Virus record (IMG/VR): IMGVR_UViG_3300032167_000098
Span: 1 to 64,000 of that record
Length of the DNA: 64,000 bases
Reading direction: 5' to 3' (one strand)
DNA from: an uncultured virus (IMG/VR IMGVR_UViG_3300032167_000098)
Taxonomy: Duplodnaviria; Heunggongvirae; Uroviricota; Caudoviricetes
Shown here: positions 1 to 64,000 of the stretch, one piece after another
How the letters are laid out: every line of letters starts with the position of its first letter
Numbering within the stretch: the first letter of the stretch is position 1
The notes under the pieces: generated by a model
Seen by the model: the letters and a program-made list of their open reading frames with translations, nothing else
Told to the model about the DNA's origin: nothing
The model's database searches: none
Position numbers and translations under genes: made by a program

Positions 1-131
1 GTATCCGCAACTAACACATCATCCAGACTCTGATACAGGAAGATCACATCTGCGTAATCGCCGTCGTTTCTTAGCAGAAACAATCCGCCAAATTTTTCTT
101 CATTGTAAGCTTTTACTGATTTGAATGCCAT
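1..131 (-). CDS. 5' part of a probable single-stranded DNA-binding protein (truncated by window edge)
   Basis: Hand translation gives MAFKSVKAYNEEKFGGLFLLRNDGDYADVIFLYQSLDDV, with an AGGAG RBS. It resembles the N-termini of gp32-like phage SSBs and lies downstream of the primase/helicase genes. Confidence 0.5.
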   Translation of the reverse strand, partial: MAFKSVKAYNEEKFGGLFLLRNDGDYADVIFLYQSLDDVLVAD

Positions 132-179
132 GATATCATTCTCCTTTGATATAAATTGATTTATGTATTCAATAACGAT

Positions 180-623
180 TCAACATTTTGCAGTGTAAGT
201 TGCATATGAATCGGCATTTTCTCTTAATCTCATCTCTGTTACAACTACTCCAGGTGAGTATGCATCTAAAGTAGCTTGCAACTGCAATGCTATTTGTTCG
301 CATATAGTTTCAGCACTTACTACACTGCTATACGCCTTTGTGGGAACACCTAATCCGTCAAATGTAGCTGCGACGGATTGTGCTTGTAGATCTTTGTGAT
401 AGTATAAAAATGTATGATTTGGAACACATGCGCTTAAGTGAGCGCGCAGCATCTTGAATTCATATACAAGTGATGACGCATCGGACTGCAACGTGTTCTG
501 AACTGTAGCTTCAACTAAATATCGACAGCCTTGTAACATGTACTTATGAGATAAGATATCTTGTACTAGATACACACAGTCAAACTCTATTCGTTGTGTA
601 ACTGTATTATTTTTTGTGATCAT
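180..623 (-). CDS. Degenerate QueD/PTPS-like T-fold protein
   Basis: Motif order matches QueD (FDCVY~FxAAH; LQGCRYLVEATV~HGHxYxVEVxV; LVYEF~MVxDF; NHTFL~DHxxL; SAETI~TAENI; RENADSYATY~ETxxSxAxY), but the Zn-binding His residues are lost. Start chosen at the ATG with a GGAGG RBS. Confidence 0.55.
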   Translation of the reverse strand: MITKNNTVTQRIEFDCVYLVQDILSHKYMLQGCRYLVEATVQNTLQSDASSLVYEFKMLRAHLSACVPNHTFLYYHKDLQAQSVAATFDGLGVPTKAYSSVVSAETICEQIALQLQATLDAYSPGVVVTEMRLRENADSYATYTAKC

Positions 624-1125
624 AGCTGACCTCCAGCGCATGTAATCCAGATATCGTACCACACCAATATTGATCTGCAGGATTATCTACAGATGTTATA
701 ACATATATTCCATTTGATGTGCAATGTAACGCAAGCGGTACATCATCAATCTCAAATCCGCCTATATAGTCGTTATCGTCTAACGGTACGATTTGATCAG
801 GATGCTGTCTTAACATATTGTATTTATCACTCAACAGATCGTCTATTAACTCATGTTTGCGTCTGTTCTTTGTCGATACACTGAGCAATGGTAAATGTGA
901 GTTATCTATCATAAACTGAATCAGCAAACATATCGCACCTAATACTCCAACACAGACGGCACCTCCGATCCATGTCATAACACTTGTATCCGATGTCATC
1001 TCGGATAAAGTAATTTCTCCGGACTGGAATTTCTGTTCCTCAGTATCAATACGCAGTACAACAAACAGTGCACATAAGATAGCAGCTATTATGAATACAA
1101 TTCCCACAACTTTAAATATTTTCAT
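607..1125 (-). CDS. Hypothetical membrane protein (two TM segments)
   Basis: 172-aa ORF with two hydrophobic stretches and a GGGAG RBS. Confidence 0.6.
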   Translation of the reverse strand: MKIFKVVGIVFIIAAILCALFVVLRIDTEEQKFQSGEITLSEMTSDTSVMTWIGGAVCVGVLGAICLLIQFMIDNSHLPLLSVSTKNRRKHELIDDLLSDKYNMLRQHPDQIVPLDDNDYIGGFEIDDVPLALHCTSNGIYVITSVDNPADQYWCGTISGLHALEVSYDHKK

Positions 1126-1153
1126 GATCTTAACTCCCTATAATATATTACAT

Positions 1154-1804
1154 TCAATTAAATACATCAAGATAATCAGCTAACTTGATTCGAAGTTCGG
1201 CGATTATTTCCTGTTTCCTGGATTCAGATACTTTAGGAAGCGACGGATCCGACCTACCTAATAACTTAGAAACAACAGACATTGTATCTTCTCCCATAGA
1301 TTCTATCGTAGCCCAGAACTCTTCACGAGACTTTTCTTTAGTATAATCAGTAGTATCTGGAATTGTATCGAATAAATCAAGCTCATCGCCTGTTTCACTG
1401 ATAACGATATTGCTGCTTTCAAGCTGATACCTCTCACGATCTCGCTTTATATCATGGCAGATACAATACATACAATTGTATGCTACTCGATATACATAAG
1501 ATGCTGAAAACCTCTCAGGCTTCGCTTTGATTACAGGTACATTTTTCATCAAGTACTGGAGACAGGTACTTACGCCATCTTCTTCTGTAGTATAGAAACT
1601 TCTTGTTTTGAACCATGCAAGTGTTATCTGATCGTAGAACTGAACATACAAAGCCGCTGCCTTAGAATCATCTGCTAACGCAGACCATTCATCAAAAGAC
1701 AGCGGACTTTCATATCCGAGAAATGATTTGAAAGAATTGTAAGTAGCTCTCAGCGGCGACGTGCAGGTAGTAGTTTCCATCTCTGAAATGTTATTCTGTG
1801 CCAT
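1154..1804 (-). CDS. Putative phage RNA polymerase sigma factor (ECF-like)
   Basis: Region-2-like segment EEDGVSTCLQYLMK...RFSASYVYRVAYNCMY, linker GDELDLFDTIPD, and a C-terminal helical region (SESRKQEIIAELRIKL). Confidence 0.5.
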   Translation of the reverse strand: MAQNNISEMETTTCTSPLRATYNSFKSFLGYESPLSFDEWSALADDSKAAALYVQFYDQITLAWFKTRSFYTTEEDGVSTCLQYLMKNVPVIKAKPERFSASYVYRVAYNCMYCICHDIKRDRERYQLESSNIVISETGDELDLFDTIPDTTDYTKEKSREEFWATIESMGEDTMSVVSKLLGRSDPSLPKVSESRKQEIIAELRIKLADYLDVFN

Positions 1805-1919
1805 GACACTATTCTCCTTGATATGTGTTGATGTATTTTGATGTTTGAACTGTTATATATTGTACATATATTATAAGCGATACATGATTAAAAAATCTTT
1901 ATTTTTATTTTAAATAAAT

Positions 1920-2144
1920 TTAAATTATTTTGTTTGTCTTAACAGATGAGCTCTCATCTATCACTGTTGCATATTCAGCTGTTCTAGTAAGCGCATTGAA
2001 TCCTTCATCGTATCCGTGCTGATATCCATCTGAGTATCCGTCCGAATAACCAGAAGCATACGCCTTATGAAGCTCCTGTTTGAAATTATCTGTTTTGCAA
2101 TAATGAGCACAAAAACGACTGAAAAGTCTTTCACGTAGTTTCAT
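1920..2144 (-). CDS. Hypothetical protein with GYxxG repeats
   Basis: Contains GYSDGYSDGYQHGYDEG; a GGAGG RBS precedes ATG 2144. Confidence 0.55.
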   Translation of the reverse strand: MKLRERLFSRFCAHYCKTDNFKQELHKAYASGYSDGYSDGYQHGYDEGFNALTRTAEYATVIDESSSVKTNKII

Positions 2145-2364
2145 CAGAACGATTCCTCCACAATTTATAAAGTTTGATGATGTGAACAATTACGCATACA
2201 CCATTCAATAACCATACACTAATAGATCCAATCAAAAATCCATACACTACAAAAACAATCGAACCTAGTATGTTTATGCGCCGAATATTTACTTCAGATT
2301 TCTGTAAAAATGATAACAGCACTAAACATGTTGCAGCTATTCCTACAAGTTCAATCCAATTCAT
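2131..2364 (-). CDS. Small YgjV-like/SemiSWEET-size inner membrane protein
   Basis: Three TM helices with the pattern ELVGIAATCLVLLSF...IRRINILGSIVFVVYGFLI...WLLN. Confidence 0.55.
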   Translation of the reverse strand: MNWIELVGIAATCLVLLSFLQKSEVNIRRINILGSIVFVVYGFLIGSISVWLLNGVCVIVHIIKLYKLWRNRSDETT

Positions 2365-2699
2365 TGCTTGTCTGTGTTGAGTTCTGCATTCCATGCATCT
2401 ACATCAACACCTTCCTCCTTCAATTTGTATTTTGCTAACCACACATACTTATCTGGTGCTTCATAATGTTCAATCAATTTTTTATATTCTGCTCTAACTG
2501 ACTCCCAAAAATCACGAAGACGTTTCTTCTTCCAACCTTGCGTTACCATTAAAGTATACAGAACCATTGCATCTAAGTTTGAAATCAACTCATCAGAAGC
2601 CTCAATTATCTGTCTATTGACTTCAATATCAATCGCCTTCTGTTCATCTGCAGTAAATTCGGCACCATATACCTTACCCTTATATTTCTTTACAAACAT
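2361..2699 (-). CDS. Hypothetical phage protein
   Basis: 112-aa ORF translationally coupled within the replication operon. Confidence 0.6.
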   Translation of the reverse strand: MFVKKYKGKVYGAEFTADEQKAIDIEVNRQIIEASDELISNLDAMVLYTLMVTQGWKKKRLRDFWESVRAEYKKLIEHYEAPDKYVWLAKYKLKEEGVDVDAWNAELNTDKQ

Positions 2700-2704
2700 A
2701 TAGA

Positions 2705-3697
2705 TTACTCCCGCTGTTCATATAATTTTTTAAAAGTTGCTTCATCACAATCATTTACATCTTTCCCGTCTGGCATCGGTATTGTCCAAACAATCGCAAC
2801 CGATGACAAATATCTTTTCAGTTTAGCTGCACCTTTGCGACCGGCATCATCACCGTCTGTAGCAATAACGAACTCTGATGCACCTAGCTCTTTGAGCTGC
2901 TGAATTTGATATGAATTTCCTGTTCCTAACAATGCTACTGCCGGAAATCCATATTTTACTGCAACTAATGCATCTAGACAACTTTCACAGATTATAACCG
3001 ATTTGCAGCAATATGGAATCATCTCAATTCCATAAACAGGTTTTGTGACATTCTCGGGATAGTTGAACAATTTACCTTCAATAGATCTTCTACATAAGAA
3101 GAGGGTTCTTTTTTGTTTGTCTCGAACTGGAAATGTAATACATGGTACAGGCTTTTTTCGTCCAGGAGGTACCCAATTCATATCAACACCGATGTCGTAA
3201 TCAGCAATTATCTGATCAGTCAGTCCTCTTTGATACATGTAAGGAACAACATAGCGGTAAGTTGCGAGCTCTTCTTCTGAAACATATTGTACTGCAGATT
3301 GAGTTTGAGCTGATATATAATCAAGTGCAAATTTATTTGAAACAGCTTCCATCAAGTTATTTGGTATCAGATCTTCATAATCAACTTCTGCTTCAAATCC
3401 AGGGACATTTGCACTCAACCATTCTAGTCCGGATGATCCAATCGACTTACGCTTAAGAATTTCGGTAATCATATCAGGAAGCGGTCTTGCAAATCCACAA
3501 CTGAAACAATGTGCAAAACCTTCGGGGTACTTCTGTCCATTCTTATATTGAGATCTGATCAGAATTCCAAATGACGGTTTTCGTTCATTTCCATCGCTAT
3601 GAAATGGACAAAAACATTGATACCAGTCTCCTGATACTTTGTGTGTCCTTATTAGACCATGCTGAGCAAGTGTATTAACTATCAGTTCTACGTCCAT
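2705..3697 (-). CDS. DNA primase (CHC2 zinc finger + TOPRIM)
   Basis: CPFH...HCFSC zinc finger, FPVRD, TOPRIM ICESCLDAL, ATDGDDAG and KDVND. Confidence 0.92.
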   Translation of the reverse strand: MDVELIVNTLAQHGLIRTHKVSGDWYQCFCPFHSDGNERKPSFGILIRSQYKNGQKYPEGFAHCFSCGFARPLPDMITEILKRKSIGSSGLEWLSANVPGFEAEVDYEDLIPNNLMEAVSNKFALDYISAQTQSAVQYVSEEELATYRYVVPYMYQRGLTDQIIADYDIGVDMNWVPPGRKKPVPCITFPVRDKQKRTLFLCRRSIEGKLFNYPENVTKPVYGIEMIPYCCKSVIICESCLDALVAVKYGFPAVALLGTGNSYQIQQLKELGASEFVIATDGDDAGRKGAAKLKRYLSSVAIVWTIPMPDGKDVNDCDEATFKKLYEQRE

Positions 3698-4016
3698 TGA
3701 ATCTTACCTTACTATATCCACAACAGCCATATAAAGCATTATGAATAACTTTGAAATTGTGCACTATATTTACTGGTAGATCATTATTTTTAATAAGCGA
3801 AGTTACAAATGCAATTGTTTCATTGAGCACAACAGAATCTATAGGAACATGACGTTTATGTCGCGTGTAACAGCCTAGCACATGTAGTATTGCCGACAAT
3901 ATATTTAGCTCATACAGAAATTCATAACTATTAGATGCAGAATCTAAGCTATTCCACATATCAGATATCATTTCAAATGATTTATGTATATCGTCAGCAG
4001 AAATCGATTGAATCAT
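3675..4016 (-). CDS. Hypothetical protein
   Basis: 113-aa ORF between helicase and primase with a GAGG RBS. Confidence 0.55.
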   Translation of the reverse strand: MIQSISADDIHKSFEMISDMWNSLDSASNSYEFLYELNILSAILHVLGCYTRHKRHVPIDSVVLNETIAFVTSLIKNNDLPVNIVHNFKVIHNALYGCCGYSKVRFNGRRTDS

Positions 4017-4029
4017 ATCTACACCTCAA

Positions 4030-5382
4030 TTAAAATTCAACATCTTCGTAGTTATCATCCCAAGGCATTGTACTTGAATCTGCAAGAGTTGCAGATGTAT
4101 TTGATGTGATAGTTGGCATCTGAACAGATGGTTTTATCATTGTCGTAGCAACGTCATCATCACCTCCAGGTAGATACTGCATGTTTCCGGTATTAACATC
4201 CCAAGCATAACTGAGAACAGGTTTCTGATTGTTTGCTGTACGAGACTTCTCTAATCGAATGTCCAGGACATGTTTATCAAATATTTGTCGGATCGCAAAT
4301 GCTTGCGTAGCAATTCGTCCTGGATGGTCACTTCCTTCAATGTTGTATAATGACGGAAATGGATCACCTTTATCATCTCTACATTCTTTGGTTTCTCTAT
4401 TTGCTTGCATAGCAACTACAACAACACAACCATATTGTTTACTTAATTTAAATAAACTAGTACATATATTCTTATATCGAATGTAATCTGTATCGGCTTT
4501 GTTAACATCGGTCATATAAGATAGACCATCAATGATGAGTAATTTAATTCCGTGCTTTTTCACAAGCTGCTCAAGCCCTAAGATGTTTACCTCATTTGAA
4601 GGCATATCCTTATCTTCTAGTACAAAAACACTTGTATCTTCTTTCATCAAATTTTTGATATATTCATAATAGTTAGCATCATATTTTCCCTGATGTAACT
4701 GACTATTCTGAAAGTGCCCGCGCCATGTATCAAATCGAGTTCCAAGATAAGAAGCTTGCATCTCCGGAGAATAATAGAGGACCGGAAATCCATGTTTCTG
4801 CGCAGACTCCATTATCTTTGTACAGACCCAAGATTTACCTGTATTAGTACGAGCAAATATCAGCACTAATTCCTCAACTGTTGAAAATCCTCCATACATC
4901 AATTTATCAATCTCAGCAAATCCAGTAGGAATTCGCGCTTGCTTGTTAAATTCAACTATCTGATCACTTCTGAGTTTAGCATCTTTGACAATGTCCATTG
5001 GATGCGTATTTGATAATTCAGAAACTTTATCGCATTGTCTAGATAAATATTGCCAAGCTTCCGTTACATCTCCGGCACCTAGATCCTTCAACTTATTAAA
5101 GGTCTCAATCAGCATTATGTGCTGTTTGTTTTTTCGCATCTCCTCAGACAAGTAAGAGAGCGGTTCAGCAACTGATACTAGATTAATTTCTGGAAATTCT
5201 GACTGAAAAGTAAATACATCCGGTACAGATCTATATTGTTGCCTGTGCTGAAATATAAAATGAATATGCGGTTTGAAAACTGAATAATATGACTCATCGA
5301 ACTCAAGCAACGAATCTACTTCAGATTCGTCAGTGCTTGTAAGAATTTTTGATATTACTTGCAGCTCTATAGATGTGATCAT
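4030..5382 (-). CDS. DnaB-like (SF4) replicative helicase
   Basis: Walker A ARTNTGKS, YYSPEM, Walker B LLIIDGL, MQANR and LEKSR. Confidence 0.9.
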   Translation of the reverse strand: MITSIELQVISKILTSTDESEVDSLLEFDESYYSVFKPHIHFIFQHRQQYRSVPDVFTFQSEFPEINLVSVAEPLSYLSEEMRKNKQHIMLIETFNKLKDLGAGDVTEAWQYLSRQCDKVSELSNTHPMDIVKDAKLRSDQIVEFNKQARIPTGFAEIDKLMYGGFSTVEELVLIFARTNTGKSWVCTKIMESAQKHGFPVLYYSPEMQASYLGTRFDTWRGHFQNSQLHQGKYDANYYEYIKNLMKEDTSVFVLEDKDMPSNEVNILGLEQLVKKHGIKLLIIDGLSYMTDVNKADTDYIRYKNICTSLFKLSKQYGCVVVVAMQANRETKECRDDKGDPFPSLYNIEGSDHPGRIATQAFAIRQIFDKHVLDIRLEKSRTANNQKPVLSYAWDVNTGNMQYLPGGDDDVATTMIKPSVQMPTITSNTSATLADSSTMPWDDNYEDVEF

Positions 5383-5996
5383 GATTTCACCACCTTAGCT
5401 GCTTCAATGAGCTTTGTTTTTAGAAGAGAGAAAAATCTACTGGACTTACTGCTTACTAAATTTCCTAACGGAGGAGACACTATAAGTGTTGTATGTTCAC
5501 CATCTTCACGTAGTTGCAGAAGATTGAGTAATGTTTGCGATTCAAAGTCCCCGAAATTGACATAATCAATACCAGATATGATAAGTACTTTTGCTGACTC
5601 TGCCCATATCTGCATATATTCAAGAGCTTCCATATCAGTTTTAGCTGACCAACTCTTCTTCATATCATCTAAGTATTTAGCGTACTTTAAATTGTATACA
5701 GTGCAATGAAGCCTACTACCTTGCCAATTACTGCATATAGCAGAATACGTAAATATGTCTGAATATTGAGCAGTTGTTCTGCGAGAAGACGACCCTACAA
5801 CATATACTCCTGTTTTGTTTTCAATCTGAGACAACAAGGCCAAACTAGCATCATAATCAATTGTCATATCTGAAAATACAAAACTGCTTAGAGATATATT
5901 ATTTCGTTCTAGAAGATACGATGTCTCTGCTAATGTAGGGCAAGACTTATCACAGAATGGTTCAATACAGTACGGAGTAAATATACAGTTATGCAT
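5379..5996 (-). CDS. DnaC/IstB-like helicase loader with degenerate ATPase motifs
   Basis: N-terminal Cys cluster and IstB-like C-half (SAKVLIISGIDY...LLNLLQLR...TTLIVS). Lies immediately upstream of the helicase. Walker A and B are non-canonical. Confidence 0.55.
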   Translation of the reverse strand: MHNCIFTPYCIEPFCDKSCPTLAETSYLLERNNISLSSFVFSDMTIDYDASLALLSQIENKTGVYVVGSSSRRTTAQYSDIFTYSAICSNWQGSRLHCTVYNLKYAKYLDDMKKSWSAKTDMEALEYMQIWAESAKVLIISGIDYVNFGDFESQTLLNLLQLREDGEHTTLIVSPPLGNLVSSKSSRFFSLLKTKLIEAAKVVKS

Positions 5997-7101
5997 TTTC
6001 AATTCTCCTTAGTACTGGATTTCGTGTTTGCTTGTATGATACACGAGCGCGCACACACTGACGTGCTATTTCAAGTATATCTGAATATCCGTATCTTATG
6101 TAGCTGGATATAGGCATAAACAATGTTAAAAACGGATCTAGAGAACCATACAGTGGATATTGATGTTCGATGTGTTTAACATCTCGTTCTAATAGATAAC
6201 GTCTTACAACATATTCTTTGATATACTCAGATGTAAATGGAATTGTTTTAGATTCAGGAAGTGCATTCCAAATATCTGCAGTTCTGTATAACTGACCGTC
6301 TACTTCTATGTGTGAATAGAAACTCACAAGCTCATCATCAATTACTCGATACAACTTGAAAATATGTGGATATTTTATTAGATTGTCAATAAGTTGATTT
6401 TTTGTATATCCTTCAATTGGAAGAATACTGCCGAGTTCATCATCATTGTCTAACGTTGGTTGATATTCGTAGAGAGTAGCTGCACGCGTTTGAATGAATC
6501 TGTTCGGAAACAGTTTATATAGATCATCTGCAGTCATCTTAGAAACATCAGTTGTGCATGATATTTCATTTTGACGTTTTGGTATTTCAGGATATGATCG
6601 ATATATTACATACGGAGTATTATCAATTAGTTGTGCTTTCCATGGATCTTTGATGTTAAACTGTGGAACTATAGGTGGCCTTAAATACAAGTCCTCTTTA
6701 GGCGTCGGAGGTGTGTCAAAAGAAGTTATCGGTACTGCGGGTTGAATAGGGCTGACCGGCTCTTCAGTTTTTGCTTCGTAGCTATCTACAATTGCTATGT
6801 CCCATATTATATCTTTTTCATTTATATATAGATCTTTAAGAATCGCTCTACAGATACTATCATCAGATATTTCACAATTGAGTACTTCCGCCGATTTCAT
6901 TATTTCGGGTATGACATCATTAGAGATAACTATCAATGAGATTGAATTCATCACAGCTACAATGTGTTGACGCTGTCGATAGATTCCTGAATACACTTTA
7001 ATAGCTGCAGAAACTACATTAGCGTGCAACGTAGAGAGCTGAGCTCTGCACGATGGCGGATATTTTAATTTATCTGGAATTTCAGAAAACTTTATTTTCA
7101 T
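5989..7101 (-). CDS. Hypothetical replication-operon protein
   Basis: 370-aa ORF coupled to the loader gene; two domains separated by a Pro-rich linker. Confidence 0.65.
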   Translation of the reverse strand: MKIKFSEIPDKLKYPPSCRAQLSTLHANVVSAAIKVYSGIYRQRQHIVAVMNSISLIVISNDVIPEIMKSAEVLNCEISDDSICRAILKDLYINEKDIIWDIAIVDSYEAKTEEPVSPIQPAVPITSFDTPPTPKEDLYLRPPIVPQFNIKDPWKAQLIDNTPYVIYRSYPEIPKRQNEISCTTDVSKMTADDLYKLFPNRFIQTRAATLYEYQPTLDNDDELGSILPIEGYTKNQLIDNLIKYPHIFKLYRVIDDELVSFYSHIEVDGQLYRTADIWNALPESKTIPFTSEYIKEYVVRRYLLERDVKHIEHQYPLYGSLDPFLTLFMPISSYIRYGYSDILEIARQCVRARVSYKQTRNPVLRRIENA

Positions 7102-7106
7102 ATTAT

Positions 7107-7985
7107 CTAGTCCTTAATCAATTTACACTTTTTAAGCAACTCAGAATTCATCTTGTAGTCTTCATAAGCATCAAGAACTCCGGGATTGTATTGTCCACAC
7201 AATCTGTATACACAATCTTCTGTAGGATACATCTCGTTATCTGATAATGAACATAACTGAGATAAACCATTATCTAACAATACATCCCACAAGACTGCAG
7301 CTGTTAGTGTAAGTTGTGAAGCGTCAGGATATCTGTTGAAAGAATATATGAAATACGGAACTGCATAAACATTAGAAGTATCTGTTTCAATAGATCTACA
7401 CCATTCTTCAAATTTCTGTATGAATTGATCTTCTGTATCTACGTTTACATTGTATCCATATACAATAACGATATCTCGGATCCAACCTGGAACACGCTTC
7501 ATATTATAATGAAAATTTGAACATGATTTTGTTAAGAATCTTGTTTTGAACCAATAATCTAATAATTCAGCACATTTTTGTGCACTGCGCAGTGATATGT
7601 GTTTAGTTACTAGAGTTTCAAACACCTTTGCATATTCTACTAACGCTTGTTTTCTTGATACTGAAGCTGTGTTAGATGTCGATACTGCAGAAGATACAGA
7701 AGACGTCGAAACAAATGATTTCAATCGATTAAGTTCAGCTTGCATACCATCTAAAACAGCAGCAATATCTGGATTTGAAGATTGTGAAAATTCGACTTCA
7801 TCCATGTTAGATAAAGTTTCATCTTCAAGTATTGTATAGATGATTCTAACAACTTCGCTGCAAGTAGCTGCAACTTCTTTCAGACGAGCTTTCGACTTTC
7901 CATACATTGTATGCGAACTTTCTGAAATATCTTTAACATATCCTAACAGACGCTTCACCTGGAGTTCAGCACTGTTAATATCCAT
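7107..7985 (-). CDS. Hypothetical protein, first gene of the replication operon (initiator candidate)
   Basis: 292-aa ORF with an AGGAGG RBS, closest gene to the iteron array. Confidence 0.6.
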   Translation of the reverse strand: MDINSAELQVKRLLGYVKDISESSHTMYGKSKARLKEVAATCSEVVRIIYTILEDETLSNMDEVEFSQSSNPDIAAVLDGMQAELNRLKSFVSTSSVSSAVSTSNTASVSRKQALVEYAKVFETLVTKHISLRSAQKCAELLDYWFKTRFLTKSCSNFHYNMKRVPGWIRDIVIVYGYNVNVDTEDQFIQKFEEWCRSIETDTSNVYAVPYFIYSFNRYPDASQLTLTAAVLWDVLLDNGLSQLCSLSDNEMYPTEDCVYRLCGQYNPGVLDAYEDYKMNSELLKKCKLIKD

Positions 7986-8027
7986 TGAGGCAAGTTACCT
8001 CCTTTGCTACAAGATGATATTAAAAAT

Positions 8028-8166
8028 GAGTGTGACGTTCGTTTAGGCTACCTCATCAGCGAGCTACACACGATATCGCTACATATGGATCGGCACACTC
8101 AATAGCTGATGATGCAGATTGTAGTGCGGCCACTTTCTGCCGATAGCCCAAACGAACGCCGCACTC
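8028..8166 (-). ncRNA. Structured ~140-nt RNA/leader (three-way junction)
   Basis: ~23-bp closing stem (GAGUGCGGCGUUCGUUUGGGCUA/UAGCCUAAACGAACGUCACACUC) with inner stems GCAGA/UCUGC and CAUCAGC/GCUGAUG. G-U pairs favour the - strand, and AUUUUU follows. Confidence 0.65.
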
Positions 8167-8194
8167 GTTGTTTGTATTTTGTATCTTCAACATT

Positions 8195-8223
8195 ATTATA
8201 AGATAGATTGAATCATAAATCAA
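8195..8223 (-). promoter_or_regulatory. sigmaA-type promoter for the leader RNA/replication operon
   Basis: TTGATT-17 nt-TATAAT on the - strand with an AT-rich upstream region. Confidence 0.7.
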
Positions 8224-8319
8224 TATTATTTGATTAAGATTTTATTAAATTATTTTTTCGCCATATGATTGTGTGTACAGTTTATAACGATTTGCATAAT
8301 TGGTAAAAATTAAATACGC

Positions 8320-8632
8320 TATAATAAATATAATTCATTTTATTTCATATATAAATTCATATATTTCATATTTGTATTCATATATTTCATATATTGTTCG
8401 TCAATATACCCAATTTTGATTAAATTGATCTACAAAATACCCGGTTTTGGCCAATTTGATGATTTACAAAATACCCGGTTTTGGCCAATTTGATGATTCA
8501 ATGATACAATAGCATTTTACAAAATACCCGATTTTGGCGAATTTGAAATTGTAAAAACACCCGGTTTTGGCGAATTTGAAATTACTTATATTATATAACG
8601 AATCTACAAAATACCCGGTTTTGGCCAATTTG
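8320..8632. repeat. Iteron array plus AT-rich tract: candidate replication origin
   Basis: Five ~28-bp copies of TACAAAATACCCGGTTTTGGCCAATTTG at 8431, 8465, 8518, 8552 and 8605, plus a degenerate copy near 8405. The AT-rich 8320-8395 tract carries TTCATAT repeats. Confidence 0.75.
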
Positions 8633-8706
8633 TAAAACAATAATTTCATAAGATTTTCATAATCAGATATTGAATAAAAATTTAAAAATAAATTTTTGAA
8701 TATCTA

Positions 8707-8735
8707 TTGACTTTTTTATAATAATAATATAAAAT
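8707..8735 (+). promoter_or_regulatory. sigmaA-type promoter of the + strand sigma-like gene
   Basis: TTGACT-17 nt-TAAAAT. Confidence 0.65.
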
Positions 8736-8815
8736 AAACTTGTAGATAGAAGAAGATTGATCAAAAAATTTACGAAAAATTTTAACATACATAATCACAT
8801 TATAGGAGGGTTGAT

Positions 8816-9580
8816 ATGAGTACATATTCAAGAGATTACATCAAACAGCGTACACTCGAAATATATAAATCTATGCCGCAAAACAAAGAGCAGCGCAAAG
8901 CTTGTTTGAAAGAACGTGATGAAATCATTGAGTTGAATTACACATTTTTTGGATACATAGCATCACATACATTTATAAATAATCCTTCTGTTACATATGA
9001 AGATAAATTGCAGTCAGCTCTTATGCACTTCTGTGAATGTTTTTGGTGGTACATGTGGGAGGGTGATGAAACACATAAAGGATATAGAACAGATTTGGCT
9101 TGGACTGTTTTCTTCAAACCGCGTATAGGTGAAATGATAGAGCGAGAATTGAATGAAGTAAAATATTCAATTCGACGCTCTTTATGTATGAAAGCCGGAG
9201 CACAGCTTGGTAAGCACTGGGCACAAGTCAGATATGAAGATCTTGATAAAGTCAATCTTCCGCCGGAGGAGATGGCTTCACTTAAATCAATGTTTGGTAC
9301 TATGTACTGGGCAGATTTATCTGAACATGAATTGTATATTCCGGCTCCAACAGAACGTGAATCCGAATTCGCAAATCCTTCAGATAATTATAATACTGTG
9401 GAAGAACTTCTTATTCATGAAATGGTTGTGGAAGAGAAAAAACTTACAGATTCAGATCTGTTGCAGATTGCTGATATGTATGGGCTTGATTACTATGAAT
9501 TGAAACGTAAACTTCCTGAATGCGAAGCTACACTGTATAAAAGATTAAAAGACAGTTTAGATCTGTATAATATGGATTAG
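8816..9580 (+). CDS. Putative phage sigma-70-family factor (only convincing + strand gene)
   Basis: Region 2-like RDEIIELNYTFFGYIA...YEDKLQSA...KGYRTDLAWTVFFKPRIGEMI and region 4-like HTH LLQIADMYGLDYYELKRKL. AGGAGG RBS. Confidence 0.7.
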   Translation: MSTYSRDYIKQRTLEIYKSMPQNKEQRKACLKERDEIIELNYTFFGYIASHTFINNPSVTYEDKLQSALMHFCECFWWYMWEGDETHKGYRTDLAWTVFFKPRIGEMIERELNEVKYSIRRSLCMKAGAQLGKHWAQVRYEDLDKVNLPPEEMASLKSMFGTMYWADLSEHELYIPAPTERESEFANPSDNYNTVEELLIHEMVVEEKKLTDSDLLQIADMYGLDYYELKRKLPECEATLYKRLKDSLDLYNMD

Positions 9581-9596
9581 ATAATTGAACAAAAAA

Positions 9597-9632
9597 GAAA
9601 AGCGCCTGATGCTGTTCAGACGCTTTTTTTTT
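9597..9632. terminator. Bidirectional intrinsic terminator
   Basis: AAAAGCGCCTGA..TCAGACGCTTTTTTTTT between convergent genes. Confidence 0.75.
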
Positions 9633-9644
9633 GTTGTATGAGAA

Positions 9645-10613
9645 TCAAACAGCGATTTTGTCCATCACTTTCAACAGCTTTGCTGAAAGATTAGGTTCAG
9701 TTGAGATAGAAAGTCCGGGTATAACTTTCATTCGTCTGTTAAGGTCATATACACTTTCTAACTTGACAAAGTAGTGCTGTTCGTAGTCGAGTGCAGCTTG
9801 AAGCAGCTGATACCGCGTTCCATGATAGTTTGCAAGATTATCCATCTCCATACAATTCATGAAAGTTTCTCTCTTTACTGAAATTGTTTCATTAGCTTTG
9901 TTCTCCAACGGAGTTCCGTCTGCTATCTGATATGGGAACAGGATATCAAGCGCAGTATTGATGTAACTTTCGGATGTTTTCTCCTTTAACAGATTCGCAG
10001 CAGATTTGTTGAGTGCTAGAATTGCCCTATCAACCGAAGAAAGAATCTGACTTGCGATTGCTTCATTTTCATCTTTAGTAGTTGCCAACGGAACTCGGAG
10101 GCAATATGTGTTTTTAGATAATGCTTGATTGAGAGTATTCTGACACACTACACGAATGGGTGTGTTAAGAATAGTTATGCGTCCGTCTGATTTAGTATGA
10201 TCATTTACAACAACGAAATAATGATCAACATCATCATCGACAACTTTGAACTGATCTCGAATCTTGTAGCAAGCAAACACGTTTTCACCTCTGCCTAAAC
10301 TAGCAGCTGTCTCTACATCGAGAGATTTTCCTACAAGAAAATCAAAAGTTTCGAATGCATCAATGTTCTGAATGAGCTCCGGAACTTTATTTACAAGAGC
10401 TAATACAGCATCATTATCTTCTCTGTAGATCGCATGGTAGCTCTTTATGTGATCGTGGCGATCAGTGAAGATAGGTAACGCAGCTACGGTCCAGTCAAAC
10501 TTGCCAGCTGCAACCAGCTCGCGGGCTGATTTCGGGCTTTCAGTTAATATCTGACCTTCTCGATGCCAGGGCACTTCTCCTACGTATATCATGGAATCAA
10601 TGTTTGCACTCAT
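9645..10613 (-). CDS. DUF932-family phage/plasmid protein
   Basis: Motifs PWH.xG, ETAASL.xGxxVF, NxH..DG and TPIRVVCQNTL. Confidence 0.85.
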   Translation of the reverse strand: MSANIDSMIYVGEVPWHREGQILTESPKSARELVAAGKFDWTVAALPIFTDRHDHIKSYHAIYREDNDAVLALVNKVPELIQNIDAFETFDFLVGKSLDVETAASLGRGENVFACYKIRDQFKVVDDDVDHYFVVVNDHTKSDGRITILNTPIRVVCQNTLNQALSKNTYCLRVPLATTKDENEAIASQILSSVDRAILALNKSAANLLKEKTSESYINTALDILFPYQIADGTPLENKANETISVKRETFMNCMEMDNLANYHGTRYQLLQAALDYEQHYFVKLESVYDLNRRMKVIPGLSISTEPNLSAKLLKVMDKIAV

Positions 10614-10647
10614 GTGTGAGTACCTCCTTCATATTTGTTGTGTATTC

Positions 10648-10657
10648 TATAACGATT
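10648..10657 (-). promoter_or_regulatory. Class M phage promoter motif AATCGTTAT(A/T) (representative copy)
   Basis: The motif recurs at 171, 8283, 10648, 17774, 19105, 38954, 39506, 40881, 46000, 47759, 49794, 51131, 53882, 56126 and 60915. All are on the - strand and most lie 20-100 nt upstream of a start. Confidence 0.75.
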
Positions 10658-10659
10658 CA

Positions 10660-10690
10660 TAAAAAAAGAACTGAGTTTTCTCAGTTCTTT
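10660..10690 (-). terminator. Intrinsic terminator
   Basis: AAAGAACTGAG/CTCAGTTCTTT hairpin followed by a U-run on the - strand. Confidence 0.7.
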
Positions 10691-10692
10691 CA

Positions 10693-11142
10693 TCAGTCAA
10701 TATAATCTAGATCTCGTGCAGCTTGTACGACCTCTTGGAATGAATGACCGTCATTGAGTAATTCTAACACTACATTATCTAAATCAAACTGATCGGATAG
10801 TTCGTATTCAGTGATATATTTATGCACTGTTTTGCTATCTGCGTTTTGAACAAGACCTAGTCGATCTAGAGTTTCAACTGAAAATCTATCGAGCATTTCT
10901 TCAGGCTCAACTTCTTCGTTGTTAAGATCAATAGGTTCATAATTAGATTCGCATACTATCAAGTTATCATCATCGTCAATGATTGCGCTGATAAATGCAA
11001 CATCTAGATCTCTTAACGCATTCCAGCCGACATCTTGTAACCTTTGAATGAGGATAATGTTTGCATTTTGTCTGCGAAGATCTCTGATTGTATCCTCAAG
11101 ATTAAATCTGTAGAATATTGTCTCTTGTACATATTCTCTCAT
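10693..11142 (-). CDS. Acidic hypothetical protein
   Basis: 149-aa ORF with an AGGAG RBS. Confidence 0.6.
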   Translation of the reverse strand: MREYVQETIFYRFNLEDTIRDLRRQNANIILIQRLQDVGWNALRDLDVAFISAIIDDDDNLIVCESNYEPIDLNNEEVEPEEMLDRFSVETLDRLGLVQNADSKTVHKYITEYELSDQFDLDNVVLELLNDGHSFQEVVQAARDLDYID

Positions 11143-11153
11143 GTTTGTTCTCC

Positions 11154-11537
11154 TTAGTTTACGGCATTCGGCAACTTACCACGTTTATCACCTGTAAGTT
11201 TGCTGTATTTAAAGTTATTGCGTAAATTAACGTAGTAGAAATGTCCCTTGCTAGGAGCTGTCACCCATTTTCTATATAGAGATATCGGCACATCATATAA
11301 TACGTATATATCACCTGGACCACCCGTTTTGTCTGCTTTGAACTGAACATATACGTCACCTGTTTTATCGTGTCTATCTCGTATGTTGATGTTGTAACCC
11401 CATACATTGCTGGATTTAACTCTTACAATGTGCGTCATTATATCTTTTGTCGAGATCGACGCTTGTATTATTGATTTTCTTTCAGCCGAATCGCAGAAGC
11501 AGATTTCTGCAATTGAAGCTCGAATCAATCTTTTCAT
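11154..11537 (-). CDS. KTSC-domain protein with basic leader peptide
   Basis: VKSSNV..Y...VYVQFK...YVLYDVP..LY....TAPSKGHFY...LRNNF matches the KTSC pattern; N-terminus is MKRLIRAS. Confidence 0.75.
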   Translation of the reverse strand: MKRLIRASIAEICFCDSAERKSIIQASISTKDIMTHIVRVKSSNVWGYNINIRDRHDKTGDVYVQFKADKTGGPGDIYVLYDVPISLYRKWVTAPSKGHFYYVNLRNNFKYSKLTGDKRGKLPNAVN

Positions 11538-11550
11538 TTAATTTAATTCC

Positions 11551-12039
11551 TTATGTAGATGTAAATATTATATGCAATTGAGCTGCGATGTCATCTGCAG
11601 TCATTTCGTTTGATGCAGATACTATATCAACTGCAATTGAGATAAATTGTTCTCGTTTTTCATGTGTGCGTTGAATCAACTCTGGTGTTATCTTGAACAA
11701 AGGATATTTGTTTGGTCCCGTCTGTGTTGCTTTGAAATATCCAAGATCCGCACGCGCATCTTTCAACGATTCGCCTAACTCTTTTCTGAATAACTTCTCA
11801 TATGTATTGATGGATAACTTCTTGTTATTCGGCTTCACCTCATAATCATTGATGATGGATACGAATTCGGACAATTCGTCTATCCAGTGATTCAAATCTC
11901 GAGTGCTATCATCATATATCAATACTTTCAGAAGATGCTCGTGTATAGCAGGCATTAGATGCTCAATGCGATCCTCTACTATCTTGCGAGGATGTGCGAA
12001 TGCGAATATATTTTGTTTTAATCGTATAAGTCGTTTCAT
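11551..12039 (-). CDS. DUF29-like helical protein with basic leader
   Basis: EHLLK...HWIDEL pattern; N-terminus is MKRLIR. Confidence 0.45.
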   Translation of the reverse strand: MKRLIRLKQNIFAFAHPRKIVEDRIEHLMPAIHEHLLKVLIYDDSTRDLNHWIDELSEFVSIINDYEVKPNNKKLSINTYEKLFRKELGESLKDARADLGYFKATQTGPNKYPLFKITPELIQRTHEKREQFISIAVDIVSASNEMTADDIAAQLHIIFTST

Positions 12040-12059
12040 CTGTGCATCTCCATCCTTTA

Positions 12060-12878
12060 TTATAAAAGGTCCATCATTTGTTGACCGGCAGTGGTTTGAT
12101 TGCGTAGCTGCTGCGTTTGAGAGATATTAAGACTCAATTCAGGATGTTCGTTGTAACATCGTTGAATCCAGTATGTCTCTCTGTTCAGCAAGTTCTCCGT
12201 CAACGAAACTATCTCGATTATCTCAAACAAATAATCTGTAATATTATCGACCGGGAAGCGATCCGTTTTCATGTGCTCTGCCCATCTGAACATAGGCATA
12301 TATTTTGTTTGGCCTACATAAAACTCTCGTGTAGATTTCTTTGTTATCTTATATATGTATCCAGCTATTTTTGATGTGAACATATCGCGTGTAACAAAGA
12401 ACTCACTGTCATCTTCTGGTTTCAATTTGAGTTTTTCGTCATACTTGTATTGATCTTTACACTTTGTGCAACAGAACCGCTTGTATTTGTAGTCCTGAAT
12501 ATTGTAGAAATCATGACGAATCTCATAGTCCTCAAAGGCGATAGGCCTGCTGTAATATGTGGTCACATGTGCGTGACAGTTATCGCATTCAAACTCAATT
12601 CGGTTGAAATATCGCTCAGTTGTAAAGCAATGTTCCCCGATTATGATGCAATACATATCGCCGGGCTGAAGTTTCTTGCTGTATGCAAAAGGAATATTAC
12701 CGTATGTATCTCGTATTATAGATTTAAATTGATCTCGACTGTCGCACACTATCACATCCATCAATAACTCGATGTTAGATCCCTTACTAGCACTTGAGTA
12801 AAATCCAAAGGCGATCTCATCAGTTGACGAGATCGGCTCTTCAGGCACTTGATAGATTCTGTATATTATTTCAAGCAT
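12060..12878 (-). CDS. GIY-YIG nuclease-domain protein with Zn-finger
   Basis: GYIYKIT...FYVGQT...RWAEH...ETYWI, preceded by CDNC...FCCTKC. Confidence 0.75.
   Translation of the reverse strand: MLEIIYRIYQVPEEPISSTDEIAFGFYSSASKGSNIELLMDVIVCDSRDQFKSIIRDTYGNIPFAYSKKLQPGDMYCIIIGEHCFTTERYFNRIEFECDNCHAHVTTYYSRPIAFEDYEIRHDFYNIQDYKYKRFCCTKCKDQYKYDEKLKLKPEDDSEFFVTRDMFTSKIAGYIYKITKKSTREFYVGQTKYMPMFRWAEHMKTDRFPVDNITDYLFEIIEIVSLTENLLNRETYWIQRCYNEHPELSLNISQTQQLRNQTTAGQQMMDLL
12061..12070 (-). promoter_or_regulatory. Class L phage promoter motif (A)ACCTTnTATA (representative copy)
   Basis: The motif recurs at 12061, 18263, 21975, 22856, 23623, 30723, 34692, 52364, 54994, 58283 and 61680, with variants at 60935 and 63260. 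Copies lie upstream of tail, holin and leader-bearing genes. Confidence 0.7.
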
Positions 12879-12879
12879 A

Positions 12880-13152
12880 TTATTCGGACGCTTCCTCTAT
12901 ACTGTCAATGGCTGCTTGAAGCGTATCCGCGGCATCTTCAAGCGAAGAGAGCGCTTCCTCCAGGTTGGAAACTGCGGCATCTGCTTTTTCATATCTTTCA
13001 GAATTCTGAAAACTTTCAGGAATGTTGTCGCGACACTCTTCCTCTTCATCCTTTATGGATTCAAGATCATCTTTGGTAGATTCAATATCTCCGAGTATAC
13101 TTTCAATTGCACTGATTACATCAGCAAGTGATTTACGTCTTACATCGTTCAT
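12880..13152 (-). CDS. Small acidic coiled-coil protein
   Basis: 90-aa heptad-rich ORF with a GAGGAG RBS. Confidence 0.65.
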   Translation of the reverse strand: MNDVRRKSLADVISAIESILGDIESTKDDLESIKDEEEECRDNIPESFQNSERYEKADAAVSNLEEALSSLEDAADTLQAAIDSIEEASE

Positions 13153-13581
13153 TTTATATTCTCCTCATTTTTATGTATTTCATATTCACTGATAGTAGGC
13201 CAATTTTCATCAGGCCAATCCATTCCAGGGTCATCTGCCCAAGGTTGATATGATTCTTCTTCATGAATGTAGTCAGCATACAACTGCTTCAACGAATCAT
13301 CTGATTCTGAATCCTTCTGGGCAGCTCGAATCAATGTGTCATCCGAATTGACAACTGATCGAGTTGTAGACACATCGTAGTATTCATCTTCTTCTGTATA
13401 AGGATCAATTAGATCGCTTGGATCTTCCTCAAAGTATGGACAATGTAATACACCACCAAACTCTTCATATTCTGCAAACTCGAGATCCGTCATCAGATCC
13501 TCTTTAGTGCACTCTGAATAGCCCACACTGTAATCTTTAAACAGGTGTTTTGCACCTACCGCACTTGATGTACTCAGTCAT
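13149..13581 (-). pseudogene. Cys-rich hypothetical gene interrupted by a one-base frameshift
   Basis: ATG 13581 has an AAGGAG RBS and reads MTEYIKCGRCK, then stops after 14 codons. Removing one base from the run at 13548-13551 gives CGRCKHLFKDYSVGYSEC, fused to ORF 13149..13526. Confidence 0.6.
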
Positions 13582-13599
13582 TGTATCGTTCTCCTTCGC

Positions 13600-13806
13600 T
13601 CATCTCCCGCACAAGCTATCGTACTGCTTCTTTGTCATCAACACGATGTCATCTGAATGCTCTGCACGTCCGGTTTGAATCAGGTCTCGAACCTCTTCTT
13701 CGTTTATCTTAGTATCATTAAACAGGGCTACCAGATTCATCGAATACTCTCCACCGATAACTCGTGTGAATTCTATCATCATTATATGTTCAGTCATGTT
13801 GATCAT
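13600..13806 (-). CDS. Small hypothetical protein (early cluster)
   Basis: AAGGAG RBS in a tightly packed operon. Confidence 0.6.
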   Translation of the reverse strand: MINMTEHIMMIEFTRVIGGEYSMNLVALFNDTKINEEEVRDLIQTGRAEHSDDIVLMTKKQYDSLCGR

Positions 13807-13812
13807 CGCTCC

Positions 13813-14100
13813 TTATCTATCGCCGAAGTATTCACCGTTCTCAATGTCGCGGACGCATCTGAGCAGTTCCTCAAGTGAGTTGCTGTTCATGATATCTTCC
13901 CACTCTCGAGGGCTGAGGACCTGACATTCTCTGTATCCGACGCGGCAGATGGTTGTCCACATCCAATCCTGACCCAGGTCAAGATAGACATCTTCGACTG
14001 TGTAAGTTGCGTTGTGCTTGCTGTCGTAAGTGAGCATCCGAGCTACTATCTGTAACTTCTTGTATTCTGGTTCGGTTTCTTTAACGATTCTGTATTTCAT
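13813..14100 (-). CDS. Small hypothetical protein (early cluster)
   Basis: AGGAGG RBS; 95 aa. Confidence 0.65.
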   Translation of the reverse strand: MKYRIVKETEPEYKKLQIVARMLTYDSKHNATYTVEDVYLDLGQDWMWTTICRVGYRECQVLSPREWEDIMNSNSLEELLRCVRDIENGEYFGDR

Positions 14101-14101
14101 G

Positions 14102-14278
14102 TTAGTTGTCCTCCTTATAGATGAGATCGGCGAGTAGCTTGTCTACGGGCTTGCCGGTTGATTTTGATTCTTCAAATAACTTATTAGCGATTTTCTCGCT
14201 CTCATTTCGCGTGTAGTTACCGACATCTTGAAGAATGTCGATAACTAACGCGAAGTTCTTAGTTGTTTTCAGCTTCAT
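14102..14278 (-). CDS. 58-aa hypothetical protein not in the ORF track
   Basis: Hand translation MKLKTTKNFALVIDILQDVG...YKEDN*; GAGG RBS; fills an operon gap. Confidence 0.55.
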   Translation of the reverse strand: MKLKTTKNFALVIDILQDVGNYTRNESEKIANKLFEESKSTGKPVDKLLADLIYKEDN

Positions 14279-14507
14279 GTTCTACCTCGTCTCTGATTTC
14301 GAGGTCTATGTCTATGATTTCGTCCATTTCGACTCCGAGCTCTTCGAGCTCATGAATCAACTTTGTGACCTCCTGGCCGCCTTCAGATGTCTGATAATAA
14401 TGACGAGCAGCTTCTTTGAACTGATCAATTGTGCAATCGATAGCGTTGAGTCTCATCTGCTCCATCATGTAGTTGGTTCTGAGAACCATTCGGCTCAACG
14501 TCATCAT
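14259..14507 (-). CDS. Small hypothetical protein (early cluster)
   Basis: Start MMTLSR follows GGAGG and overlaps the upstream stop. Confidence 0.6.
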   Translation of the reverse strand: MMTLSRMVLRTNYMMEQMRLNAIDCTIDQFKEAARHYYQTSEGGQEVTKLIHELEELGVEMDEIIDIDLEIRDEVEHEAENN

Positions 14508-14791
14508 ATCGCCACCTCCATTTCTACGATCTCTGAAGTAGATTTCCAGAAGTCTGTGTTCTCGGGATTCTTGTATGCGTAAGCTCTGACAACGTCGCAC
14601 TTGCGAGTGTAACCATATGCTTTAACTGCAGCAGCATGAAGTTCTTTGTACATCCCGGTCTTCTTCGGATGGTCACCTAAGTAAGCGATAAGAGCTTCGT
14701 TTCTGCCGATGTAAGCGATTGCAGTCTCGCCTGCGAAGTTCGGATTCTCTAAAGTTGCGATAGATGTCTCTTTCACCATGTAATACTTCAT
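14504..14791 (-). CDS. Small hypothetical protein, first gene after the early promoter
   Basis: AAGGAG RBS; 95 aa. Confidence 0.65.
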   Translation of the reverse strand: MKYYMVKETSIATLENPNFAGETAIAYIGRNEALIAYLGDHPKKTGMYKELHAAAVKAYGYTRKCDVVRAYAYKNPENTDFWKSTSEIVEMEVAI

Positions 14792-14827
14792 CTTGTAAAC
14801 TCCTTCTCTTGAAGAATTGATTTATTT

Positions 14828-14895
14828 TACAAGTATATTATAAGCCCTTCTGATTAAATCAGTATTATATATTTATTAAATTTTTATAAATTTTA
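14828..14895 (-). promoter_or_regulatory. 68-bp conserved AT-rich promoter element, copy 1 (class E)
   Basis: Near-identical to 45019-45086 and 54525-54592. Contains TATAAT, a CTGATTnAATCAG-type palindrome and a long AT tract. Confidence 0.75.
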
Positions 14896-14910
14896 AAGAT
14901 CAATACATAG

Positions 14911-14938
14911 AAAAAGCTCCGATGTATTTCGGAGCTTT
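14911..14938 (-). terminator. Intrinsic terminator after the amidase
   Basis: AAAGCTCCGA/TCGGAGCTTT hairpin with a U-run. Confidence 0.75.
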
Positions 14939-14941
14939 GTT

Positions 14942-16414
14942 TCATATTACTCTATTGAGTGCTTTATCATACGACCAAGGCTGTATTTGTTCAAATGCAT
15001 GTGCAATAGCAAACACATCTTCATCTTGATACTGCTTTCCGATGATCTGCATCCCTACCGGAAGCCCATCGTTTGTCATACCTGCCGGAACAGATGCAGC
15101 TGGATATCCGACGAAGTTGACCAGGGGTGTTTCGGCAAATGCAATGAATCCTATATTTGGATCAATTGCAACTCCGTCTACTTCCTTTACACATCCGTTG
15201 TCTTCATTGCGAAGCGGCGGACATATTGATGTCGGAGAGACGATTGCGTAATATCCTTGATCAAATACATCTTCAAAGTTGTCAAGAATATCTGTCCGAA
15301 TCTCATTGAACGTGCGCATGCTGTGAATATCAGTATCATATGCGATTTTATTGAATTTTATAAACTCTTCTGGTAGCTCATCTCTGTGATCCTTAACCAG
15401 ATCGAGTCCTTGACCTCTCCATAACTCTAAGTCGAGAGCGGTATCAAGCGATATTGACCATGCCCAGCAATACATTATACTGTATGCGGGAAACTTGAAG
15501 TTGAAATTGACGAAGTCTACGTGTGCTCCAGCTTCTTCAAGTCGTTTAGCTGCATTGAATACTATTTCACGAACTTCACTATCCGTTGAGAAAAGATTGA
15601 AGTCATATGTAAATGCGATCTTCTTTCCCTTGATCGGCTTCTTCATCAACTCTAAGAAATCCTTATTGTTGTTGATCGGAAGACTGATCGGATCTCTCGG
15701 ATTGTATCTCGCCATTCCGTTGAGCATCTGCGCGCTATCTTCAACTGTTTTTGTAAGTGCACCATTGAAACAATATGGATGTGTAGCTGACCAACCATCT
15801 GGCCTACAGTAACTTGGAATAGTTCCCAGCGATGCTTTGAAGCCGAAAAGATTGCACCAGCCTGCGGGAATTCGTATAGATCCACCTGCATCTCCACCTT
15901 CCCCAAGAAGAATGAGACCGTCTGCAACAGCTGCTGCGGTACCGCCAGAAGATCCACCTGACGTTCTTCCGGTATCAAATGGATTCTTAGTAGCACCATA
16001 CATCTTGTTGATGCAAGCTCCACTGAATCCAAATGCCGGCGCATTTGTTTTTCCTACCGCTATAGCACCAAATTCTTTTGCAGCGGTGTAAAACATAGAA
16101 TCTGCATCGTCAACTGCAACGAGTGATTTTACGCCGCCGTGAGAATTTGTCCACCCCTTCTTAGATGGTAAGAAATCTTTAAGGGCAACAGGAACTCCAG
16201 CAAAAGGTCCACAGTATTCTCCTGACTGAATACGCTTTTCCAGCTGACGTGCTTCCTCCATTGCATCCTCAATCTTTGTGTAGGTAAATGCATTGATTGA
16301 CGGATTTCTAGCTTGTATGCGTTCTGCAAAGTAGTTGATTACTTCCGTAGGTGAAACTTGTTTAGTGTTAACAAGCTCACCTAACTGTACTCCGGATAAT
16401 CTTTCCAGCTCCAT
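14942..16414 (-). CDS. Amidase-signature family enzyme
   Basis: GVPVALKD (Lys), GKTN, GGSSGG, GDAGGSIRIPA and GLPVGMQIIG; the Ser-cisSer-Lys triad is intact. Confidence 0.92.
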   Translation of the reverse strand: MELERLSGVQLGELVNTKQVSPTEVINYFAERIQARNPSINAFTYTKIEDAMEEARQLEKRIQSGEYCGPFAGVPVALKDFLPSKKGWTNSHGGVKSLVAVDDADSMFYTAAKEFGAIAVGKTNAPAFGFSGACINKMYGATKNPFDTGRTSGGSSGGTAAAVADGLILLGEGGDAGGSIRIPAGWCNLFGFKASLGTIPSYCRPDGWSATHPYCFNGALTKTVEDSAQMLNGMARYNPRDPISLPINNNKDFLELMKKPIKGKKIAFTYDFNLFSTDSEVREIVFNAAKRLEEAGAHVDFVNFNFKFPAYSIMYCWAWSISLDTALDLELWRGQGLDLVKDHRDELPEEFIKFNKIAYDTDIHSMRTFNEIRTDILDNFEDVFDQGYYAIVSPTSICPPLRNEDNGCVKEVDGVAIDPNIGFIAFAETPLVNFVGYPAASVPAGMTNDGLPVGMQIIGKQYQDEDVFAIAHAFEQIQPWSYDKALNRVI

Positions 16415-16417
16415 AGA

Positions 16418-17155
16418 TTACACCTTCACATTGTATTTGTTGAGATATTCCGCACCGACATCTTCTTTCTTCCACTTCCTCGCTATCTTGTAGCCTAAAG
16501 GGGAGAAGATGGCTTCTATAGCGAGTTCCAAAAGCATCATCAAGAATGAACATACAAACACCTGCTGAATTGTCCATCCAAAGAAGATGAATGATACAAA
16601 CAATGCAAATATGAAGTTATCTACAAACTGACCGGCAGCTGTTGAAATGAAACTTCTTACAGCAAATCCGCCGAAAGTATCTTTCTTGTCAACAAGTTTA
16701 CCTATCCCTTTGTTGACAAGAGAATTAACTAGACCTCCAAGGAACATCGCCGCCGCTGAACCGACAACTACATACCATGTTGATGCAAACGTGGAATCCA
16801 GCGCAGCGTTGATAGCAGCACTGATTTCAGGGGTTGCTCCGGCATAACTAGATGCCCAGATTCCGGGAATAGAAACAATTGCAGCATATAGAAGTGCAGT
16901 AAGCAAACTTATTATTGTTGCAATTGTGTTGAGTATGGTTGCAGCTTTTGGTCCAAAGCGTTTGCAAACTGCATCCATACACAGAAATGATATCCATGAA
17001 ACAAATATGCCTGCAGTCGATGCTAACCACGGAAGGTTGAAAATCGACTTGTTGGCCAGTAAATTCATGGATATCACGGATAGAATGAATACTGCTGTTA
17101 CGATACCTGGTATCGCTCTCATAGTGTCTTTGACTTGTGTTAACAATTTCTTCAT
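16418..17155 (-). CDS. YhhQ/VUT-family (queuosine-precursor transporter-like) membrane protein
   Basis: NLLANK, SFLCMD....FG...A and RSFISTAAGQFVDNFIF motifs; ~6 TM segments; GGAGG RBS. Confidence 0.8.
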   Translation of the reverse strand: MKKLLTQVKDTMRAIPGIVTAVFILSVISMNLLANKSIFNLPWLASTAGIFVSWISFLCMDAVCKRFGPKAATILNTIATIISLLTALLYAAIVSIPGIWASSYAGATPEISAAINAALDSTFASTWYVVVGSAAAMFLGGLVNSLVNKGIGKLVDKKDTFGGFAVRSFISTAAGQFVDNFIFALFVSFIFFGWTIQQVFVCSFLMMLLELAIEAIFSPLGYKIARKWKKEDVGAEYLNKYNVKV

Positions 17156-17162
17156 GTTAACT

Positions 17163-17217
17163 ACCTCCATTATTTTTATTTTAAGACGGGCTGTCAGGAT
17201 GTTACAAAACCGTCTTA
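17163..17217 (-). promoter_or_regulatory. Candidate preQ1-I-like riboswitch
   Basis: UAAGACGG-20-nt loop ending in C-CCGUCUUA, then AAAUAAAAAUAAU-GGAGG. The loop's ACAUCC can pair with the SD, and the element is directly upstream of the YhhQ-like gene. Confidence 0.4.
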
Positions 17218-17236
17218 TTTGCATTCTTCGTATTGA

Positions 17237-17743
17237 TTATTTGTTTCTATCTAAAACAGAAGAGTAGTCGCCTACACGAAGATCGTTGCAGATATCTCTG
17301 ACCTTCTTGAGCAGATGCCGCACATTTCGACAATCTTCTTTATTAATCAATACAGTGTATATGATAGGGCTATCTGGTTGCAGATCTGTAAGCTTCATAG
17401 GATGATCAGATACTCTGAATTTGACTTCAACAGGTTGTCCTAGTATATCTTCAAGACCTTCATAGTACTCCGGTTTAACTGCAATGTAGTACGAATAGCT
17501 GTCCCCACTTTGATATTCGTGCAGTATTTGCAAACCATGATGCAGTATGATCTGCATCACGTTGTATATCAAGTCGTTGTATGCTGCTCTTTGTTCTTCA
17601 GTTATTTGATATTCTTGCTGAATACTAGATCGACGAGTTAAGTAATCAACAGTTCGTGCTGCAGCTACATCATCCGAGTAATGATTCAAAATTACATCAA
17701 TGCAAATCAAGTATCGTGGAGCATTCTGTGTTGATCTTTTCAT
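17237..17743 (-). CDS. Hypothetical protein
   Basis: 168-aa ORF with a class M motif upstream. Confidence 0.6.
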   Translation of the reverse strand: MKRSTQNAPRYLICIDVILNHYSDDVAAARTVDYLTRRSSIQQEYQITEEQRAAYNDLIYNVMQIILHHGLQILHEYQSGDSYSYYIAVKPEYYEGLEDILGQPVEVKFRVSDHPMKLTDLQPDSPIIYTVLINKEDCRNVRHLLKKVRDICNDLRVGDYSSVLDRNK

Positions 17744-17785
17744 TCTTATTTCCTACTTCAGTTATATATATACTATAACGATTCA

Positions 17786-18229
17786 TCAATAGTGACCATA
17801 CAAATCTTCGTCAGTTTCTTCTTCCTCACTACGCCATTCAAATTCAAACGGACCGTCACATTCATATATAGATCCACGTTTACCTACATCATAGCTGCTG
17901 AGATAGTCTTCATCAAGACATTCATCTGCAAGTTTCTTAAGCAAGTCCTCGTAATCGTCTTCGCTGTGGCAATCTTCGATACCTTCAAGTATGTAGCGCG
18001 CGCCGTCTGCATATTTGTAGAGCCAGTTAGCATAATCAGACAGATCGTTTGCCCAGCCCTCAAGATCATATGTGTTATCAAATACGTCACCGTCATTGTA
18101 CCATTTGTAAATCAACTTGTTGATAGCAGTGACGATTTGATTCATCATCTTTTCGCCTTCGCCACGGTCTGGAAGATACTTATTAAGTATATCTTCAAAT
18201 TTATTGTAGTAACTCCATTCAACTGACAT
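17786..18229 (-). CDS. Acidic hypothetical protein
   Basis: 147-aa ORF with an AGGAG RBS and a class L motif upstream. Confidence 0.65.
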   Translation of the reverse strand: MSVEWSYYNKFEDILNKYLPDRGEGEKMMNQIVTAINKLIYKWYNDGDVFDNTYDLEGWANDLSDYANWLYKYADGARYILEGIEDCHSEDDYEDLLKKLADECLDEDYLSSYDVGKRGSIYECDGPFEFEWRSEEEETDEDLYGHY

Positions 18230-18282
18230 TTGTTATTATCTCCTATTACGTTTATTTATGTATATATAAGGTATGCTACGAA

Positions 18283-19017
18283 TTAATCAAATTTATATTT
18301 TCTGCGAATTGATGCAAATACAGATCCGTCGTAATCTTCAAACAGCTCCTCAGGTGTTCCTTCAAACAGCGTGATCTCCGGTGGATTTGTTTCAGCATCA
18401 TGTCCTATCCAAATACGTGCGGGCATATTATTTATATTACCGAAGGTGTCCCACATGAAGTTTTCTATTGTAGATCGCCAGTTGTATCCTTGTGAAGATA
18501 TTCTGAAGTAGATAGTATCTTCTCCAACAGAATCCAATTTACCTCCAGCTCGAACCCTTAGAAAATTCTGATTCAAATAGTATGCAATCTTACCTGCAAT
18601 CTTAACATCGTCAAGTCGTTCCCAATTCTCAATGATAGCGAAACTTTCATCCTCTTTCATACCTGTCATGATATCAAGAAGAAGCGATTTTGTTGTCTCA
18701 CATGGATCATAAGTATCACAGTACATGATATTGTAGAGAAGATCATCAAACGTAGCATCATAATCGGCATACAATTCTTGTGATACACGAACATACAACC
18801 AGTCTGTAGCAGCTTTACGTATTGGACCACTTAGATCATTATCAAATATCCAGTCAACAACACGTTCAATTTCTGAATAATTATCTTGAGCTGTTCCTGG
18901 ATTCGGATGATATGCGTTGTCAATACAGTTATATACATCTCCGTACTTATCTAACATCACGCATTCACCATGGATGACGTATCCTGTAGGTGCTTTATTA
19001 CACAGTATCTTTTTCAT
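18283..19017 (-). CDS. Hypothetical protein
   Basis: 244-aa ORF with an AGGAG RBS. Confidence 0.65.
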   Translation of the reverse strand: MKKILCNKAPTGYVIHGECVMLDKYGDVYNCIDNAYHPNPGTAQDNYSEIERVVDWIFDNDLSGPIRKAATDWLYVRVSQELYADYDATFDDLLYNIMYCDTYDPCETTKSLLLDIMTGMKEDESFAIIENWERLDDVKIAGKIAYYLNQNFLRVRAGGKLDSVGEDTIYFRISSQGYNWRSTIENFMWDTFGNINNMPARIWIGHDAETNPPEITLFEGTPEELFEDYDGSVFASIRRKYKFD

Positions 19018-19400
19018 CAGAATAAGAATTCATACTCCTTATATGCTTTTGAGATGCGTTTGCATATCTTTTTAAAGATCAACGCAGCCCCTTCCTCTAT
19101 ATTATATAACGATTCTGGTTCATAAATATCGAAACCAAGTGTTCTCTCTTCAGGGCTGAGTTCTATCACATTGACTCTTATTTTGTTGAGATATGTCGTG
19201 ATATTGAGGTCTAACACCATTTCATGAACTTCAGGATCTGATACATTTTCCACATATGGCTCTCTATATAGTAAGGTGATGTATACATCGAATGTGTTAG
19301 GCGTAGTTTTGAATTTAAATGCACCGTCAAGCCAGTTATACATGTATCGACCTATCATGTTAACTTGTTGACTTGCAGGAATCTTCTTAAATGTTTTCAT
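19017..19400 (-). CDS. Hypothetical protein with leader MKTFKKIPAS
   Basis: ORF coupled to both neighbours; alternative start at 19415. Confidence 0.6.
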   Translation of the reverse strand: MKTFKKIPASQQVNMIGRYMYNWLDGAFKFKTTPNTFDVYITLLYREPYVENVSDPEVHEMVLDLNITTYLNKIRVNVIELSPEERTLGFDIYEPESLYNIEEGAALIFKKICKRISKAYKEYEFLF

Positions 19401-20680
19401 GTTATATCCGTCCATTCTCCATTTACATATCTATGTATCTTTAGTTTGCGTTCCCACTGTCCTGCAGATGAATTATACTGCCATAAGCCTAGGCTTGATA
19501 TCGGAACAGCTACCCAAGTTCCTGTAGTTGCATCATATTTATGTACGATTGAAGCTGCGGGGGTTTGTGACCAGTTAGAATACAGCTGTATTAAACTAGA
19601 ATCCGACGGCAGCGGATCAGATGGCTGAATCAGCGTTCCACCAGGTGTCAGTGACCATCCGTCAAAAGTATATCCAGTTCGAGTAGGTACTGGAAGCTGT
19701 CCAAACACAGGCTGTTGCCACTGTGCATACAATGTTAAATTAGCATTACTTGTATATGATTGTGCAACTGTGTATGTGGTTCCGGTTCCGGCTGCATTAG
19801 TATTCCAATTGATAAATGTTTTGGTGTATCGTTGCGTTTCAGGAGTTGCTACATCTGAAGGCACATTGAAATGAACAAAATATGGACCCGCAGGAACATC
19901 AGGACCGCGTCTTATCAATATAGGGCCATCTAAAGATTTGACAGCTACATATGTAGAAGTGTTCCCGTCAAACTGTCCTCCGTTAGCATTATATGTTATC
20001 ACAGCATTTTCAAGTGCATCTTTTAATGAGAATGTAGATGCCCATCCCCACCAGTCAGCTCCAGAAGTGTGTGTGGTAAATTGATTAAATTTAACATACA
20101 AACTCGCAAACGCGTTCATGGACTGATACTCTGATTTAAGATAGAAATATAATCTTTCATTAGATGTATCTGCAATGAATGTAGCTGTAGCACCATCAGG
20201 AGCATCTGTATATACATCACCATCAGATAGTACACGAGTTGCTACCACAATGTGAGGAGGTTCATACATGTGCGAAGTTGGATCATATATCGAAGAATCT
20301 GTTGATGCAAATATCGCATTTATACGAGGTAAAGATGCACCTCCAATTGTCCACGAATAGGGATTAACAGCTGGAAGTGATGTGATTCCATATTGACTTG
20401 ATGTTATGTGATTGTATACTAGTTCAACTTCTTTATTTGTTCCTGATGTATTGACTGCGCTATCAGGAGTTAATATTAGATACAGACCAAATGGTCGCTG
20501 GTTGAGCCAGCGTGCATTATGTGCTGAATACTTAGATCGGACGAGTTTCAAATATGTGATATAGATTTTTGCAGGATTGGATTCGTCAACTTCTAAGGTA
20601 GCCGTAAGTCTATCTTCGCCCGTACCTCCTACTTCAGTCCCAACTAAATGATTAACTATCTTATATTTAAATCTTGCCAT
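19397..20680 (-). CDS. Virion/tail protein with InlB B-repeat (Listeria-Bacteroides repeat) domains
   Basis: ITYNANGG, FINWNT..GTGTTY, NLTLYAQW and PTRTGYTFDGW. Confidence 0.7.
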   Translation of the reverse strand: MARFKYKIVNHLVGTEVGGTGEDRLTATLEVDESNPAKIYITYLKLVRSKYSAHNARWLNQRPFGLYLILTPDSAVNTSGTNKEVELVYNHITSSQYGITSLPAVNPYSWTIGGASLPRINAIFASTDSSIYDPTSHMYEPPHIVVATRVLSDGDVYTDAPDGATATFIADTSNERLYFYLKSEYQSMNAFASLYVKFNQFTTHTSGADWWGWASTFSLKDALENAVITYNANGGQFDGNTSTYVAVKSLDGPILIRRGPDVPAGPYFVHFNVPSDVATPETQRYTKTFINWNTNAAGTGTTYTVAQSYTSNANLTLYAQWQQPVFGQLPVPTRTGYTFDGWSLTPGGTLIQPSDPLPSDSSLIQLYSNWSQTPAASIVHKYDATTGTWVAVPISSLGLWQYNSSAGQWERKLKIHRYVNGEWTDIT

Positions 20681-20709
20681 ATGTGTTCACCTGCTGTAAA
20701 TTTAACTGA

Positions 20710-21936
20710 TCACCAGCCGATGCCGATAGAACCATCAGGAATATTAGGATCAGCTAGCGGTTCAGTTTTTGAAATATATAGACGAACTGCAGCATTAGTT
20801 CCGGGATGGAATGTTATGTATCCATTCGGCATGTCTTCTTTGATAGATTTTAGATGATATCCGAGTATATCAATAGCTTCATTGCGAGCTAGTGCATTTA
20901 ACAACATTGACCATATTATATTGTGACTGTGATCGAGGTCTCTTGCTTCAATAGTTGAAGGTGAGGAAGGAAGCGACGGTACTACAGTATTAGGATTCTC
21001 TGAGATAGTATAATCAACACCATCTTCATCAGTGAGCGATAGTGCTTTGAATGTGTCACCAGATTGATCAAATTCTACCAGCTGTGCCGGACCTTGTGTG
21101 TGCGAATATGGATCATTATAGTTGATGCTGTTGACCAATATTTCTACAGATTCTGGAAGGTACTGTAGATAAAGATTTGGTACTGTGAATATTACTTTTG
21201 CTGCCCAAGGGAATACAGCCGGACCTAAGTAGTCGCCATCTTGCGGATCTGCAGTTGTCCAAGAGTCCATTCCAGCTGTCCCATTCAGTACGCTGCTATC
21301 TGTAAATCCTGTTAATATGATATAGGGTTCACGACCTGCTTGAATTTTAGAAGTCAGTTCTAGTCGTAATACAGGAGCTACAGAGAGGTCCGGTGTAAAT
21401 GCAGATACAGGCTCAGTAGCTGACTGAGGTGTCCATGTACCTGCTTGAAGAAGTATGCCGTCAAGTATCTTAGGATAGCTCTCATTTAATCTAAGACGTC
21501 GTTTCTGAAGCATCCATCCTGATATATCCGAAGACATCGGAAGTTGTGCGGGGTCTGCTACTGATCCAGATGGATGATTATCAGGATCATTTCCAAGCAT
21601 CCATCCGTAACTTTGAACTTTGTACGGAAAGATTGTTTCACCTGATTCAAATAGACCTTCGCCATCGAAGTAAGAAGCATATATAGTATTCGCTGCCCTC
21701 AATCTAGTATTTGTAGGTAGTTGAATATCTAATCGATATCTACGTGCAGAGCCTACATACGTACCGAGATCTGCAGGTACTCGTAGTACAAGCGACGTGC
21801 CCATAGCAATAGACGACGATAACCATTCCTTGGGAGATGCTGGAACAGCATCAGGATCTGTAGATTTGACTTGTTTCACATACTCTTCATAAGCATTCAA
21901 GCCCATCACACGACCTTCATCCCATAATTCTGCCAT
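20710..21936 (-). CDS. Putative tail/baseplate structural protein
   Basis: 408 aa, Pro/Gly/beta-rich, C-terminal PDGSIGIGW; tail cluster with class L promoter. Confidence 0.5.
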   Translation of the reverse strand: MAELWDEGRVMGLNAYEEYVKQVKSTDPDAVPASPKEWLSSSIAMGTSLVLRVPADLGTYVGSARRYRLDIQLPTNTRLRAANTIYASYFDGEGLFESGETIFPYKVQSYGWMLGNDPDNHPSGSVADPAQLPMSSDISGWMLQKRRLRLNESYPKILDGILLQAGTWTPQSATEPVSAFTPDLSVAPVLRLELTSKIQAGREPYIILTGFTDSSVLNGTAGMDSWTTADPQDGDYLGPAVFPWAAKVIFTVPNLYLQYLPESVEILVNSINYNDPYSHTQGPAQLVEFDQSGDTFKALSLTDEDGVDYTISENPNTVVPSLPSSPSTIEARDLDHSHNIIWSMLLNALARNEAIDILGYHLKSIKEDMPNGYITFHPGTNAAVRLYISKTEPLADPNIPDGSIGIGW

Positions 21937-22063
21937 AATATGTTAAACCTCCTAGATTCACGATTGTATACTTTTATAGAAGGTTTACATGCATATGAAT
22001 ATAAAAAATAGAATGCTAAGTAGCATTCTATTAAATATGAATATTAGCAGATGAGGAATTTTG

Positions 22064-22594
22064 TTATTCAGTAGTGACGTAAAAGTCTATTACAAAGGAC
22101 GTAGAATCACCCGGGGCTAATGTAACTGGTGATTCCAATACTTCACGGTACAATAAGTATTGACTGCTATTGCCAGTTGCGCCAATAGCACTGCCGGCGA
22201 TAAGTTGCGATTTATATCCGATTTCACCTATTATCATATTAGTACTACCATTATTTGTGACAATAACAGTAATTCGTTTAATAATACGATTTAGACTTTC
22301 GTCACTGATTGGAGTTGTTGATACCTTACCTGAAATATTTGAGCCTATGGTTGACTCTAATTGGTAGTCATTAACACTCGGAGGGGTTGTACCAGAGCCT
22401 ACAGACCAACCTTGTGCACTATAATTTGTAGTGAAACTATCCATACTATCGCTTGACGGATAGGCATAGCTTTGTACGGGTACAAGATATCTTTCAACTC
22501 CGCTTATATCACGAACTTTAATGTATGTCGTTTTATTATAGTTGTTGCCGAGCATAACTATTTTTGAAAGATTTATAAAGTTATTAGTCAGCAT
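22064..22594 (-). CDS. Putative tail-associated beta-sandwich protein
   Basis: GSGTTPP..NDYQLE, IGEIG and REVL..PVTL.PG patterns typical of tail-fibre/baseplate attachment domains. Confidence 0.5.
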   Translation of the reverse strand: MLTNNFINLSKIVMLGNNYNKTTYIKVRDISGVERYLVPVQSYAYPSSDSMDSFTTNYSAQGWSVGSGTTPPSVNDYQLESTIGSNISGKVSTTPISDESLNRIIKRITVIVTNNGSTNMIIGEIGYKSQLIAGSAIGATGNSSQYLLYREVLESPVTLAPGDSTSFVIDFYVTTE

Positions 22595-22811
22595 TTATTA
22601 TTACCTCCATTTGATTATTATTTGTGACATCTTCTGCGGTAAGTATGTGATTTACTATTGGCACAACAGTTAATTCTGTTTGTACAGAACTACCTCCGTT
22701 ATCTGTACTAAACGTTACATATTCTCCAGGATGATCGGCGTCTTCGAGTTGCACGTTATCTATATTTTGAATAACGTCGTTTCCTAGTTTTACATTTTTC
22801 TTAGGCGTCAT
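22584..22811 (-). CDS. Small structural protein sharing an N-terminal module with 22936..23586
   Basis: KNVKLGNDVIQNIDNVQLEDAD..GEYVTFS versus RNIKLGNDVINDIETVKIEDAN..GQYVAFS. Confidence 0.6.
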   Translation of the reverse strand: MTPKKNVKLGNDVIQNIDNVQLEDADHPGEYVTFSTDNGGSSVQTELTVVPIVNHILTAEDVTNNNQMEVIINAD

Positions 22812-22935
22812 ATTGTTGTTAAATAAACCTCCTCTGTTCTTATACTTGCTGCATCTATATAAGGTTGCAGTAGTAGAAAATAAATAAAGAGAACAACTAA
22901 AAGTTGTTCTCTAAACCGATGATTTTTTTGTGTTG

Positions 22936-23586
22936 TTATCTTAGAGGAAGTCCGGATTCGACATTCTCATAGAGCCAATTTATAAAGGTTTCATCTGTTA
23001 TGTTTTGATCACCAGATATAGTAATAGTTTTATATAATGTACTATACCAATTATTATTGGCATAAGCTATCAAAGAATTATTGTTGTTATTATTAGTAAA
23101 TCCATATTTAAAATAATTATCATAAAAATCAATATAAATAAATTCATAATTATTATATGAACTATTTTTAAAATTTATATTATATTGACCAGAAATAGAA
23201 ATATTTATATTATCTTTAAATACAATAACATCACCATCGTGTAATACTAACACATCAGTAAAATCAGCATACAACGAAACTTCATCTGATTGAGGTGTAT
23301 ATGGAAATGTTACACGAGTTGATGCATCACCTTTGACGCTATTCCATCCACTAAACGACGCTGAAGGCTTCGTTGGATTGACGGGAGCCGATACAGATCC
23401 ACCGGACTGCACCATACTGATTGCATATGTGTTGTCATCGTAGTTTATGAATTTAACTGAATGTCCACCCGAGATTGTAGAGCCTAGCGAGAATGCGACA
23501 TATTGCCCTGAGTTATTAGCATCTTCAATCTTTACAGTTTCTATATCATTGATTACATCGTTGCCGAGTTTTATGTTTCTGCCCAT
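22936..23586 (-). CDS. Putative virion decoration protein with a B-repeat and an AT-rich C-terminal domain
   Basis: Shared N-module and VKF...GGSVSAPVNPTK....FSGW B-repeat; AGGAG RBS and its own class L promoter. Confidence 0.6.
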   Translation of the reverse strand: MGRNIKLGNDVINDIETVKIEDANNSGQYVAFSLGSTISGGHSVKFINYDDNTYAISMVQSGGSVSAPVNPTKPSASFSGWNSVKGDASTRVTFPYTPQSDEVSLYADFTDVLVLHDGDVIVFKDNINISISGQYNINFKNSSYNNYEFIYIDFYDNYFKYGFTNNNNNNSLIAYANNNWYSTLYKTITISGDQNITDETFINWLYENVESGLPLR

Positions 23587-23681
23587 AGCTGAAATCGCTC
23601 CTAGAATATAATTTGTTGTAAATATACAAGGTTGCATAATGTTAAATGCCCTACTATAGAAGTAAGGGCATCATCAACATA

Positions 23682-26051
23682 TTATGTTGCAGGAACTATT
23701 GTGTTTGATGTGTAGTATGTTGTATTAATTGTAGGAGTACTTTTAAAAGAACCACCTGTAATTGCAAACATCAGATATAAAGAATTGCTGTCAGTAGAGC
23801 CATTACCTTCAGAAGGGATACGATATGGTGTATTATATTCAGAAGTTTGAGTATCTGACAACTTTATGGAGGTACAACCGTAAAACATACCATCATAACA
23901 ATAATCAGCCAACGTAGTAGCAGGTAAAGCAGGAAGAGTCGTAAGAGAAGTACATCCGTAAAACATCTGATAATAACAACTATTAGCTAACGTAGTAGCA
24001 GGTAAAGCTGGTACTGTTGTGAGAGAAGTACATCCCATAAACATATAACAGTAGCAGAAATTACCTAACGTAGTAGCTGGTAATTCTGGAGCAGTTGTGA
24101 GAGAGGTACAGCCTCTGAACATACTTTGATAACAATTCTCAGCTAACGTAGTAGCAAGTAAAGCAGGAGGAGTCGTAAGAGAGGTACAACCATTAAACAT
24201 AGTATCATAACAACTCTCAGCTAACGTAGTAGCAGGTAAAGCAGGAGAAGTCGTAAGAGAGGTACAGTTATAGAACATACTGTTATAACATGACAATGCC
24301 AAAGACGTAGCTGGTAGAGCTGGGGCTATTGTGAGAGAAGTACAGTTTCCGAACATACCTTGATAGCAACGACTAGTTAATGCAGTAGCTGGTAATGCTG
24401 GAGCTGAAGTAAGAGATGTACAACCGTCGAACATATAACTGTAGCAGTTTCTAGATAACGCAGTAGCTGGTAATTCCGGAGCAGTTGTAAGCGAGGTACA
24501 ACCATAGAACATATATTGATAACAACGGTCAGCCCACATAATAGAGCCCCTCAACGTTGTAGCAGGTAATTCTGGAGCAGAGATAAGAGCAGTACAACCA
24601 TAGAACATATAACTGTAGCAGTCTAGACCCATTGTCGGGTGATTACCATCAGTTACAGTCTGATAATCTAGCAGGTTCTCAATATTTCCGCTACATGAAA
24701 TATTTGACCCAGACAACACCCATCTCGAACTTAAACTATTGCTATTACCAGTTATTCCTTTATTTCCTGTACCTCTAAGGTACAGTTTATTATTAGATCC
24801 ACTACTAAGCGTTGTAGTTCCATCCCAAGTATTCCATGTTGTTGTATCTGTAGAATACTCTAATGTTCCACCCCAGTGCTTTACATTGTCATAAACATTT
24901 AATGTAAATGAATTAGGACTACTAAATGTTACGTATGAATTTTGAGGAGGTTGTTCTTGATTCCGCTTCACATATCCATGTGATGCAATTCCCCACAAGT
25001 AATAGGTTGTATTAATTAAAGGAGTACCTGTAAAAGTACCTCCGGTATTAGCAAACATGCTGCTCAATGCATTATTTGCATCAGTACCTGTACCGCTTAA
25101 TGGAATTCGGTATGGAACTTGATAATCTCCTGTTTGAGTATCTGATAATTTCATAGAGGTACAGCCACTGAACATCCCATTATAACAACTCTCAGCTAAC
25201 GTAGTAGCTGGCAATGCTGGAGCTGCTGTAAGAGCTTTACAATCAGAGAACATACTCCGGTAACAACTATAAGCTAACGTAGTAGCAGGTAATTCCGGAG
25301 CTTTTGTAAGAGACGTGCAGTAGTGAAACATCTCATAGTAACACTTCCCAGCCAATGCGGTGGCTGGCAATGCTGGAGCTGTTTTAAGTGAAGTACAGCC
25401 ATTGAACATGTCCTCATAACAACTATAAGCTAACGTAGTAGCGGGTAATGCTGGGACTGTTGTGAGAGAAGCGCACCCATAGAACATGAAATCATAACAA
25501 CTCTCAGCTAACGTAGTAGCTGGCAATTCAGGAGCTGTCGTGAGAGCAGTACATCCTGCAAACATGTATCTATAGCACTCACTGACCAACGTAGTAGCTG
25601 GCAATGCCGGAGCTACGGTAAGAGCTGTACAGTTCTGAAACATAGCCTCGTAACAAGTGGTAGTTAATGTAGTAGCTGGTAGTTCCGGAGCTGCTATAAG
25701 AGCTTTACAGCCGGAGAACATAACACCATAACAACCACCAATCATTGTAGGATGATTTCCTGAAGCTACTGTTTGATAATCAAGAAGATTTTCTATGTTT
25801 CCTATGCAGGAAATATTCGATCCAGTTAGTCCCCAGCGACGCTTACTGACATTTGATGTTATATAAGTATTTCCTGTACCCCTTAAGTATAATTCATTAT
25901 TAGGTCCACTGCTGAGAGTTGTTCCAGTCCAAACATTCCATGTAACAGTATCAGTAGAGTACTCAATAGTTCCATTCCAGTGTTTTGTTAAGTCGTAAAC
26001 CTGTAAAGTAAATGAACTAGGACTACTAAAAGTTAAATAAGGATTTGGCAT
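23682..26051 (-). CDS. BspA/DUF285-like 26-aa LRR-repeat protein, two tandem modules (putative receptor-binding)
   Basis: 8 + 10 repeats of CYxxMFxGCTSLTTAPELPATTLAxx. Each module has the same N-domain (YxTFSSP...WxGTxEYSTD...LYLRGTGN) and C-cap (YRIP..G.G...MFAxTGG). Confidence 0.8.
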   Translation of the reverse strand: MPNPYLTFSSPSSFTLQVYDLTKHWNGTIEYSTDTVTWNVWTGTTLSSGPNNELYLRGTGNTYITSNVSKRRWGLTGSNISCIGNIENLLDYQTVASGNHPTMIGGCYGVMFSGCKALIAAPELPATTLTTTCYEAMFQNCTALTVAPALPATTLVSECYRYMFAGCTALTTAPELPATTLAESCYDFMFYGCASLTTVPALPATTLAYSCYEDMFNGCTSLKTAPALPATALAGKCYYEMFHYCTSLTKAPELPATTLAYSCYRSMFSDCKALTAAPALPATTLAESCYNGMFSGCTSMKLSDTQTGDYQVPYRIPLSGTGTDANNALSSMFANTGGTFTGTPLINTTYYLWGIASHGYVKRNQEQPPQNSYVTFSSPNSFTLNVYDNVKHWGGTLEYSTDTTTWNTWDGTTTLSSGSNNKLYLRGTGNKGITGNSNSLSSRWVLSGSNISCSGNIENLLDYQTVTDGNHPTMGLDCYSYMFYGCTALISAPELPATTLRGSIMWADRCYQYMFYGCTSLTTAPELPATALSRNCYSYMFDGCTSLTSAPALPATALTSRCYQGMFGNCTSLTIAPALPATSLALSCYNSMFYNCTSLTTSPALPATTLAESCYDTMFNGCTSLTTPPALLATTLAENCYQSMFRGCTSLTTAPELPATTLGNFCYCYMFMGCTSLTTVPALPATTLANSCYYQMFYGCTSLTTLPALPATTLADYCYDGMFYGCTSIKLSDTQTSEYNTPYRIPSEGNGSTDSNSLYLMFAITGGSFKSTPTINTTYYTSNTIVPAT

Positions 26052-26077
26052 TATTTATCATCCTCCTAAGTAGATAA

Positions 26078-28015
26078 TTATGCATTAGGATCTGGAGCAT
26101 ATATTGTGATTCCGTCGATTACTGCTATTGGAATACCTGTGGAAAGTACTTGGACTACTGTACCTTCTTGGGGCATGTTGACGTTCTTCCACTTCTGAGA
26201 AGCACTATCGTATGTGATACCTTGTCCGTCAGAAACATTGTTGATAGCAACGTCTGTTAAGTCAACAAGTGCTGAAGCACCGCCACCACCTTGTTGAATC
26301 GCTTGATAGATACCGTCGGAAGTAACTCCATTCAGACTTCCTTGAGTTGGAGTATTATCAAGAGGTGTATGTGTTAACCAAGTAACAGATCCATCAGGAT
26401 TCTCAACGAGTCCATTAGGATATAATTTGCTGTTAGACGTATAAAGAGTTGTATTTATACTAATAGACTGAGCAGTACCTCCTGTTCCTTCAATCATCAT
26501 ATCCAAACTGTTAGAACCCGCTGTTCCTGTTCCAGACGCAGGAACTCTATATGAACCAACATAATTACCTACTTGAGTACTCGAAAATTTAATCGAAGTA
26601 CAACCATTGAACATATACTCATAACAAGCCTCAGGTAACACAGTGGCGAATAAAACAGGAAGTACCTCAAGGGATGTACACCCTCTGAACATCTCATAAT
26701 AACAATCCTTAGTCAACGTAGTAGCAGGTAAAGCAGGGGGAGTTGTAAGAGCAGTACAACCTTCGAACATACTGAAATAACATCCATTAGCTAACGTAGT
26801 AGCTGGTAGGAGATCAAACGGAACATCTACAAGAGATGTACAACCACGGAACATACGACAATAGCAATTTTCAGCTAATGCAGTAGCTGGCAGTCTTACT
26901 GTCAGCGGACTTTTCAACGATGTACAATTATCAAACATGCCTTCAAAACTTCTAACTCCTACTGAAGTAGCTAATATTTTAGGAGTGGAAGTAAGAGCAG
27001 TACAACCGGAAAACATATCAGCATAACACATAGCCCCTACAGCACGAGCAGGTAAAACATGAGGTGAATTCACAAGAGACCTACATCCATTGAACATGAA
27101 AGAGTAACATGATATCAGAGAACCTAAATTTGTTGCTGGTAGCTCAGGAGCATATTTAAGAGAGGTGCAGCCCGAAAACATATAAGAATAGCACTCATCA
27201 TGCAGTACAGTAGCAGGTAATTCTGGAGCTACTACAAGAGAGGTACAACCTTGAAACATTTGTTTGTATCCGTATAATTCTACATTAAGTGATCCAAGAT
27301 ATGGAGCACCTGAAAGCGCAGTACAATTCTTAAATAAACTACGGAATGCACTAGCACTCATCTTTGGATGCAAACCTTTTTCTACACTTTTATAATCTAA
27401 TATGCTCTCTAGGTTACCTGAACATTGTATAAGAGATCCTGTAAGAACCCAAGGATAGAAATTATATTGAGCCGCTGTTACATAAGTATTACCTGAACCT
27501 CTTAAGTATATTTTATTGTTAGCACTGCTTACTGTTCCACCTGACCAGGTATGCCAATTGACTGCATCCGTAGAATACTCAATAGTTCCATCCCACGCTT
27601 TTATATTATTTGTTACTTGTAATGTAAATGAGTTGTTACTAGTAAAGACTATATAACTCGAAATTTCATTTCTCATTTGGGACAGCGAAACAGCATCAGT
27701 ATTGTACTGCGTATACGGTAGTCCAGTCACTCTATTGTTTTGCATGTTGATAGTTCCTGACATAGACCCGCCGCTGAGACTCAATTTATTACTTATTTCA
27801 TCAACTAACTCTTGTTTTATTTGATCTATCTCCTCAGGAGTTACACCTTCAGGAGCATATATAGAAACTCCGGCTATTTCAGCTATCTTAACGCCTTCTG
27901 AGAGTTTAGCACTTATCGAAGTTTTATCTACTTTAAGACTTCCATCGGCATTCATCTTCAGCAGAAGCGACTTAATAGCTCTATTAAGATGTTCTTCACC
28001 TAAAAACTTTTTCAT
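26078..28015 (-). CDS. 26-aa LRR-repeat protein with tail-fibre-like termini
   Basis: Third copy of the module (~10 repeats), plus LSLSGGSMSGTINM and LVDLTDVAI...DGQ..YD....W fibre motifs. Confidence 0.75.
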   Translation of the reverse strand: MKKFLGEEHLNRAIKSLLLKMNADGSLKVDKTSISAKLSEGVKIAEIAGVSIYAPEGVTPEEIDQIKQELVDEISNKLSLSGGSMSGTINMQNNRVTGLPYTQYNTDAVSLSQMRNEISSYIVFTSNNSFTLQVTNNIKAWDGTIEYSTDAVNWHTWSGGTVSSANNKIYLRGSGNTYVTAAQYNFYPWVLTGSLIQCSGNLESILDYKSVEKGLHPKMSASAFRSLFKNCTALSGAPYLGSLNVELYGYKQMFQGCTSLVVAPELPATVLHDECYSYMFSGCTSLKYAPELPATNLGSLISCYSFMFNGCRSLVNSPHVLPARAVGAMCYADMFSGCTALTSTPKILATSVGVRSFEGMFDNCTSLKSPLTVRLPATALAENCYCRMFRGCTSLVDVPFDLLPATTLANGCYFSMFEGCTALTTPPALPATTLTKDCYYEMFRGCTSLEVLPVLFATVLPEACYEYMFNGCTSIKFSSTQVGNYVGSYRVPASGTGTAGSNSLDMMIEGTGGTAQSISINTTLYTSNSKLYPNGLVENPDGSVTWLTHTPLDNTPTQGSLNGVTSDGIYQAIQQGGGGASALVDLTDVAINNVSDGQGITYDSASQKWKNVNMPQEGTVVQVLSTGIPIAVIDGITIYAPDPNA

Positions 28016-28044
28016 ATATAAATTGTTCTCCTCTCACTGTTATC

Positions 28045-28437
28045 TCAATCATAATACCAAACAAGCTTTCCTGGGAATGAACTGTTTGGATAAAACCATC
28101 GCGTATTACCTCCAAAGCTGAACTCAGCACCGCCACTCCAAATATCTTCAGGATTAAAGCTTACATAATTTAACTTACATAACATTTTTCCTGTTTTACC
28201 AGATTCCAGAAAATTCGGATATTCATTGTAGAAGAATACCTGATAACCGTCTTTGACATATTGATATATCTCCTCTATTGATATATCTAAGATATGATGA
28301 CCACTCGGTTCATCATAGTAATTATCTATGCACTTTATTTTACCGTGTCCTAGAGACACAATCCCTTCTTCAATATTATTCAGTCTGTCAGCTGTAATAA
28401 TATCAGAAGGTCTCCAAATATGCTGTGTATAACTCAT
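28045..28437 (-). CDS. Tail-associated protein with HxW...IT...LN.IE N-module
   Basis: HIWRPSDIITADRLNNIEEGI. Confidence 0.6.
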   Translation of the reverse strand: MSYTQHIWRPSDIITADRLNNIEEGIVSLGHGKIKCIDNYYDEPSGHHILDISIEEIYQYVKDGYQVFFYNEYPNFLESGKTGKMLCKLNYVSFNPEDIWSGGAEFSFGGNTRWFYPNSSFPGKLVWYYD

Positions 28438-28461
28438 ATTACTTCTCCTTCACGATTTATG

Positions 28462-29205
28462 TTACTCAGCACTATTATCAAAAATAGAGCCGATACGAAC
28501 GCGATATGATCCGGGACATACTATAGGACTTCCTTCTTCTGGATAGAAGAATGATGTGAATACCCAGTTTTCCAAATTTGAATCACATGTTATTTTACAC
28601 GCAGGATTGTCCACTTGATCTGTAAATACTAACCGACCGTCTTCATCACTACGACGATACAAAAATACTGAATGCAGATAGTCTAAAGAAGCTACATTTA
28701 TAACAAATTTATCTATAGGATAATCTTTGTAGCTCTCATCAGAAAATACCAGTGAAGCAGGCTGATCTGAGAGAGTGATATCTGTGTTTAGAAATTCAAT
28801 GTAAGCAGTAGATGTTGAATAGATAGGCGATGCAGATAAATCTTCAGTGTAGAAGGCGTAAGTATCACCATATTTTCCTAATTGTACGGTAGCGGACGCT
28901 CCATTATTATGTAACTCGTAACTGTATAAATCTCGTAGGTTATGATATTCTTCATTCATGAAAGACTCACGCAGATCACATTGAATCCACTTGCCTTCAT
29001 TTATAATACTCATAATGTCGTTAACACTTAAAGGTAGTGAAATTGTAAATGCTGAAGTATCTCCATCAACTGTATCTACATTGTATGCTTCAGCTATGAC
29101 TTTAACTATATTAAATACAGGTTCTACTGAATTTTCTATTCTATTCAAATCTTCTGAAGTTATTAGCTCATCAGATTCCCAGTGTTTTGAAATAGGCTCT
29201 GCCAT
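28462..29205 (-). CDS. Tail-associated protein with the same N-module
   Basis: KHWESDELITSEDLNRIENSV. Confidence 0.6.
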   Translation of the reverse strand: MAEPISKHWESDELITSEDLNRIENSVEPVFNIVKVIAEAYNVDTVDGDTSAFTISLPLSVNDIMSIINEGKWIQCDLRESFMNEEYHNLRDLYSYELHNNGASATVQLGKYGDTYAFYTEDLSASPIYSTSTAYIEFLNTDITLSDQPASLVFSDESYKDYPIDKFVINVASLDYLHSVFLYRRSDEDGRLVFTDQVDNPACKITCDSNLENWVFTSFFYPEEGSPIVCPGSYRVRIGSIFDNSAE

Positions 29206-29225
29206 TTAGTAAATCCTCCTTACAA

Positions 29226-30281
29226 TTAATCTACATCTCGTGAGAACATTTCATCTAACGAGTTCGAAAAATAACTATATCCAGAACTGTCAGCAAATGA
29301 TGTACTATATTCATGGAGTTCAGATATCTCAACAGGGAGATAAGAGTAGCTCTCTGATGGTACTCTTACAGGAACATCGTCGTACTCAGCATACACTTCT
29401 ATATGATATGTTCCCGGTTCAACATTTGTTGGTTGATGAGTCCATTTATTGAAATAACAAACGATGCAGCTATTGCAAGTCCAGTCAAATTTACAGCACC
29501 TATAAACATCTTCGTTGTAATATACACCTTCGAGATCAGCGTGTGAATAATACTGAACTCCGTCAACTTTAACCACCATTCTACTAGCAGGTAGAGCAGG
29601 AACAGTATAACCAATAGACGTTTGTTCTAACTGACTCCAGTTGCTTATTATAGTGTCAGATTCAGCTATAAATGTCTGAGAAGGTGCTACAACTGTGACC
29701 CCATCTGCTTGAGTAATTTGAACTGTGTAAGTTCCAGCTGCACTAGCAGTACACCAAATTTCAGGAGCCTGCTCACCAATAGCACCATCACTAACTATAA
29801 AATCTACACCTTCAACTGTGCCACAGTATGTATACTCATTACTCGTATCTGTCCAACCTCTCGTCAGTGTTCCTGATACGCCATTAACTGATACAGTTAC
29901 TATCCAATCTGACCTACCGCCCTCTTGAGTCAGAGGAATATGCGAATCTGCAGTTGCATCTGACGGGACTACTATTGTATTATCAACAATGAGAGTTCTT
30001 GCATTCACAGACTTATTGTCGTCAAATACTGATAAAGGATAATCGCTATAAAAATTGTTAGGATTAGATGAATCTTGCGAACGTTTCAGTTTAACAATAG
30101 TTCCACGATTCACAGCTTCTATCATTTCTCGCGGAGTAATATTCAATATAATTCGATCTGAGTCTACTGTTGAAGTAACATCTCTCACCTCAAGGTTTTG
30201 AGGATTTGCAATCTTATTTTCAATCTCGTTCAATCTAGCAGATGTTATCTTTTCACCTGGTGTCCATGTGTGTTTACTCAT
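29226..30281 (-). CDS. Tail-associated protein with the same N-module
   Basis: KHTWTPGEKITSARLNEIENKI. Confidence 0.6.
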   Translation of the reverse strand: MSKHTWTPGEKITSARLNEIENKIANPQNLEVRDVTSTVDSDRIILNITPREMIEAVNRGTIVKLKRSQDSSNPNNFYSDYPLSVFDDNKSVNARTLIVDNTIVVPSDATADSHIPLTQEGGRSDWIVTVSVNGVSGTLTRGWTDTSNEYTYCGTVEGVDFIVSDGAIGEQAPEIWCTASAAGTYTVQITQADGVTVVAPSQTFIAESDTIISNWSQLEQTSIGYTVPALPASRMVVKVDGVQYYSHADLEGVYYNEDVYRCCKFDWTCNSCIVCYFNKWTHQPTNVEPGTYHIEVYAEYDDVPVRVPSESYSYLPVEISELHEYSTSFADSSGYSYFSNSLDEMFSRDVD

Positions 30282-30292
30282 ATCATCACACC

Positions 30293-30685
30293 TCACTCAC
30301 TTAATATTGCAGCACCGACGTGACATTCATCAGCTACTGCTGTAACTAAATCAGTTTCTGTATCGAGGCCCATACTGTTTAAGAAATCAATTGTATCTTG
30401 AATATCAACAAAATCAGTATCTTCTGGAATAATAGGACGATTGTCTAGATCTAAATAGTTACCTGATGTAGCAACAGCTGCAAAATCAGGTTTATTTGCT
30501 ATGTTAGCCCAGTCAACTGAACTAGCAGATCCTCCTCCGAATACTTCAGAACCTACGTATATTTGTTTAGTGTTTTCATCAAAGTAAATTGTATTACCGT
30601 CAGGCGTAGCAGGAAGTGTTCCTCCTGTACGGATATAAACAAATTTCACTTTGTCACCTGAAATAGGTATTCTCCATATCGACAT
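30293..30685 (-). CDS. Small tail-fibre-like protein
   Basis: Fibre motifs VDWANIANKP and VATSGNYLDLDNRP; N-module shared with 33407..33598. Confidence 0.6.
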   Translation of the reverse strand: MSIWRIPISGDKVKFVYIRTGGTLPATPDGNTIYFDENTKQIYVGSEVFGGGSASSVDWANIANKPDFAAVATSGNYLDLDNRPIIPEDTDFVDIQDTIDFLNSMGLDTETDLVTAVADECHVGAAILSE

Positions 30686-30754
30686 AATGTTTGTATTATA
30701 CTCCTTACTGATGTTATGTTATTATAGAAGGTTAAACAATAAGAAAAAGAAATT

Positions 30755-30785
30755 GTGGGCAGCTTGTTTAAATACAGCTGCCCAC
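30755..30785 (-). terminator. Intrinsic terminator after the large tail gene
   Basis: GTGGGCAGC/GCTGCCCAC hairpin followed by a U-rich tract on the - strand. Confidence 0.65.
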
Positions 30786-30808
30786 TACATTATGTGCTTT
30801 AGTTGTCT

Positions 30809-33391
30809 TTATGTTGTTGCTTTTTCGTATGCGAGGAGGACGCCTTTGAGAGATGCTTTGAAAGCTTCCAGCGTCGAATACGCAGAATCCGTAATAGCGA
30901 CCATGGTATTGCTCTCGCCTCCACTTGTACCTGTACCGACCTCTTTATCTGCAATTCTGTTCGCGCCAACGCCACCCGTAGCATATCTTGAACACAATAG
31001 AGGTGCTTTTTCGCTGGAAGCATAACCTGTTTTCAAATCTTGTATTATACAATAATATTGATTTTGTATAGCCGTTGACGCACTCCAATTTTTAGTGCTT
31101 AAATCTATAACTGCCGTGGTATTAAAATCTATTTCTTTCTTAAAAGCCAGCAACTGTCTCAACGTACCGTCGCACGCTTCTTTTACCTCTGTCGTATAAT
31201 CAACTACACCTTTGATAGTGTCGGGGTCTGTCGGGGCAAGGTTGTCGCCTTTTAAGGCTATCTTGTGCATATCGCCATCGGTGATGTTATGGAGCGTATC
31301 TATCTCTGCTTTGTAGTCTACGGGATAGAATATCAGATTGCCCTGCGGAACGCCGTTCGGGCAGTCGAAAGACATTGTGCCGAAATCGTCTATTGCTACG
31401 TTCTCGGGGAAATGTGTACCTTGTTCGGTAGTTTTTGCAGAGTCGGCAAGTTCATATTCAAGATATACGCCTGACATTGCGGTCTTAAAAGCGGCGGGGT
31501 CTGTATAGGCGTTGTTTCTCAAATAAACTGTGGAAGCGTCTCTTATCTCTATTGCTTTATCAGGAATAGAATCTGCTGATGTAGTAGAGGGCTGAATGGT
31601 ATAAGCCGAGCAACGTGCGTTGCGTGTACCACCGAAATCTGACGGCATAGACGCAGGATAAAATACATCGCTTTGAGCCACATAACCATAAGTCAATGTC
31701 CCCAAATCCACTTTGCCTGTCTCTTTATGCACTACACCATCAGGCGTTTTATAGTCAAACGCTAACAGAGGCTCATCACCTGTGTCAATGTTCGCAAGTT
31801 CCTCATAGGGATAATACTGGTCGTAGCCGCTTTCGCCTTCGTAGTAGAGGGAGATTGTGGTATCATTCTTATAGGTTGTGCCATAACTCGTCTCAAAATA
31901 AAATGCCATATAACAAGCATTGTTAGGCGTCGTAAATGCAAAACCCGGGCTTCTGCCTGTGTAGGAAAGATAATTGCCATCGGCATCATACCATATCATC
32001 CAGTATGCTGCACCAGCAGAACCGCAATATTTATAGTATGTCGTATTAGGAATAATACGAATGAGATTTTTACACCTTATGTTTGAACTACTACTATATT
32101 TTGCACCTGTATTTACATCATATGTGCCTTCTTCCCATTCTTCGTCCCACACATTTCTCCCTTTTGCTTTCAGATACCTGCCGTTACAATCGGTCAAAGT
32201 ACCTACATTATAGGATAAATCTCCCTGATAGTATCTGAAGAAATCTTCGGGGTGATTTAGCAGGTGGGTCGGGATTTTGTCGTTACTGCCGAACCAGAGG
32301 GTAAGGTCAATGACGAGCGGATTTTTGATATGAATTTCAGTATTAAGACCTTCGTTTTCTATCGGGAAGATATATAAATTGCCAGTTGTGCCATTAGAAA
32401 TAGCAGTGGAAATCCCCGAATAATGTGCAATAGAAGTAGATAATACTGCGTTAAATACAGCAACACCGCCACCACTACCGTAATACATTCTTAATGCAAG
32501 AGCCGCTTCTGCGTATCCCTCAAAATAAAGCAAATATTTGTGCCCGCTAATCGTAGGAATACCAGTATTGCATTTTACTCCGTTGTTCCGCGTTTCACTT
32601 GTAAAAACCGCCTCGCCGTTGGTAAATGTTGCAGTAACGCCGCCTTCAGCAGACCAGTTCGTTGAATTTATTGCTTTTGCCGCTTGATTAACAACAACTG
32701 TGTTTCCCCTTTTCTCTTTTAACTGGCAATATGAACCCGTATCTATCTTTCCTTCACCATTTGCACAGCCGGAGCCTTGTAGAATAAAAGGAGCTGACTG
32801 CGAAATTCCACTATCAGAGGAATAAGGTGTAAAATTGTCAGCATAACCAACGATCATCAATCGATAATGACCGCGCTGTTTAGCATAGATAGAAACAAGA
32901 TCATCACCTATTGTAGCTTCTCTCCATCGTGCACTGTTCCAGGTTCCTGCAGTTTGTTGTATACATACATATAGTTTACGATTTGTAATCGCAGCTCCGT
33001 ATATGCAATAATCTCCTGGAACATATACTCGAGTTGTATCATACAGTTCAGCGACCATTTTAAATGATGCTGTTACGGCGTCTCCTGTTGATTTGGAATC
33101 TGCAGCGTATCCTTGAAGAGTGAGAGTAGTATCGAGAGGCGTGCTTGTGTATGCACCAGCACTTGCCCAACCTGTACCATCCCAATAATAGATATCACCA
33201 TGTGTATAAGAAGCTGTAGTAGTTCCTAGATAGACGTAAGAAAGCGTATGATCAGCAGTTGCGAAATCACTAGGATCTATGATAACTTTTAAGCTGCCGA
33301 TCTCTGCTTTAGTTGCAAATATAGTTTTGTATTTTGCAGTAGCTTGTGTACTATAATTTTGCAAATTGGAGTCACTTACAAAGTTAGGCAT
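30809..33391 (-). CDS. Large tail fibre/baseplate protein, probably with carbohydrate-binding-like domains
   Basis: 860 aa; DTTLTLQGYAADSKSTGD spacer, YDTTRVYVPGDYC and beta-rich domains; lies in the tail cluster. Confidence 0.65.
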   Translation of the reverse strand: MPNFVSDSNLQNYSTQATAKYKTIFATKAEIGSLKVIIDPSDFATADHTLSYVYLGTTTASYTHGDIYYWDGTGWASAGAYTSTPLDTTLTLQGYAADSKSTGDAVTASFKMVAELYDTTRVYVPGDYCIYGAAITNRKLYVCIQQTAGTWNSARWREATIGDDLVSIYAKQRGHYRLMIVGYADNFTPYSSDSGISQSAPFILQGSGCANGEGKIDTGSYCQLKEKRGNTVVVNQAAKAINSTNWSAEGGVTATFTNGEAVFTSETRNNGVKCNTGIPTISGHKYLLYFEGYAEAALALRMYYGSGGGVAVFNAVLSTSIAHYSGISTAISNGTTGNLYIFPIENEGLNTEIHIKNPLVIDLTLWFGSNDKIPTHLLNHPEDFFRYYQGDLSYNVGTLTDCNGRYLKAKGRNVWDEEWEEGTYDVNTGAKYSSSSNIRCKNLIRIIPNTTYYKYCGSAGAAYWMIWYDADGNYLSYTGRSPGFAFTTPNNACYMAFYFETSYGTTYKNDTTISLYYEGESGYDQYYPYEELANIDTGDEPLLAFDYKTPDGVVHKETGKVDLGTLTYGYVAQSDVFYPASMPSDFGGTRNARCSAYTIQPSTTSADSIPDKAIEIRDASTVYLRNNAYTDPAAFKTAMSGVYLEYELADSAKTTEQGTHFPENVAIDDFGTMSFDCPNGVPQGNLIFYPVDYKAEIDTLHNITDGDMHKIALKGDNLAPTDPDTIKGVVDYTTEVKEACDGTLRQLLAFKKEIDFNTTAVIDLSTKNWSASTAIQNQYYCIIQDLKTGYASSEKAPLLCSRYATGGVGANRIADKEVGTGTSGGESNTMVAITDSAYSTLEAFKASLKGVLLAYEKATT

Positions 33392-33406
33392 ACGTTTTAC
33401 CCCTTA

Positions 33407-33598
33407 CTATTGTATATTATTCACAATCTCAGTGATCTGCTCAGGTGTTAATGGAGTTGCACCTTTGAAAGGAAAATCACCTACATATATTGTGAGGTTA
33501 GGAGAGTCGAAATAAACGGTACTAGGATCTGGACTTACAGGCATTGACTGTCCTTGAGGTATCCATTCAAATTTAACTAGTCCTGAAGGCATACTCAT
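33407..33598 (-). CDS. Small structural protein paralogous to the N-terminus of 30293..30685
   Basis: VKF..I..G...P..PD..T.YFD.....IYVG is present in both. Confidence 0.55.
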   Translation of the reverse strand: MSMPSGLVKFEWIPQGQSMPVSPDPSTVYFDSPNLTIYVGDFPFKGATPLTPEQITEIVNNIQ

Positions 33599-34401
33599 TC
33601 TGTAATCACCTCCCACTTAGGAAGCGTAGCGATCTGACTTATAATAGCGTTGATAGCTTCGCCAGTCGCTCCAGCATCAGCAGCTACATTAGACTGAGTC
33701 AATGTAGGATCTGTTGTTCTATATAGAACAAGATTAGTACCGTCATCAGGTTGTATAGGTTCTTCCGAATCTGTTGAACTGAGCACAAGTCTCAGCTGAT
33801 ACTGAGTTTGAAGTTCAGAGAGATTTGCAGTATCTACAAAGTAGTAAGGTGTTGGTTCAAGAGATTCTCCGTTCCAGATTCCTTGATAATTACCTGCGTT
33901 ATCATATGCAAATACTTCTACACGATATCCAGATACTGGTGCAACATCTGTAATCCCGGATGGCAGTATCGACGTTCTAATAGCAGATTCAGATTCTATC
34001 TCAACGCCTGTAGCAAATGAAAGTGTTCCCTGGTCCCAAAGTTCAGAAGATGTTTGTTTCCAATATATATCATTTATTATTTGTTGAACTTGCTGTTGCA
34101 GTTCAGCTACTTCCTCTTCCGGTGTAGGAGGACAAGGCGGTACAGGAGGGCATGGTGGACATGGAGGACACGGTTGTATTGCACGTGGATCTACTACTAT
34201 ACATGTTTGAAGATCTTCATCAGAAACCGGTATAACCTCATTTGCTGGAATTGAATTAAAATACCATCCCATACGCTGTTCATTTTGATATGTGTACCAA
34301 CCATTATGCACTATCCATCTGACATTAGGAAATCTAGATAGAAGCACAACAGTTCCATCATATAGTCGCACACATGTATTAGGTATTTTTAAATACATCA
34401 T
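33595..34401 (-). CDS. Putative structural protein with a CPPCPP linker
   Basis: N-domain paralogous to 34414..34656, PCPPCPPCPPVPPCPP, and DPTLTQSNVAADAGATG spacer. Confidence 0.6.
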   Translation of the reverse strand: MMYLKIPNTCVRLYDGTVVLLSRFPNVRWIVHNGWYTYQNEQRMGWYFNSIPANEVIPVSDEDLQTCIVVDPRAIQPCPPCPPCPPVPPCPPTPEEEVAELQQQVQQIINDIYWKQTSSELWDQGTLSFATGVEIESESAIRTSILPSGITDVAPVSGYRVEVFAYDNAGNYQGIWNGESLEPTPYYFVDTANLSELQTQYQLRLVLSSTDSEEPIQPDDGTNLVLYRTTDPTLTQSNVAADAGATGEAINAIISQIATLPKWEVITE

Positions 34402-34413
34402 ATTTTAATTACC

Positions 34414-34656
34414 TCAATTCTTAATCAAATAAATATCGTCAAGATCAGTGTCATACAATGGTTTGACTGTCTGATCACTCATGTTTATGAGATGCCATCC
34501 ACATGTTTTTCGGTTACCTCCCCAAGCATACCAACCAAACATAACACGCCACAACGTCGTTTCAAATCTTCCTAATTTGACACATTGTCCTGAAAATAAT
34601 GTGATATTCAGATCTGGTAAGTATAGCGAAGGCATTTTGCATGCTGTTTCAAACAT
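34414..34656 (-). CDS. Small protein paralogous to the N-domain of 33595..34401
   Basis: L..G..V.L.RF....W.V..GWY......GW is shared. Confidence 0.6.
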   Translation of the reverse strand: MFETACKMPSLYLPDLNITLFSGQCVKLGRFETTLWRVMFGWYAWGGNRKTCGWHLINMSDQTVKPLYDTDLDDIYLIKN

Positions 34657-34726
34657 AGATAAACACCATCCTATCTTTTAATTACATTATGTATAAAAGG
34701 TTCAGATGGTGTTTTTATAGCAGATC

Positions 34727-35680
34727 TTACTTAGCGTCGATTATCTTATTGATCTGTGACATGAACTCATTATAATATGTTAAAGCAATATCTGCAACAT
34801 ATTTCATATCAGGATGAGGAGCTCCTGTAGTTCCTCTAGATCTGACGTCGAAGAAATGATCCCATTCATTAAGATAAGCGGACATTATTACTTCTGTTTT
34901 GAGAGAATTTGGCAGAATAGCTCGGGCCTGCTGCGGTTGAAGTCCCTGTTCTATCATTTCAAAATATGTTTTCTCAATGACGTCGAGCGTTTCTATGTAC
35001 CGGTCTTTTGCAGCATCTGACCAGCTGTCCCAAGTTGACGGTTCGATGAATGTGAGCTCACCGCCGAACTTGCCTTGTGTGTAGTTACAGTATCTGGTAG
35101 ACTCTTGTGCGAAACTTCTTCTGTGACGGACTATCTCATGAGATACTCCGCGGTCACATATGAATTTACAGGTCCACAGCGTATGATACTTGATATTATC
35201 TTTTGCGTTATCTGTATATTCTCGAAAAAGCTCCCTCATCTCGTCATCAGATATGATGCGTATCTTCCATGAATTGAGATACACTTGTTCTTGATCTGTT
35301 TTAACACATGCTTGAAACGCCTTCATGAATCTGAAACTGCTCCATCTCGGATTGTTCAAGTGAGACAGAGACAATGTTACCACATATGTATTGCCATCGA
35401 GCCCATAACCTCCCACATCAAGTTCCGTGATGCGCACTCGTTCCATTGTATTGAACTCATCAGGTAAATGTGTGTAACAAGGTACATCAACTCGAAAATG
35501 CACGACAGCATGTTCAAGCATTGCGAGATGCTGCCGTTTGATCAGCCCCTCGACAAATTTGTAACAGCTATCTTCAGTTATTTTGTCCTCTGACTTGTAA
35601 CATGTTCTGCCGATTCGTTCTATCTTCTTATAAACATCAGATTCTAGGATCGGCTCAGCCGTTGCTTTGATAATTTTCAT
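34727..35680 (-). CDS. thyX: Flavin-dependent thymidylate synthase
   Basis: HLAMLEH, RGVSHEIVRHR.SFAQESTRY and PQQARAILPN. Confidence 0.93.
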   Translation of the reverse strand: MKIIKATAEPILESDVYKKIERIGRTCYKSEDKITEDSCYKFVEGLIKRQHLAMLEHAVVHFRVDVPCYTHLPDEFNTMERVRITELDVGGYGLDGNTYVVTLSLSHLNNPRWSSFRFMKAFQACVKTDQEQVYLNSWKIRIISDDEMRELFREYTDNAKDNIKYHTLWTCKFICDRGVSHEIVRHRRSFAQESTRYCNYTQGKFGGELTFIEPSTWDSWSDAAKDRYIETLDVIEKTYFEMIEQGLQPQQARAILPNSLKTEVIMSAYLNEWDHFFDVRSRGTTGAPHPDMKYVADIALTYYNEFMSQINKIIDAK

Positions 35681-35709
35681 AAAATATTTATCTCCTTTTA
35701 TATTAGATT

Positions 35710-35991
35710 TCAAGTTATATCAACACGATGTGCATACATTCCCCATTTGCATTCTGTAGGTTTGAAATGCACTACGTTGAAAGCATATCCGATTATATCA
35801 CCATACAATGATTGATCTAATCCAGCACTAGTAACGATGATATTTTTCATATCAAGTCGTTTTCTAACTTCAGAAACAGTCATATATCTAGCACCTGCGT
35901 CGCGTCGAGCATTTTTATGTTGAAGCAATATGCTCTCATCATCTCTGATATGCAGAAGATGAATAACTTGTTTAAGCGTAATTCGGCTCAT
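35710..35991 (-). CDS. Hypothetical protein
   Basis: 93-aa ORF coupled to the ligase. Confidence 0.55.
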   Translation of the reverse strand: MSRITLKQVIHLLHIRDDESILLQHKNARRDAGARYMTVSEVRKRLDMKNIIVTSAGLDQSLYGDIIGYAFNVVHFKPTECKWGMYAHRVDIT

Positions 35992-37946
35992 TCGTGCATG
36001 TAGTCCTTTCTGAAGTTTTCTTCACTTACTTTCGGAATGTTCCATTTATCAGCTTTCTGATTTTTAGCGCTGCTGCTGTTGGGATCATCAGTTATCAAGC
36101 AGAATGTGTCTTTGCAGATTTCTGCGGCCTTAAATCCATATTTAAGAAGCTCTTTTTCAAAATCTGCACGTTTAACTGATAACTTACCTGTTATCGCTAC
36201 AAGCCTTGTATCTGCTTTGTCCGAAGACGTGGACCAATCTATCTTGTCCCAAATATATGCAAGACGTCCTATTTTATCTACATTTGCACAAAGGGCTTCT
36301 GCGTTTGAATTCCCGATATAGGCTGTAAGACGAATGATATCTGTCGACTTATTGTAAAGCAAATCTGTTAAGAATAACTGAGCTTTTTCAGGATCTCTTG
36401 CGAACTTCTCACAAGTTACATCTCCGAATCTTGGAATGTTGAGAGCTTGAAGAGCTTCTTTAATTGAATACGACTGTCGAGCTTTGAAGCTTTCTATCAT
36501 CTTTCGCATCAAGCCTTCGTGACCCTCTGTCGAAAATATTGATCCGATATTTTCAGAAGTTATGTCCCTGATGAAATACATGAATGTCTCAACCGACGGA
36601 TCTCCTACAGGAATAATTTTATTCATGTATTTTGCTCTGAGATCTTCCTTCAATCCGTCAACTGGAGCAAGTGTATCTAACCAAACTGTCAGATCCTGCT
36701 GTAATAGATTTGGACATTTCTTATTGTTGCACTGAAGCTGAACACCATTCCAAATCATAGTTTCATGACAAGAGGGACACTCTAACGGAATTGATATGTA
36801 CGTGCAGCTTTCAAGTACCGATACAATATAGGGGATGATCTCTCCACGTTTTGTTATCTGTATCTTTGCACCCTTTCCGATCATGTTGTCCTTTATATAT
36901 TGAGCGTTAAATCCTGTTGCATACTGAACAGTAGTTCCTGCAAGCTCTACGGGTTCAACTTTTACACGAGGTATGTAATAGTTTGTTTTGCTAAGATTCC
37001 ACTCAACATCAACAACTGTTGTTTCTTTTATCTCGGACGGAAATTTATACGCAACTGATTCATAGGTGATATAAGGCGCTTGATTGGTATTGATTTGTTT
37101 TGTGATAACGATACCGTCTGCGGGAAATTTACCGTACCATCTTCGCTGAAGGTTATCCATTTCTTCATCAAGATTTGTCGATGTCAAGCATTTCCAAGAT
37201 TCTCGAGGAGCTGTCCAGAAGAACTGATCTTCCAGGAAGTTCCACATCGCAGAGTCGCTGCTAAAAATGTCTATATTAGATGAACACTCCCACCCGACTA
37301 CGCTATATACCAATATATGTAAGTAAGGAAGCTCGTCTGTCGCTTCTTTACGATTGATGATACCTGCAGTTGCATTTCTAGGATTTTTAAGTTCAGGATG
37401 TATATCAAGAAGTCGATTGAAGTTAGCATACGACATTACTATTTCGCCCCGGACAGCTCCTGTGAACCATCTTGCTTCAATGTCCTCTAGATCCCTATTG
37501 ATCTTTAAGACTTTGTCTGTAATGTCAATGCCGATGTTACCGTCGCCTCGAGTCAACGCTTGAACTAAGTGTCCATGTTCATAATACAGAACAACGCTGA
37601 TACCGTCAAGTTTAAGAGATGCTGTGTACTGTGCTGAAGGATCATTCGATTTGATGTTGAATGCTCTTTTGAACTCATCGCCGGTTCTTATCTTATCAAG
37701 TGAGCCGGCAGGTCCATATTTGTGAGGAACTTTCTGTCCAGGTGTGCTGTCTTCATCAACGGAGTAGCCCCAGCCTACTTCAGTCACTACTGGATTGTCC
37801 GGGTCAAGAGTTTTGAGTTCGTTGACCTTTGCATCAAATTCAGCATCAGTCAGATTTGATGTTCCATCTGTGTAATACTTCTGTGCAGCATCTTTCACTT
37901 CATTCGCAAGAGCTACTACAATCTTGTTTGCAAGTAACTTGTTCAT
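35988..37946 (-). CDS. ligA: NAD+-dependent DNA ligase
   Basis: KLDG, TRGDG, RGE, NPRN, DGIV, AYKF, OB fold, CPSC..C..C Zn finger and C-terminal BRCT (AITGKL...KADKWNIP). Confidence 0.93.
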   Translation of the reverse strand: MNKLLANKIVVALANEVKDAAQKYYTDGTSNLTDAEFDAKVNELKTLDPDNPVVTEVGWGYSVDEDSTPGQKVPHKYGPAGSLDKIRTGDEFKRAFNIKSNDPSAQYTASLKLDGISVVLYYEHGHLVQALTRGDGNIGIDITDKVLKINRDLEDIEARWFTGAVRGEIVMSYANFNRLLDIHPELKNPRNATAGIINRKEATDELPYLHILVYSVVGWECSSNIDIFSSDSAMWNFLEDQFFWTAPRESWKCLTSTNLDEEMDNLQRRWYGKFPADGIVITKQINTNQAPYITYESVAYKFPSEIKETTVVDVEWNLSKTNYYIPRVKVEPVELAGTTVQYATGFNAQYIKDNMIGKGAKIQITKRGEIIPYIVSVLESCTYISIPLECPSCHETMIWNGVQLQCNNKKCPNLLQQDLTVWLDTLAPVDGLKEDLRAKYMNKIIPVGDPSVETFMYFIRDITSENIGSIFSTEGHEGLMRKMIESFKARQSYSIKEALQALNIPRFGDVTCEKFARDPEKAQLFLTDLLYNKSTDIIRLTAYIGNSNAEALCANVDKIGRLAYIWDKIDWSTSSDKADTRLVAITGKLSVKRADFEKELLKYGFKAAEICKDTFCLITDDPNSSSAKNQKADKWNIPKVSEENFRKDYMHE

Positions 37947-37950
37947 ACTA

Positions 37951-38904
37951 TTATTTCTTGTGCCTCCTAACGATATCTTCCATCTCTTTAAACAGATTTT
38001 GAAAACTTTGATCATATTCTTCATCAGTCATATCGCGTACTTTATCTATTTCAAAGTACACACGATACAGAGATTCATCGATTTTATCTAGTTTAGTAAT
38101 CATAACACCTTCTGCAATTTGATCTGCATTTATCTCTCCGTCAATCTTGTAAAAAGAGACTCCATGACGCCATGGCTTCTTATCGAATCTATATTTCTTC
38201 AAATGAGATCTGAGTGTTCTGCGTTCTTCTGGAGAAACTGGAGCGAATACATTGTATGCTCTGATAGTCATACACTCTACCCAGGCCTTGCAGAAGTTGA
38301 TAGTTTCTTCATCTGATATAATAGAATAAACTGTGTTAGTATTGTATGTGCTATCGTAAGGTTGCCAAGGTGCATGCTTCTCTAAGTCGAAGTAGTAATC
38401 GTCGATGAATAAGACATCACCCTCTTCCAACCATTCATGTTCTGTATCAAATAAGCGTCGGCTTTTTCTTTCTGACTTTCTAGTCAAATCTGTATATACA
38501 TCTGAAGTCGGCGCTTTATCAAGTACATCTATATGAAATGCAACTGTATACTTATTCGGATTTATAGAGAGTGGTTCTACTGCATATATCATAGTGCCAT
38601 ATGCAATCCATTCATCATCAACAGCAGCATCAATCATGTAGGATGCTTTTCCCGTGTACCACGGGTATCTATTAAAATTGTATTTAGATTCAAGTTCCTG
38701 CAGCTCTTGCTTCTCCTCCTCTGTGTTTACTCCAGAAATGTTATATCCCCGAATAAGTATACAACGCATCCAGGCCTTACAAAATTCAATAGTTGCTTCA
38801 TCAGATATGATGCAGTCAACCATGATATCGCGATTACTGAATAATGGACATCTAGAATCTATATCAAATTGATATTCAGATATCTTCAATATATTTTGAG
38901 ACAT
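37951..38904 (-). CDS. Hypothetical protein with an internally duplicated domain
   Basis: IISDEATIEFCKAWMRCILIRGYN versus IISDEETINFCKAWVECMTIRAYN. Confidence 0.7.
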   Translation of the reverse strand: MSQNILKISEYQFDIDSRCPLFSNRDIMVDCIISDEATIEFCKAWMRCILIRGYNISGVNTEEEKQELQELESKYNFNRYPWYTGKASYMIDAAVDDEWIAYGTMIYAVEPLSINPNKYTVAFHIDVLDKAPTSDVYTDLTRKSERKSRRLFDTEHEWLEEGDVLFIDDYYFDLEKHAPWQPYDSTYNTNTVYSIISDEETINFCKAWVECMTIRAYNVFAPVSPEERRTLRSHLKKYRFDKKPWRHGVSFYKIDGEINADQIAEGVMITKLDKIDESLYRVYFEIDKVRDMTDEEYDQSFQNLFKEMEDIVRRHKK

Positions 38905-38966
38905 TATCTATACCCCTTTCACTCATCTGTTGTTTATATTTATCTACACATTCTATAACGATTCAT

Positions 38967-39007
38967 AAAAAATAGATCGGCTGTTATGGGAGTTGGAGCC
39001 GATCTAT
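38967..39007 (-). terminator. Terminator closing the RNA array
   Basis: ATAGATCGGCT/AGCCGATCTAT hairpin with a U-run on the - strand. Confidence 0.65.
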
Positions 39008-39268
39008 CTATGATGCCCTCGAGAATCTTTTCATCCGGGCCAGATGAATTCCAAAATAATTAAAGAAGTTATGCAGAGATTCTCGTGCTGCTGTGGAAAT
39101 TGTAGGTGCCGTCCTACTGCGTGCTTCTCAAGATGCTTTGACTCAGAAGCCGTGAGGTATTTAAAGGAGACCACAAAGAACACACTTTTTCGGTCTTAGG
39201 GAGCATCTTGTGCCCTGACGTATGGAAAACCACGCGTATTCAAAATGAGTGGACAACGACGTTGTTGA

Positions 39269-39341
39269 TCTGAGTGAAGGGATTTGAACCCCCGACCTGA
39301 TGGTCCCAAACCACCCGCTCTACCAACTGAGCTACACCCAG
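39269..39341 (-). tRNA. tRNA-Pro(UGG)
   Basis: Full cloverleaf; anticodon arm GGUGG-UUUGGGA-CCAUC; CCA not encoded. Confidence 0.9.
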
Positions 39342-39369
39342 ATACTGGGAAGGATTATTCTTCCCATTC

Positions 39370-39442
39370 TGGAAGGAACGGTAGGAGTCGAACCTACTTA
39401 AGTCAGTAGCGCTACTTCTGACTCTTGTCCGAAATCATCCCC
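39370..39442 (-). ncRNA. D-arm-less tRNA-like RNA with CCA
   Basis: Acceptor GGGGAUG/CGUUCCU, T-arm GUAGG-UUCGACU-CCUAC, no D-stem, and a 6-bp stem with an 11-nt loop in place of the anticodon arm. Confidence 0.65.
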
Positions 39443-39459
39443 ATATGAATGTTGGCATC

Positions 39460-39975
39460 TTATTTTGCATACAGCGCATTGTTGACAATAGTGTATCCAT
39501 GTTTATATAACGATTCATCGCTATTGATTGTATCTCCTGTAAGGAGTTCATCGAGCAGCTCCCGAATCAATCTGACTTCATTCTTGATGATTATGTCAGG
39601 AGCGTCAAGAACAATGAGTTTTGATAATCTTATATTTCTGTTATATATGTTTGCGAGCAGCCGAGCTACATATGCAAATGAAATCATATCGTCATCATAT
39701 ATTCGGAGGACATCGTCTACGGGAATTTCATTGATACATACATCAGAGTAGTTATGCTCTTTTCTGAATTCGGCTACTTTCCGGTCAGCAAGCTCTCTGA
39801 AATCTTCATCGTGAGAAAAATATTCAAACACTGTATACTCCAGCTTTTCATCAGGCGTAAGCATTTTGTAATCAGTTTGTGTAAGCAGCATCTCAGCACA
39901 GTCTCTTTCGGTCATGTCCATATCAGATAGTGCGGACAGCGGAATAATCGATACAGGAAATTTGATGTTTTTCAT
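39460..39975 (-). CDS. Hypothetical protein inside the RNA array
   Basis: 171-aa ORF with an AAGGAG RBS. Confidence 0.65.
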   Translation of the reverse strand: MKNIKFPVSIIPLSALSDMDMTERDCAEMLLTQTDYKMLTPDEKLEYTVFEYFSHDEDFRELADRKVAEFRKEHNYSDVCINEIPVDDVLRIYDDDMISFAYVARLLANIYNRNIRLSKLIVLDAPDIIIKNEVRLIRELLDELLTGDTINSDESLYKHGYTIVNNALYAK

Positions 39976-40012
39976 TATTTGATACTATCTCCTTATTACT
40001 ATGAATATGCAG

Positions 40013-40084
40013 AGCTGGTGAATGGAGTCGAACCATCAATCCGTGCATTACAAGTGCACTGCTCTACCATTGAGCCACACCAGC
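40013..40084 (-). tRNA. tRNA-Thr(UGU)
   Basis: Cloverleaf; anticodon arm GUGCA-CUUGUAA-UGCAC. Confidence 0.9.
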
Positions 40085-40563
40085 AAATTAAATTGAACCT
40101 AAATGACGAATGCGGTTATTCCAGCCTCAACACACGACTATTGTGCGCACTCACGGTGTACTATAGCGGTTTCTGTGGAGTCTGCTTGCAATCAGACGTT
40201 ATCCACCATTTGCTCACTTCATTTAGATTCAAAGTGTAAGGACTAGCGAATCACCTTACTGTACCTATCTCCGCTTTCAAGGCTTTCGATTGCGCTCTAT
40301 TAGGTAGAATTACACAACACTTTTAATTCAGATTCCTGACTTGACTCAGCATGAGTATCTGAACACCTAATAGAGAAATCAATTTAATAAAAGTTACCGT
40401 CACTTTCGCTCGGATTGATTACCGCGTTTCCTGCCTCATGGCAGTCACTCTTGTTCTGTCTTTGCAGTTGAGTTACGTCTCCCTATCATGATTCCGTTTG
40501 ATCTGTCGGAGCAGCACGGAGATCGGTTAGCCTTGCTATTATTTCAAGCCAACAGTAACTTTT

Positions 40564-40640
<77 letters not shown>

Positions 40641-40756
40641 ATGAATTTGAAAGTTCAGTCCGCCTTTCAGCCATTCCAGTAAGGGCGATACACAGCTTAC
40701 AAGTCTCTGGCATCTGATACCTACGAGAGGTAACCATAACACGCGTTGTTATGTAT

Positions 40757-40875
40757 TATAGGCTGTTCTACACACATTTAACTACTTCTGTCCAGTTCGT
40801 CTACTAACCCAAGCGTCCTATCCAGCAACGCTCCCGATATTCGGACGGGCGTTCATCCGCATCGTAGCACCTACG
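40757..40875 (-). ncRNA. Unknown ncRNA family, copy C
   Basis: AGG-UGCUACGAUGC...CAGAAGU..UUAAAUG...GAACAG-CCU, homologous to the copies at 42948 and 44900. Confidence 0.65.
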
Positions 40876-40893
40876 TATTATATAACGATTCTA

Positions 40894-41274
40894 TTATTTA
40901 ACTATGTCCTTGCTCAACAGATGAAAACATAAGAATTCGTAATTTTTAATCAAATGTGTATTTGTCGACTCATCATACTCTATATAACCAGTACCGTAAG
41001 GTGTTAAATAATAATCAGACATCATAATATCTGCGATTGATTGCAAACTAGGTGATAGGACTGTCTCTGCAGACTTATTGTCATCGTTAAGATCCGTAAC
41101 AAACCCTAACCACTCACCTTCTCTACTGAATATATGTGTAGGATGCTCTTCAGATATCTGAGAAGCTAGAGATTTATAGAAATCTTTCGGATATGTCCAA
41201 CCTGATCTACGTTCGGTTTCAGTTGAGTTTAATGGCATCAATTGAAACGTGCATTTTACTTTCTCAGTACTCAT
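40894..41274 (-). CDS. Hypothetical protein
   Basis: 126-aa ORF with a GAGG RBS. Confidence 0.6.
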   Translation of the reverse strand: MSTEKVKCTFQLMPLNSTETERRSGWTYPKDFYKSLASQISEEHPTHIFSREGEWLGFVTDLNDDNKSAETVLSPSLQSIADIMMSDYYLTPYGTGYIEYDESTNTHLIKNYEFLCFHLLSKDIVK

Positions 41275-41284
41275 GTTGTACCTC

Positions 41285-41647
41285 TTACTTATCTAAATGA
41301 CACTTATAATGTTCACTGTGATCATATATGAGTGTTGGATCATCCCTTAAGCCGAATTCTGTTTTAATTCGAGGAATAAAGTTCTCAGAAATGTTCGGGT
41401 TCATATAGATAACAGCTCTGCCCTTGTTGTCGATATCAACACGGCCTCTTGGATAGTATTTGAAATTGTGTTTGCAGCCTTTCGGCTTGACGTAGGGCCA
41501 CAGTCTTTCGTGATTGTATGTGTTGCCGGACTTTGCGATTCCCTCGGTGTAATCATCTTCTACAAACGGGAACGCTAACAGCTCGTCATCTACTATCCAG
41601 AACACGCCGCGTCTCGTTTCTTTTGCAGCTGTTATCAATCTTTTCAT
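41285..41647 (-). CDS. Hypothetical protein with leader MKRLITAA
   Basis: 120 aa; contains GVFW, H..LW, YYPRGRV and D.S.HY.C. Confidence 0.7.
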   Translation of the reverse strand: MKRLITAAKETRRGVFWIVDDELLAFPFVEDDYTEGIAKSGNTYNHERLWPYVKPKGCKHNFKYYPRGRVDIDNKGRAVIYMNPNISENFIPRIKTEFGLRDDPTLIYDHSEHYKCHLDK

Positions 41648-42097
41648 AAGTTACGTCTTTCTCAATTTAAACACAATCAAATCATCTCAAGGCTACCACT
41701 CCGCATCTACTCGCAAGCTCTAAATAAGATACTCACTTGCTCCTAGCTCGAAAGCTTTTCCTACCTCCTCGAAGTTGGGCTGATATTTCGCCTACAGACC
41801 AGTTCTCTTAAGAGTTTACAACCGTGTCTCCCTTCGGTGAGCTCTTTCTTTCTCATCAATTCGGACTCTCGATCTCTGACCTTCGCTTACTATATAAACC
41901 TCGAGATGATTAACCACGGAACTTTTCACGCCTGCTCCTGCATCGTAGGTAGCATCCGTTTCAATTCTATAAACCCCAGCGTAGGGTGGCAATATATTTT
42001 GACATGCCGTACTCGTGCTACGCACATACCAGTGAATTTACGGTATATATCATTTCAACCGAAGGCTTCACCCTGCTAACTTAATGGGACTAATCCC

Positions 42098-42171
42098 TGG
42101 AGCAGATACGGAGAATCGAACTCCGACGATGAGATTGGAAATCTCAGGTTCTACCATTAAACTACATCTGC
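42098..42171 (-). tRNA. tRNA-Gly(UCC)
   Basis: Cloverleaf; UGAGA-UUUCCAA-UCUCA; U73 and CCA encoded. Confidence 0.9.
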
Positions 42172-42311
42172 ATATTGAATCTGAAGAAAGAATATAAGTT
42201 ATTCCTAATCAACACAACGACTATTAAAACGCACGTGCTCACGATGTATTATATAGGTTTCTCAAAGCCACTCTGCAGAGTGATATTTTTCGTCTCTCAA
42301 TCTTCAGATTT

Positions 42312-42439
42312 TGGTGCACTCTACAAGATTCGAACTTGTCTAAACTGTCTGTAGCTTCTTCTACATATCAGCTCTTAGTTTCAGGCATCAAGAAGTATTG
42401 CCTTAGACCTTAGTGTTCTTCCAAATGAACTAAGAGTGC
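42312..42439 (-). ncRNA. 128-nt tRNA-like RNA with an expanded anticodon domain
   Basis: Acceptor GCACUCU/AGAGUGC, D-arm GUUC/GAAC, T-arm ACAAG-UUCGAAU-CUUGU and ACCA end, with ~75 nt between the D and T arms. Confidence 0.75.
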
Positions 42440-42701
42440 AGAATTGAGCCTCAGGGCGTCCCCATGTTGGCTCAGTGACAGTTGTGGTGTTCAGTCACTT
42501 CGAGTCAGTAGACTGTCAACTACTTAGCACAACTTTTAAGGATGAAGTTTGTGCCTTATCATAACCGCCCGTGTCGTAGGTCGCCCGCCACCTTTTTTGA
42601 ACATGAGGCATGGAAGCTTCCTCAGCTAACAATGAGAGTCTAACTCATGTCTTCACCCCGAAGGGTCGCACTCCACGTTGTGCTATGTTAGCATATTAAG
42701 T

Positions 42702-42841
42702 TGATGCAGGTAAGGATTTCCACCTTACATGAGCAAGTCTAAGTACACGATTTGACATTTTGTGGAATTACACCTCTACGGGTACCGCAATCTTACTATC
42801 TCTACTCTTGTTCAAGCGTCTACGTATTCCGCCACTGCATC
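42702..42841 (-). ncRNA. 140-nt tRNA-Leu-like RNA with an expanded anticodon domain
   Basis: Acceptor GAUGCAG/CUGCAUC, Leu-type D-arm GGCGGAAUACGUAGACGC, T-arm GUAAGG-UGGAAAU-CCUUAC, and an insert closed by UGAACAAG/CUUGCUCA. Confidence 0.7.
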
Positions 42842-42947
42842 TGAGAGCCTAGACCTATATCACTCTCCGGTCCTCTGCAAGCTCTTTGAGGACTTTATCC
42901 GTTTCTGCGCGCATCCGACGAATACACTCGGACATTTCTAAATTGAA

Positions 42948-43068
42948 TTGTAGGCTGTTCATCAAACTCCATTTAACATGTACTGCTGCTCTATCCGATT
43001 TACGCTCAGGAACCTCCTGCATCTCGTCAAATACCGCTTACGATTCGGAAGCTTCGTAGCACCTACAA
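42948..43068 (-). ncRNA. Unknown ncRNA family, copy B
   Basis: UUGUAGG-UGCUACGAAGC...GCAGCAGU...UUAAAUGGAGUUUGAUGAACAG-CCUACAA. Confidence 0.7.
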
Positions 43069-43232
43069 CTCTTGTTGTTTCTTCCCTGTGTCGTAGAGAA
43101 CACACGCCTTTCACTGTAGTAGAAAAAGTAATTACTGCACGCTCGATTCTACCGTACTGACATAACGACCAAAAATGTTATGGAAATTTATTGGATCTCA
43201 GTAACTTGGAACGTCATTACCGAGAAGCGGTC

Positions 43233-43307
43233 TGGCTGAGGTAGCTGGATTTGAACCAGCGATGCAGGAGTCAAAGTCCTGTGTCTTGACCACTTGACTA
43301 TACCCCA
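43233..43307 (-). tRNA. tRNA-Gln(UUG)
   Basis: Cloverleaf with U1-A72; CAGGA-CUUUGAC-UCCUG; CCA encoded. Confidence 0.9.
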
Positions 43308-43326
43308 ATATTTTGCAAGATTATAA

Positions 43327-43502
43327 TGGTTGTGAAGGTTGGACTTGAACCAACTTAATAACGTGCCTACATGTTATCGGCGTTGTGATTTCAATCACTT
43401 CAAGAAGCAGTTTCTTACCTTACTCGAGATATTCTCAGTCTTACTTCTAACGTTGTCAGCGGAACATGCACCCGCCCGACTCGACCCTTCGCCTTCTTCA
43501 CT
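43327..43502 (-). ncRNA. 176-nt RNA with tRNA acceptor/T-arm/CCA and a ~140-nt non-tRNA body
   Basis: GUGAAG/CUUCAC acceptor, GUUGG-UUCAAGU-CCAAC T-arm and ACCA end; body closed by GGCG/CGCC. Confidence 0.65.
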
Positions 43503-43517
43503 ATATCTTTTTAAACT

Positions 43518-43586
43518 AGGATTGTGTGAGAGTCGAACTCACTCCTGCAGTTTCTGAGGCTGCTGTGCGCCGTACACCATCGCTCC
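43518..43586 (-). pseudogene. Degenerate tRNA (CAG anticodon, mispaired acceptor stem)
   Basis: Intact T-arm GUGAG-UUCGACU-CUCAC, short D-arm, loop CUCAGAA, three acceptor-stem mismatches and no CCA. Confidence 0.5.
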
Positions 43587-43656
43587 ATATAGATTGTACT
43601 TTCTTACTTACGTAGAAGAAACTTTTAAGAAGACGGATACATACTAAAAGCTTAAT

Positions 43657-44808
43657 ATGGAGTTGGCAGTCTTTCCCACTGACTGCCTGAGACTCTATCT
43701 CTCATCACAGTCCTCTGTCACATTACTGTGCTCTTCGGCTTTTACCTCCACTAACGGAGGCGAGAGTCTCCCTGACATCCTTAGTACTTGCACAATCTGG
43801 CTTCACTTAATAGGAACATCGCTACGTTTCAGGTATAAGTACCAACAGCTTCGCCTCCCTCCGCAGGGACTTCCTCTGGACTCAGACCAGACTTTCCACC
43901 ATTGAATACATACGATGCTATTCCATGTCGCATCCTATTTAAGTATATCGGAGTTTCACCGACACCTTACGAGAATCCGAACCCACCAATTCTCTGAGTA
44001 CTACTGGCTCGCTTTAGTAATGCGATGCCTGACTGTTCCGAAGTTCGTCCGCAACTGTCTGAGTTTAACGGGCTATTTCTCCTTACTGAATCCTGAGACT
44101 CGGATTGATTACCGAGGAGAGATTCAACGGCTCTTTTTGTGCCGAAGTCTCTATTAACCTTCGGCTAAATTCCTCTCTTCGAAAATCTCTGCGCAGATAA
44201 GAGGAATACTTTAGGATGTAGTGGCAACCTCACTTTACTATAATCCACTACGTTACTCGAAGTACCTCTCCGAATTTTTCGGCTTTCGCTAATCCAGTCT
44301 TACAACCTCGTACCTATTTACGGAGATACGCTGACCGAAGGTTTTAGTTAGAATAAGTGTAGCACCAACCTCATTTGTGAAACTTGCTACCTACGGAGAT
44401 ACTTTTGCGCATTTCACGCATCCATCACCGTTCTTAGATCACTATCGTGTCTAAAGGTTGTTGATCTTAACTGGTACCTGAACCCACGAGTACCTTGGCG
44501 TTGTTGCACGCGTGTCCATCATTCAAGATATAACGGGCGACGTCCTTCCCGATCACGTATCATCGCTTTGATCAGAAGCGACTTCGAGATCAGCACCACT
44601 ATTCATCTGAGGTAGATTTAATTCATCAACCACTTATCTGACTCTACGACCTTGTACTTCGGTGGTCATGCACCTTCAGATCTCACTTTATTTCGAGCCT
44701 GTGAGCAGGACTTGGTGTGGAGAGCCTTTCTGTAGATACTTTCATGTGACTTTTTCACCTTTAGAGCGTACTCGCGAATACGACATCTTCAAGCTTCTCT
44801 AACTCCAC
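43657..44808 (-). ncRNA. Candidate giant (~1.15 kb) structured non-coding RNA
   Basis: No - strand ORF in the track. The ends pair (GUGGAGUU/AACUCCAU), there are many nested long-range helices, and it starts right after the tRNA-Leu CCA. Confidence 0.65.
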
Positions 44809-44892
44809 TGGTGCACCTGGAGAGACTTGAACTCTCACCCATCTTGGACTGGACCCTAAAACCAGCGCGTCTGCCATTTCCGCCACAGATGC
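44809..44892 (-). tRNA. tRNA-Leu(UAG)
   Basis: Class II cloverleaf with a long variable arm; loop UUUAGGG; A73 and CCA encoded. Confidence 0.88.
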
Positions 44893-44899
44893 ATGTATT

Positions 44900-45008
44900 A
44901 TATCAGGCTGTTCATCCCACTCCATTTACCACTGCTGCTGCGTCCATTTACTCCGTTCCAGAAAGCTATTAAGGCGATCTGCGGTATAGGCTTCGTGGCA
45001 CCTGATAT
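44900..45008 (-). ncRNA. Unknown ncRNA family, copy A
   Basis: AUAUCAGG-UGCCACGAAGC...GCAGCAGUGGUAAAUGGAGUGGGAUGAACAG-CCUGAUAU. Confidence 0.7.
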
Positions 45009-45018
45009 ATTTGATTTT

Positions 45019-45086
45019 TACAAGTATATTATAAGCCCTACTGATTATGTCAGTATTATATATTTATTAAATTTTTATAAATTTTA
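45019..45086 (-). promoter_or_regulatory. 68-bp class E promoter element, copy 2 (heads the RNA array)
   Basis: Near-identical to 14828-14895. Confidence 0.75.
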
Positions 45087-45124
45087 GAGATAAATACTAA
45101 TAAAATCTGTATCTTTCTCAATTA

Positions 45125-45313
45125 TTAAAGGTCCAACGCAGATCTGATTGATGTCAATTGATTCTCAAATTCTTTCTGATACTTATCTCGTAAACAATTA
45201 AGTTCAGAAATGTACTGTGATCTTAATTCTTTGAATATGTCCATGGAATGTTTAAGTTCAACTGCTTTTTGAATCACTTCCGAATCGCATCCGATGATCT
45301 TGTATTCTGCCAC
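45125..45313 (-). CDS. Small hypothetical protein
   Basis: GTG start with an AGGAG RBS. Confidence 0.55.
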   Translation of the reverse strand: MAEYKIIGCDSEVIQKAVELKHSMDIFKELRSQYISELNCLRDKYQKEFENQLTSIRSALDL

Positions 45314-45332
45314 TTGAGTCTGTCTCCTACTG

Positions 45333-45713
45333 TTAATATCTTTGAATCAGTTCAAATCCGTGTTTATTGCAGACATCTTCGACTGCTGCTTTCTGACATA
45401 ACGCAATCGTTCTGAGATCTGAAGCTACTACGATTCCTTTAGCATCTAGTAATATATAACGATCTCGAGTGCTATTGTACAGCACGATATACTTAGAAAT
45501 CAAAGTAGAATTTCTGTAAGTCCGCATTGAAAAGAGACCTTTTTCAATTTTACTCTGGTCTGCCGGATCAAAATCAAGTACTGGAAATTTCTGATGTACT
45601 AAGATGCACTTTCCTTGTGCCGGAACTTCTTTCTGTAGATTTACAGAAGAGCCCATTAGTAACATGTATCGATCAGATCCTGTATCTTTTGCAAGTACTC
45701 TTTCGGGTGTCAT
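45333..45713 (-). CDS. Hypothetical protein
   Basis: 126 aa; AGGAG RBS. Confidence 0.6.
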   Translation of the reverse strand: MTPERVLAKDTGSDRYMLLMGSSVNLQKEVPAQGKCILVHQKFPVLDFDPADQSKIEKGLFSMRTYRNSTLISKYIVLYNSTRDRYILLDAKGIVVASDLRTIALCQKAAVEDVCNKHGFELIQRY

Positions 45714-45725
45714 AGTGTGTATCTC

Positions 45726-45905
45726 CTATATTCCTAATATATTGGCGAGTATCTGTTCTTTTCCATATACGCCATTATTGATAAGCTCATGTTTGAATCG
45801 TTCGTAGTCCTGCCAAGTTGCTTTTCGATGCTGTCGTTTCAGCTGTTCTTTGTACTTCTGAGCACGAGCTAATATTTCATCGGCAATAGTAGAATCTGAT
45901 AACAT
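45726..45905 (-). CDS. 59-aa hypothetical protein not in the ORF track
   Basis: Hand translation MLSDSTIADEILARAQKYKEQL...NILGI*; AGGAGG RBS. Confidence 0.55.
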   Translation of the reverse strand: MLSDSTIADEILARAQKYKEQLKRQHRKATWQDYERFKHELINNGVYGKEQILANILGI

Positions 45906-45908
45906 CTC

Positions 45909-47726
45909 TCATCCTCCTATTTCTATCATTTTAGCTTCAAGCTGCTCAAGTGTTGGAACTTTAACACCGGCAAATATCATCTGAATATCCTTCATATTCA
46001 ATAACGATTCGAAGACTTTGTCGATATTTATATCGTCAAGATGATCAAACGAGTCGTCTATCATAACAAGTTTCAGAGGACACTCGGCAAACTTGATGAT
46101 AGAAATGAGGAGAGCAAGATTAAACAAGCATTTCTCTCCAGAAGATAACATATCATAAGGGACATAACCTAAAGGGAAAGTTAGACCGTAAGAGAAACTA
46201 TTCGATTTACCTTCTGTAACAAACGTGATTGATACATCGTCACCGAAGAATTTTTGAATGATAGGTTTCATGTCGTTAATGAGTACGTCAAATGGATTTG
46301 TACCTGAATTGTGACTCTGTAATCCATTGACACTTGTGAGTTTGTCCCACACCTTATATGCATCTAACAGATTTGAAACCTCAAACTTCTGTTTGGTCAT
46401 TGTATCAATAAGATTTGTATACTGTTCATTTGCAATGACTTTCGCCTGCAGGTCAGACAGCTCAGCGAGTCTATTATTCCAGTAACTTACATCGATATCA
46501 AGATCTGTCAATCCTTCCGGCAGTTTCAGAAGAGTAGCTTTGAGTGCATCACGTCTTTCATATCTGTGTTTGATATCAAGCTGTTTAGCTGATGCTTCTT
46601 GAAACTTCGACGCGATGTCACGTCGAGATGTTTCAAAGTTGTTTAGATCTGAACTGCATTTATCGAATTCATCCTGCTTAGCTTTCAGCTGCATTCTAGT
46701 GTCTTCAATCATGTTACGAACGGATTCACACTCAGTCTTGGTATACGGGCAAACTCCAGAACTGTTAGCAACATCCGTCAACTTCAAAATATCAGCGCTA
46801 AGCTGATTATATTTAGTACGAAGCGGTTCAATTTCAGCGTCTATTTGTTTAGCTTGCACTGCAAGATCAGCTCGGGCAGACTCTAGCTCTACGTAGTACG
46901 GATCAAGTTCTGCAGTTTCGACAGTACCTGCATACTTACAGAGCTCTTCATTTACTTTAGCATTTGCAGACACTATTGCATTGTATTCAACTGCAACTTT
47001 CTGCTTAACACGAGCGTCTGTAATATCTTGTGCAAGTTGTAACTTATCTACACCGGCTGCGTCTTCATAGTAAATGAGAGACTGAACGGTGGATGTAATT
47101 CTCTGAAGTTCTGATTTTGTTACCGATGTGAGCATTTTGAATCGTTCGTTTGCACTACGGATTTCGTCTACACCTGATAGATTGAATCCGTTGATTGCAT
47201 CTATAGTTTCCGCTATATCCTTGTCCGATACTGTGATATTGTTTTCTTCGAGACACTGACGTAATTCTGTTTCCCAATCTGTATGGAACTCCGCTGACGG
47301 TAGGAAGTTAATGAACCAGTCTTTCAGCTTGTTTGCAGTCATACCGACAAACTCAGTGAAGTTGAATATCGGCAACTCTATGGATCTCAAAATGACTTCA
47401 ATATTGTATGAACCAGGCTGCACTGATATCGAAGGAAGAATGTTTGTTCCGGAACGTATCCATTCACGTGTGACTGTTACTTCAGTTCCGTTGTCATCCA
47501 GAAGAAGCGTGATGCTCAAGAGACGCGACGACGCATGTGCAAAGATAGCAGATTTATTCTTATCAGTTCCCGGAATGTATCCAAGAAGTGCAAGCTGAAT
47601 GGCTTGAAGCACTGTTGATTTGCCAGCACCATTCTGTCCATGCAGATAGTTGAAGTTCTGATCAAACTTATATGTCTTTCTGGCTACATTGTGCAGACCT
47701 TCAATTGTTACTGATTTGATATACAT
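45909..47726 (-). CDS. Rad50/SbcC-like SMC ATPase
   Basis: Walker A GQNGAGKST, coiled coil with a central CPY...C hook, signature LSSGE and Walker B VMIDD. Confidence 0.88.
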   Translation of the reverse strand: MYIKSVTIEGLHNVARKTYKFDQNFNYLHGQNGAGKSTVLQAIQLALLGYIPGTDKNKSAIFAHASSRLLSITLLLDDNGTEVTVTREWIRSGTNILPSISVQPGSYNIEVILRSIELPIFNFTEFVGMTANKLKDWFINFLPSAEFHTDWETELRQCLEENNITVSDKDIAETIDAINGFNLSGVDEIRSANERFKMLTSVTKSELQRITSTVQSLIYYEDAAGVDKLQLAQDITDARVKQKVAVEYNAIVSANAKVNEELCKYAGTVETAELDPYYVELESARADLAVQAKQIDAEIEPLRTKYNQLSADILKLTDVANSSGVCPYTKTECESVRNMIEDTRMQLKAKQDEFDKCSSDLNNFETSRRDIASKFQEASAKQLDIKHRYERRDALKATLLKLPEGLTDLDIDVSYWNNRLAELSDLQAKVIANEQYTNLIDTMTKQKFEVSNLLDAYKVWDKLTSVNGLQSHNSGTNPFDVLINDMKPIIQKFFGDDVSITFVTEGKSNSFSYGLTFPLGYVPYDMLSSGEKCLFNLALLISIIKFAECPLKLVMIDDSFDHLDDINIDKVFESLLNMKDIQMIFAGVKVPTLEQLEAKMIEIGG

Positions 47727-47778
47727 TTGTTTTACTCCTTATATTTATTTACATGTTCAATAACGATTCATGAAAAAC

Positions 47779-48141
47779 TTATCTAATACGTCTCCAGCGA
47801 CGTTGTTTCTGCATAAAGGAGAATTCATATGCATACATTCCTGGAATCAAAATATGAGGTTTCAATATTACTTGTCCTGACAACAATATGCTTTGAATCA
47901 AGTTTGGGAAATGTTCTATGATAACATGATCCTGGACTCGCTGTAGATCTGCGCTCTTTCGACGATGCACGTTAGGATATACGTTGGTATCAGGCAACAC
48001 AGATATCAGACATCTATCTTCATACTCTGCAATACTAACTACGATTGCAACTCTATTTCGCTTTGAATCTATATGATACGCAATACTGCGCAGCACATCA
48101 GCCGTCATTTTCGAATGATAATTGTTCTTGTTCATATTCAT
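47779..48141 (-). CDS. Hypothetical protein
   Basis: AGGAG RBS before MNMNK; overlaps the 3' end of the UvrD gene. Confidence 0.5.
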   Translation of the reverse strand: MNMNKNNYHSKMTADVLRSIAYHIDSKRNRVAIVVSIAEYEDRCLISVLPDTNVYPNVHRRKSADLQRVQDHVIIEHFPNLIQSILLSGQVILKPHILIPGMYAYEFSFMQKQRRWRRIR

Positions 48142-49732
48142 ATAAATCTCCTGTCCATATATAAAGATGACGTTTGGCACGTGTTATACCTACATAATAA
48201 AGATTGAGGTTTTCTTCATTAGTTAATCGAAACGATTTACCTCCTACATTCAGTAACATCACTGAATCATATTCAAGACCCTTCACTGAATGAATAGTTC
48301 CTACATAAATATCTGCAAGGGCAATATCAGTCGCATCATCTTGAGCATACATCTCTAATAGCTTGTCTAACAGCTCTGATCTTCTATGAATCTCAACGTC
48401 GCTAGGAAGACGCTTTGGACCTATATGTTCAACAAATTTGTGCATGTCATACTGCGATTTGATGCTCATGAGTTCTTGTTTGTAGTTACAAAGTAGTTCT
48501 ACTGTATCAACAAGATAATCAGCTTCCCACGATCTTACAAAGTCTGTTACAAACTCATCAAATGTAAGCTTGTGTTCATATATCCGATGAATATATTTAA
48601 GATAAGTTCCAGCTCGCAGTTTACTAGCCAACCATGTTATGGCATACTCTGGATCTTTCAGTGATCTGATAATAGCTGCAGTTTGATTAGCTTCCGAATC
48701 TTTTAACGTGATAGGAATGTTGAGAGATTTCATCAAATTTGCAATTTGTTGAACTTCGGAATTTGTCCTAACTAAAATTGCACATGTTCCTCCGTTATTG
48801 ACGTGAAAACGATTACAATCAATCAGTATTTGCTTCAACGTATCTAATTGATCATAATGTGTGCAAAACACAGGATCACCTTCGACACATGAATTTATCT
48901 TGACACGGTAACTTTCTTCACCGTGTTCACTGTTATGATTTGCAAAATCACAGATCTGCGATGTTGACCGATAATTATAAGTGAGTTTCACTTTGTACCA
49001 ATTGTTATCATCTGCAAGATTCTTAACAATAGATGAATCGGCACCTCTGAACGCATATATAGCTTGCAATGCGTCAGCAACTACAAATAACTTAGATGTT
49101 TGAAATGACGATACAAACTCCCACTGTTTCGGATCTGTATCCTGAAATTCATCTACAAATATGTATTCGTATTTCGCTTTATATTTCTGAATACAACTCG
49201 CGTCTTCTACAAACAGTTTACATACATCATAGCACATTATATCAAACGTGATAAGATTTCTGTTCAACAGAATTCTCTTTGTTGCTTTATGTAGTGTACT
49301 TCGTATAAATTCTGATGCTATTTGAAGTTTCTTCTCTGATAATTTGATTCCAGACTGCTCGGCAGCCATTTTTGAAATCTCTTTCATCTCAGCTTCGGTT
49401 GCAATGTCAGGTACAGTACCATAACCAATCGCTTCTCTGACAATAGAATCTGATGCTATCAATGAATAACAGAAGCTATGAAATGTTCTAAAATTTGGAA
49501 ATGTTGGATTATCTTGATCTTTTCTTCGATTGAGGTATCGAGTTTGCATTTCAAATGCGGCCGCATTAGTAAAAGTTAATACTAACATAGCCGAAGGTGA
49601 AACACCATCATTGACAAGTCTCAATATTCGTTCTATCATACAGTGTGTTTTACCACAACCGGCTCCGGCTAAACAAAGTATCTTATCATTATTAGTGTAA
49701 ACAGCTTCTCTCTGTTCTTTGTTTAATTCCAT
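48098..49732 (-). CDS. UvrD/PcrA-family SF1 helicase
   Basis: AGAGCGKT, LTFTNAAA, VDEFQD, QAIYAFRGA, NYRS, TIHSVKGLE and YVGITRAK. Confidence 0.93.
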   Translation of the reverse strand: MELNKEQREAVYTNNDKILCLAGAGCGKTHCMIERILRLVNDGVSPSAMLVLTFTNAAAFEMQTRYLNRRKDQDNPTFPNFRTFHSFCYSLIASDSIVREAIGYGTVPDIATEAEMKEISKMAAEQSGIKLSEKKLQIASEFIRSTLHKATKRILLNRNLITFDIMCYDVCKLFVEDASCIQKYKAKYEYIFVDEFQDTDPKQWEFVSSFQTSKLFVVADALQAIYAFRGADSSIVKNLADDNNWYKVKLTYNYRSTSQICDFANHNSEHGEESYRVKINSCVEGDPVFCTHYDQLDTLKQILIDCNRFHVNNGGTCAILVRTNSEVQQIANLMKSLNIPITLKDSEANQTAAIIRSLKDPEYAITWLASKLRAGTYLKYIHRIYEHKLTFDEFVTDFVRSWEADYLVDTVELLCNYKQELMSIKSQYDMHKFVEHIGPKRLPSDVEIHRRSELLDKLLEMYAQDDATDIALADIYVGTIHSVKGLEYDSVMLLNVGGKSFRLTNEENLNLYYVGITRAKRHLYIWTGDLYEYEQEQLSFENDG

Positions 49733-49814
49733 GTTTGATCTCCTCAGTTATAAAAAAAATAAGAACATGTATATCTTAACGATGTACATGTTCTATAACG
49801 ATTCTTACTCTTGA

Positions 49815-50771
49815 TCAGATACCTCGAACGTCAACTGCGTCAACTGTGCTCTTATTCATATTTATATTGTACTTCGCTGATGAGAAATCATATCCGTCAT
49901 CTTCATTCCAGTACACTATATCGGATTCGTCAACATGAAGTGTTATCTTGGCCTTCAGCTGATATCGACCTTTTATTGCTGGGATGTAAGGCAGAAGCAG
50001 CTCATCAACAGCTTCAATGACAGATGTGTTGTCCATCAGCTCGAATTCAGGATAATTCTCAGATATCCATCTCCATCCCCTATCTGTTTGAGCTGCCCAA
50101 TCAGTGGATTCATATTCCCACTCATCAGCGTTCCTTACGGCTATGATAGTGTCAATGTTGATCTCAAATTCTTCTTCAGTGTTGAAAATCTCTTCAGGTT
50201 CTTCAGGATCTTCTGGACCAAGCTCATATGGATTCCACATGAATTCTTGCGCAGCATTAACATCGTTTGTATAATTATAATATCTGCGATATTCAGCTAC
50301 AGCTTCGTTGACCACCTGCGGTATGTACTTGTCAATATCTGATGGCTTCTTTATCTTGCGCATATCGATATTAAACGATACAGAAATTTCAGATTCATCG
50401 TCATTAACATCAAAGTCAACTACAACTCGGTTGTAATCTACTATGTAGATGTCCCTCATCTGTACCCATACGTCTTCGTCTTTTCTCAATTCATCTGAAA
50501 TTCTTGATGCAACTTTATCACCGAATTCCATCAATTCTTCAGTAGTAAAATACTGATATGGATCTATGTCATAAGCTCCGCCGTAATTTCTGCGAGCTGC
50601 GGTGATAGGTTCATTTGATTCAGCTTCGGAAGTAGTTGCGTGACCACGTTTCTTCATATCGTCATACACGAATTGAATACTGTCTCGCAACAGCTTATGA
50701 AAATCTAGTTCATCAACTCGTCTATCAAATTCTTCATCAGAAAGTGAAGTATGTAACACATATTCTTTCAT
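49815..50771 (-). CDS. Acidic multi-domain hypothetical protein with internal [IV]xAA motifs
   Basis: 318 aa; PITAA and DVNAA fall at apparent domain joints. Confidence 0.65.
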   Translation of the reverse strand: MKEYVLHTSLSDEEFDRRVDELDFHKLLRDSIQFVYDDMKKRGHATTSEAESNEPITAARRNYGGAYDIDPYQYFTTEELMEFGDKVASRISDELRKDEDVWVQMRDIYIVDYNRVVVDFDVNDDESEISVSFNIDMRKIKKPSDIDKYIPQVVNEAVAEYRRYYNYTNDVNAAQEFMWNPYELGPEDPEEPEEIFNTEEEFEINIDTIIAVRNADEWEYESTDWAAQTDRGWRWISENYPEFELMDNTSVIEAVDELLLPYIPAIKGRYQLKAKITLHVDESDIVYWNEDDGYDFSSAKYNINMNKSTVDAVDVRGI

Positions 50772-51745
50772 CGATTATTTCTCCTTCCTTCTTTCTTGAA
50801 TGTGTCTACTAAGCGTCGAATACTTGCTTTATCCGCCTCGGTTATATTATCTTTTTCTTTCTTCATGAATACAGTTAGTAAATACACACGATCTGTATTC
50901 AAGAAACTTACATATATAACTCTGCCACTGCGACTCTTACTACGCCCTTCGACCCTCATGCGAATCTTACGAGCTCCATTTGTGTCTATTATTAGATCTC
51001 CTGCAGTCTCGGGATCTTTGAGTATATCATTCTCAAGAGCACGTAACACATCGTCTGAAAGTCCAAGGTATTGCCAAGCAGCAGTAAACGCAGGTGCTTC
51101 TATAAACATCTTTGATGATTCATTACATTCTATAACGATTTGTTGGTTTGATCTGATGCTTCGAGTATTGTGTGCTACAATCAACTTACCTCTACGTGTA
51201 GCATCAGGGAACACTTCTCTTATTTCGTCAAGATATCCTTCAGTCTTTCTATTCAGTTGATAGCCAGCCTTTGTCGGACCTTCGTTGCCTTCGCCTGTTC
51301 CTTCATATACAGTAATGTAGACCGTGCCACTTGGTTTAACAAGTTTCTTAATATTCTGAAGGACATTCTGTCTGACTTCAGGTTCTTTGATAACATTAAG
51401 GACGTTAGAACATGTAGCCGTATCTGCACCATTGTGTTCTTTCACAAGTCGTATAACTTCCTTATTGTGGTCAGCTGTCCTATTATACGGATCATATACA
51501 AGATTGACGACATCATACTGTACTAGATATTCAGCTGCCGTATCTGCACGGCCACCACCATAATCTAGGTTGATTGTTCCCGGTTCCCAGTTCTTTACAA
51601 GCCGAAAAACTGCAGGTACTTTGCTGAAATTTATAGATGTATTTTCAGATGTAAACTCTTGGTCGATTTCTTTTATATCATCTTCATACTGCTCAAATGA
51701 TGTGTCTTCTTGAGCAGCAACTATTCGTTTATGTTTTATTCGCAT
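50768..51745 (-). CDS. Class I SAM methyltransferase-like domain fused to a RelE/HigB-like domain
   Basis: LDYGGG, YDPYN, CSNVLNVI and LVKPSGTVYITV, followed by FIEAPAF...LENDILKDP..GDLI..TNGARKIR....RSKSRSGRVIY....YLLTVF.KKEKDNIT. Confidence 0.8.
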   Translation of the reverse strand: MRIKHKRIVAAQEDTSFEQYEDDIKEIDQEFTSENTSINFSKVPAVFRLVKNWEPGTINLDYGGGRADTAAEYLVQYDVVNLVYDPYNRTADHNKEVIRLVKEHNGADTATCSNVLNVIKEPEVRQNVLQNIKKLVKPSGTVYITVYEGTGEGNEGPTKAGYQLNRKTEGYLDEIREVFPDATRRGKLIVAHNTRSIRSNQQIVIECNESSKMFIEAPAFTAAWQYLGLSDDVLRALENDILKDPETAGDLIIDTNGARKIRMRVEGRSKSRSGRVIYVSFLNTDRVYLLTVFMKKEKDNITEADKASIRRLVDTFKKEGRRNNR

Positions 51746-51747
51746 TC

Positions 51748-51942
51748 TTATTTCTCCGTTTCTTTTGTAGCTGCCCGTCTGATTTCTCGAATTTCATGTT
51801 TGTGTTTACCTTCAAGATAACAAGCATACGAACAATAATGAACTATACTGTGATCAAACTTCAACTTATATACATTGAATCGAGGTTTTATGAATTTCTT
51901 CTGACAGATCGGGCACACCCATAATCCGTCAGCTGGCTTCAT
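51748..51942 (-). CDS. Small zinc-finger protein
   Basis: CPIC...YCSYAC. Confidence 0.6.
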   Translation of the reverse strand: MKPADGLWVCPICQKKFIKPRFNVYKLKFDHSIVHYCSYACYLEGKHKHEIREIRRAATKETEK

Positions 51943-52328
51943 CTGTCCTGTACCTCAGTCACAATCCATTTCAGAATCTGATCTGATTCATGCTCGCAGA
52001 GCGGACAAATTCCGGATATCTTCTTGACATCTTGATCACTCTTTATAACAGCAGATATGAAGATACCATGACATCTATCACATTCTGCTATGTAATGATC
52101 GGCAATGTTGTTATCAATTTCAATCGTCGGATCGTCTTCAGTGATATCGTCTAGTTGATCTTGAATATCTTCGACGTCATCTGAAAGATCATCTATAGCA
52201 TCAGCAGCATCTTCATCGTCTTCTAGAACTTCCTCGTCAGTGAGTTCTACATCACCGGTATCCGAGTCACCCCATATATCATCGTCTGCTGCAGTTATAG
52301 GTACTTTACGATTTGCTGTTATTTTCAT
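51939..52328 (-). CDS. Acidic protein with a C-terminal Zn ribbon and leader motif
   Basis: MKITANRKVPITAADDD; CDRC...CPLC. Confidence 0.65.
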   Translation of the reverse strand: MKITANRKVPITAADDDIWGDSDTGDVELTDEEVLEDDEDAADAIDDLSDDVEDIQDQLDDITEDDPTIEIDNNIADHYIAECDRCHGIFISAVIKSDQDVKKISGICPLCEHESDQILKWIVTEVQDR

Positions 52329-52394
52329 ATTACAAACATCTCCTCATATTTTAGTTATATAAATATAGAAGGTTAAACATAAAAGTTATGTAGG

Positions 52395-53252
52395 TTATTT
52401 GATATAGTTAGTAACTGCAAGCCGATCTGCAAACTGAAGCATATAGACGAGAGGATAGTTTTCATTTGCATAATGAAGATCATTCATTTCGTTATCAGCG
52501 ACATTGTATTCACCCATGTGCCATCTAATGGCAAGACTCTCTTCTTCGTTCAATCTGAAGAATTTCATGACCATCATCAAAGAGGATACGCCATGTCCAA
52601 ATGGATACACTCTGCGCTCTGTCGTTCTGTATGCTATCTGCTGCGACCACACACCTGTTGCATCGTCTTTGACATTCTTCATGTAGGATTCATACAATCC
52701 AATTTTGCACCAGTCGTGCACCAGAGCAAGCAGAATGATATCTTCAATGCATTCTGTAGGAAACAGACCGGTCTCAAACAGTTTAGCTGCTTCTAGAGCA
52801 ACTCTCAGAGTGTGATACAATAAGCCGCCGGCTACTGCATCATGATAGATAGTAGATGCGGGCGCATCAAAAAAGTCAGTATTATGCAGCCAATTCAGAC
52901 ATCTTGTTACCTGCTTCATAGGAACATCTTCAGAATAATAGGGCAGCTCCTGTGCATCTACGTTTCTGTAGGGCTTTTGATATCTGAGAAGTATGCAAGC
53001 TGTCAGGAGATCATCATACAGATCAACTTGAATCCCATGCGAAAGCGGATGTATGCTGTTCATCTTAGAGAAGGACAGTAATCTATATTCAGGACGTTGC
53101 TTAAATAGTTCAAAATCGGAATCCAAGAAGTGATCATTCAGACTCAAATCTTCTTTGTGTTCTGGATCATATCTAACAACCGTACGGGTATTTGTAGCAA
53201 ATGCGATCCAGCCCGTCACATCTTTGTAAAATTTATAGACGAGTTCATTCAT
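52395..53252 (-). CDS. HD-domain phosphohydrolase (YhaM-like HD)
   Basis: APAS..YH....GGLL.HT, HDWCK, GHG, AIRWHMG and FAD. Confidence 0.85.
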   Translation of the reverse strand: MNELVYKFYKDVTGWIAFATNTRTVVRYDPEHKEDLSLNDHFLDSDFELFKQRPEYRLLSFSKMNSIHPLSHGIQVDLYDDLLTACILLRYQKPYRNVDAQELPYYSEDVPMKQVTRCLNWLHNTDFFDAPASTIYHDAVAGGLLYHTLRVALEAAKLFETGLFPTECIEDIILLALVHDWCKIGLYESYMKNVKDDATGVWSQQIAYRTTERRVYPFGHGVSSLMMVMKFFRLNEEESLAIRWHMGEYNVADNEMNDLHYANENYPLVYMLQFADRLAVTNYIK

Positions 53253-53622
53253 TGTTGTGTTCCTTATCATCCTTGTCATCATGATGATCATTCATCAATT
53301 CATGTAATGCATTCAAGTCTATCTTTATAGACTGTATATGCATACCATTGGCATCTTGATCATGATCTTCACACAGATCCGAATCTGTATCTGTATCTGA
53401 ATCGTCGTCAGATTCGATCTCTTTTTCGTATGCAAATAGTAATGCATTTGAAAAAGAATGCTGAATGTACATCAACGTGCGAGCCTTGAACTCTTCAGGA
53501 GCACAGTTAACTAACGCGCTTGCTAAACTAGCAGCAATGTGTTCGGCATCTTGCATCAGCGTAGTCAAGCTACCTTTAACTTTACAACTTACAGATTCTT
53601 CAGTGGCGACTATTTCTATCAT
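53245..53622 (-). CDS. Hypothetical protein
   Basis: 125 aa; AGGAG RBS. Confidence 0.6.
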   Translation of the reverse strand: MIEIVATEESVSCKVKGSLTTLMQDAEHIAASLASALVNCAPEEFKARTLMYIQHSFSNALLFAYEKEIESDDDSDTDTDSDLCEDHDQDANGMHIQSIKIDLNALHELMNDHHDDKDDKEHNNE

Positions 53623-53623
53623 C

Positions 53624-53800
53624 TTAATCGATCTCCTTGTATTCAGATTTCATGTATACTGCGATTGCGTCTGCAGTAGACTGATTGTTTGATTTTGGTA
53701 TGTTGAGATGTTCACAAAGCTCAGATTCCGGAACTTCAAATATAGCATCTATCATGGAACCTATACTAAGTGTTGAAACAGCATGTTCAAACTGAGTCAT
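53624..53800 (-). CDS. 58-aa hypothetical protein not in the ORF track
   Basis: Hand translation MTQFEHAVSTLSIGSMIDAIF...KEID*; GAGG RBS. Confidence 0.5.
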   Translation of the reverse strand: MTQFEHAVSTLSIGSMIDAIFEVPESELCEHLNIPKSNNQSTADAIAVYMKSEYKEID

Positions 53801-53809
53801 GATATCACC

Positions 53810-54037
53810 TCACCAGATTCTAGACCCTTGAGTTTCAGCCATCGTTTGATAGGCTTTCAACTCTGCAAGAGTGATGTTGTGTATAACGATTGTAAGTTCT
53901 CCGTCCCGCTTCACAATGTCGTAACGAACTGCTCTGCGTCCCTTACCTGGGCGCTTAAAAGCTGCCCGAGTTGCCTCAGTATAGATATGAGCGTATTGAT
54001 TCGGATAATCGAATACAAACGGTTCTACAAGTTTCAT
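53810..54037 (-). CDS. Small hypothetical protein
   Basis: AGGAGG RBS. Confidence 0.6.
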   Translation of the reverse strand: MKLVEPFVFDYPNQYAHIYTEATRAAFKRPGKGRRAVRYDIVKRDGELTIVIHNITLAELKAYQTMAETQGSRIW

Positions 54038-54048
54038 GTGTTACCTCC

Positions 54049-54495
54049 TTAATATTCGTAATCGTAGTAGTAATCAGCAATGCCGAAAGACACATTCATG
54101 CGATAGTACTTGCTCTGTTTGCCTTTTTCTTTGATTTTGTTTATGTCGTAGCCGTTGATGGCGAGATAGATCTGTTCCTCAGCAGTGAGTTCTTTGCTTA
54201 CCATTTCGCGTGTTACAGTTGATACTGCATACCAATAATTGCCGCGCTTCACCATTTCTTTTGTAGGATTGTTTGTGTTGCTGACGAGCTTCCATTCGTT
54301 GCTGTAAGGACCTCCAACGCACTTGTGATCGTATTCACGAACTACTACATGTTTCTGATCATAAACTTCGATGACCTCGTATGCGTGTCTATCGCTGTAC
54401 AGATACTCTGTCATACCTGTACCAACTTTTATCTCTTCGGTGAACATGTGATTTTCTTCTAATCTGTTGTTAAGACTTCCGTACCATTTCTGCAT
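54049..54495 (-). CDS. Hypothetical protein, first gene after class E promoter copy 3
   Basis: 148 aa; AAGGAG RBS. Confidence 0.7.
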   Translation of the reverse strand: MQKWYGSLNNRLEENHMFTEEIKVGTGMTEYLYSDRHAYEVIEVYDQKHVVVREYDHKCVGGPYSNEWKLVSNTNNPTKEMVKRGNYWYAVSTVTREMVSKELTAEEQIYLAINGYDINKIKEKGKQSKYYRMNVSFGIADYYYDYEY

Positions 54496-54524
54496 CTCTG
54501 TGATCTCCTTGTTTTGATTTATTC

Positions 54525-54592
54525 TACAAGTATATTATAAGTCCATATGATTATATCAGTATTATATATTTATTAAATTTTTATAAATTTTA
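54525..54592 (-). promoter_or_regulatory. 68-bp class E promoter element, copy 3
   Basis: Near-identical to 14828-14895 and 45019-45086. Confidence 0.75.
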
Positions 54593-54664
54593 GAAATCAA
54601 AACATAGAAAAAGCGTCTGATGCAAGAACATCAAACGCTCGAAAGAGAGGTATAATAATGAGAA

Positions 54665-54958
54665 TTAAATGCCGTCGTAGTGATCTGTATGATTTGCATC
54701 GGAAGCAATCTTCGTTACAGCTTGATGTGCTCCCGTAGCAGCAAGCCCAGACGCAATACCGCTTGCTATTGATGTCAGGAACGGAATTATTTCAAAAGTT
54801 TCCATTCCGAAGAAGTATACAATGATACCTAGAACAAATCCAATTATACCACACATGAGGGGTATCCATTTGGTGTTCCATTTTGTAAGTTTATAAAGCT
54901 GCCCACAGCCGAAAGCTATCGCTGTGATTGCAGGGATAGTTGCAATTCCAAGATTCAT
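54665..54958 (-). CDS. Phage holin
   Basis: Small multi-TM protein with KWIPL...G..LG and GIASGLAATGAHQ; GGAGG RBS; class L promoter. Confidence 0.8.
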   Translation of the reverse strand: MNLGIATIPAITAIAFGCGQLYKLTKWNTKWIPLMCGIIGFVLGIIVYFFGMETFEIIPFLTSIASGIASGLAATGAHQAVTKIASDANHTDHYDGI

Positions 54959-55010
54959 AACACGTACCTCCAAGTTTATATTTATTCAATTATTATATAA
55001 GGTCCTGCTC

Positions 55011-55487
55011 TTAGATGTATTCTTCTATTTCACCTTCATAGTCGAGCATTTTCTTTCTATTGTTTGGAATGGTTCGTATCTCTTTATAAGGGATAGTCCA
55101 TTTAGCAATCTTCAGTATGTTAAGAGATTTGATACCTTGATCTTCAAGAGCTTTGATATCTTCTATATGAAAACAAAATGCACGTTTGTAGTATGTGAAT
55201 AGAACAATGACCAAACCATACACATGCGCTATTTTCGACTTCTCAAGAAGTTTATCGTGCTGAGAGTCAGATATCATTGAAAAGTCAAACCGATCTTTTT
55301 CAGTTTCTTTACTCTCAATGTAGTACTCATTTGGACTTTTAAATACTTTGAAATCGGCAGGATTTCGGCTGACTTGATAATATCCTGACATCTGTGCGTA
55401 CAGCCGGTCAGTTGAATATCCGTCTTGCGGACGATCTAACCATTTCCTTATTTGAGTTTCAGCATCTGTTCCTGTACGGTCATTCAT
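55011..55487 (-). CDS. RecU-like Holliday junction resolvase
   Basis: PADF...YYIESKET...F....ISDSQ matches the PD-(D/E)xK pattern of RecU. Confidence 0.75.
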   Translation of the reverse strand: MNDRTGTDAETQIRKWLDRPQDGYSTDRLYAQMSGYYQVSRNPADFKVFKSPNEYYIESKETEKDRFDFSMISDSQHDKLLEKSKIAHVYGLVIVLFTYYKRAFCFHIEDIKALEDQGIKSLNILKIAKWTIPYKEIRTIPNNRKKMLDYEGEIEEYI

Positions 55488-55503
55488 TATAGTTACTTAT
55501 ACC

Positions 55504-55767
55504 TCATCCAAGATATTCATAGTCACTGTATTCATCCTTTTCATAGAGTCTGCGAACTTGTTTGAGAAGACTCATTCGTGAAGCTTCTACATGTGATGCT
55601 AGATCGTTACATATCTCGTCCATAGGATCTCTGTGATTGTAACCAGCGTTAAGATCATTTATCTCCTCATACAGAGCTTCAAGCTTTGCAGCTATCTTAT
55701 CAAGATCATAAAGTTCATCGGCAACTTCCTGATCCTCAGGCATTGATGCTTTAACATACTTTTTCAT
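55504..55767 (-). CDS. Small acidic protein with leader MKKYVKAS
   Basis: ORF plus leader motif. Confidence 0.65.
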   Translation of the reverse strand: MKKYVKASMPEDQEVADELYDLDKIAAKLEALYEEINDLNAGYNHRDPMDEICNDLASHVEASRMSLLKQVRRLYEKDEYSDYEYLG

Positions 55768-55785
55768 ATTAACTTAAGTTCCTTT

Positions 55786-56097
55786 CTACATTCTTGAATC
55801 GCATTCGCTCATCAACTCATCTATGTAAGCTTCTGTATCTAGATCCATCTCGACCTCTTTTTTGTCTACTGCATCATATATGTAAAGATTGTCCAGAAAT
55901 TTAAATGTGTTTTCAGGTCCGTCAAAAACTAGATTATCAAAAATAGCATCAGCTTGTCTTATACAGATTTCGTTTGCATTTATAAGTGAACGAGATGCAC
56001 CTCGTAGAACAGACTTACCTGTGTAAGGTGATATTGTTCTGATCTCATATCTATATTTATATGGACCATAATTTGCTGTTCTTACGTATTTTTTCAA
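55786..56097 (-). CDS. Small protein with leader MKKYVRTA (TTG start)
   Basis: GGAGG RBS and leader motif. Confidence 0.6.
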   Translation of the reverse strand: MKKYVRTANYGPYKYRYEIRTISPYTGKSVLRGASRSLINANEICIRQADAIFDNLVFDGPENTFKFLDNLYIYDAVDKKEVEMDLDTEAYIDELMSECDSRM

Positions 56098-56103
56098 TTA
56101 GGA

Positions 56104-56796
56104 TCAACCCTCCCAGCTATCATCCAATAACGATTCATCCTCATCTTCATCAAATCCGGTGTAAGAATCGAACCACTCCCACGCAGACTCTGCACTGTCA
56201 GCAGTCCAATCTGCATAATCTTCATCCGGTGGATACAGATCAGGATCGCCAAACATGCAGATCCAAAGGTCTTCATCTTTCTTCTTATACATCGTGTAAT
56301 CTGTCAAGAAGCCGTCTGCATCAGGAACTGTCTTATGCGCAACTTCTTCCCAATCATCGTAGTTAGATTCATGGACGTCTATTCCGTTCCAATCATAAGC
56401 AGATTCAATAGTGTCGTCTTTTGTATTTCCGAATTCTTGTTTGAGATATCCGACTATATAATCAACGTCATCATCAATCGTATCAACGCTCTTAGACAGA
56501 TCTTTGAATGGAATATCGACAACGTGAACTTGTTCCTTATCGGGAACAGATACCGTTACGAAATCTTTGCGCTGTTCCCAACTGAAATCGTTCATGAAAT
56601 CCTTCACAGCAGCACTGACCTTTTTCTTCAGTTCACTGAAATAGTTATCGTCATTTGCGCTTGCTACAGGTTCAACTCCGATGTTAGCTGTGTTAGTTGC
56701 GGATTCAACAGCTTCATCAATTGTACCGCCGAGTTCTATTATCTTATTTTCAACAGCATCTTTGAACTGTTCAGGAGTTCCAAAATTCTTTTTCAT
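56104..56796 (-). CDS. Acidic hypothetical protein with internal VESA/VASA/IESA motifs
   Basis: 230-aa ORF. Confidence 0.65.
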   Translation of the reverse strand: MKKNFGTPEQFKDAVENKIIELGGTIDEAVESATNTANIGVEPVASANDDNYFSELKKKVSAAVKDFMNDFSWEQRKDFVTVSVPDKEQVHVVDIPFKDLSKSVDTIDDDVDYIVGYLKQEFGNTKDDTIESAYDWNGIDVHESNYDDWEEVAHKTVPDADGFLTDYTMYKKKDEDLWICMFGDPDLYPPDEDYADWTADSAESAWEWFDSYTGFDEDEDESLLDDSWEG

Positions 56797-56809
56797 TATG
56801 AATTGTACC

Positions 56810-57040
56810 TCATTCCGTTATAACATTTGCAATTCTTTGCGTGAATTCATTCAGACCTGATCTGAGTTGCGCAATTATTTCTTCTGCGGCACTCTGAGAT
56901 TCACTACCAAGTGTGCTCAGATGTTCAAGACCGGCAAGTATGTAAGAGAACGTATCATCAAGTTCTCCGATACCTTCTTTTATTCTTTCTTCTGCCGGAG
57001 TCTCTTCGGCAGCTTTGATTGGTTTCAATAATTTTTTCAT
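56810..57040 (-). CDS. Small protein with leader MKKLLKPIKAA
   Basis: GGAGG RBS; coupled to the upstream gene. Confidence 0.65.
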   Translation of the reverse strand: MKKLLKPIKAAEETPAEERIKEGIGELDDTFSYILAGLEHLSTLGSESQSAAEEIIAQLRSGLNEFTQRIANVITE

Positions 57041-57852
57041 TCTGTTACCTCCGGAATATCAACTATATCAATTGGCTGTATTGGAACTAGATTTGATTTC
57101 TTAACACGCTGAGAACTGCCCCAATCTTTCAGCCACTTTAAAATGTTTTCTGGACGCGTAGCATATGAGGCAGGTACAACTTTAACAATGTACTGTGCTG
57201 GAGTTTGTCCTACTATCTGGACATATATGCTACCACGATATCCAGAAGACTCAAAAGGCTGCACCCTAATAAGTTTAGGCTGTCCTATCAGGTCTTCTAA
57301 CTCAGCTTCATTCAGCTCCGCTTCAAAGTCCTCACGTTCAGGCCTTGTCGGTAAATCTTTATAAAATGATTTGGCATCTGGCATCGGTTTGTTGAGCATT
57401 TCTGCCCAATCGATGCTGTTGAGATAGTCAAGAGCTTTAACTGTCTGCTGAAGTGATTCCATCTGTTCGGGAGTGGTAGCGGACAGCCCTGACCAAGATG
57501 ATGTTTCGCGCATAGGCACATATTGACCATCATTGTTCTTTATGAGCGAAGCATTGTAGCTCCATGCAAGTGCTACATGGTCTTCAAATTTGCGATTCTC
57601 ATCACAAGATATGCGAACTTGTATACCTGGAGCCCCAAATCTACCTTCTTCAACTCTCACCTGAAACTGAAGAGCAGAGAATTTACCTAAGTTGTACTCT
57701 AACTCGGTTTTTACAGGATCTGTAATAGCACCAACAGCATCTTGATATTGACTCCAACGAGCATTCATATCTTTATCATATGTCTCTCTTGCAGCTTCAT
57801 ACTCAGCTTTGCGCTTGAGTATTTCCTCTTTCCTATTTGCGGTTATTTTCAT
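57037..57852 (-). CDS. Hypothetical protein with leader MKITANRK
   Basis: Same first 8 aa as 51939..52328, but an unrelated body. Confidence 0.7.
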   Translation of the reverse strand: MKITANRKEEILKRKAEYEAARETYDKDMNARWSQYQDAVGAITDPVKTELEYNLGKFSALQFQVRVEEGRFGAPGIQVRISCDENRKFEDHVALAWSYNASLIKNNDGQYVPMRETSSWSGLSATTPEQMESLQQTVKALDYLNSIDWAEMLNKPMPDAKSFYKDLPTRPEREDFEAELNEAELEDLIGQPKLIRVQPFESSGYRGSIYVQIVGQTPAQYIVKVVPASYATRPENILKWLKDWGSSQRVKKSNLVPIQPIDIVDIPEVTE

Positions 57853-57863
57853 GTTACTACCTC

Positions 57864-59711
57864 TTAATATGTATATTTTTGATCGCTCAACAGCAGATCA
57901 AACAATTTAGGATTATTATATATATCTAGTTGACCATCTACAATGAACTGAGAAATTCCTTTCTTTGTGTAAAGAATCTCTTGTACACGTTCGTCAATTG
58001 TATCTTTTGTAACAAGTGTGTATATATTTAACGGTGCTGTAGACATTCCGATGCGATGCGCTCTATCTTCACCTTGTTCTTTATCTGAAGGTGTCCAGGG
58101 ACAATCGTAGAAAATGACATTCTGTGCAGCTGTCAGCGTATGCGTTGTGCCCATTGCACCGATAGTACCAATCATAATAGTATACGCTGGATTTGTTTGA
58201 AAAACTTTCTTATGTCGTTCACGTTCTTCAAACGTCATAGTACCTGTAAAACAGCATACCTTGTATTGCTTAGATATGTACTTATATAAGGTTCTAAGAG
58301 GCTCAACCCAGTTAGAGTAGATTAGGACTTTTTCGCCTCTTTCATGTATTTCAACCAAGATCTCAAGCAACCGCGCTAATCGTGCATTCTTACTTAAATA
58401 ATCTTTATCAACTTTCAAATCCGGATCAACTAATTCAGGAGCTTCGTTTACTTGACGAAGTCGTAGAAGTTGAGTCATAGGATTTAGTGAATGCACAATT
58501 TCATCTTTATGTGCTACAACATCTTTAAGAACATTTTCATATAATCGTGCTTGATATGTTGTGTTCTCAACATACTCTACTATCTGTATTTTCGGAGGAA
58601 GTTTGAGAACATCAGATTTCAAACGTCGAATCATATTATGTTGCAGTATCACTTTGAGCTTAGGAACATTCTTATAGCCAATTACTTCATGATCACCAAA
58701 ACCACCATATATACAGTATTCTTTAGACCATGTGTAGTATGATGAAGTGTTTGAGCTGTTAGTTAGTTTGAGTGGCACAAATAGATCCAAAGGAGAGTTT
58801 GTAATCGGAGTTCCAGTCATCGGCAACCACATTGCGTTGTTACCGGTACGCTTCTTTATCTCAAGAAGCTGTTTACCTTGTTTAGAGGTTGGAGATGCAT
58901 TCTTATGGATTTCATCAATTATTATCATTTGAATCTGATTTCGTTGTATTCGATCTACAATTGCATCTGTAATAGCATAAGTACGATTTTCTTTGTAATG
59001 AAGTGCTTCTATGTTTAATATCAAGAAGTAAGGTAACTTTCCTTCTTTTCCGAACATTCTTCCTGTTCTAAGATCTTCCAGCTTTTCTCGACTGCCTCCG
59101 CTGTATCTGATTTTACCACCGCGTCCTTTTCGCATACCGAGTATGTACGGAGTCTCAGCACCATTAGTATGCTTGAAGATGTCAGCATACCAGTTCATTC
59201 TAGAACTATTAACACAACATATAACAAGACAATGTTTAAATCCATTGCGCTCTTTATTATACATTGCAAGATTCATAGATTCTAAAGTTTTACCTAAACC
59301 TTGTTCATCCGCAACAAGAAAACCATTCATGTTACCACTGCGTTGACGATGAATAGCAAATTTCATGAAATTTATCTGATGGGGCAGTACTTCAGATCCT
59401 GCCTCTACATAGAGATGCGCATCTGAAATGTCTTCGTCAGGAATATGATCTGTAACATCTAATGAAGCATTTTGGCCAATCTGCTCATCTGATATTATCT
59501 TGATGTGATTTTCATACCGAGTCCCTTTGAGTTCATTGACCAACCATCCAAGCCGATCTTTCGGAATAAGCCACATCTTTTGATTAGGTAACCATTGTCG
59601 ACCTGGAACTTGTTTGATAGCAGCAACAACTGCAGCATCATATTTGAATTGCACTTCATACACATCTCCGTTCTTTCGAACGTATATATCTGAAGTATTA
59701 AGTGTACTCAT
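57864..59711 (-). CDS. SNF2-family helicase with an N-terminal HARP-like domain
   Basis: FKYD..VV..IKQVPGRQW....KMW (HARP-like), ADEQGLGKT, DEIH, TGTP and QGEDRAHRIG. Confidence 0.88.
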   Translation of the reverse strand: MSTLNTSDIYVRKNGDVYEVQFKYDAAVVAAIKQVPGRQWLPNQKMWLIPKDRLGWLVNELKGTRYENHIKIISDEQIGQNASLDVTDHIPDEDISDAHLYVEAGSEVLPHQINFMKFAIHRQRSGNMNGFLVADEQGLGKTLESMNLAMYNKERNGFKHCLVICCVNSSRMNWYADIFKHTNGAETPYILGMRKGRGGKIRYSGGSREKLEDLRTGRMFGKEGKLPYFLILNIEALHYKENRTYAITDAIVDRIQRNQIQMIIIDEIHKNASPTSKQGKQLLEIKKRTGNNAMWLPMTGTPITNSPLDLFVPLKLTNSSNTSSYYTWSKEYCIYGGFGDHEVIGYKNVPKLKVILQHNMIRRLKSDVLKLPPKIQIVEYVENTTYQARLYENVLKDVVAHKDEIVHSLNPMTQLLRLRQVNEAPELVDPDLKVDKDYLSKNARLARLLEILVEIHERGEKVLIYSNWVEPLRTLYKYISKQYKVCCFTGTMTFEERERHKKVFQTNPAYTIMIGTIGAMGTTHTLTAAQNVIFYDCPWTPSDKEQGEDRAHRIGMSTAPLNIYTLVTKDTIDERVQEILYTKKGISQFIVDGQLDIYNNPKLFDLLLSDQKYTY

Positions 59712-60100
59712 TCTTTAGCTACCTTTTCAAATGTGTATCCGCTTCTCTTACGACCTGTTTTAATGCTATCGCTTACCTGTGCCGGATCAATATGTAATGC
59801 TTTTGCAGCCTGTGATTGTGTATCCCAGCACTGATCAGTTTCAATACAATGTATCACATATTTAACATCTTTACTTGTGCTAGATGATAACTCATTGATC
59901 GCAGGCGCTGCTTGGCGCGTATCGTTAGTTTCGTTGCACATCTTAATAAGTGTAGCCAACGAAAGTATCTTTCCATCTACCTTAAACGCATAACCGGCTG
60001 CATCCATTATCTTTAAAGTTTCAACTTGATAAGGCACTGTGGCTGAAACAGCGCCAAACATACATTTGTTATCAGATTTACGCAGTACTTGAAACACCAT
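59708..60100 (-). CDS. Protein with a C-terminal NUMOD1-like HTH
   Basis: VIHCIETDQCWDTQSQAAKALHI....VS........GYTF. Confidence 0.55.
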   Translation of the reverse strand: MVFQVLRKSDNKCMFGAVSATVPYQVETLKIMDAAGYAFKVDGKILSLATLIKMCNETNDTRQAAPAINELSSSTSKDVKYVIHCIETDQCWDTQSQAAKALHIDPAQVSDSIKTGRKRSGYTFEKVAKE

Positions 60101-60883
60101 TTATTCATACCTCGCTTTTATTTTTGTATCGTAACTAAAATATGTCCTATCTATCTGCTTATATGCTTTATAACGATCTCCCCAGTCATGAAAATCATCT
60201 GCTCTAAAAAATGTCACATACTGAGGAATTGTGATTCCATTTACCAATACATCGTTTACGGCATTTACACACGACTCTTGAGGCTCTTTAGATTTAACTT
60301 TAGGAGCAACTGAAAACTGATATGGTTCATATATAACATCATCTAATGACATATTATGAACGTACATGCGATTCAACACAACAGATGCTACTGCTTTTTG
60401 GCATTCATAAGATTCGGAACCTACTTCCAAAGTTACAAGAGCTGCAAGAAGTCTACATTCTTCATCTGATAATCCATATTGACTTTGTATGTAGGGAGCT
60501 GCATAACATTCTTCCACTGCGTCGGCTTGTACAATTGAAACCGGATATTCTAGGTTGTCCATATCAATCTCTGCTATTTCATATTCGGGAATCAAAATAG
60601 TTCTAAAATATGAATCGTTGCAGAAAGTATCGGCTTCTGTTAATTCATCAGAGTGTATATTGATATGAGGCTTTGCAGGCAGCTCGTCAATCACAGGTGC
60701 ATATACTACTAGTACATCACTGCCCATTTTGATCTCAGCAGTACCTGTAGACTGTTCTAACAGCTTAAATTCTGAATGTTTAGCTCCTCTGATAATTGCG
60801 ATAATGATTACAGCTACTGTCAATACAACTAGTACAATATCTAAAACAGCTGCCCAAGATAATCGTCGAGGTTTATTTTTCAT
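60101..60883 (-). CDS. SleB/CwlJ-type cell wall hydrolase (Hydrolase_2) with an N-terminal TM anchor
   Basis: LLAALVTLEVGSE....QKAVASVVLNR....DVIYEPYQFS. Confidence 0.85.
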   Translation of the reverse strand: MKNKPRRLSWAAVLDIVLVVLTVAVIIIAIIRGAKHSEFKLLEQSTGTAEIKMGSDVLVVYAPVIDELPAKPHINIHSDELTEADTFCNDSYFRTILIPEYEIAEIDMDNLEYPVSIVQADAVEECYAAPYIQSQYGLSDEECRLLAALVTLEVGSESYECQKAVASVVLNRMYVHNMSLDDVIYEPYQFSVAPKVKSKEPQESCVNAVNDVLVNGITIPQYVTFFRADDFHDWGDRYKAYKQIDRTYFSYDTKIKARYE

Positions 60884-60993
60884 ATTATTTATTCTCCTAC
60901 AAGTATATATGTTCTATAACGATTTATACATAAAGATAGAAGGTTATGCAATTGCATAGCCTCCTACCAATGTTGAAAAAAGGATATAATGGC

Positions 60994-61641
60994 CTAACTT
61001 TGTTTAGCTTCTACAGTTCCTAAAAGGGCTGATATTTGCTGTCCGAGCTGTTGCATCTCTGCAATATCGTGTTTATCAAATTCATCGTCTTTTATCATTT
61101 CAATGTATCCGATGTGTTTTCCTCTAGGAGTTTTCATTGCTACGCACAATGCTTGATGCTCATTTTGAGATTTCATCAGATCACACATTGCGCCACCCAT
61201 CGTTGTATTCGGATCATCTATGTTGAAAATACAGTAGTCATGATCATTCAGCTCTGCAAAAAATGCAGTGAATAGCGAGGTTGAGAGTTTATCTATTCTG
61301 TGCCCTGTAGCTGAGGCACCTAACTTGTATACCTCATAAGTGCACGTCATATATTTAAATGGAAGATATGCAACAGACATTACAGAATTTGAAAATTCTA
61401 TTACATGAATTCTAGTCGCATCAGATTCTCTTAATTCATTTGTTATTAATCTTTGAATCTGCTTGTTTATCTCTGCTCGGATATCTAGCAGTTGATCATG
61501 TTTCTTTGTAGACAGTTTGTTCTCTAACCATTTGAATCCGATACCTACAAGCTTAAATAACGCGTAGAGAACTATTATACAGATGACTATCATCACACCA
61601 TAGTCACCTATGAATTTTGCAAATGTTTGAATATCTCCCAT
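60994..61641 (-). CDS. Single-TM protein with a GAF-like soluble domain (possible holin/lysis regulator)
   Basis: N-terminal TM and an alpha/beta domain (ATRIHVIEFSN...TCTYEV...IGYIEM); adjacent to the cell wall hydrolase; class L promoter. Confidence 0.4.
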   Translation of the reverse strand: MGDIQTFAKFIGDYGVMIVICIIVLYALFKLVGIGFKWLENKLSTKKHDQLLDIRAEINKQIQRLITNELRESDATRIHVIEFSNSVMSVAYLPFKYMTCTYEVYKLGASATGHRIDKLSTSLFTAFFAELNDHDYCIFNIDDPNTTMGGAMCDLMKSQNEHQALCVAMKTPRGKHIGYIEMIKDDEFDKHDIAEMQQLGQQISALLGTVEAKQS

Positions 61642-61698
61642 ATTTATAGACCTTTCTTGTAAAGAACTTTATCCACTAATATATAAGGTGGATTATTA

Positions 61699-63222
61699 TT
61701 ATGATTGTAATTTCAATAGGGAGTTTCCTATAATATCTTTCCAATCAGCTATCCATTTATCTATGAATTGTTGAATATTTGTATTGAAGTTACACTGATA
61801 CACTTCGAGACAATCAATTATTGAGCTAAATATCGACTGTAAGTAACTTCCGATGTTGTCACTTGTGTACTGAATGGATCCTGGAACTGTATTAGTACAG
61901 CATTCAAGATAAGTAAGAGGATTATCTACACTGTGTACTTGTTCAAAGCACAAACTACGCAGCTGATCGAGATGACTATCTATTTGGCACATGGAAGATT
62001 CTATCAAATATCTGTACTCAGTTATATCATCTCCCCACAGGTTGGATTGAATTGTAATTAAGTTAAACTTTGATACATAGTATACTGCAAACACTATGTT
62101 GAAAATTTCTTTCAAATCAATTGTATCTATGTCAGACAGTACGGTAACATCCCAGTCCTCATTATCATCAACAAGAACTACTGTTGAATCATCTTTCAAC
62201 TTATCCTGAACAGATGCATCATATAGTACGGTTTGTAGTGCGTCAACGATCTCTTCGGGTGTCACTTGAGCAGATGTTATTCTTTTCAATTTGTATTGAA
62301 TTTCGTTTTCGACAGGAGTTCTGTGCACAGATGCAATGATACCTTTACGTCCATTCAAACCTCTTGCAGACGGAATCTGACCTGTTTCCATATCAAGTGC
62401 ATATTTGCCCCAAGAAAGGTCTTCTGTTTCAGGTTCTTCTGAATTTTCCGATTCACTTTCTGTTTGATTCTGTGATTGTTGATCTTCAGGTGCTTGACCT
62501 AATATCTGATCTAGTGCTTTTTTGAATGTCTCCTCAGCATCTTCTAACATATCAGACATCTTTGTACAATGTTGCAGTTTTTGGTTTGTTGTTTCTGCGT
62601 CTCTGAATGCTCTTTGAAACTGTTTAGAAAGATCTTCAGTATTATCTACAGCTTCGCGTTGTAAATCATCTATTGCATTTGAAAGTGAATTAGATTCATC
62701 TATACTCTGAACTTTCTGCTTTGCCTGTGCACATTGCGTTTTTACATCTTGAATGAAATCTTTTGCTTGTTCTACTAACGCATCATGTTGAACTTTGATG
62801 CTCTCGGCATTTTTGTTATCTGCTGCATCCCAAGCTGCCATAGTAGATCTGATAACTTTCATTGCTTTATCTTCTGTTACATTTTCAGCTACAAAAGAAT
62901 GATTGTTTAATCCGGAAACTGTTTTGATTTCTAGACTATATGTCGGAGGCTCGCCTTCACTTTGTATTGGATGAGGTTTGAGAGTTACTTCACAGAGATA
63001 ACCTGATTGCCCTTTGGTCTTCTTGTATTCGTCGTTACCAACTTGCCATACCGTAGATGTCGGACCTTTAGATACACGACCGATATCATAACCACTTTGC
63101 ATCAATCCAGATGCAAGAGATCCTAAAGATCTTCCGAACTTTCCAAGACCTTTGATTATAGCATCAATCACACTGCTTGTTGAGCTAGATTGCGTATCGC
63201 ACAGAATTACAAACTTATCCAT
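61699..63222 (-). CDS. Large acidic multi-domain hypothetical protein (possible internal head protein)
   Basis: 507 aa; coiled coil and IIAS/ITSA motifs. Confidence 0.6.
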   Translation of the reverse strand: MDKFVILCDTQSSSTSSVIDAIIKGLGKFGRSLGSLASGLMQSGYDIGRVSKGPTSTVWQVGNDEYKKTKGQSGYLCEVTLKPHPIQSEGEPPTYSLEIKTVSGLNNHSFVAENVTEDKAMKVIRSTMAAWDAADNKNAESIKVQHDALVEQAKDFIQDVKTQCAQAKQKVQSIDESNSLSNAIDDLQREAVDNTEDLSKQFQRAFRDAETTNQKLQHCTKMSDMLEDAEETFKKALDQILGQAPEDQQSQNQTESESENSEEPETEDLSWGKYALDMETGQIPSARGLNGRKGIIASVHRTPVENEIQYKLKRITSAQVTPEEIVDALQTVLYDASVQDKLKDDSTVVLVDDNEDWDVTVLSDIDTIDLKEIFNIVFAVYYVSKFNLITIQSNLWGDDITEYRYLIESSMCQIDSHLDQLRSLCFEQVHSVDNPLTYLECCTNTVPGSIQYTSDNIGSYLQSIFSSIIDCLEVYQCNFNTNIQQFIDKWIADWKDIIGNSLLKLQS

Positions 63223-63324
63223 AAGTATTTATTACCTCATCATAATATATGTATGTGTATATATAAGATTAACGGCTGCCGTTCCCGACCGCCGCCATCT
63301 TATTCAAGAGTGTAAGTATTGAAA

Positions 63325-63729
63325 TTATTTCTTTATTGTCGGATTCTTGCGCGCGATGACTTTCTTATCCGGAACTGCTTTTACAGACGCTTTTACAGGT
63401 TTCCTAGAAGCTTCCACCGATTTCTTAGGGGTCTTTACGCAAGACTCTACAAATTCAACGTCTTCCTCAGGCTCTACGGTGAATTCATCTTCACCGACTG
63501 CAAATACAACTGTGTCTTCATCTGCCGTTACTTCAACAGGCATACCTGTCACTTCGGCAATGAGTTCCGCAACATCCTCAGTCTCGAACAGAAGCTCAGA
63601 AGCCTCAGGATCTACATCGACTTCAGGTTCGCCCTCTTCAAGCTCAGGAACTTCGTCAACAACCTCATCAACCACAGGCTCGTCGACTATTTCTTCATCA
63701 GCAACTATGCGTTTCTTTTGAATAAACAT
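63325..63729 (-). CDS. Highly acidic protein with a basic tail and repeated [IV]xA motifs (scaffold/core-like)
   Basis: MFIQKKRIVADEE...SVEASRKPVKASVKA. Confidence 0.65.
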   Translation of the reverse strand: MFIQKKRIVADEEIVDEPVVDEVVDEVPELEEGEPEVDVDPEASELLFETEDVAELIAEVTGMPVEVTADEDTVVFAVGEDEFTVEPEEDVEFVESCVKTPKKSVEASRKPVKASVKAVPDKKVIARKNPTIKK

Positions 63730-63762
63730 ATCAATTCTCCTTGTAAATTATATTGAATTTTA

Positions 63763-64000
63763 TCAGTTGAGAACAACTAATTTGTTTTTGTGAGCTTGTA
63801 ATTCTGAGCGAATCGCTTCAAGTTCGGCATTTGCTTCGCTGAGTAACGCTTCACCGTTGAGAGATACATTAGAACCTTCGACAGTGTACTTACTGCGGCT
63901 ATGCCCTTGTGCTAACTTCATGTTAGCTACACTCATTCTTACAAGATAATCTATCCAAGTATCTGAAACAATTTCAGAAACATCTTGAAGATCTGGCACA
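63763..64000 (-). CDS. 3' end of a neck/head-completion protein (T4 gp13-like), truncated
   Basis: G..RSKY....NVSLNGEALLSEANAELEAIRSEL resembles the C-termini of myovirus neck proteins. Confidence 0.5.
   Translation of the reverse strand, partial: VPDLQDVSEIVSDTWIDYLVRMSVANMKLAQGHSRSKYTVEGSNVSLNGEALLSEANAELEAIRSELQAHKNKLVVLN

Follow-up and report, generated by a model that had tools for sequence, protein, structure and literature searches.

A compact structured RNA, seemingly a new family, in the tRNA/ncRNA islands of uncultured gut and rumen phages

Three elements on the minus strand of the 64,000-nucleotide window (the whole stretch of DNA analysed here) belong to a family of structured RNAs in which the helices covary and the core is invariant, as the original prediction had supposed. 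They lie at 44900-45008 (copy A), 42948-43068 (copy B) and 40757-40875 (copy C), exactly where they had first been placed. The best explanation, which we hold with roughly even confidence, is that these elements are small non-coding RNA genes, a cassette of phage tRNA/ncRNA islands whose product would be processed together with its neighbours, act in trans and use a conserved bulge to dock a partner.

The fold consists of two stacked helices, P1, which closes the structure, and P2. The two are separated on the 3' strand by a near-invariant, purine-rich bulge of 19 nt, AAUGGAGUNNGAUGAACAG, and a variable structural domain sits on top of P2, in many members with a hairpin loop of the UUGAA type. 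From P1 to P1 the RNA typically measures 104-133 nt, the smallest member of the family having 75 nt. Both helices are real, as proven by covariation: among 93 distinct sequences, 92.3% of the cells are paired, against 71.9 ± 0.9% in shuffles (none of the 500 shuffles reaches the observed value), double changes are found in 11 of the 14 pairs, and pairing amounts to 50.5% at most when the register is slid. An independent set of 37 sequences gave 92.0% pairing, against 74.7% in shuffles. Furthermore, the strand of the RNA is fixed by a G-U pair in P2, which is present in 86 of the 93 sequences. With regard to the conserved 5' block of the original prediction, UGCYAC is indeed present; it is not a loop, however, but one side of P2, the opposite side being GYRGUA in the 3' block. 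The single-sequence folding energies of the three copies are not better than those of shuffles (z of 0.18, -0.66 and 0.01), and therefore the support for the fold comes from covariation and not from stability.

A covariance model, R1, built from 37 homologues that all come from other contigs, matched the 64-kb window in three places only, namely copies A, B and C, and with its filters off nothing further scored above 15.7 bits. Copy A, the canonical member (R1 match at 44898-45010, 89.1 bits, E 1e-21), forms P1 from AUAUCAGG/CCUGAUAU and P2 from UGCCAC/GUGGUA, and carries its 19-nt bulge, AAUGGAGUGGGAUGAACAG, at 44908-44926 on the 3' strand between P2 and P1; directly 3' of this copy, 7 nt from its end, lies the gene for tRNA-Leu(UAG) (44809-44892, minus strand). 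Copy B (42945-43071, 68.6 bits) closes with UUGUAGG/CCUACAA, carries 4 inserted nt in the 3' P2 strand and follows tRNA-Gln(UUG) (43233-43307, minus strand), which is encoded 164 nt upstream. Copy C (40753-40879, 38.9 bits, E 2.5e-8) is a divergent member by R1 and by alignment, with a P1 of only 5 bp (GUAGG/CCUAU) and a bulge that lacks 3 nt (GGA), and tRNA-Asn(GUU) is found about 116 nt downstream of it (40565-40640, minus strand). The closing stems first named for these elements are thus present in all three copies. Exact matches to GGTGCYACGAWGC occur in the window only at 40859, 43051 and 44990, and those to GAACAGCCT only at 40760, 42952 and 44905, all of them on the minus strand. The window copies share 64-70% identity among themselves and 70-76% with copies in other phages.

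In the alignment of 37 sequences (A3) the bulge is either invariant or conserved to at least 90%, although the first search pattern had not imposed it; the AAAUGGAGU..GAU block, likewise absent from that pattern, reaches at least 90% conservation. Four 5-mers complementary to GAUGAAC(A) occur 1, 1, 1 and 0 times in 114 variable middles, where 3.6-6.2 occurrences would be expected, and this depletion of complementary words suggests that the bulge is kept free. The middle itself appears to be a variable structural domain rather than the guide that had been suggested: close homologues vary it by compensatory stem changes and indels, and the middles of the three copies match the window over 11-12 nt at most, as long as expected from shuffles. 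A UU[GA]A hairpin loop is present in 32 of 66 middles (12.7 ± 3.2 in shuffles), the other middles being without it.

The carriers are uncultured gut and rumen phages. The exact 3' block was found at 112 loci in IMG/VR, contigs of gut or rumen MAGs contributed 23 loci of the family, and no GenBank phage isolate carrying the motif was found. Each genome holds one to seven diverged copies, sometimes in tandem (up to five). The bulge of the RNA is conserved across phages that share little else; the UvrD-type helicase of the window, for instance, is common to only 4 of 50 motif-bearing records.

What the original prediction overlooked in describing the setting of these elements is their defining context: each is one unit within a phage tRNA/ncRNA island and is encoded on the strand of the tRNAs. 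All the tRNA genes of the window lie on the minus strand, as do the three copies, and the island amounts to about 4 kb of untranslated RNA. Around 118 unique copies, 173 flanking tRNAs are on the same strand and none is on the opposite one, and tRNAs are present in 16 of the 20 loci with 1.5-kb flanks. The nearest upstream tRNA is within 11 nt in 11 of 36 cases, with distances from its end to P1 of -2, -1, 2, 3, 5, 6, 7, 7, 7, 8 and 11 nt (68-1319 nt in the other 25 cases), and the nearest downstream tRNA is within 12 nt in 19 of 49. In some loci the copies directly abut tRNAs and one another, and one array consists of five tandem copies without tRNAs (L088). In one locus (L082) the motif is flanked by ROOL, 70 nt away, and by GOLLD, about 470 nt away, and in another (L089) GOLLD is part of the array that contains the motif. 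The motif is also modular enough to sit inside a tRNA intron: two copies lie within a 499-nt group I intron of a tRNA-Leu(UAA) gene (L008), one of them a 114-nt insert in the P6 loop that extends P6, the other near the 3' end. Group I introns occur in 18 of 50 records, and of these only the one in G005 overlaps a motif copy of known place. The possibility that the motif is itself a group I intron (RF00028 core, P3-P9) was rejected, since it is an insert within the intron. Among relatives, sequence breaks fall exactly at module borders, and a DNA contig related to the window breaks precisely at 42948 (copy B) and at the start of tRNA-Gly (42171). In five genomes, genes for RNA repair or conflict (Thg1, HAD_SAK_2, cREC, DUF2828/DUF7788 and Tad8) are present within a few kb.

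The RNA appears to represent a new family, judging by its absence from Rfam 15. The 4227 models of this release, which include hammerhead, twister, twister-sister, pistol, hatchet and HDV-like ribozymes, riboswitches, 6S, SRP and tmRNA, gave no match to the three window copies at the gathering score or at E <= 5, and none to the motif in 20 loci (E <= 10) or in 20 further loci (E <= 0.1). The only Rfam match that overlaps the motif is a group I intron containing it as an insert. A riboswitch would have its aptamer in the 5' leader of the gene that it controls, together with an expression platform, whereas the motif is followed by tRNAs, further copies or intron sequence and not by ORFs.

Several known RNAs occupy a comparable niche. 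In phage T4, rnaC and rnaD are processed together with tRNAs. These RNAs (species 1 and 2; AF158101, 70908-71171) are likewise small, tRNA-sized, encoded on the tRNA strand and abutting tRNAs, but rnaC has a tRNA-like T arm at its end whereas the motif ends without one, and homology to either was ruled out by an R1 scan of the T4 tRNA-cluster region, with no match at E <= 1. ROOL (RF03087), GOLLD (RF02032) and manA (RF01745) share the phage tRNA-island niche and are all orphan conserved structured RNAs. The motif measures about 115 nt, compared with 400-800 nt for ROOL and GOLLD, and the Rfam scans found no match in sequence or structure between it and these three RNAs. Bacterial Y RNAs (YrlA, RF02553) resemble the motif in combining a conserved terminal stem with a variable module near tRNAs and RNA-repair genes. 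Membership of that family was rejected, given that RF02553 does not match the motif and that DUF7788 is encoded in only 11 of 50 records. Phage tRNA islands increasingly look like stores of abundant orphan RNAs; ROOL, GOLLD, manA and T4 rnaC/D are examples, and none of these RNAs has, to our knowledge, a known function. The present family, which is compact, has an extremely conserved 19-nt bulge and is found in more than 100 gut-phage contigs, offers a good experimental handle on the function of the islands, as a mutable bulge in a short RNA gives direct access to the decoy, ribozyme and building-block readings.

According to the preferred explanation, the RNA would be transcribed together with the neighbouring tRNAs and released by ordinary tRNA end-processing, with RNase P cutting at the 5' end of the next tRNA, and RNase Z or exonucleases at the 3' end of the preceding tRNA freeing the other side. 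P1 may then shield the ends of the RNA, which would act in trans, with its single-stranded bulge as the surface on which a conserved partner would dock, be it a host or phage protein or an RNA. It could play the role of a decoy, sponge or adaptor in an RNA-centred phage-host conflict, and extra copies would raise the dose. Since five tandem copies occur without tRNAs, tRNA processing is not the sole route of release. A universal partner protein was not found in 50 motif-bearing records (DUF7788 in 11, Tad8 in 3). A more specific and rather unlikely version would make the RNA a counter-defence device, that is, a multi-copy, highly expressed decoy or sponge delivered from a tRNA operon or even a tRNA intron, whose invariant, exposed bulge would titrate a conserved host immune or RNA-targeting factor or the nucleotide signal of such a factor.

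The conserved junction core would suit a ribozyme or an aptamer just as well. A new class of self-cleaving ribozyme that cuts phage tRNA/ncRNA polycistrons into units, which we consider unlikely, would agree with some 25 highly conserved junction nucleotides set between covarying helices with variable peripheral stems, and with copies that directly abut tRNAs and one another. Theta (HDV-like) ribozymes, according to the available text of PMC10879173, cut such units beside gut-phage tRNAs; they are likewise tRNA-adjacent, including suppressor tRNAs, which are also found near the motif, and widespread in metagenomes. Nonetheless, the motif lacks the nested pseudoknot layout of the HDV type and any match to the Rfam HDV family, and its spacing from tRNAs is variable (-2 to 11 nt from the upstream tRNA end in the 11 close cases), whereas a theta-type cleavage site, at the 5' end of the element, would fall directly at the tRNA 3' end. 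Moreover, no Rfam ribozyme family matches the motif even at E up to 10 in 20 loci, and known ribozymes are absent beside it from the 40 scanned loci. The aptamer-like pattern of the junction nucleotides, the multiple copies and their presumed high expression could also point to a sponge for a small molecule, for example an immune signalling nucleotide, that is not a riboswitch. In the three related genomes with a homologue of Tad8, a Thoeris inhibitor, no more than about 350 nt separate the end of its gene from the motif array that follows; this adjacency is confined to a single lineage (3 of 50 records), however, and neither an expression platform nor a regulated ORF was found after the motif. 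We consider such a sponge very unlikely.

It seems similarly doubtful that the motif is an architectural RNA that assembles into homo-oligomers. ROOL and GOLLD, often encoded near tRNA islands, form cages (available text of 10.1101/2024.12.08.627333), and RNAs of less than 200 nt such as manA form 60-mers (available text of 10.64898/2026.07.01.735769); the motif shares neighbourhoods with ROOL and GOLLD, and the intron with two peripheral copies could be clamped by them. However, no conserved self-complementary loop was seen in the family, in which the sole palindrome, CAGCUG, is missing from the W=A half, and homology to ROOL, GOLLD or manA was not found. A Y-RNA-like partner of a phage Ro60-like protein (DUF2828/DUF7788, vWA) in an RNA-repair or decay module is highly improbable. 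Like Y RNAs, the motif combines a conserved terminal stem and bulge with a variable domain, in which a T-loop-like hairpin is often present (at the frequency given above); Thg1, HAD_SAK_2 and cREC genes lie nearby, and in all 11 records that encode DUF7788 the coordinates place its gene 1.5-14 kb from a motif copy. Yet DUF7788 is missing from 39 of 50 records, including a 96%-complete twin of the phage of the window, YrlA-like Rfam matches adjoin the motif in five loci but never fall on it, and the DUF2828/DUF7788 protein, DUF2828 being a putative TROVE-like domain, does not match any solved Ro60 structure in sequence. That the repeats are no RNA at all but a DNA signal (for a promoter or for recombination) or repetition by chance has a negligible probability: TATAATACAT does overlap copies A and C at their 3' ends, but covariation contradicts this reading through compensatory changes and strand-specific G-U pairs, as do the 112 IMG/VR loci and covariance-model E-values down to 1e-21. 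Finally, a cis-acting element of the island transcript is improbable, whether it would provide put-/EAR-like processive antitermination against Rho or terminators, or insulate the stability or folding of the 5' end. An untranslated island of about 4 kb would agree with such an element, as would the -10-like hexamers ahead of copy A, copy C and the leading member of the five-copy array. Across 113 copies, TATAAT-like hexamers end 1-12 nt before the motif 29 times, compared with roughly 2-10 in each 6-nt bin lying further upstream. The AT-rich outer P1, though, itself yields TATAAT-like words, many copies are preceded by another copy or, at a distance of at most 11 nt, by a tRNA, the tandem and intronic copies are unlike an element used once per transcript, and the promoter scan is at chance level.

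With regard to the promoters that the original prediction placed ahead of copies A and C, sigma-70-like sites are present on the minus strand, by consensus match only, at 45026-45053 (CTGACA-16-TAATAT), upstream of copy A, and at 40888-40917 (TTGAGC-18-TAGAAT), just upstream of copy C, and promoter adjacency is plausible for these two copies. The whole scan is not enriched over shuffles, however (12 sites against 9.7 ± 3.1 expected), and such adjacency is not general, because many homologues lie 1-12 nt from a flanking tRNA. At the level of transcripts, the evidence falls short of proof of transcription: the only RNA library with any match gave contigs over other parts of the island, together with 34 nt of the conserved block of a foreign copy.

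Three stretches on the minus strand of the window, here called copies A (44900-45008), B (42948-43068) and C (40757-40875), have in common, from 5' to 3', a closing stem, GGUGCYACGAWGC near the 5' end and CAGMAGUA..GUUAAAUG..GAACAGCCU near the 3' end. The original prediction, which described three copies made of such a stem and of conserved 5' and 3' blocks, is borne out, and the blocks co-occur nowhere else in the window: an exact 13-mer and an exact 9-mer are each found three times in the 64 kb, together only in these copies. With regard to the layout of the fold, the closing helix (P1) is followed by a U that pairs with an A, a second helix (P2), a variable domain capping P2 (the middle), the 3' strand of P2, a conserved bulge of 19 nt and the 3' strand of P1. 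Copy A, ending 7 nt before a tRNA-Leu, is a canonical member; copy B, 164 nt after a tRNA-Gln, carries a 4-nt insertion in P2; and copy C, about 116 nt before a tRNA-Asn, has a bulge without GGA and a P1 of 5 bp. Identity among the three is 64-70%, compared with 70-76% to copies in other phages, and they are old paralogues rather than recent duplicates. In the middle of copy A (44941-44950, minus strand), a second GUAAAUGGA partly repeats, within the copy, the beginning of the conserved bulge block.

The reality of the fold was assessed on homologues from other contigs. A pattern joining both blocks retrieved 60 IMG/VR loci, of which 15 were dropped as coding-like chance matches and 45 were kept on inspection, as they carry the remaining 3' block, a part not imposed by the pattern; these reduce to 37 unique sequences, forming the alignment A3. 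The cells of P1 (8 bp) and P2 (6 bp) are paired in 92.0% of cases in A3, compared with 74.7 +/- 1.4% in shuffles, none of 500 being as high, and slid registers reach at most 51.8%; the covariation score is 0.439 against 0.136 in shuffles. In the window, the covariance model built from A3 (R1) matches the three copies only (89.1, 68.6 and 38.9 bits), with nothing further above 15.7 bits when filters are off. A second scan, anchored on the 3' block alone with the 5' side free, gave 112 IMG/VR loci, 80 of which are among the matches listed, and 23 loci were found by scanning species genomes. R1 aligned 117 matches, 93 of them distinct (alignment A5), with 92.3% of the cells paired as opposed to 71.9 +/- 0.9% in shuffles; being fitted to the model, A5 leans towards the structure, whereas A3 was not fitted. 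Both-sided changes are seen in 11 of the 14 pairs of A5. The seemingly invariant G-C adjoining the bulge becomes A-U in 11 sequences, and the middle pair of P2 is U-A in 53, C-G in 29, A-U in 4 and G-C in 1. Furthermore, a G-U pair in P2 is conserved in 86 of the 93 sequences, which would be A-C on the opposite strand, so the tRNA strand is the one that is read as RNA. The motif is thus a conserved, strand-specific RNA fold, with the homologues and the covariation that were to be looked for after the original prediction. The single-sequence folding energies of the three copies are unremarkable (z of 0.18, -0.66 and 0.01); that the blocks are merely a DNA signal or a chance repeat is barely credible.

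P1 comprises 5-8 bp of variable sequence, except for the inner GG/CC, and P2 follows GNNNC/GNNNU, the 5' strand running from one helix into the other without a break. The bulge reads AAUGGAGUNNGAUGAACAG. The variable domain spans about 25-170 nt, and the length from P1 to P1 has a median of 115.5 nt (quartiles 104-133 nt, range 44-207 nt, the shortest values being partial model matches). In most members, P2 is followed by GAAGC and its 3' strand preceded by RAGCW; since neither block is present in short members (L098, 75 nt, for instance), the minimal conserved unit is the helix-bulge-helix. Among close relatives, the middle changes by compensatory substitutions and indels, as in a hairpin that reads CGUU/AACG, CGGU/ACCG and CACU/AGUG in the loci L013, L037 and L039, respectively. 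The word UU[GA]A[AGU] is found in 42 of 66 middles, with 24.7 +/- 3.5 in shuffles, and within a hairpin loop in 32 of 66, with 12.7 +/- 3.2 in shuffles; a T-loop-like hairpin is frequent in the family without being universal. The middles are poor in words that could pair with the second half of the bulge (1, 1, 1 and 0 seen, 3.6-6.2 expected), which is read as selection keeping the bulge unpaired. A pseudoknot between bulge and middle was discarded, as complementary words are not enriched but depleted there, and none of the K-turn, sarcin-ricin, tetraloop-receptor, C/D-box and H/ACA layouts, compared by eye, fitted the motif.

The motif can also be found inside another RNA. In one homologous locus (L008), a tRNA-Leu(UAA) at 8-591 has a 499-nt intron at position 34/35 according to ARAGORN, and positions 32-398 match the Rfam group I intron (46.1 bits, under the cut-off of 50; E 2e-10) with a 114-nt insertion in the P6 loop. 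What is inserted is a copy of the motif (142-277), and the 3' part of the intron contains another (393-507). Such insertions show that the motif is a hairpin module which folds independently and can be built into another RNA. The arrangement is rare: group I introns are present in 18 of 50 motif-bearing records, and, counting copies of known place in those records, only the one in L008 overlaps a copy, with one other about 230 nt away. The breakpoints of related DNA contigs coincide exactly with the borders of modules. In one, the joint 42171 -> 42948 connects the start of tRNA-Gly to the 3' end of copy B; in another case, the joint 40891->41672 exactly removes two small ORFs (126 and 120 aa) that lie inside the tRNA/ncRNA island at 40894-41647 (minus strand) and have no Pfam or PHROG family.

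This island is the ORF-poor region at about 40.5-45.0 kb that contains the three copies. All six ARAGORN tRNAs of the window, and a seventh, weak Rfam tRNA, are on the same strand as the copies. The same bias is seen across the family, with 173 ARAGORN tRNAs on the motif strand and 0 on the other in the flanks of 118 unique copies (flanks of 250-1500 nt; a tRNA beside several copies counted once per copy; 57 copies with at least one tRNA), and tRNAs are present in 16 of 20 loci with 1.5-kb flanks. Of 36 nearest upstream tRNAs, 11 end no more than 11 nt from P1, and of 49 nearest downstream tRNAs, 19 start no more than 12 nt away, the spacing not being fixed. Five genomes of 146-233 kb carry 7, 2, 2, 1 and 2 copies. 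In one of them, G001, an array of seven tRNAs and a GOLLD (155 bits) includes two copies, and five further copies stand in tandem, without tRNA, directly behind TATAAT. With regard to possible start signals in the window, TATAATACAT occurs exactly three times (40751, 42244 and 44893, all minus), always within the island and on the tRNA strand, with a one-mismatch occurrence at 40873; the 3' ends of copies A and C each overlap one of the three, the remaining one is upstream of tRNA-Gly, and the sequence may be an island-specific -10/start element. In one bovine metatranscriptome, available in contig form, the contigs span 41780-41969 and 44358-44701 of the island and 34 nt of a foreign copy, and say nothing about the three copies.

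The motif has a tRNA-like placement, several diverged copies, modularity and a bulge free of internal partners. The best reading, to which we give about an even chance, is that the motif RNA would be co-transcribed with the tRNAs, released where RNase P, and RNase Z or exonucleases, process the ends of the adjacent tRNAs, and would act in trans through its bulge on a conserved partner. As to alternatives, the fold might be a new self-cleaving ribozyme, which seems unlikely, or act in cis in antitermination or as a stability element, which appears similarly improbable. An aptamer or a sponge is quite doubtful. The motif does share its arrays with large phage RNAs: in L082, ROOL (354 bits) and GOLLD (138.8 bits, under the cut-off of 150) lie at 855-1422 and 2104-2621, one on each side of the motif in the same tRNA array, and in L089 a GOLLD of 155 bits (3131-3646) is in a tRNA array with it; that the motif is itself a self-assembling RNA like ROOL, GOLLD or manA is also quite doubtful. 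YrlA-like, DUF3800-XI and tmRNA matches were found near the motif in other loci, and a Y-RNA-like partner of a Ro60-like protein would be a very unlikely identity for it.

Several possible targets and roles were considered and rejected. In E. coli, helix 92 of 23S rRNA (the A loop; GGCUGUUC-G-CCAUUUA) has complementarity to the 3' block over 8+7 nt, but shuffles equal it: the best duplex with 23S has -20.1 kcal/mol (-19.7 at the A loop), equalled by 92 of 200 shuffled blocks. Of 31 Clostridia-class genomes, 6 have an assembled 23S; their second block is CC[C/G/A]AUUAAAG, which does not fit the motif. Sense mimicry of rRNA gave matches at chance level, as did bulge complements in the phage's own transcripts. 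The proposal that the variable middle could be a guide did not hold up either, as the middles of the window's copies have no above-chance matches in the window.

RNAs of this kind are already known: phage tRNA clusters encode orphan stable RNAs, among them T4 rnaC/D, ROOL, GOLLD and manA. T4 rnaC/rnaD are not homologous to the motif. Rfam 15 has no family for it, in agreement with the motif being unrecognised, and no description of it came up in full-text literature searches. PMC10690425 catalogues 8,495 unnamed RNA candidates found in IMG/VR; the conserved strings do not occur in its 6 supplementary files searched, files 1, 2 and 4 lie outside that search, and the family may thus be among its candidates. 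When a whole member and the 3' block were searched by blastn in 50,697 GenBank phage records, nothing beyond chance matches in coding regions (E of at least 3) came up, and megablast of the island returned a single unrelated 86-nt tRNA-like match.

The window comes from a 73,195-nt phage contig of IMG/VR with an estimated completeness of 49%. This phage has a near-identical 144-kb twin contig, the only syntenic relative found through its SbcC-like protein. The species-genome matches are all MAG contigs (23/23), from goat, sheep, rabbit, mouse, human and rumen sources, and are assigned to inconsistent taxa, ranging from Methanobrevibacter to Bacteroidales, for which reason they are taken for mis-binned phage contigs. 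The island is present in sequencing runs of faecal, bovine and sheep gut metagenomes. A relative of the window's UvrD-type helicase is encoded in only 4 of the 50 motif-bearing records, so the RNA spans phage lineages that share little else.

Around the copies of the five genomes, Pfam identified Thg1 in 2, HAD_SAK_2 in 2, cREC in 1 and DUF2828/DUF7788 with a vWA signal in 3, as well as NT5C, Metallophos and, in 2, a Tad8 homologue ending right before the array. A homologue of Tad8, a type II Thoeris inhibitor, is encoded immediately upstream of the array in L088 (1726-1998, E 2e-21) and L202 (5761-6042, E 3e-22), with NT5C downstream, and this synteny is repeated in the genomes G001, G002 and G031. 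Tad8 is present in 3 of the 50 records, of one lineage, plus one weak match. DUF7788 is found in 11 of 50, by coordinates every time 1.5-14 kb from a copy, and is absent from the other 39, the window's twin included; no protein is therefore a universal companion of the motif. The neighbourhood, as read from motif-bearing genomes alone, is one of RNA repair and counter-defence.

Other tRNA-like sequences accompany these arrays. In L088, two with T arms follow the five-copy array (3080-3290), one of about 130 nt ending in GCCA, without an ARAGORN call. In the window, 43331-43500 (minus strand) holds, by eye, a tRNA-like RNA of about 170 nt, called by no tool, with a T arm and an acceptor 3' strand ending in CCA (GGUUCAAGUCCAACCUUCACAACCA) whose matching 5' strand is far upstream. 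Two long ORF-free stretches of the island, 43590-44808 and 41650-42097, have no Rfam match and differ from a related DNA contig by many substitutions and block indels, as in structured RNAs. With introns allowed, ARAGORN reports at 42312-42439 (minus strand) a tRNA missed by standard ARAGORN and Rfam, with the anticodon CUA (amber suppressor, labelled tRNA-Pyl) and, at position 38, an insertion of 36 nt; TAG may be read in part of the phage genome. Additionally, PTPS, amidase and Vut_1 genes are found by Pfam at 180-662, 14942-16414 and 16418-17224 (minus strand), a set of QueD-like, amidase and YhhQ-type transporter proteins that we take to be suggestive of 7-deazaguanine metabolism.

What the first reader, a model, noticed from the sequence alone, without database searches (positions are those of the whole stretch)
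42312..43502. tRNA scaffolds carrying large cargo domains in place of the anticodon arm
Seen: three RNAs keep the acceptor stem and T-arm but replace the anticodon region with structured inserts of ~75-140 nt. They are 42312-42439 (intact D-arm, CCA), 42702-42841 (Leu-type D-arm, altered T-loop) and 43327-43502 (no D-arm, CCA). The inserts are too short for self-splicing group I introns and do not resemble each other. In the first RNA, CUAAG-GU-CUA would put CUA at the anticodon position if the insert were excised; this is speculative. Inference: tRNA mimics that get RNase P/CCA processing and stability while displaying a functional domain, for example decoys against anticodon nucleases or synthetase/T-box ligands, or intron-containing tRNAs that need an unknown splicing route.
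Basis: partly seen in the sequence, partly recalled or inferred. Interest (0 to 1): 0.82.

Follow-up and report, generated by a model that had tools for sequence, protein, structure and literature searches.

The report
Anticodon-less tRNA look-alikes in phage operon
A large gut phage carries, among its ordinary tRNA genes, several genes that keep the top of a tRNA but have long unrelated sequence where the decoding part should be; they are real but of unknown use, like two old unexplained RNAs of phage T4.

Summary
The window is part of a 144-kb myovirus-like phage, probably of gut Clostridia. All genes and tRNAs lie on the minus strand. A 3.5-kb ORF-poor stretch (41648-45124) is a tRNA operon.

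The three RNAs are real tRNA derivatives. A strict acceptor-plus-T-arm scan gives 10 hits there against 0.1 in shuffles. The description needs correcting:
- RNA3 does have a D-arm and an anticodon-arm-like hairpin. Its ~100-nt insert sits in the variable region.
- The inserts fold no better than shuffles (z -1.4, -0.1, -0.3).
- More such elements exist, including a 68-nt one with a UUCG hairpin in place of the anticodon arm (42625-42692).

The intron reading is weak. ARAGORN's "tRNA(CUA) with intron" call recurs in 254 of 400 interior shuffles. The phage has no RtcB, Rnl2-type ligase or splicing endonuclease.

No homologues, RNA data or variant alleles were found. The choice between non-decoding tRNA-derived RNAs (favoured; closest known are T4 RNAC/RNAD) and decaying duplicates therefore stays open.

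This scan has flagged similar tRNA-shaped RNAs in other phages before, and has examined other RNAs of this same phage.

The parts
42312..42439 (-). RNA1: a tRNA-shaped gene. It has a perfect acceptor, D-arm and T-arm and an encoded ACCA. About 75 nt of non-tRNA sequence (42339-42413) replace the anticodon arm and variable loop.
   Evidence: Sequence reading. Strict scans. Fold (z -2.21). No Rfam hit at E<=5. ARAGORN -i call shown to be uninformative.
42625..42692 (-). RNA4, not in the original finding: a 68-nt tRNA-like gene. Acceptor GCUAACA/UGUUAGC, D-arm GCAC-AACGUGGA-GUGC, T-arm AUGAG-UUAGACU-CUCAU, no CCA. The anticodon arm is replaced by the 4-bp hairpin ACCC-UUCG-GGGU.
   Evidence: Strict scan. 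Fold: all 20 stem pairs are Watson-Crick. Not called by ARAGORN or Rfam.
42702..42841 (-). RNA2: a diverged paralogue of the phage tRNA-Leu. Acceptor 7/7, 6-bp T-stem with loop UGGAAAU, D-loop without GG, 87-nt interior (42729-42815), no CCA.
   Evidence: (D5). Fold (z -1.02). Interior z -0.09.
43327..43502 (-). RNA3: a near-complete cloverleaf. Acceptor 6/7 with A1.A72, a 3-bp D-arm, a hairpin GCGGG-UGCAUGU-UCCGC at 43459-43475, T-arm and ACCA. A ~104-nt insert (43355-43458) sits in the variable region.
   Evidence: The only one of 181 relaxed candidates with an in-register anticodon-type hairpin. Its 3' end is 73% like tRNA-Gln (D4).
43518..43586 (-). Marginal tRNA: a good T-arm, but the acceptor pairs at only 4 of 7 positions and the anticodon-arm loop is about 9 nt.
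   Evidence: Rfam RF00005 at 29.6 bits against a cut-off of 29. Not called by ARAGORN. Fold z +0.79. Pairing read.
42098..42171 (-). Canonical tRNA-Gly(UCC).
43233..43307 (-). Canonical tRNA-Gln(UUG), 19 nt downstream of RNA3.
44809..44892 (-). Canonical tRNA-Leu(UAG), first gene of the operon and the paralogue of RNA2's 5' part.
45010..45097 (-). An ~82-nt AT-rich module heading the operon. It is repeated at window 14825-14906, at 54525-54594 and at L040:6533-6613. Each of the other copies lies just upstream of a minus-strand ORF. It is inferred to be a promoter/leader module.
   Evidence: blastn within the genome at 93-98% identity. Promoter-like hexamers.
44893..44931 (-). Promoter-like module (TGaTATAAT-ACAT) abutting tRNA-Leu. 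Partial copies lie at 42952-42978 (111 nt upstream of RNA2) and at 42244-42273 (72 nt upstream of tRNA-Gly).
   Evidence: Repeat families D2 (89%) and D3 (70%). Exact TATAATACAT occurs 3 times, all on the minus strand in the tRNA region.
39373..39443 (-). A further tRNA relic: T-arm GUAGG-UUCGACU-CCUAC plus UCCA, with a poorly paired 5' strand.
   Evidence: Rfam tRNA-Sec at 20.5 bits, E=2.

Best explanation
These are non-decoding tRNA-derived RNA genes inside the phage's tRNA operon.

They arose from tRNA genes. RNA2 came from a tRNA-Leu-type gene together with its promoter-like upstream module. RNA3 came from a CAU-type tRNA. RNA1's source is not identified.

They have kept the acceptor/T-arm 'top half', and in RNA1 the whole elbow. 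The decoding half has been replaced, expanded or capped.

Inferred mechanism:
- They are transcribed with the tRNAs, from the repeated promoter module at about 45.0-45.1 kb and from internal TATAAT-ACAT modules.
- The retained top half lets host RNase P cut the 5' end. The 3' end is trimmed, with CCA encoded in RNA1 and RNA3.
- They would then accumulate as stable small RNAs, as T4 RNAC/RNAD do.

What they do afterwards is not shown. They may act in trans on a host factor that reads the tRNA top half.

Shown: the anatomy, the paralogy and the excess over chance. Inferred: transcription, processing, stability and any trans-acting role.
For: (1) Top-half modules are about 100-fold enriched over shuffles in the region.

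(2) The helices are intact although the sequences are far from any paralogue.
- RNA1 has 16/16 Watson-Crick stem pairs plus U8, A14, G18G19 and the UUCGAAU loop.
- RNA2's acceptor 5' strand matches tRNA-Leu at only 3 of 7 aligned positions, yet pairs 7/7. Its D-arm region stays 80% identical to tRNA-Leu.
- RNA4 has 20/20 pairs and a cUUCGg tetraloop exactly where the anticodon arm should be. That looks like a capped arm, not a random deletion.

(3) The leader ..AUAU directly precedes the 5' end of canonical Gly and Gln and also of RNA3, RNA4 and the marginal tRNA.

(4) RNA1 and RNA3 encode ACCA, as 4 of the 6 canonical tRNAs encode CCA.

(5) The operon is headed by a module repeated before three protein operons, and promoter-like TATAAT-ACAT modules precede tRNA-Leu, RNA2 and tRNA-Gly.

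(6) GC of the ORF-free stretch is 0.43, against 0.34 for other intergenic DNA and 0.39 for coding DNA.

(7) The closest relative found, L011, has a solitary 130-nt tRNA-like gene (68% amino-acid identity in the neighbouring ORF).
- It has a canonical T-arm and a D-arm.
- Its acceptor is identical to RNA2's at 6 of 7 positions.
- It has a promoter-like TTGATT/TATAAT pair upstream, read from the sequence.
- Its fold z is -2.9.
- No tRNA lies near it.

(8) Precedent: T4 rnaC (139 nt) carries a canonical T-arm next to its 3' end in the T4 tRNA cluster. The roles of RNAC and RNAD are unknown (PMC3014915, passage read).
Against: - No homologue of any of the three was found. Searches covered the deposited-phage collection, one IMG/VR pattern scan with RNA1's 5' part, which found only the phage itself, and 44 fetched related loci. 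There is therefore no covariation.
- The interiors fold no better than shuffles, and sliding-window z-scores in the region are no lower than in the coding flanks.
- The same region holds clearly damaged relics: the marginal tRNA with a 4/7 acceptor and the relic at 39373-39443. A decay series is therefore plausible.
- RNA3 has an A.A first pair and G33. RNA2 has lost G18G19 and U55C56 and has no CCA. RNA4 has A56.
- There is no expression evidence of any kind.
Confidence: 0.45

Rival explanations
1. They are decaying duplicates. Tandem or dispersed copies of tRNA genes were hit by insertions or replacements in the lower half and are now functionless. Their intact stems reflect youth, not selection.
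For: - There is a graded series of damage in one region: the marginal tRNA (4/7 acceptor), the relic at 39373-39443, RNA3's A.A pair and G33, and RNA2's and RNA4's altered elbow bases.
- The inserts have no thermodynamic signal.
- No related locus conserves them.
- Odd tRNA genes are common in the related phages: 2-base 'anticodon' calls and 6-nt anticodon loops.
Against: - RNA2's acceptor 5' strand matches its Leu paralogue at only 3 of 7 aligned positions, and its T-stem is also different, yet both stems pair perfectly. With four or more acceptor pairs changed, keeping them all Watson-Crick by chance is about 0.25 per changed pair (inference).
- RNA4's exact cUUCGg cap.
- RNA1 has no remnant of anticodon-stem halves flanking its interior, as a recent insertion would leave.
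- The GC content is above intergenic DNA.
- Phage genomes are usually compact (general knowledge).
Confidence: 0.28
2. They are intron-containing tRNA genes of the kind reported in Lak megaphages. The insert is removed by an unknown route to give a working tRNA. For RNA1 this would be an amber suppressor with anticodon CUA.
For: - ARAGORN with introns calls RNA1 tRNA(CUA) with a 36-nt intron at 37/38.
- Lak phages have tRNAs with unexplained introns, some defined by intron-less alleles (bioRxiv 10.1101/356790, passages read).
- TAG is the rarest stop: 4 of 72 minus-strand ORFs of 80 aa or more.
Against: - Shuffled-interior control: 254 of 400 are still called intron-tRNAs, 7 with CTA.
- The called anticodon stem has an A.G mismatch and the variable arm has only two pairs.
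- RNA2 and RNA3 get no intron call.
- No group I intron hit.
- No RtcB, Rnl2-type ligase or EndA in the phage. The Rnl1 search was uninformative because its control was silent.
- ORFs are long and dense under the standard code, and reading TAG as sense opens nothing in the region.
- No insert-less allele in 4 DNA runs.
Confidence: 0.08
3. They are cis-acting processing punctuation only. The tRNA-like top halves serve as RNase P / 3'-end cut sites that release the neighbouring non-coding RNAs (for example the 1.2-kb stretch 43587-44808 and the 42440-42624 and 42842-43232 spacers). The excised tRNA-like pieces themselves have no role.
For: - The elements alternate with GC-rich ORF-free spacers of 185-1222 nt.
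- Only the top half, the part RNase P needs by established knowledge, is kept.
- The interiors show no fold signal.
Against: - Canonical tRNAs already punctuate the same transcript.
- RNA2 and RNA4 are only 9 nt apart, and RNA3 and tRNA-Gln 19 nt apart, so they release nothing between them.
- RNA1 keeps a full D-arm and elbow, which a mere cut site would not need.
Confidence: 0.12

Closest known systems
Phage T4 small stable RNAs RNAC (species 1, rnaC, 139 nt) and RNAD (rnaD, 119 nt)
   Same: - They lie in the phage tRNA cluster on the tRNA strand.
- rnaC has a canonical T-arm CCGGG-UUCGAAU-CCCGG followed by 9 nt at its 3' end. Its 5' and 3' ends can pair imperfectly, and it has a ~100-nt non-tRNA interior.
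- Their roles are unknown (PMC3014915, passage read).
   Different: - No sequence similarity: no T4-type hit.
- T4 rnaC folds far better than shuffles (z -4.57), whereas these interiors do not.
- RNA1 keeps a full D-arm and elbow, and RNA3 keeps an anticodon-type arm.
- Here there are at least four such genes, interleaved with the tRNAs rather than placed at the end of the array.
'Enigmatic' introns in tRNA genes of Lak megaphages (Devoto et al., bioRxiv 10.1101/356790; later Nature Microbiology 2019, journal recalled)
   Same: Over-long tRNA-like genes in large gut phages, with inserts that match no Rfam family and no known splicing route.
   Different: - Lak inserts were placed by a eukaryote-mode tRNA finder, and in one case by alleles with and without the insert. 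An isotype and an anticodon could be named.
- Here no insert-less allele exists.
- Only RNA1 gets an intron call, and that call is at chance level.
- RNA3's insert is in the variable region.
tmRNA tRNA-like domain and Y-RNA-like YrlA
   Same: Bacterial and phage RNAs that keep the acceptor/T-arm mimicry but carry another domain in place of the anticodon arm (established knowledge).
   Different: - ARAGORN finds no tmRNA.
- Rfam gives no tmRNA hit, and only a 21.4-bit YrlA match (cut-off 69) at another place.
- None of RNA1-4 has G3.U70; they have A-U, U-A, U-A and U-A, read.
- The Pfam scans found no Ro/TROVE protein.
Stand-alone 130-nt tRNA-like gene of the related phage contig, L011:12787-12916
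   Same: Same size class, with a D-arm, a canonical T-arm and a ~75-nt interior. Its acceptor UAUGCAG/CUGCAUA is identical to RNA2's at 6 of 7 positions.
   Different: - The interior shows no similarity to RNA1 or RNA2.
- It stands alone, with a promoter-like TTGATT/TATAAT pair upstream (read), between protein genes and with no tRNAs near.
- Homology is not established.
- One pattern scan of IMG/VR found no relative.

Membership tests
Canonical tRNA (Rfam RF00005) | Scores at or above the 29-bit gathering threshold of the tRNA covariance model | tested here: not met
   RNA1, RNA2, RNA3 and RNA4 give no tRNA match even at E<=5. The seven matches are the six canonical tRNAs and 43518-43586.
Canonical tRNA (Rfam RF00005) | A 5-bp anticodon stem with a 7-nt loop (U33, R37) in register after the D-arm | tested here: not met
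   RNA1 and RNA2 have no in-register hairpin. RNA4 has a 4-bp stem with a UUCG loop. RNA3 has the hairpin, but its loop is UGCAUGU, with G33.
Intron-containing tRNA (Lak-type, archaeal bulge-helix-bulge, or group I in the anticodon loop) | Removing one insert leaves a canonical cloverleaf with a defined anticodon | tested here: inconclusive
   ARAGORN -i calls only RNA1 (CUA, 36-nt intron). The same call type occurs in 254 of 400 interior shuffles. RNA2 and RNA3 are not called.
Intron-containing tRNA (Lak-type, archaeal bulge-helix-bulge, or group I in the anticodon loop) | A recognisable self-splicing intron core, or splicing enzymes (endonuclease plus ligase) available | tested here: not met
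   There is no group I or II intron match. PF01139 RtcB, PF09414 RNA ligase and PF01974 endonuclease each score 0 of 1 in the 144-kb phage. The PF09511 control was silent, so says nothing. The host's enzymes cannot be tested here.
Intron-containing tRNA (Lak-type, archaeal bulge-helix-bulge, or group I in the anticodon loop) | Alleles or relatives without the insert that define the exon junction | tested here: not met
   Four DNA runs carry pieces identical to the window and no joint that removes an insert. No homologue was found in 44 related loci.
T4 RNAC-type stable RNA of phage tRNA clusters | Encoded within the phage tRNA gene cluster on the tRNA strand | tested here: met
   for this phage. 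for T4.
T4 RNAC-type stable RNA of phage tRNA clusters | A T-arm next to the 3' end, with the 5' and 3' ends paired, around a long non-tRNA interior | tested here: met
   for RNA1-4.
T4 RNAC-type stable RNA of phage tRNA clusters | Sequence homology to T4 rnaC or rnaD | tested here: not met
   blastn of 42312-43232 and of RNA3 against 50,697 phage records gave no T4-type hit.
T4 RNAC-type stable RNA of phage tRNA clusters | Accumulates as a discrete stable RNA during infection | not testable with these tools
   No RNA run holds the sequence.
tmRNA | A tRNA-Ala-like domain (G3.U70) plus a tag reading frame and pseudoknots | tested here: not met
   ARAGORN -m finds none in the contig. There is no Rfam tmRNA hit. 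Pair 3:70 is A-U or U-A in all four.

The most novel reading that the evidence does not exclude
The operon may be a battery of non-decoding tRNA mimics, each built on a different tRNA body. They would be matured like tRNAs and would titrate or mislead host factors that read the tRNA top half or elbow. Candidates are tRNA-directed defence nucleases or transferases, and processing enzymes.

The boldest piece concerns RNA3. Its body carries marks that I recall as typical of bacterial initiator tRNA:
- a mismatched 1:72 pair;
- purine 11 paired with pyrimidine 24;
- a G29-G31 run in the anticodon stem;
- anticodon CAU;
- A73.

On this reading RNA3 would be an initiator-tRNA-derived RNA with a ~100-nt arm pointing away from the decoding face, aimed at initiation factors or the formyltransferase.

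These marks were read from the sequence and checked by no tool. G33 and G37 argue against decoding.
Probability: 0.12. Interest if true: 0.75.

Novelty: new variant of a known kind. Interest (0 to 1): 0.42.

Why it matters
Phage tRNA clusters have held unexplained tRNA-like RNAs since T4's RNAC and RNAD. Metagenomic phages show many over-long 'tRNAs' that are filed as intron-bearing or pseudo.

This locus has, in one operon, at least four different ways of keeping the tRNA top half while removing decoding:
- a replaced anticodon arm (RNA1);
- a long irregular arm (RNA2);
- a giant variable region (RNA3);
- a UUCG-capped stub (RNA4).

If these RNAs accumulate, they would argue that phages use the tRNA top half as a general maturation and stability handle. 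They would also be a tractable set for asking what such RNAs bind.

If they do not accumulate, the locus is a record of how phage tRNA arrays turn over. It also shows that intron-mode tRNA finders will 'find' an intron-tRNA in any such scaffold (64% of shuffles).

Tried and rejected
Expression:
- No RNA holder is listed among 13 runs, so neither splicing nor accumulation could be tested.

Population variation:
- Four DNA runs were laid on the region. The listed pieces over the region have 0 or 1 differing letters, so there are no variants to use.
- The only joint near the elements (42977 to 43973) has a 26-letter side and fits the D2 repeat. I did not interpret it.

Homologue searches that found nothing useful:
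- blastn against the phage collection.
- blastn against 44 related loci. The only matches were short: three for RNA3 (a 31-nt T-arm match and two 21-nt matches), and 28 nt for RNA1 and 15 nt for RNA2.
- IMG/VR pattern scans for RNA1's 5' part, which found only the phage itself, and for the L011 element, which found nothing.
- Neighbour-protein searches in IMG/VR, metagenomes and genomes gave no relative closer than 68% amino-acid identity.

Alternative genetic codes:
- Reading TAG, TGA or TAA as sense opens no long frame in the region.

Thermodynamics:
- A sliding 150-nt z-score does not set the region apart from the coding flanks.

Other origins and identities considered:
- Mobile-element origin of the inserts: no second copy in the 144-kb genome.
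- attP-type tRNA 3' fragments: rejected. No integrase or recombinase family appeared in the Pfam scans, and the elements sit inside a tRNA array.
- tmRNA, Y RNA and group I intron: no matches.
- A relaxed acceptor/D-arm scan proved too noisy to find more members in relatives.

Literature:
- A search for phage, tRNA-like, noncanonical tRNA, anticodon and decoy listed 6 papers, none on this subject (listing only).
- Supplementary Table S6 of the Lak preprint, which holds the intron sequences, could not be seen because bioRxiv supplements are closed.

Coverage gap:
- Nine ORFs of the contig beyond window position 64000 were not scanned against Pfam. The six-frame family searches did cover them.
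Full report
**Setting.** The window belongs to a single 73-kb contig. That contig is identical to the second half of a 144,269-bp IMG/VR phage record, G001, rated 96% complete.
- Nearly all ORFs lie on the minus strand.
- Pfam and PHROGs show a T4-like major capsid and portal, baseplate parts, primase, DnaB-type helicase, family A polymerase, NAD ligase and an SbcC-like protein.
- They also show RecU, a Hol44 holin, a SleB-type hydrolase and CHAP.
- Relatives of the neighbouring 120-aa ORF sit in Lachnospiraceae, Ruminococcus, Oscillospiraceae, Eubacterium and Oribacterium genomes.
- From these I infer that the host is a gut or rumen member of the Clostridia.

**The region.** Between the ORFs ending at 41647 and 45125 no frame of 100 aa is open, and none opens if TAG, TGA or TAA is read as sense.
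- ARAGORN and Rfam find tRNA-Gly, tRNA-Gln and tRNA-Leu there, plus a marginal tRNA at 43518-43586 (29.6 bits).
- Pro, Thr and Asn lie just downstream at 39.2-40.6 kb.
- The whole phage has only these seven Rfam tRNA matches.

**Checking the observation.** Read on the minus strand, RNA1 is as described:
- a 7/7 acceptor;
- U8-A9 and a 4-bp D-arm whose loop keeps G18G19;
- a canonical T-arm and ACCA;
- about 75 nt in between, with no anticodon stem in register.

RNA2 has a 7/7 acceptor, a 6-bp T-stem with loop UGGAAAU and no CCA. Its D-arm region is 80% identical to the phage's own tRNA-Leu (D5).

RNA3 has a genuine T-arm and ACCA, but its first acceptor pair is A.A. Aligning it with the adjacent tRNA-Gln shows a 3-bp D-arm (GGC/GUC, loop with GGG). 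This is followed in register by a hairpin GCGGG-UGCAUGU-UCCGC. Its ~104-nt insert is therefore in the variable region, not the anticodon arm.

**Is this more than chance?** I wrote a strict scan: a 5-bp T-stem, loop T..RA.., then a 7-bp acceptor with no mismatch lying 25-320 nt upstream.
- In the 3.7-kb region it gives 10 hits, for six elements counted in one or two registers: Leu, Gln, Gly, RNA1, RNA2 and a new 68-nt element.
- In 200 shuffles the mean is 0.1 and the maximum 3.
- The rest of the 73-kb contig gives one odd hit on the minus strand and four on the plus strand; Asn and Thr are also hit.

RNA3 passes only relaxed rules, and these are noisy, giving 181 configurations over all held DNA. 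RNA3 is the only one of the 181 with an in-register anticodon-type hairpin.

- RNA4 (42625-42692) has a perfect acceptor, D-arm and T-arm, 20/20 Watson-Crick pairs in all. A 4-bp hairpin capped by UUCG stands where the anticodon arm should be.
- The marginal tRNA has only 4 of 7 acceptor pairs.
- A further T-arm plus UCCA relic lies at 39373-39443.

**The inserts.**
- Interior-only folds are not better than dinucleotide shuffles: z -1.40 (18/200), -0.09 (83/200) and -0.28 (76/200).
- For the whole molecules z is -2.21, -1.02 and -1.08.
- A sliding window shows nothing special against the coding flanks.
- The inserts have no second copy in the phage and no Rfam match at E<=5.
- 'Structured cargo domains' is therefore not supported. 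It is not excluded either, because such z-scores are weak tests.

**Intron reading.** ARAGORN with introns calls RNA1 tRNA(CUA) with a 36-nt intron. The stem it draws has an A.G mismatch, and the variable arm has only two pairs.
- As a control I shuffled the 75-nt interior 400 times. ARAGORN still called a full-length intron-tRNA in 254 cases, 7 of them with CTA. The call carries no information.
- RNA2 and RNA3 get no call.
- TAG ends 4 of 72 minus-strand ORFs of 80 aa or more. ORFs are long and dense under the standard code, so there is no recoding for a suppressor to serve.
- Six-frame searches of the 144-kb record find no RtcB, no Rnl2-type RNA ligase and no splicing endonuclease. The Rnl1 search is void because its control rang nowhere.
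- Pfam on 144 ORFs finds none of these either.
- No group I intron is found.

**Origin.** RNA2 shares the D-arm region with tRNA-Leu. It also shares a 27-nt upstream module at 89% identity (D2), which in the Leu copy runs into TGaTATAAT-ACAT. A third partial copy precedes tRNA-Gly (D3). The exact 10-mer TATAATACAT occurs three times in the window, all on the minus strand in the tRNA region.
- RNA2's acceptor and T stems differ from Leu's yet pair perfectly. This points to selection on pairing, or to a chimeric origin, rather than to simple decay.
- RNA3's 3' end is 73% like that of the adjacent tRNA-Gln (D4).
- No tRNA in any fetched locus is a clear source for RNA1 or RNA4.
- The leader ..AUAU directly precedes Gly, Gln, RNA3, RNA4 and the marginal tRNA.

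**Transcription, inferred.** An ~82-nt AT-rich module at 45010-45097 recurs three more times in the phage at 93-98% identity. Each other copy lies just upstream of a minus-strand ORF. It probably carries the promoter that heads the operon. The simple terminator scan found none on the minus strand.

**Relatives.** No close relative exists in the collections. The best is 68% amino-acid identity in the neighbouring ORF. None of the 44 related loci has a blastn match to the elements beyond short matches of 15-31 nt.

The closest relative, L011, has a solitary 130-nt tRNA-like gene.
- It has a D-arm and a canonical T-arm.
- Its acceptor is identical to RNA2's at 6 of 7 positions.
- It has a promoter-like TTGATT/TATAAT pair upstream, read from the sequence.
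- Its fold z is -2.9 (1/200).
- No tRNA lies nearby.
- Homology to RNA2 is not established.

More distant relatives (L007, L008, L024) carry a 68-nt element with a shortened anticodon arm at the end of their tRNA arrays, as well as other odd tRNAs.

**Data that could not be had.** No RNA run holds the sequence. Four DNA runs hold pieces of the region with 0 or 1 differing letters and no insert-less form.

**What is known.**
- T4's tRNA cluster ends with rnaC and rnaD. rnaC has a canonical T-arm 9 nt from its 3' end and a strongly folded interior (z -4.57).
- A T4 review states that the roles of RNAC and RNAD are unknown (PMC3014915, passage read).
- Lak megaphages have tRNAs with unexplained introns (bioRxiv 10.1101/356790, passages read).
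- One literature search for phage tRNA-like decoys listed nothing relevant.

**Earlier notes of this scan.** They describe similar tRNA-shaped RNAs with inserts in other phages. For this same phage they describe a large RNA after tRNA-Leu and RNA cassettes after tRNA-Asn. I used them as leads only.

**Verdict.** The elements are real tRNA derivatives that cannot decode in the normal way.
- I favour non-decoding tRNA-derived RNAs matured through their retained top half, the T4 RNAC kind (0.45).
- Next comes decay of duplicated tRNA genes (0.28).
- Then pure processing punctuation (0.12).
- Last, intron-bearing tRNAs (0.08).

The claims of folded cargo and of a CUA suppressor are not supported.

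Noticed in passing
window 43587-44808 (minus strand): A 1.2-kb ORF-free stretch directly after tRNA-Leu. Its GC is 0.45, and it has many UUCG/GNRA-capped hairpins. It has no Rfam match at E<=5 and no blastn match in the phage collection.
   Followed up: partly
window 45010-45097; 14825-14906; 54525-54594; L040:6533-6613: An ~82-nt AT-rich module repeated four times in the phage at 93-98% identity. Three copies lie just upstream of minus-strand ORFs and one heads the tRNA operon. It is probably a phage promoter/leader module.
   Followed up: partly
L011:12787-12916: A solitary 130-nt tRNA-like gene in the closest relative found. It has a promoter-like TTGATT/TATAAT pair upstream, a fold z of -2.9, and no tRNAs nearby. 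Its acceptor is 6/7 identical to RNA2's.
   Followed up: partly
L007:14082-14149 (also L008:15015-15082 and L024:14082-14149); L007:8023-8117: Related phages carry a 68-nt tRNA-like element with a 4-bp, 5-nt-loop stub in place of the anticodon arm and no CCA, placed at the end of their tRNA array. They also carry a 95-nt long-arm tRNA-like gene with a 6-nt anticodon loop.
   Followed up: partly
L042:10452-11702 and L042:12050-13447 (G001, outside the window): The family A DNA polymerase is split into two minus-strand ORFs separated by about 350 nt and not in frame. Rfam finds no group I intron there at gathering score.
   Followed up: no
L042:6153-8498; L041:18632-19810; L042:1779-2141; window 12060-12878: Selfish elements: an intein in a clamp-loader subunit, two HNH/NUMOD4 endonuclease genes and a GIY-YIG domain protein.
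   Followed up: no
L041:3000-3905 and L041:4119-4352: A reverse transcriptase gene with an RT-2 RNA motif (Rfam RF03077, 102 bits) just upstream of it.
   Followed up: no
window 180-662; 14942-16414; 16418-17224: A PTPS/QueD-like protein, a 490-aa amidase-family protein (PF01425, E 5e-86) and a Vut_1 (YhhQ-type) transporter. These may belong to 7-deazaguanine or tRNA-related metabolism.
   Followed up: no
window 45125-45313 (minus) and 42855-43022 (minus): Two small ORFs inside the 'ORF-free' stretch. The 62-aa one has a Shine-Dalgarno-like AGGAG and looks protein-like. The 55-aa one (35 aa from its internal start) lies upstream of RNA2 and ends in TAG.
   Followed up: no
window 42977 to 43973 (runs X2 and X6): One contig in each of two DNA runs joins these places, skipping 995 nt that hold RNA3 and tRNA-Gln. 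It differs from the window at 44004-44043. The short side is only 26 letters and matches a repeat, so this may be a relative or an artefact.
   Followed up: no

What the first reader, a model, noticed from the sequence alone, without database searches (positions are those of the whole stretch)
43657..44808. Candidate ~1.15-kb giant structured RNA starting at the base after the tRNA-Leu CCA
Seen: the extreme ends pair (GUGGAGUU...AACUCCAU). Nested long-range helices include UCUAAAGGU/ACCUUUAGA (44757-44765 with 44450-44458), AACCUUCGG/CCGAAGGUU (44335-44343 with 44156-44164), GAGAUC/GAUCUC, GUAGUGG/CCACUAC, UUCCUCU/AGAGGAA and a 3' GGCAGUC/GACUGCC hairpin. There is no sense-strand ORF, and GC is visibly higher than in ordinary intergenic DNA. 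Knowledge: GOLLD and ROOL are large ornate phage RNAs found beside tRNA clusters and are usually shorter than this. Inference: an unusually long member of those classes or a new class. I cannot assign it by eye.
Basis: partly seen in the sequence, partly recalled or inferred. Interest (0 to 1): 0.88.

Follow-up and report, generated by a model that had tools for sequence, protein, structure and literature searches.

The report
Orphan large RNA beside phage tRNA-Leu
A 1.15-kb gene-free stretch that follows a tRNA gene in a ruminant-gut phage is probably a new large non-coding RNA of the kind that related phages carry at this spot, but its folded structure could not be proven here.

Summary
The stretch is real. 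On the minus strand, 43657-44808 starts at the base after the encoded CCA of tRNA-Leu(UAG).

It matches no Rfam family. That includes ROOL, GOLLD, HDV-like ribozymes, introns and RNase P, even at E<=10.

No homologue turned up in GenBank phages, in 170 fetched loci, in 41 whole related IMG/VR phage records, or in pattern scans of three collections. Near-identical variants appear only in contigs of ruminant sequencing runs.

Proof of structure is weak:
- The MFE z-score is -2.9. Real RNAs give -2.9 (GOLLD) and -3.6 (family B); coding controls give -0.8 to -2.0.
- Of the natural substitutions that fall in confident pairs, 6 of 7 keep pairing, against a null of 0.55. The plus strand does nearly as well (5 of 7).

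Context is the strongest support. Related phages carry ROOL, GOLLD, tmRNA, or an unnamed ~975-nt RNA in the same tRNA array. That unnamed RNA is supported by covariation and also begins right after a tRNA-Leu CCA.

Verdict: probably a new, orphan class of tRNA-array phage RNA (about 0.5). It is not a GOLLD or ROOL member, and it is unproven.

The parts
44893..44931 (-). Promoter-like repeat directly upstream of tRNA-Leu. RNA sense: ...GATGAACAGCCT GA TATAATACAT, an extended -10 (TGnTATAAT) that abuts the tRNA start.
   Evidence: TATAATACAT occurs exactly 3 times in the 64-kb window, all on the minus strand and all in the tRNA array (40751, 42244, 44893). A 27-nt repeat, 89% identical, lies at 42952-42978. 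The AGGCTGTTCATC part is exact at 42952 and 44905. Promoter function is inferred, not shown.
44809..44892 (-). tRNA-Leu(UAG) with encoded CCA
   Evidence: ARAGORN. Rfam tRNA, 46.3 bits.
43657..44808 (-). The candidate: a 1152-nt ORF-free, GC-enriched stretch read as one large non-coding RNA, closed by an 8-bp helix between its two ends.
   Evidence: Sequence. Fold with MFE -350.4 kcal/mol. Pair probabilities. No ORF. No Rfam family.
44358..44701 (-). 5' part that is nearly unchanged in contigs of other sequencing runs
   Evidence: Run X13: 1 change in 136 nt and 4 in 237 nt. Run X17: 4 in 273 nt (44182-44454). Run X10: 1 and 2 changes in 151 nt each. A coding piece of the neighbouring gene in X13 differs at 23 of 211 nt.
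44255..44275 (-). 8-bp hairpin in which four substitutions of run X13 all keep pairing on the minus-strand RNA
   Evidence: Changes at 44256, 44257, 44260 and 44275, mapped on the fold. On the plus strand the same helix has 6 of 8 pairs both before and after the changes (my reading of the sequence).
43744..43761 (-). Hairpin (pair probability about 0.99) whose tip is replaced in run X13: 10 nt are swapped for 45 other letters
   Evidence: Joint 43747/43758, table 5. Hairpin. A length change at a hairpin tip is typical of structured RNA. It also breaks the plus-strand ORF 43657-43905.
43587..43656 (-). 70-nt spacer between the closing helix and the next tRNA-like element. It may belong to the RNA or be a trailer.
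   Evidence: Sequence. No terminator-like site found.
43518..43586 (-). Degenerate tRNA-like element with a perfect T arm and a poor acceptor stem. A possible processing signal at the 3' side.
   Evidence: Rfam tRNA 29.6 bits, against a gathering score of 29. Not called by ARAGORN. My reading.
43233..43307 (-). tRNA-Gln(UUG), the next standard tRNA of the same array

Best explanation
The stretch is a gene for a large non-coding RNA of about 1.15-1.2 kb, of a class that no library holds.

How it is made. It is transcribed on the minus strand together with tRNA-Leu(UAG), from the promoter-like motif that abuts the tRNA. The machinery that trims tRNA ends cuts it out of the tRNA precursor. The cut that makes the tRNA-Leu 3' end creates its 5' end. 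Its 3' end lies at the closing helix (43657) or at the tRNA-like element 70 nt further on. This is tRNA punctuation.

What it looks like. The released RNA folds into several domains closed by a helix between its ends. The 5' part is conserved and the 3' hairpins are more variable.

What it does. It serves the phage in the way that ROOL and GOLLD, the ornate tRNA-island RNAs, are thought to. Their own function is still unknown; they form RNA-only cages.

Shown: position, strand context, absence of coding, absence of any known family, equivalent RNAs in relatives, and near-identity of the 5' part in other samples.
Inferred: transcription, processing, the fold and the function.
For: 1. Non-coding in a tightly packed phage. 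There is no sense ORF under code 11, TGA=W, TAG=Q or TAA=Q. The plus-strand ORFs match nothing in Pfam or PHROGs. 3 of 3 of them are absent from the 15-billion-protein collection. 6457 ORF translations from related loci give no credible tblastn match, so there is no sign of a decayed gene.

2. Placement. It has the same strand as all 6 tRNAs and all long ORFs. It starts at the base after the tRNA-Leu CCA. It lies downstream of a promoter-like motif repeated three times in the array.

3. Related phages hold large RNAs in the same array downstream of the SbcC-like gene.
- ROOL in 1 of 41 records, between tRNA-Ser and tRNA-Gln.
- GOLLD in 1 of 41 records, in a tRNA array elsewhere in that genome.
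- tmRNA in 2 of the 14 related loci scanned at gathering threshold (both hits).
- An unnamed ~975-nt RNA in 9 loci. It runs from the base after a tRNA-Leu(taa) CCA to the base before tRNA-Glu. It has 37 of 187 pairs with compensatory double changes, against 3-8 in slid controls and 0 of 500 shuffles reaching 37.

4. Conservation. In run X13 the 5' part differs at 1/136 and 4/237 positions, while a piece of the adjacent coding gene differs at 23/211. Of the 15 listed coding changes, 10 fall on third codon positions (frame). The 3' parts differ by 7-8% with indels. One indel replaces the tip of a predicted hairpin.

5. Of the X13 substitutions that fall in pairs with probability >=0.5, 6 of 7 keep pairing.

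6. The full-length z of -2.9 lies in the range of real large RNAs folded the same way: GOLLD -2.9, family B -3.6, tmRNA -1.1, ROOL -7.4.

7. GC is raised over the stretch.
Against: - No homologue beyond near-identical strains was found, so there is no covariation test.
- The pair-keeping count is not significant. It is 6 of 7 against a null of 0.55, roughly p = 0.1 by my arithmetic. The plus-strand fold does nearly as well, at 5 of 7, and includes the only true double compensatory change (44216 with 44253).
- Thermodynamic support is weak. z is the same on both strands. The conserved 5' 460 nt give only -0.7. The 150-nt window profile is flat. Coding controls reach -2.0.
- The X13 pieces are short contigs and may come from more than one strain, so the contrast between RNA and coding divergence is not secure.
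- Presence in contigs of RNA libraries does not show transcription. A coding piece has similar depth, and the runs were chosen for holding this stretch.
- The neighbouring 1-kb gap contains degenerate and atypical tRNA-like elements and a decayed copy of the promoter plus tRNA-Leu start. This array therefore does accumulate remnants.
Confidence: 0.5

Rival explanations
1. Transcribed but functionless filler. The stretch is a spacer of the tRNA array, built from decayed tRNAs, duplications or acquired DNA. It is carried along and degraded after tRNA processing.
For: It is an orphan: no homologue in 41 related records or 170 loci. z-scores are close to those of coding controls. The adjoining gap holds tRNA-like remnants and a decayed copy of the promoter plus tRNA-Leu 5' part. 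The listed helices are of a length expected by chance in 1.15 kb (my arithmetic).
Against: The Rfam tRNA model finds no tRNA remnant inside 43657-44808 even at E<=10. Phage genomes of this group are densely coding. The 5' part is 98-99% identical in contigs of other studies, where a coding piece is 89% identical. GC is raised rather than lowered as in the true spacer at 45000-45300. Relatives fill this position with proven structured RNAs.
Confidence: 0.22
2. Not one giant RNA but several shorter ones, such as small RNAs, tRNA-like decoys and processing signals, lying head to tail. The end-to-end helix would then be a coincidence.
For: The closing helix is not statistically secure. The 5' end has a second, local partner, CUCCAC at RNA positions 87-92 (my reading). 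The 5' part and the 3' part differ in conservation and in z-score, -0.7 against -2.8. A short motif pair is repeated at 73-nt spacing (GTATCTCCGTA at 44319 and 44392). Three GAGGTTG lie within 150 nt.
Against: No internal promoter-like repeat, terminator, tRNA or ribozyme match divides the stretch. The long-range helix AACCUUCGG/CCGAAGGUU has a pair probability of about 0.99. The equivalent ~975-nt RNA of relatives is closed by a long-range helix too, although that helix never varies.
Confidence: 0.15
3. A DNA-level element such as an origin, a packaging site or a recombination hotspot, rather than an RNA gene.
For: It is a long ORF-free block with repeats.
Against: Cumulative GC skew runs straight through it, with no turn. 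It is GC-rich rather than AT-rich. There is no tandem repeat or iteron array. It sits inside a tRNA operon on the transcribed strand.
Confidence: 0.05
4. A very diverged GOLLD or ROOL, or a diverged member of the relatives' ~975-nt family, beyond the reach of the models.
For: Same habitat, same phage group and same kind of place. The best hit of the family-B core model in 16 kb of search space falls in the candidate on the right strand (44122-44258), but at 4.4 bits and E 1.9.
Against: ROOL: 5 candidates scored, none at E<=10. GOLLD: 6 scored, none. Family B: the profile HMM finds nothing, model R1 gives 4.4 bits and model R3 gives 7 bits at E 0.22. At 1152 nt it is twice the length of ROOL.
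Confidence: 0.04
5. Protein-coding, either as small plus-strand ORFs (82, 80 and 46 aa) or through an unusual genetic code.
For: The plus strand has ORFs of 82 and 80 aa, which join into 166 aa if TGA is read through.
Against: No Pfam or PHROGs match. None of the three was called by any gene caller in the protein collection. Run X13 carries single-base indels and a 10-to-45-nt replacement inside the 82-aa ORF. Every long gene of the window is on the other strand and reads through in the standard code.
Confidence: 0.02

Closest known systems
ROOL RNA (Rfam RF03087)
   Same: A large non-coding RNA of rumen origin, encoded by phages and prophages, often beside tRNAs (passages of PMC5737381; passages of bioRxiv 10.1101/2024.12.08.627333). 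A relative of this very phage group has a full-length ROOL between two tRNAs, downstream of the same SbcC-like gene.
   Different: No match to the ROOL model at E<=10. Twice the length (1152 against about 580 nt). No covariation-supported structure. z is -2.9 against -7.4 for the relative's ROOL.
GOLLD RNA (Rfam RF02032)
   Same: A phage RNA of 800 nt or more in tRNA islands, with one conserved and one variable half. One related record has a GOLLD inside a tRNA array. Its z-score is similar, at -2.9.
   Different: No match to the GOLLD model at E<=10. In GOLLD the 3' half is the conserved one. Here the few data point to the 5' part.
Unnamed ~975-nt RNA of related phages ('family B', e.g. L030:17943-18916)
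   Same: About 1 kb and ORF-free. It begins at the base after the CCA of a tRNA-Leu and is followed by another tRNA. It has a long-range closing helix and no Rfam family at gathering threshold.
   Different: Family B has clear covariation and an invariant core found in 27 IMG/VR contigs. The candidate lacks that core and any sequence or model likeness.
Theta (minimal HDV-like) ribozymes 3' of phage tRNAs
   Same: They lie within a few bases of the 3' end of tRNAs, often tRNA-Leu, in gut phages of Bacteroidota, and are proposed to cut the tRNA trailer (passages of PMC10879173). The candidate starts with G directly after a tRNA-Leu.
   Different: No HDV-like Rfam model matches the first 250 nt at E<=10. 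The nearest partner for a P1 helix lies 80 nt away instead of about 25, and no GG follows it (my reading, from the recalled HDV architecture). Only 4.5% of theta-linked tRNAs encode CCA; this tRNA does. The authors' descriptor is in a supplementary figure that I did not see.
Stable RNAs of the phage T4 tRNA cluster (species 1 and 2) - recalled, not from any call
   Same: Non-tRNA stable RNAs encoded inside a phage tRNA cluster and cut out of the same precursor.
   Different: About 140 nt each, against 1150 nt here. No sequence comparison was made.

Membership tests
ROOL (RF03087) | Match to the family covariance model (gathering score 99.1 bits) | tested here: not met
   No hit at E<=10 in cmscan. 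5 candidates scored on the whole record, none at E<=10. Positive control: 285.1 bits in L014.
ROOL (RF03087) | [quoted passage not shown] | tested here: not met
   Length is 1152 nt. The architecture cannot be established without covariation.
ROOL / GOLLD (shared context) | Phage or prophage location next to tRNA genes | tested here: met
   A virus record. The stretch lies between tRNA-Leu and further tRNAs on the same strand.
GOLLD (RF02032) | Match to the family covariance model (gathering score 150 bits) | tested here: not met
   No hit at E<=10. Positive control: 174.5 bits in related record G005.
Family B (unnamed ~975-nt RNA of relatives) | Invariant core (about 155 nt) and covarying 5' domain | tested here: not met
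   Profile HMM: nothing in the window. Core model R1: best 4.4 bits, E 1.9. 5'-domain model R3: best 7.0 bits, E 0.22.
Family B (unnamed ~975-nt RNA of relatives) | Starts directly after a tRNA-Leu CCA inside the tRNA array | tested here: met
   for the window; for L030.
HDV-like / theta ribozyme | Nested double pseudoknot starting at the cleavage site directly 3' of the tRNA | tested here: not met
   No HDV, CPEB3 or drz model hit in 44560-44900 at E<=10. The check by eye is negative but rests on a recalled architecture. The published descriptor was not seen.
tRNA (decayed array) | Match to the tRNA model | tested here: not met
   No tRNA hit inside 43657-44808 at E<=10. With relaxed settings and very long introns, ARAGORN gives one implausible call at 44345-44639.
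Structured RNA in general | Compensatory base changes among homologues | tested here: inconclusive
   Only the variant tables of one call were available. 6 of 7 substitutions in confident pairs keep pairing on the minus strand and 5 of 7 on the plus strand, against a null of 0.55.
Structured RNA in general | A discrete stable transcript | not testable with these tools
   The runs laid were contigs, which cannot show ends, strand or level.

The most novel reading that the evidence does not exclude
Ruminant-gut phages of this group keep a slot in their tRNA operon, often directly after a tRNA-Leu, for interchangeable RNAs of about 0.4 to 1.2 kb. These RNAs are released by tRNA processing. ROOL, GOLLD, the unnamed family B and this orphan 1.15-kb RNA would be alternative occupants of that slot. 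The orphan would then be the first member of a further, fast-evolving class of self-assembling phage RNA, longer than any described so far.
Probability: 0.15. Interest if true: 0.85.

Novelty: new variant of a known kind. Interest (0 to 1): 0.55.

Why it matters
GOLLD and ROOL are the largest bacterial and phage RNAs of unknown function, and were recently shown to build RNA-only cages. If a single phage lineage swaps ROOL, GOLLD, a third covarying ~1-kb RNA and this orphan in and out of one place in its tRNA operon, that lineage becomes a natural comparison set. It could be used to ask what these RNAs do and how they are made, here by being cut out together with tRNAs. The candidate would add a class longer than those known. 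If it is only filler, it shows how easily long inverted repeats in 1 kb of non-coding DNA mimic an ornate RNA.

Tried and rejected
Homologue searches that found nothing but the phage itself:
- blastn of the stretch and tblastn of the neighbouring gene against GenBank phages.
- A single-protein scan of IMG/VR.
- nhmmer of the stretch against 57 loci, then 170 loci totalling 2.31 Mb.
- BLAST against 41 whole related records; outside the own record, only short matches of 34.6 bits or less.
- A single-sequence covariance model of RNA positions 255-416 against the same 41 records; two fragmentary 15-bit matches, which I rejected after seeing the alignments.
- Five DNA patterns in viral contigs (plus the family-B pattern).
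- Two patterns in metagenome contigs and one in genome contigs.
- A protein-profile scan of genome contigs, which returned only generic P-loop ATPases.

Other things tried and dropped:
- TGAGGNTG looked like a motif shared with family B. It proved common, at 0.11 per kb on the sense strand of all loci, because it resembles a ribosome-binding site plus a start codon.
- A shared 9-mer, UCGCCCGUU. About 4 shared 9-mers are expected by chance between two 1-kb RNAs (my arithmetic).
- Tandem repeats: none. Terminator scan: nothing on the minus strand.
- Sequencing runs. Shares under 0.2 in runs that I did not lay (X9, X11, X12, X14-X16, X18-X24) are not used as evidence of habitat or expression. Parts of the 4.5-kb stretch without cover in X13, X17 and X10 are not used either, because the runs were picked for holding this stretch.
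In one search the third coding control was not reached.
- I first recalled RF01998 as GOLLD. It is a group II intron domain model, so says nothing about GOLLD. The right accession was used.
- The supplement of PMC5737381 that describes RAGATH-36 could not be read.
Full report
**What the window is.** The window is the first 64 kb of a 73-kb IMG/VR virus record. Over the 8 kb compared, it is identical to a 144-kb contig judged 96% complete. Nearly all long ORFs are on the minus strand. They include an NAD-dependent ligase, helicases and an SbcC-like ATPase. ARAGORN finds six tRNAs, all on the minus strand, between 39267 and 44892. Rfam adds a borderline seventh at 43518-43586 (29.6 bits).

**The observation.**
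- tRNA-Leu(tag) occupies 44809-44892 on the minus strand, with its CCA encoded. The next base starts GUGGAGUU.
The end-to-end helix, AACCUUCGG/CCGAAGGUU, GUAGUGG/CCACUAC, UUCCUCU/AGAGGAA and the 3' hairpin are in the minimum-energy fold, with pair probabilities near 0.9-0.99. UCUAAAGGU/ACCUUUAGA loses to a local hairpin.
- No sense ORF of 40 aa or more lies inside the stretch. Reassigning TGA, TAG or TAA does not open the region.
- GC is 0.43-0.47, above both the AT-rich spacer upstream (0.27-0.36) and most coding DNA nearby.

**Is it more than chance?** Helices of 8-9 bp are expected by chance in 1.15 kb (my arithmetic: about 2.5 perfect 9-mers).

| Sequence folded | MFE z-score |
|---|---|
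| Candidate, minus strand (full length) | -2.86 |
| Candidate, plus strand (full length) | -2.90 |
| Candidate, 5' 460 nt | -0.7 |
| Candidate, 3' 692 nt | -2.8 |
| Coding controls, equal length | -1.98, -0.81, -1.75 |
| ROOL of a relative | -7.4 |
| Family B of relatives | -3.6 |
| GOLLD of a relative | -2.9 |
| tmRNA of a relative | -1.1 |

The candidate sits in the lower range of real RNAs, just beyond the coding controls. A sliding 150-nt profile is flat. Thermodynamics therefore neither proves nor excludes a fold.

**Known families.**
- cmscan against all 4227 Rfam families finds nothing inside the stretch at the gathering score. It also finds nothing at E<=10 on 7 kb or at E<=10 on the first 250 nt alone.
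- ROOL and GOLLD scored directly on the record give nothing at E<=10.
- There is no tRNA remnant, intron, RNase P, tmRNA or self-cleaving ribozyme.
- The plus-strand ORFs have no Pfam or PHROGs match. Gene callers never called them in the protein collection.
- Translations of 6457 ORFs from related loci find no decayed gene here.

**Relatives and what they carry at this place.**
- The adjacent SbcC-like protein has 790 relatives at E<=1e-3 among the 8000 candidates scored. The nearest is 51% identical and comes from assemblies I could not fetch.
- A profile scan of IMG/VR gave 57 loci, of which about 40 are full-length relatives at 29-40% identity. Most have a tRNA array just downstream of that gene.
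- In these arrays I found a full-length ROOL between tRNA-Ser and tRNA-Gln (285 bits) and tmRNAs in two loci.
- One related record has a GOLLD in a tRNA array elsewhere in its genome, with a tRNA inside it (174.5 bits).
- Nine loci hold an unnamed ~975-nt ORF-free element.
  - In L030 it runs from the base after the CCA of tRNA-Leu(taa) to the base before tRNA-Glu.
  - Its alignment shows 37 of 187 predicted pairs with compensatory double changes. Slid controls give 3-8, and 0 of 500 shuffles reach 37. One caveat: the structure was derived from the same alignment.
  - It matches no Rfam family at gathering score. It has only a sub-threshold RAGATH-36 match (42 bits).
  - Its invariant 26-mer occurs in 27 IMG/VR contigs. 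Ten hold the full element and the rest only a core of roughly 30-490 nt. All those with tRNAs called nearby lie in tRNA arrays.
- Large structured RNAs released between tRNAs are thus a habit of this phage group. The candidate sits where they sit.

**Is the candidate one of them?** No.
- The family-B profile finds nothing in the window.
- The core model R1 gives 4.4 bits at E 1.9, although on the right strand inside the candidate.
- The 5'-domain model R3 gives 7 bits at E 0.22.
- The candidate itself finds nothing in 170 loci or in 41 whole related records.
- A single-sequence model of its core gives two fragmentary 15-bit matches.
- Pattern scans of IMG/VR, JGI metagenomes and GTDB genomes give nothing, or in IMG/VR only the 144-kb contig identical to the window.

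**Natural variants.** An index of public runs lists 24 runs in 21 studies. Five hold half or more of the words, and six are recorded as RNA libraries. I laid four runs on 42000-46500.

| Run and piece | Region covered | Differences |
|---|---|---|
| X8 | several pieces | none (fragmentary) |
| X10 | 44442-44734 | 1 and 2 changes in two 151-nt contigs |
| X17, RNA library, bovine gut | 44182-44454 | 4 changes and 1 gap |
| X13, RNA library, bovine | 44358-44493 | 1 of 136 |
| X13 | 44465-44701 | 4 of 237, plus two insertions |
| X13 | 44086-44343 | 18 of 258, plus 25 gap letters |
| X13 | 43699-43827 | 10 of 119, with indels and a 10-to-45-nt replacement |
| X13, neighbouring coding gene | 46290-46500 | 23 of 211, no gaps |

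Of the 15 listed changes in that coding piece, 10 fall on third codon positions.

- If the X13 pieces come from one strain, the 5' part of the candidate is far better conserved than the protein gene. If they come from two strains, this does not follow. I cannot tell which.
- The replacement falls on the tip of a hairpin with pair probability 0.99.
- Of the 19 listed substitutions in the candidate, 7 fall in pairs with probability >=0.5 on the minus-strand fold. Six of them keep pairing, four within one 8-bp hairpin (44255-44275).
- On the plus-strand fold, 5 of 7 keep pairing, including the one true double change (44216 with 44253). The null for transitions is 0.55 on either strand.
- This is suggestive at best and gives no call on the strand. 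The strand assignment rests on context.
- Contigs cannot show transcription, ends or level, and the runs were selected for this stretch. Expression is therefore not shown.

**How it most likely works.**
- A promoter-like module (GAACAGCCT, 0-2 bases, then TATAATACAT) occurs three times, always on the minus strand within the array (40751, 42244, 44893). It is preceded at 44905-44931 and 42952-42978 by a further 27-nt repeat. The copy at 44893 abuts tRNA-Leu.
- I infer one transcript that starts at or just before tRNA-Leu and runs through the candidate into the tRNA-like elements and tRNA-Gln. No terminator-like site intervenes.
- Maturation of the tRNA-Leu 3' end would free the candidate's 5' end. 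This matches family B, whose borders coincide to the base with tRNA ends.
- A theta (HDV-like) ribozyme, known to sit behind tRNA-Leu in gut phages (passages of PMC10879173), is not detectable here.
- The function is unknown, as it is for ROOL and GOLLD, which form cages of unknown role (passages read).

**Prior description.** Two full-text searches (terms listed there) returned only papers on GOLLD, ROOL, OLE or raiA. I saw no paper describing a phage RNA class of more than 1 kb or family B. These searches cover open-access papers and bioRxiv only. The supplement that describes RAGATH-36 could not be read.

**Verdict.** GOLLD/ROOL membership is rejected. The most likely reading is a new, orphan, large tRNA-array RNA (about 0.5). 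Its rivals are functionless filler (0.22) and several smaller RNAs (0.15). The better-supported novelty found on the way is family B in the relatives.

Noticed in passing
L030:17943-18916 (also L026-L029, L031, L032, L034, L037; 3' half in L017:12519-12992; core in L152-L171 and L174): An unnamed structured RNA of about 975 nt in tRNA arrays of related phages. It runs from the base after a tRNA-Leu(taa) CCA to the base before tRNA-Glu(ttc). 37 of 187 pairs show compensatory double changes. No Rfam family matches at gathering score. Its invariant 26-mer is in 27 IMG/VR contigs, where the distance between flanking tRNAs is 372-1233 nt.
   Followed up: partly
L171:1471-1559, L165:1333-1408, L154:1303-1375; L030:18096-18263: Inside these inter-tRNA elements there are sub-threshold matches to HDV-like ribozyme models: CPEB3 at 33.9 bits against a gathering score of 35, CPEB3 at 18.7 bits, and drz-agam-1 at 23.3 bits. 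There is also one to RAGATH-36 at 42 bits against 70. They may be theta-type self-cleaving ribozymes that help to cut the large RNAs out.
   Followed up: no
window 42312-42439 (-): A 128-nt tRNA-like gene with a perfect 7-bp acceptor stem, a perfect T arm and an encoded CCA, but with an insertion. With introns allowed, ARAGORN calls it anticodon CUA (amber-reading) with a 36-nt intron. It is missed by the standard scans. The window's long genes show no sign of TAG recoding.
   Followed up: partly
window 42172-43232 (-) and 43308-43517 (-): A second ORF-free gap of 1061 nt and a 210-nt gap hold further odd elements: a T-arm-like remnant at 42624-42692, a decayed copy of the promoter repeat plus the tRNA-Leu 5' part at about 42816-42978, and a 177-nt tRNA-like element at 43327-43503 with a T arm, a 6-of-7 acceptor stem and CCA (my reading).
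   Followed up: partly
window 45010-45094 and 54513-54601: An AT-rich intergenic segment of about 88 nt is repeated in direct orientation at 90% identity. One copy lies just upstream of the tRNA-Leu promoter region (BLAST row, coordinates converted by me). It may be a shared regulatory region.
   Followed up: no
L028:18610-19282, L030:19868-20540 (5 loci); L041:15263-16590 / L044:15135-16106: Two more conserved ORF-free elements lie in the tRNA arrays of relatives: one of 673 nt at 94-96% identity, and one of about 940 nt at 94%. The first has no Rfam match at E<=10 in L030. The second has none at gathering score apart from one tRNA inside it.
   Followed up: no
window 44225-44372 (-): Three GAGGUUG lie within 150 nt (3 of the 8 in the whole window), and the 11-mer GUAUCUCCGUA occurs twice, 73 nt apart. 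Two of the GAGGUUG sit at the 3' end of hairpin loops. The meaning is unknown. The wider motif TGAGGNTG is common in these genomes.
   Followed up: partly
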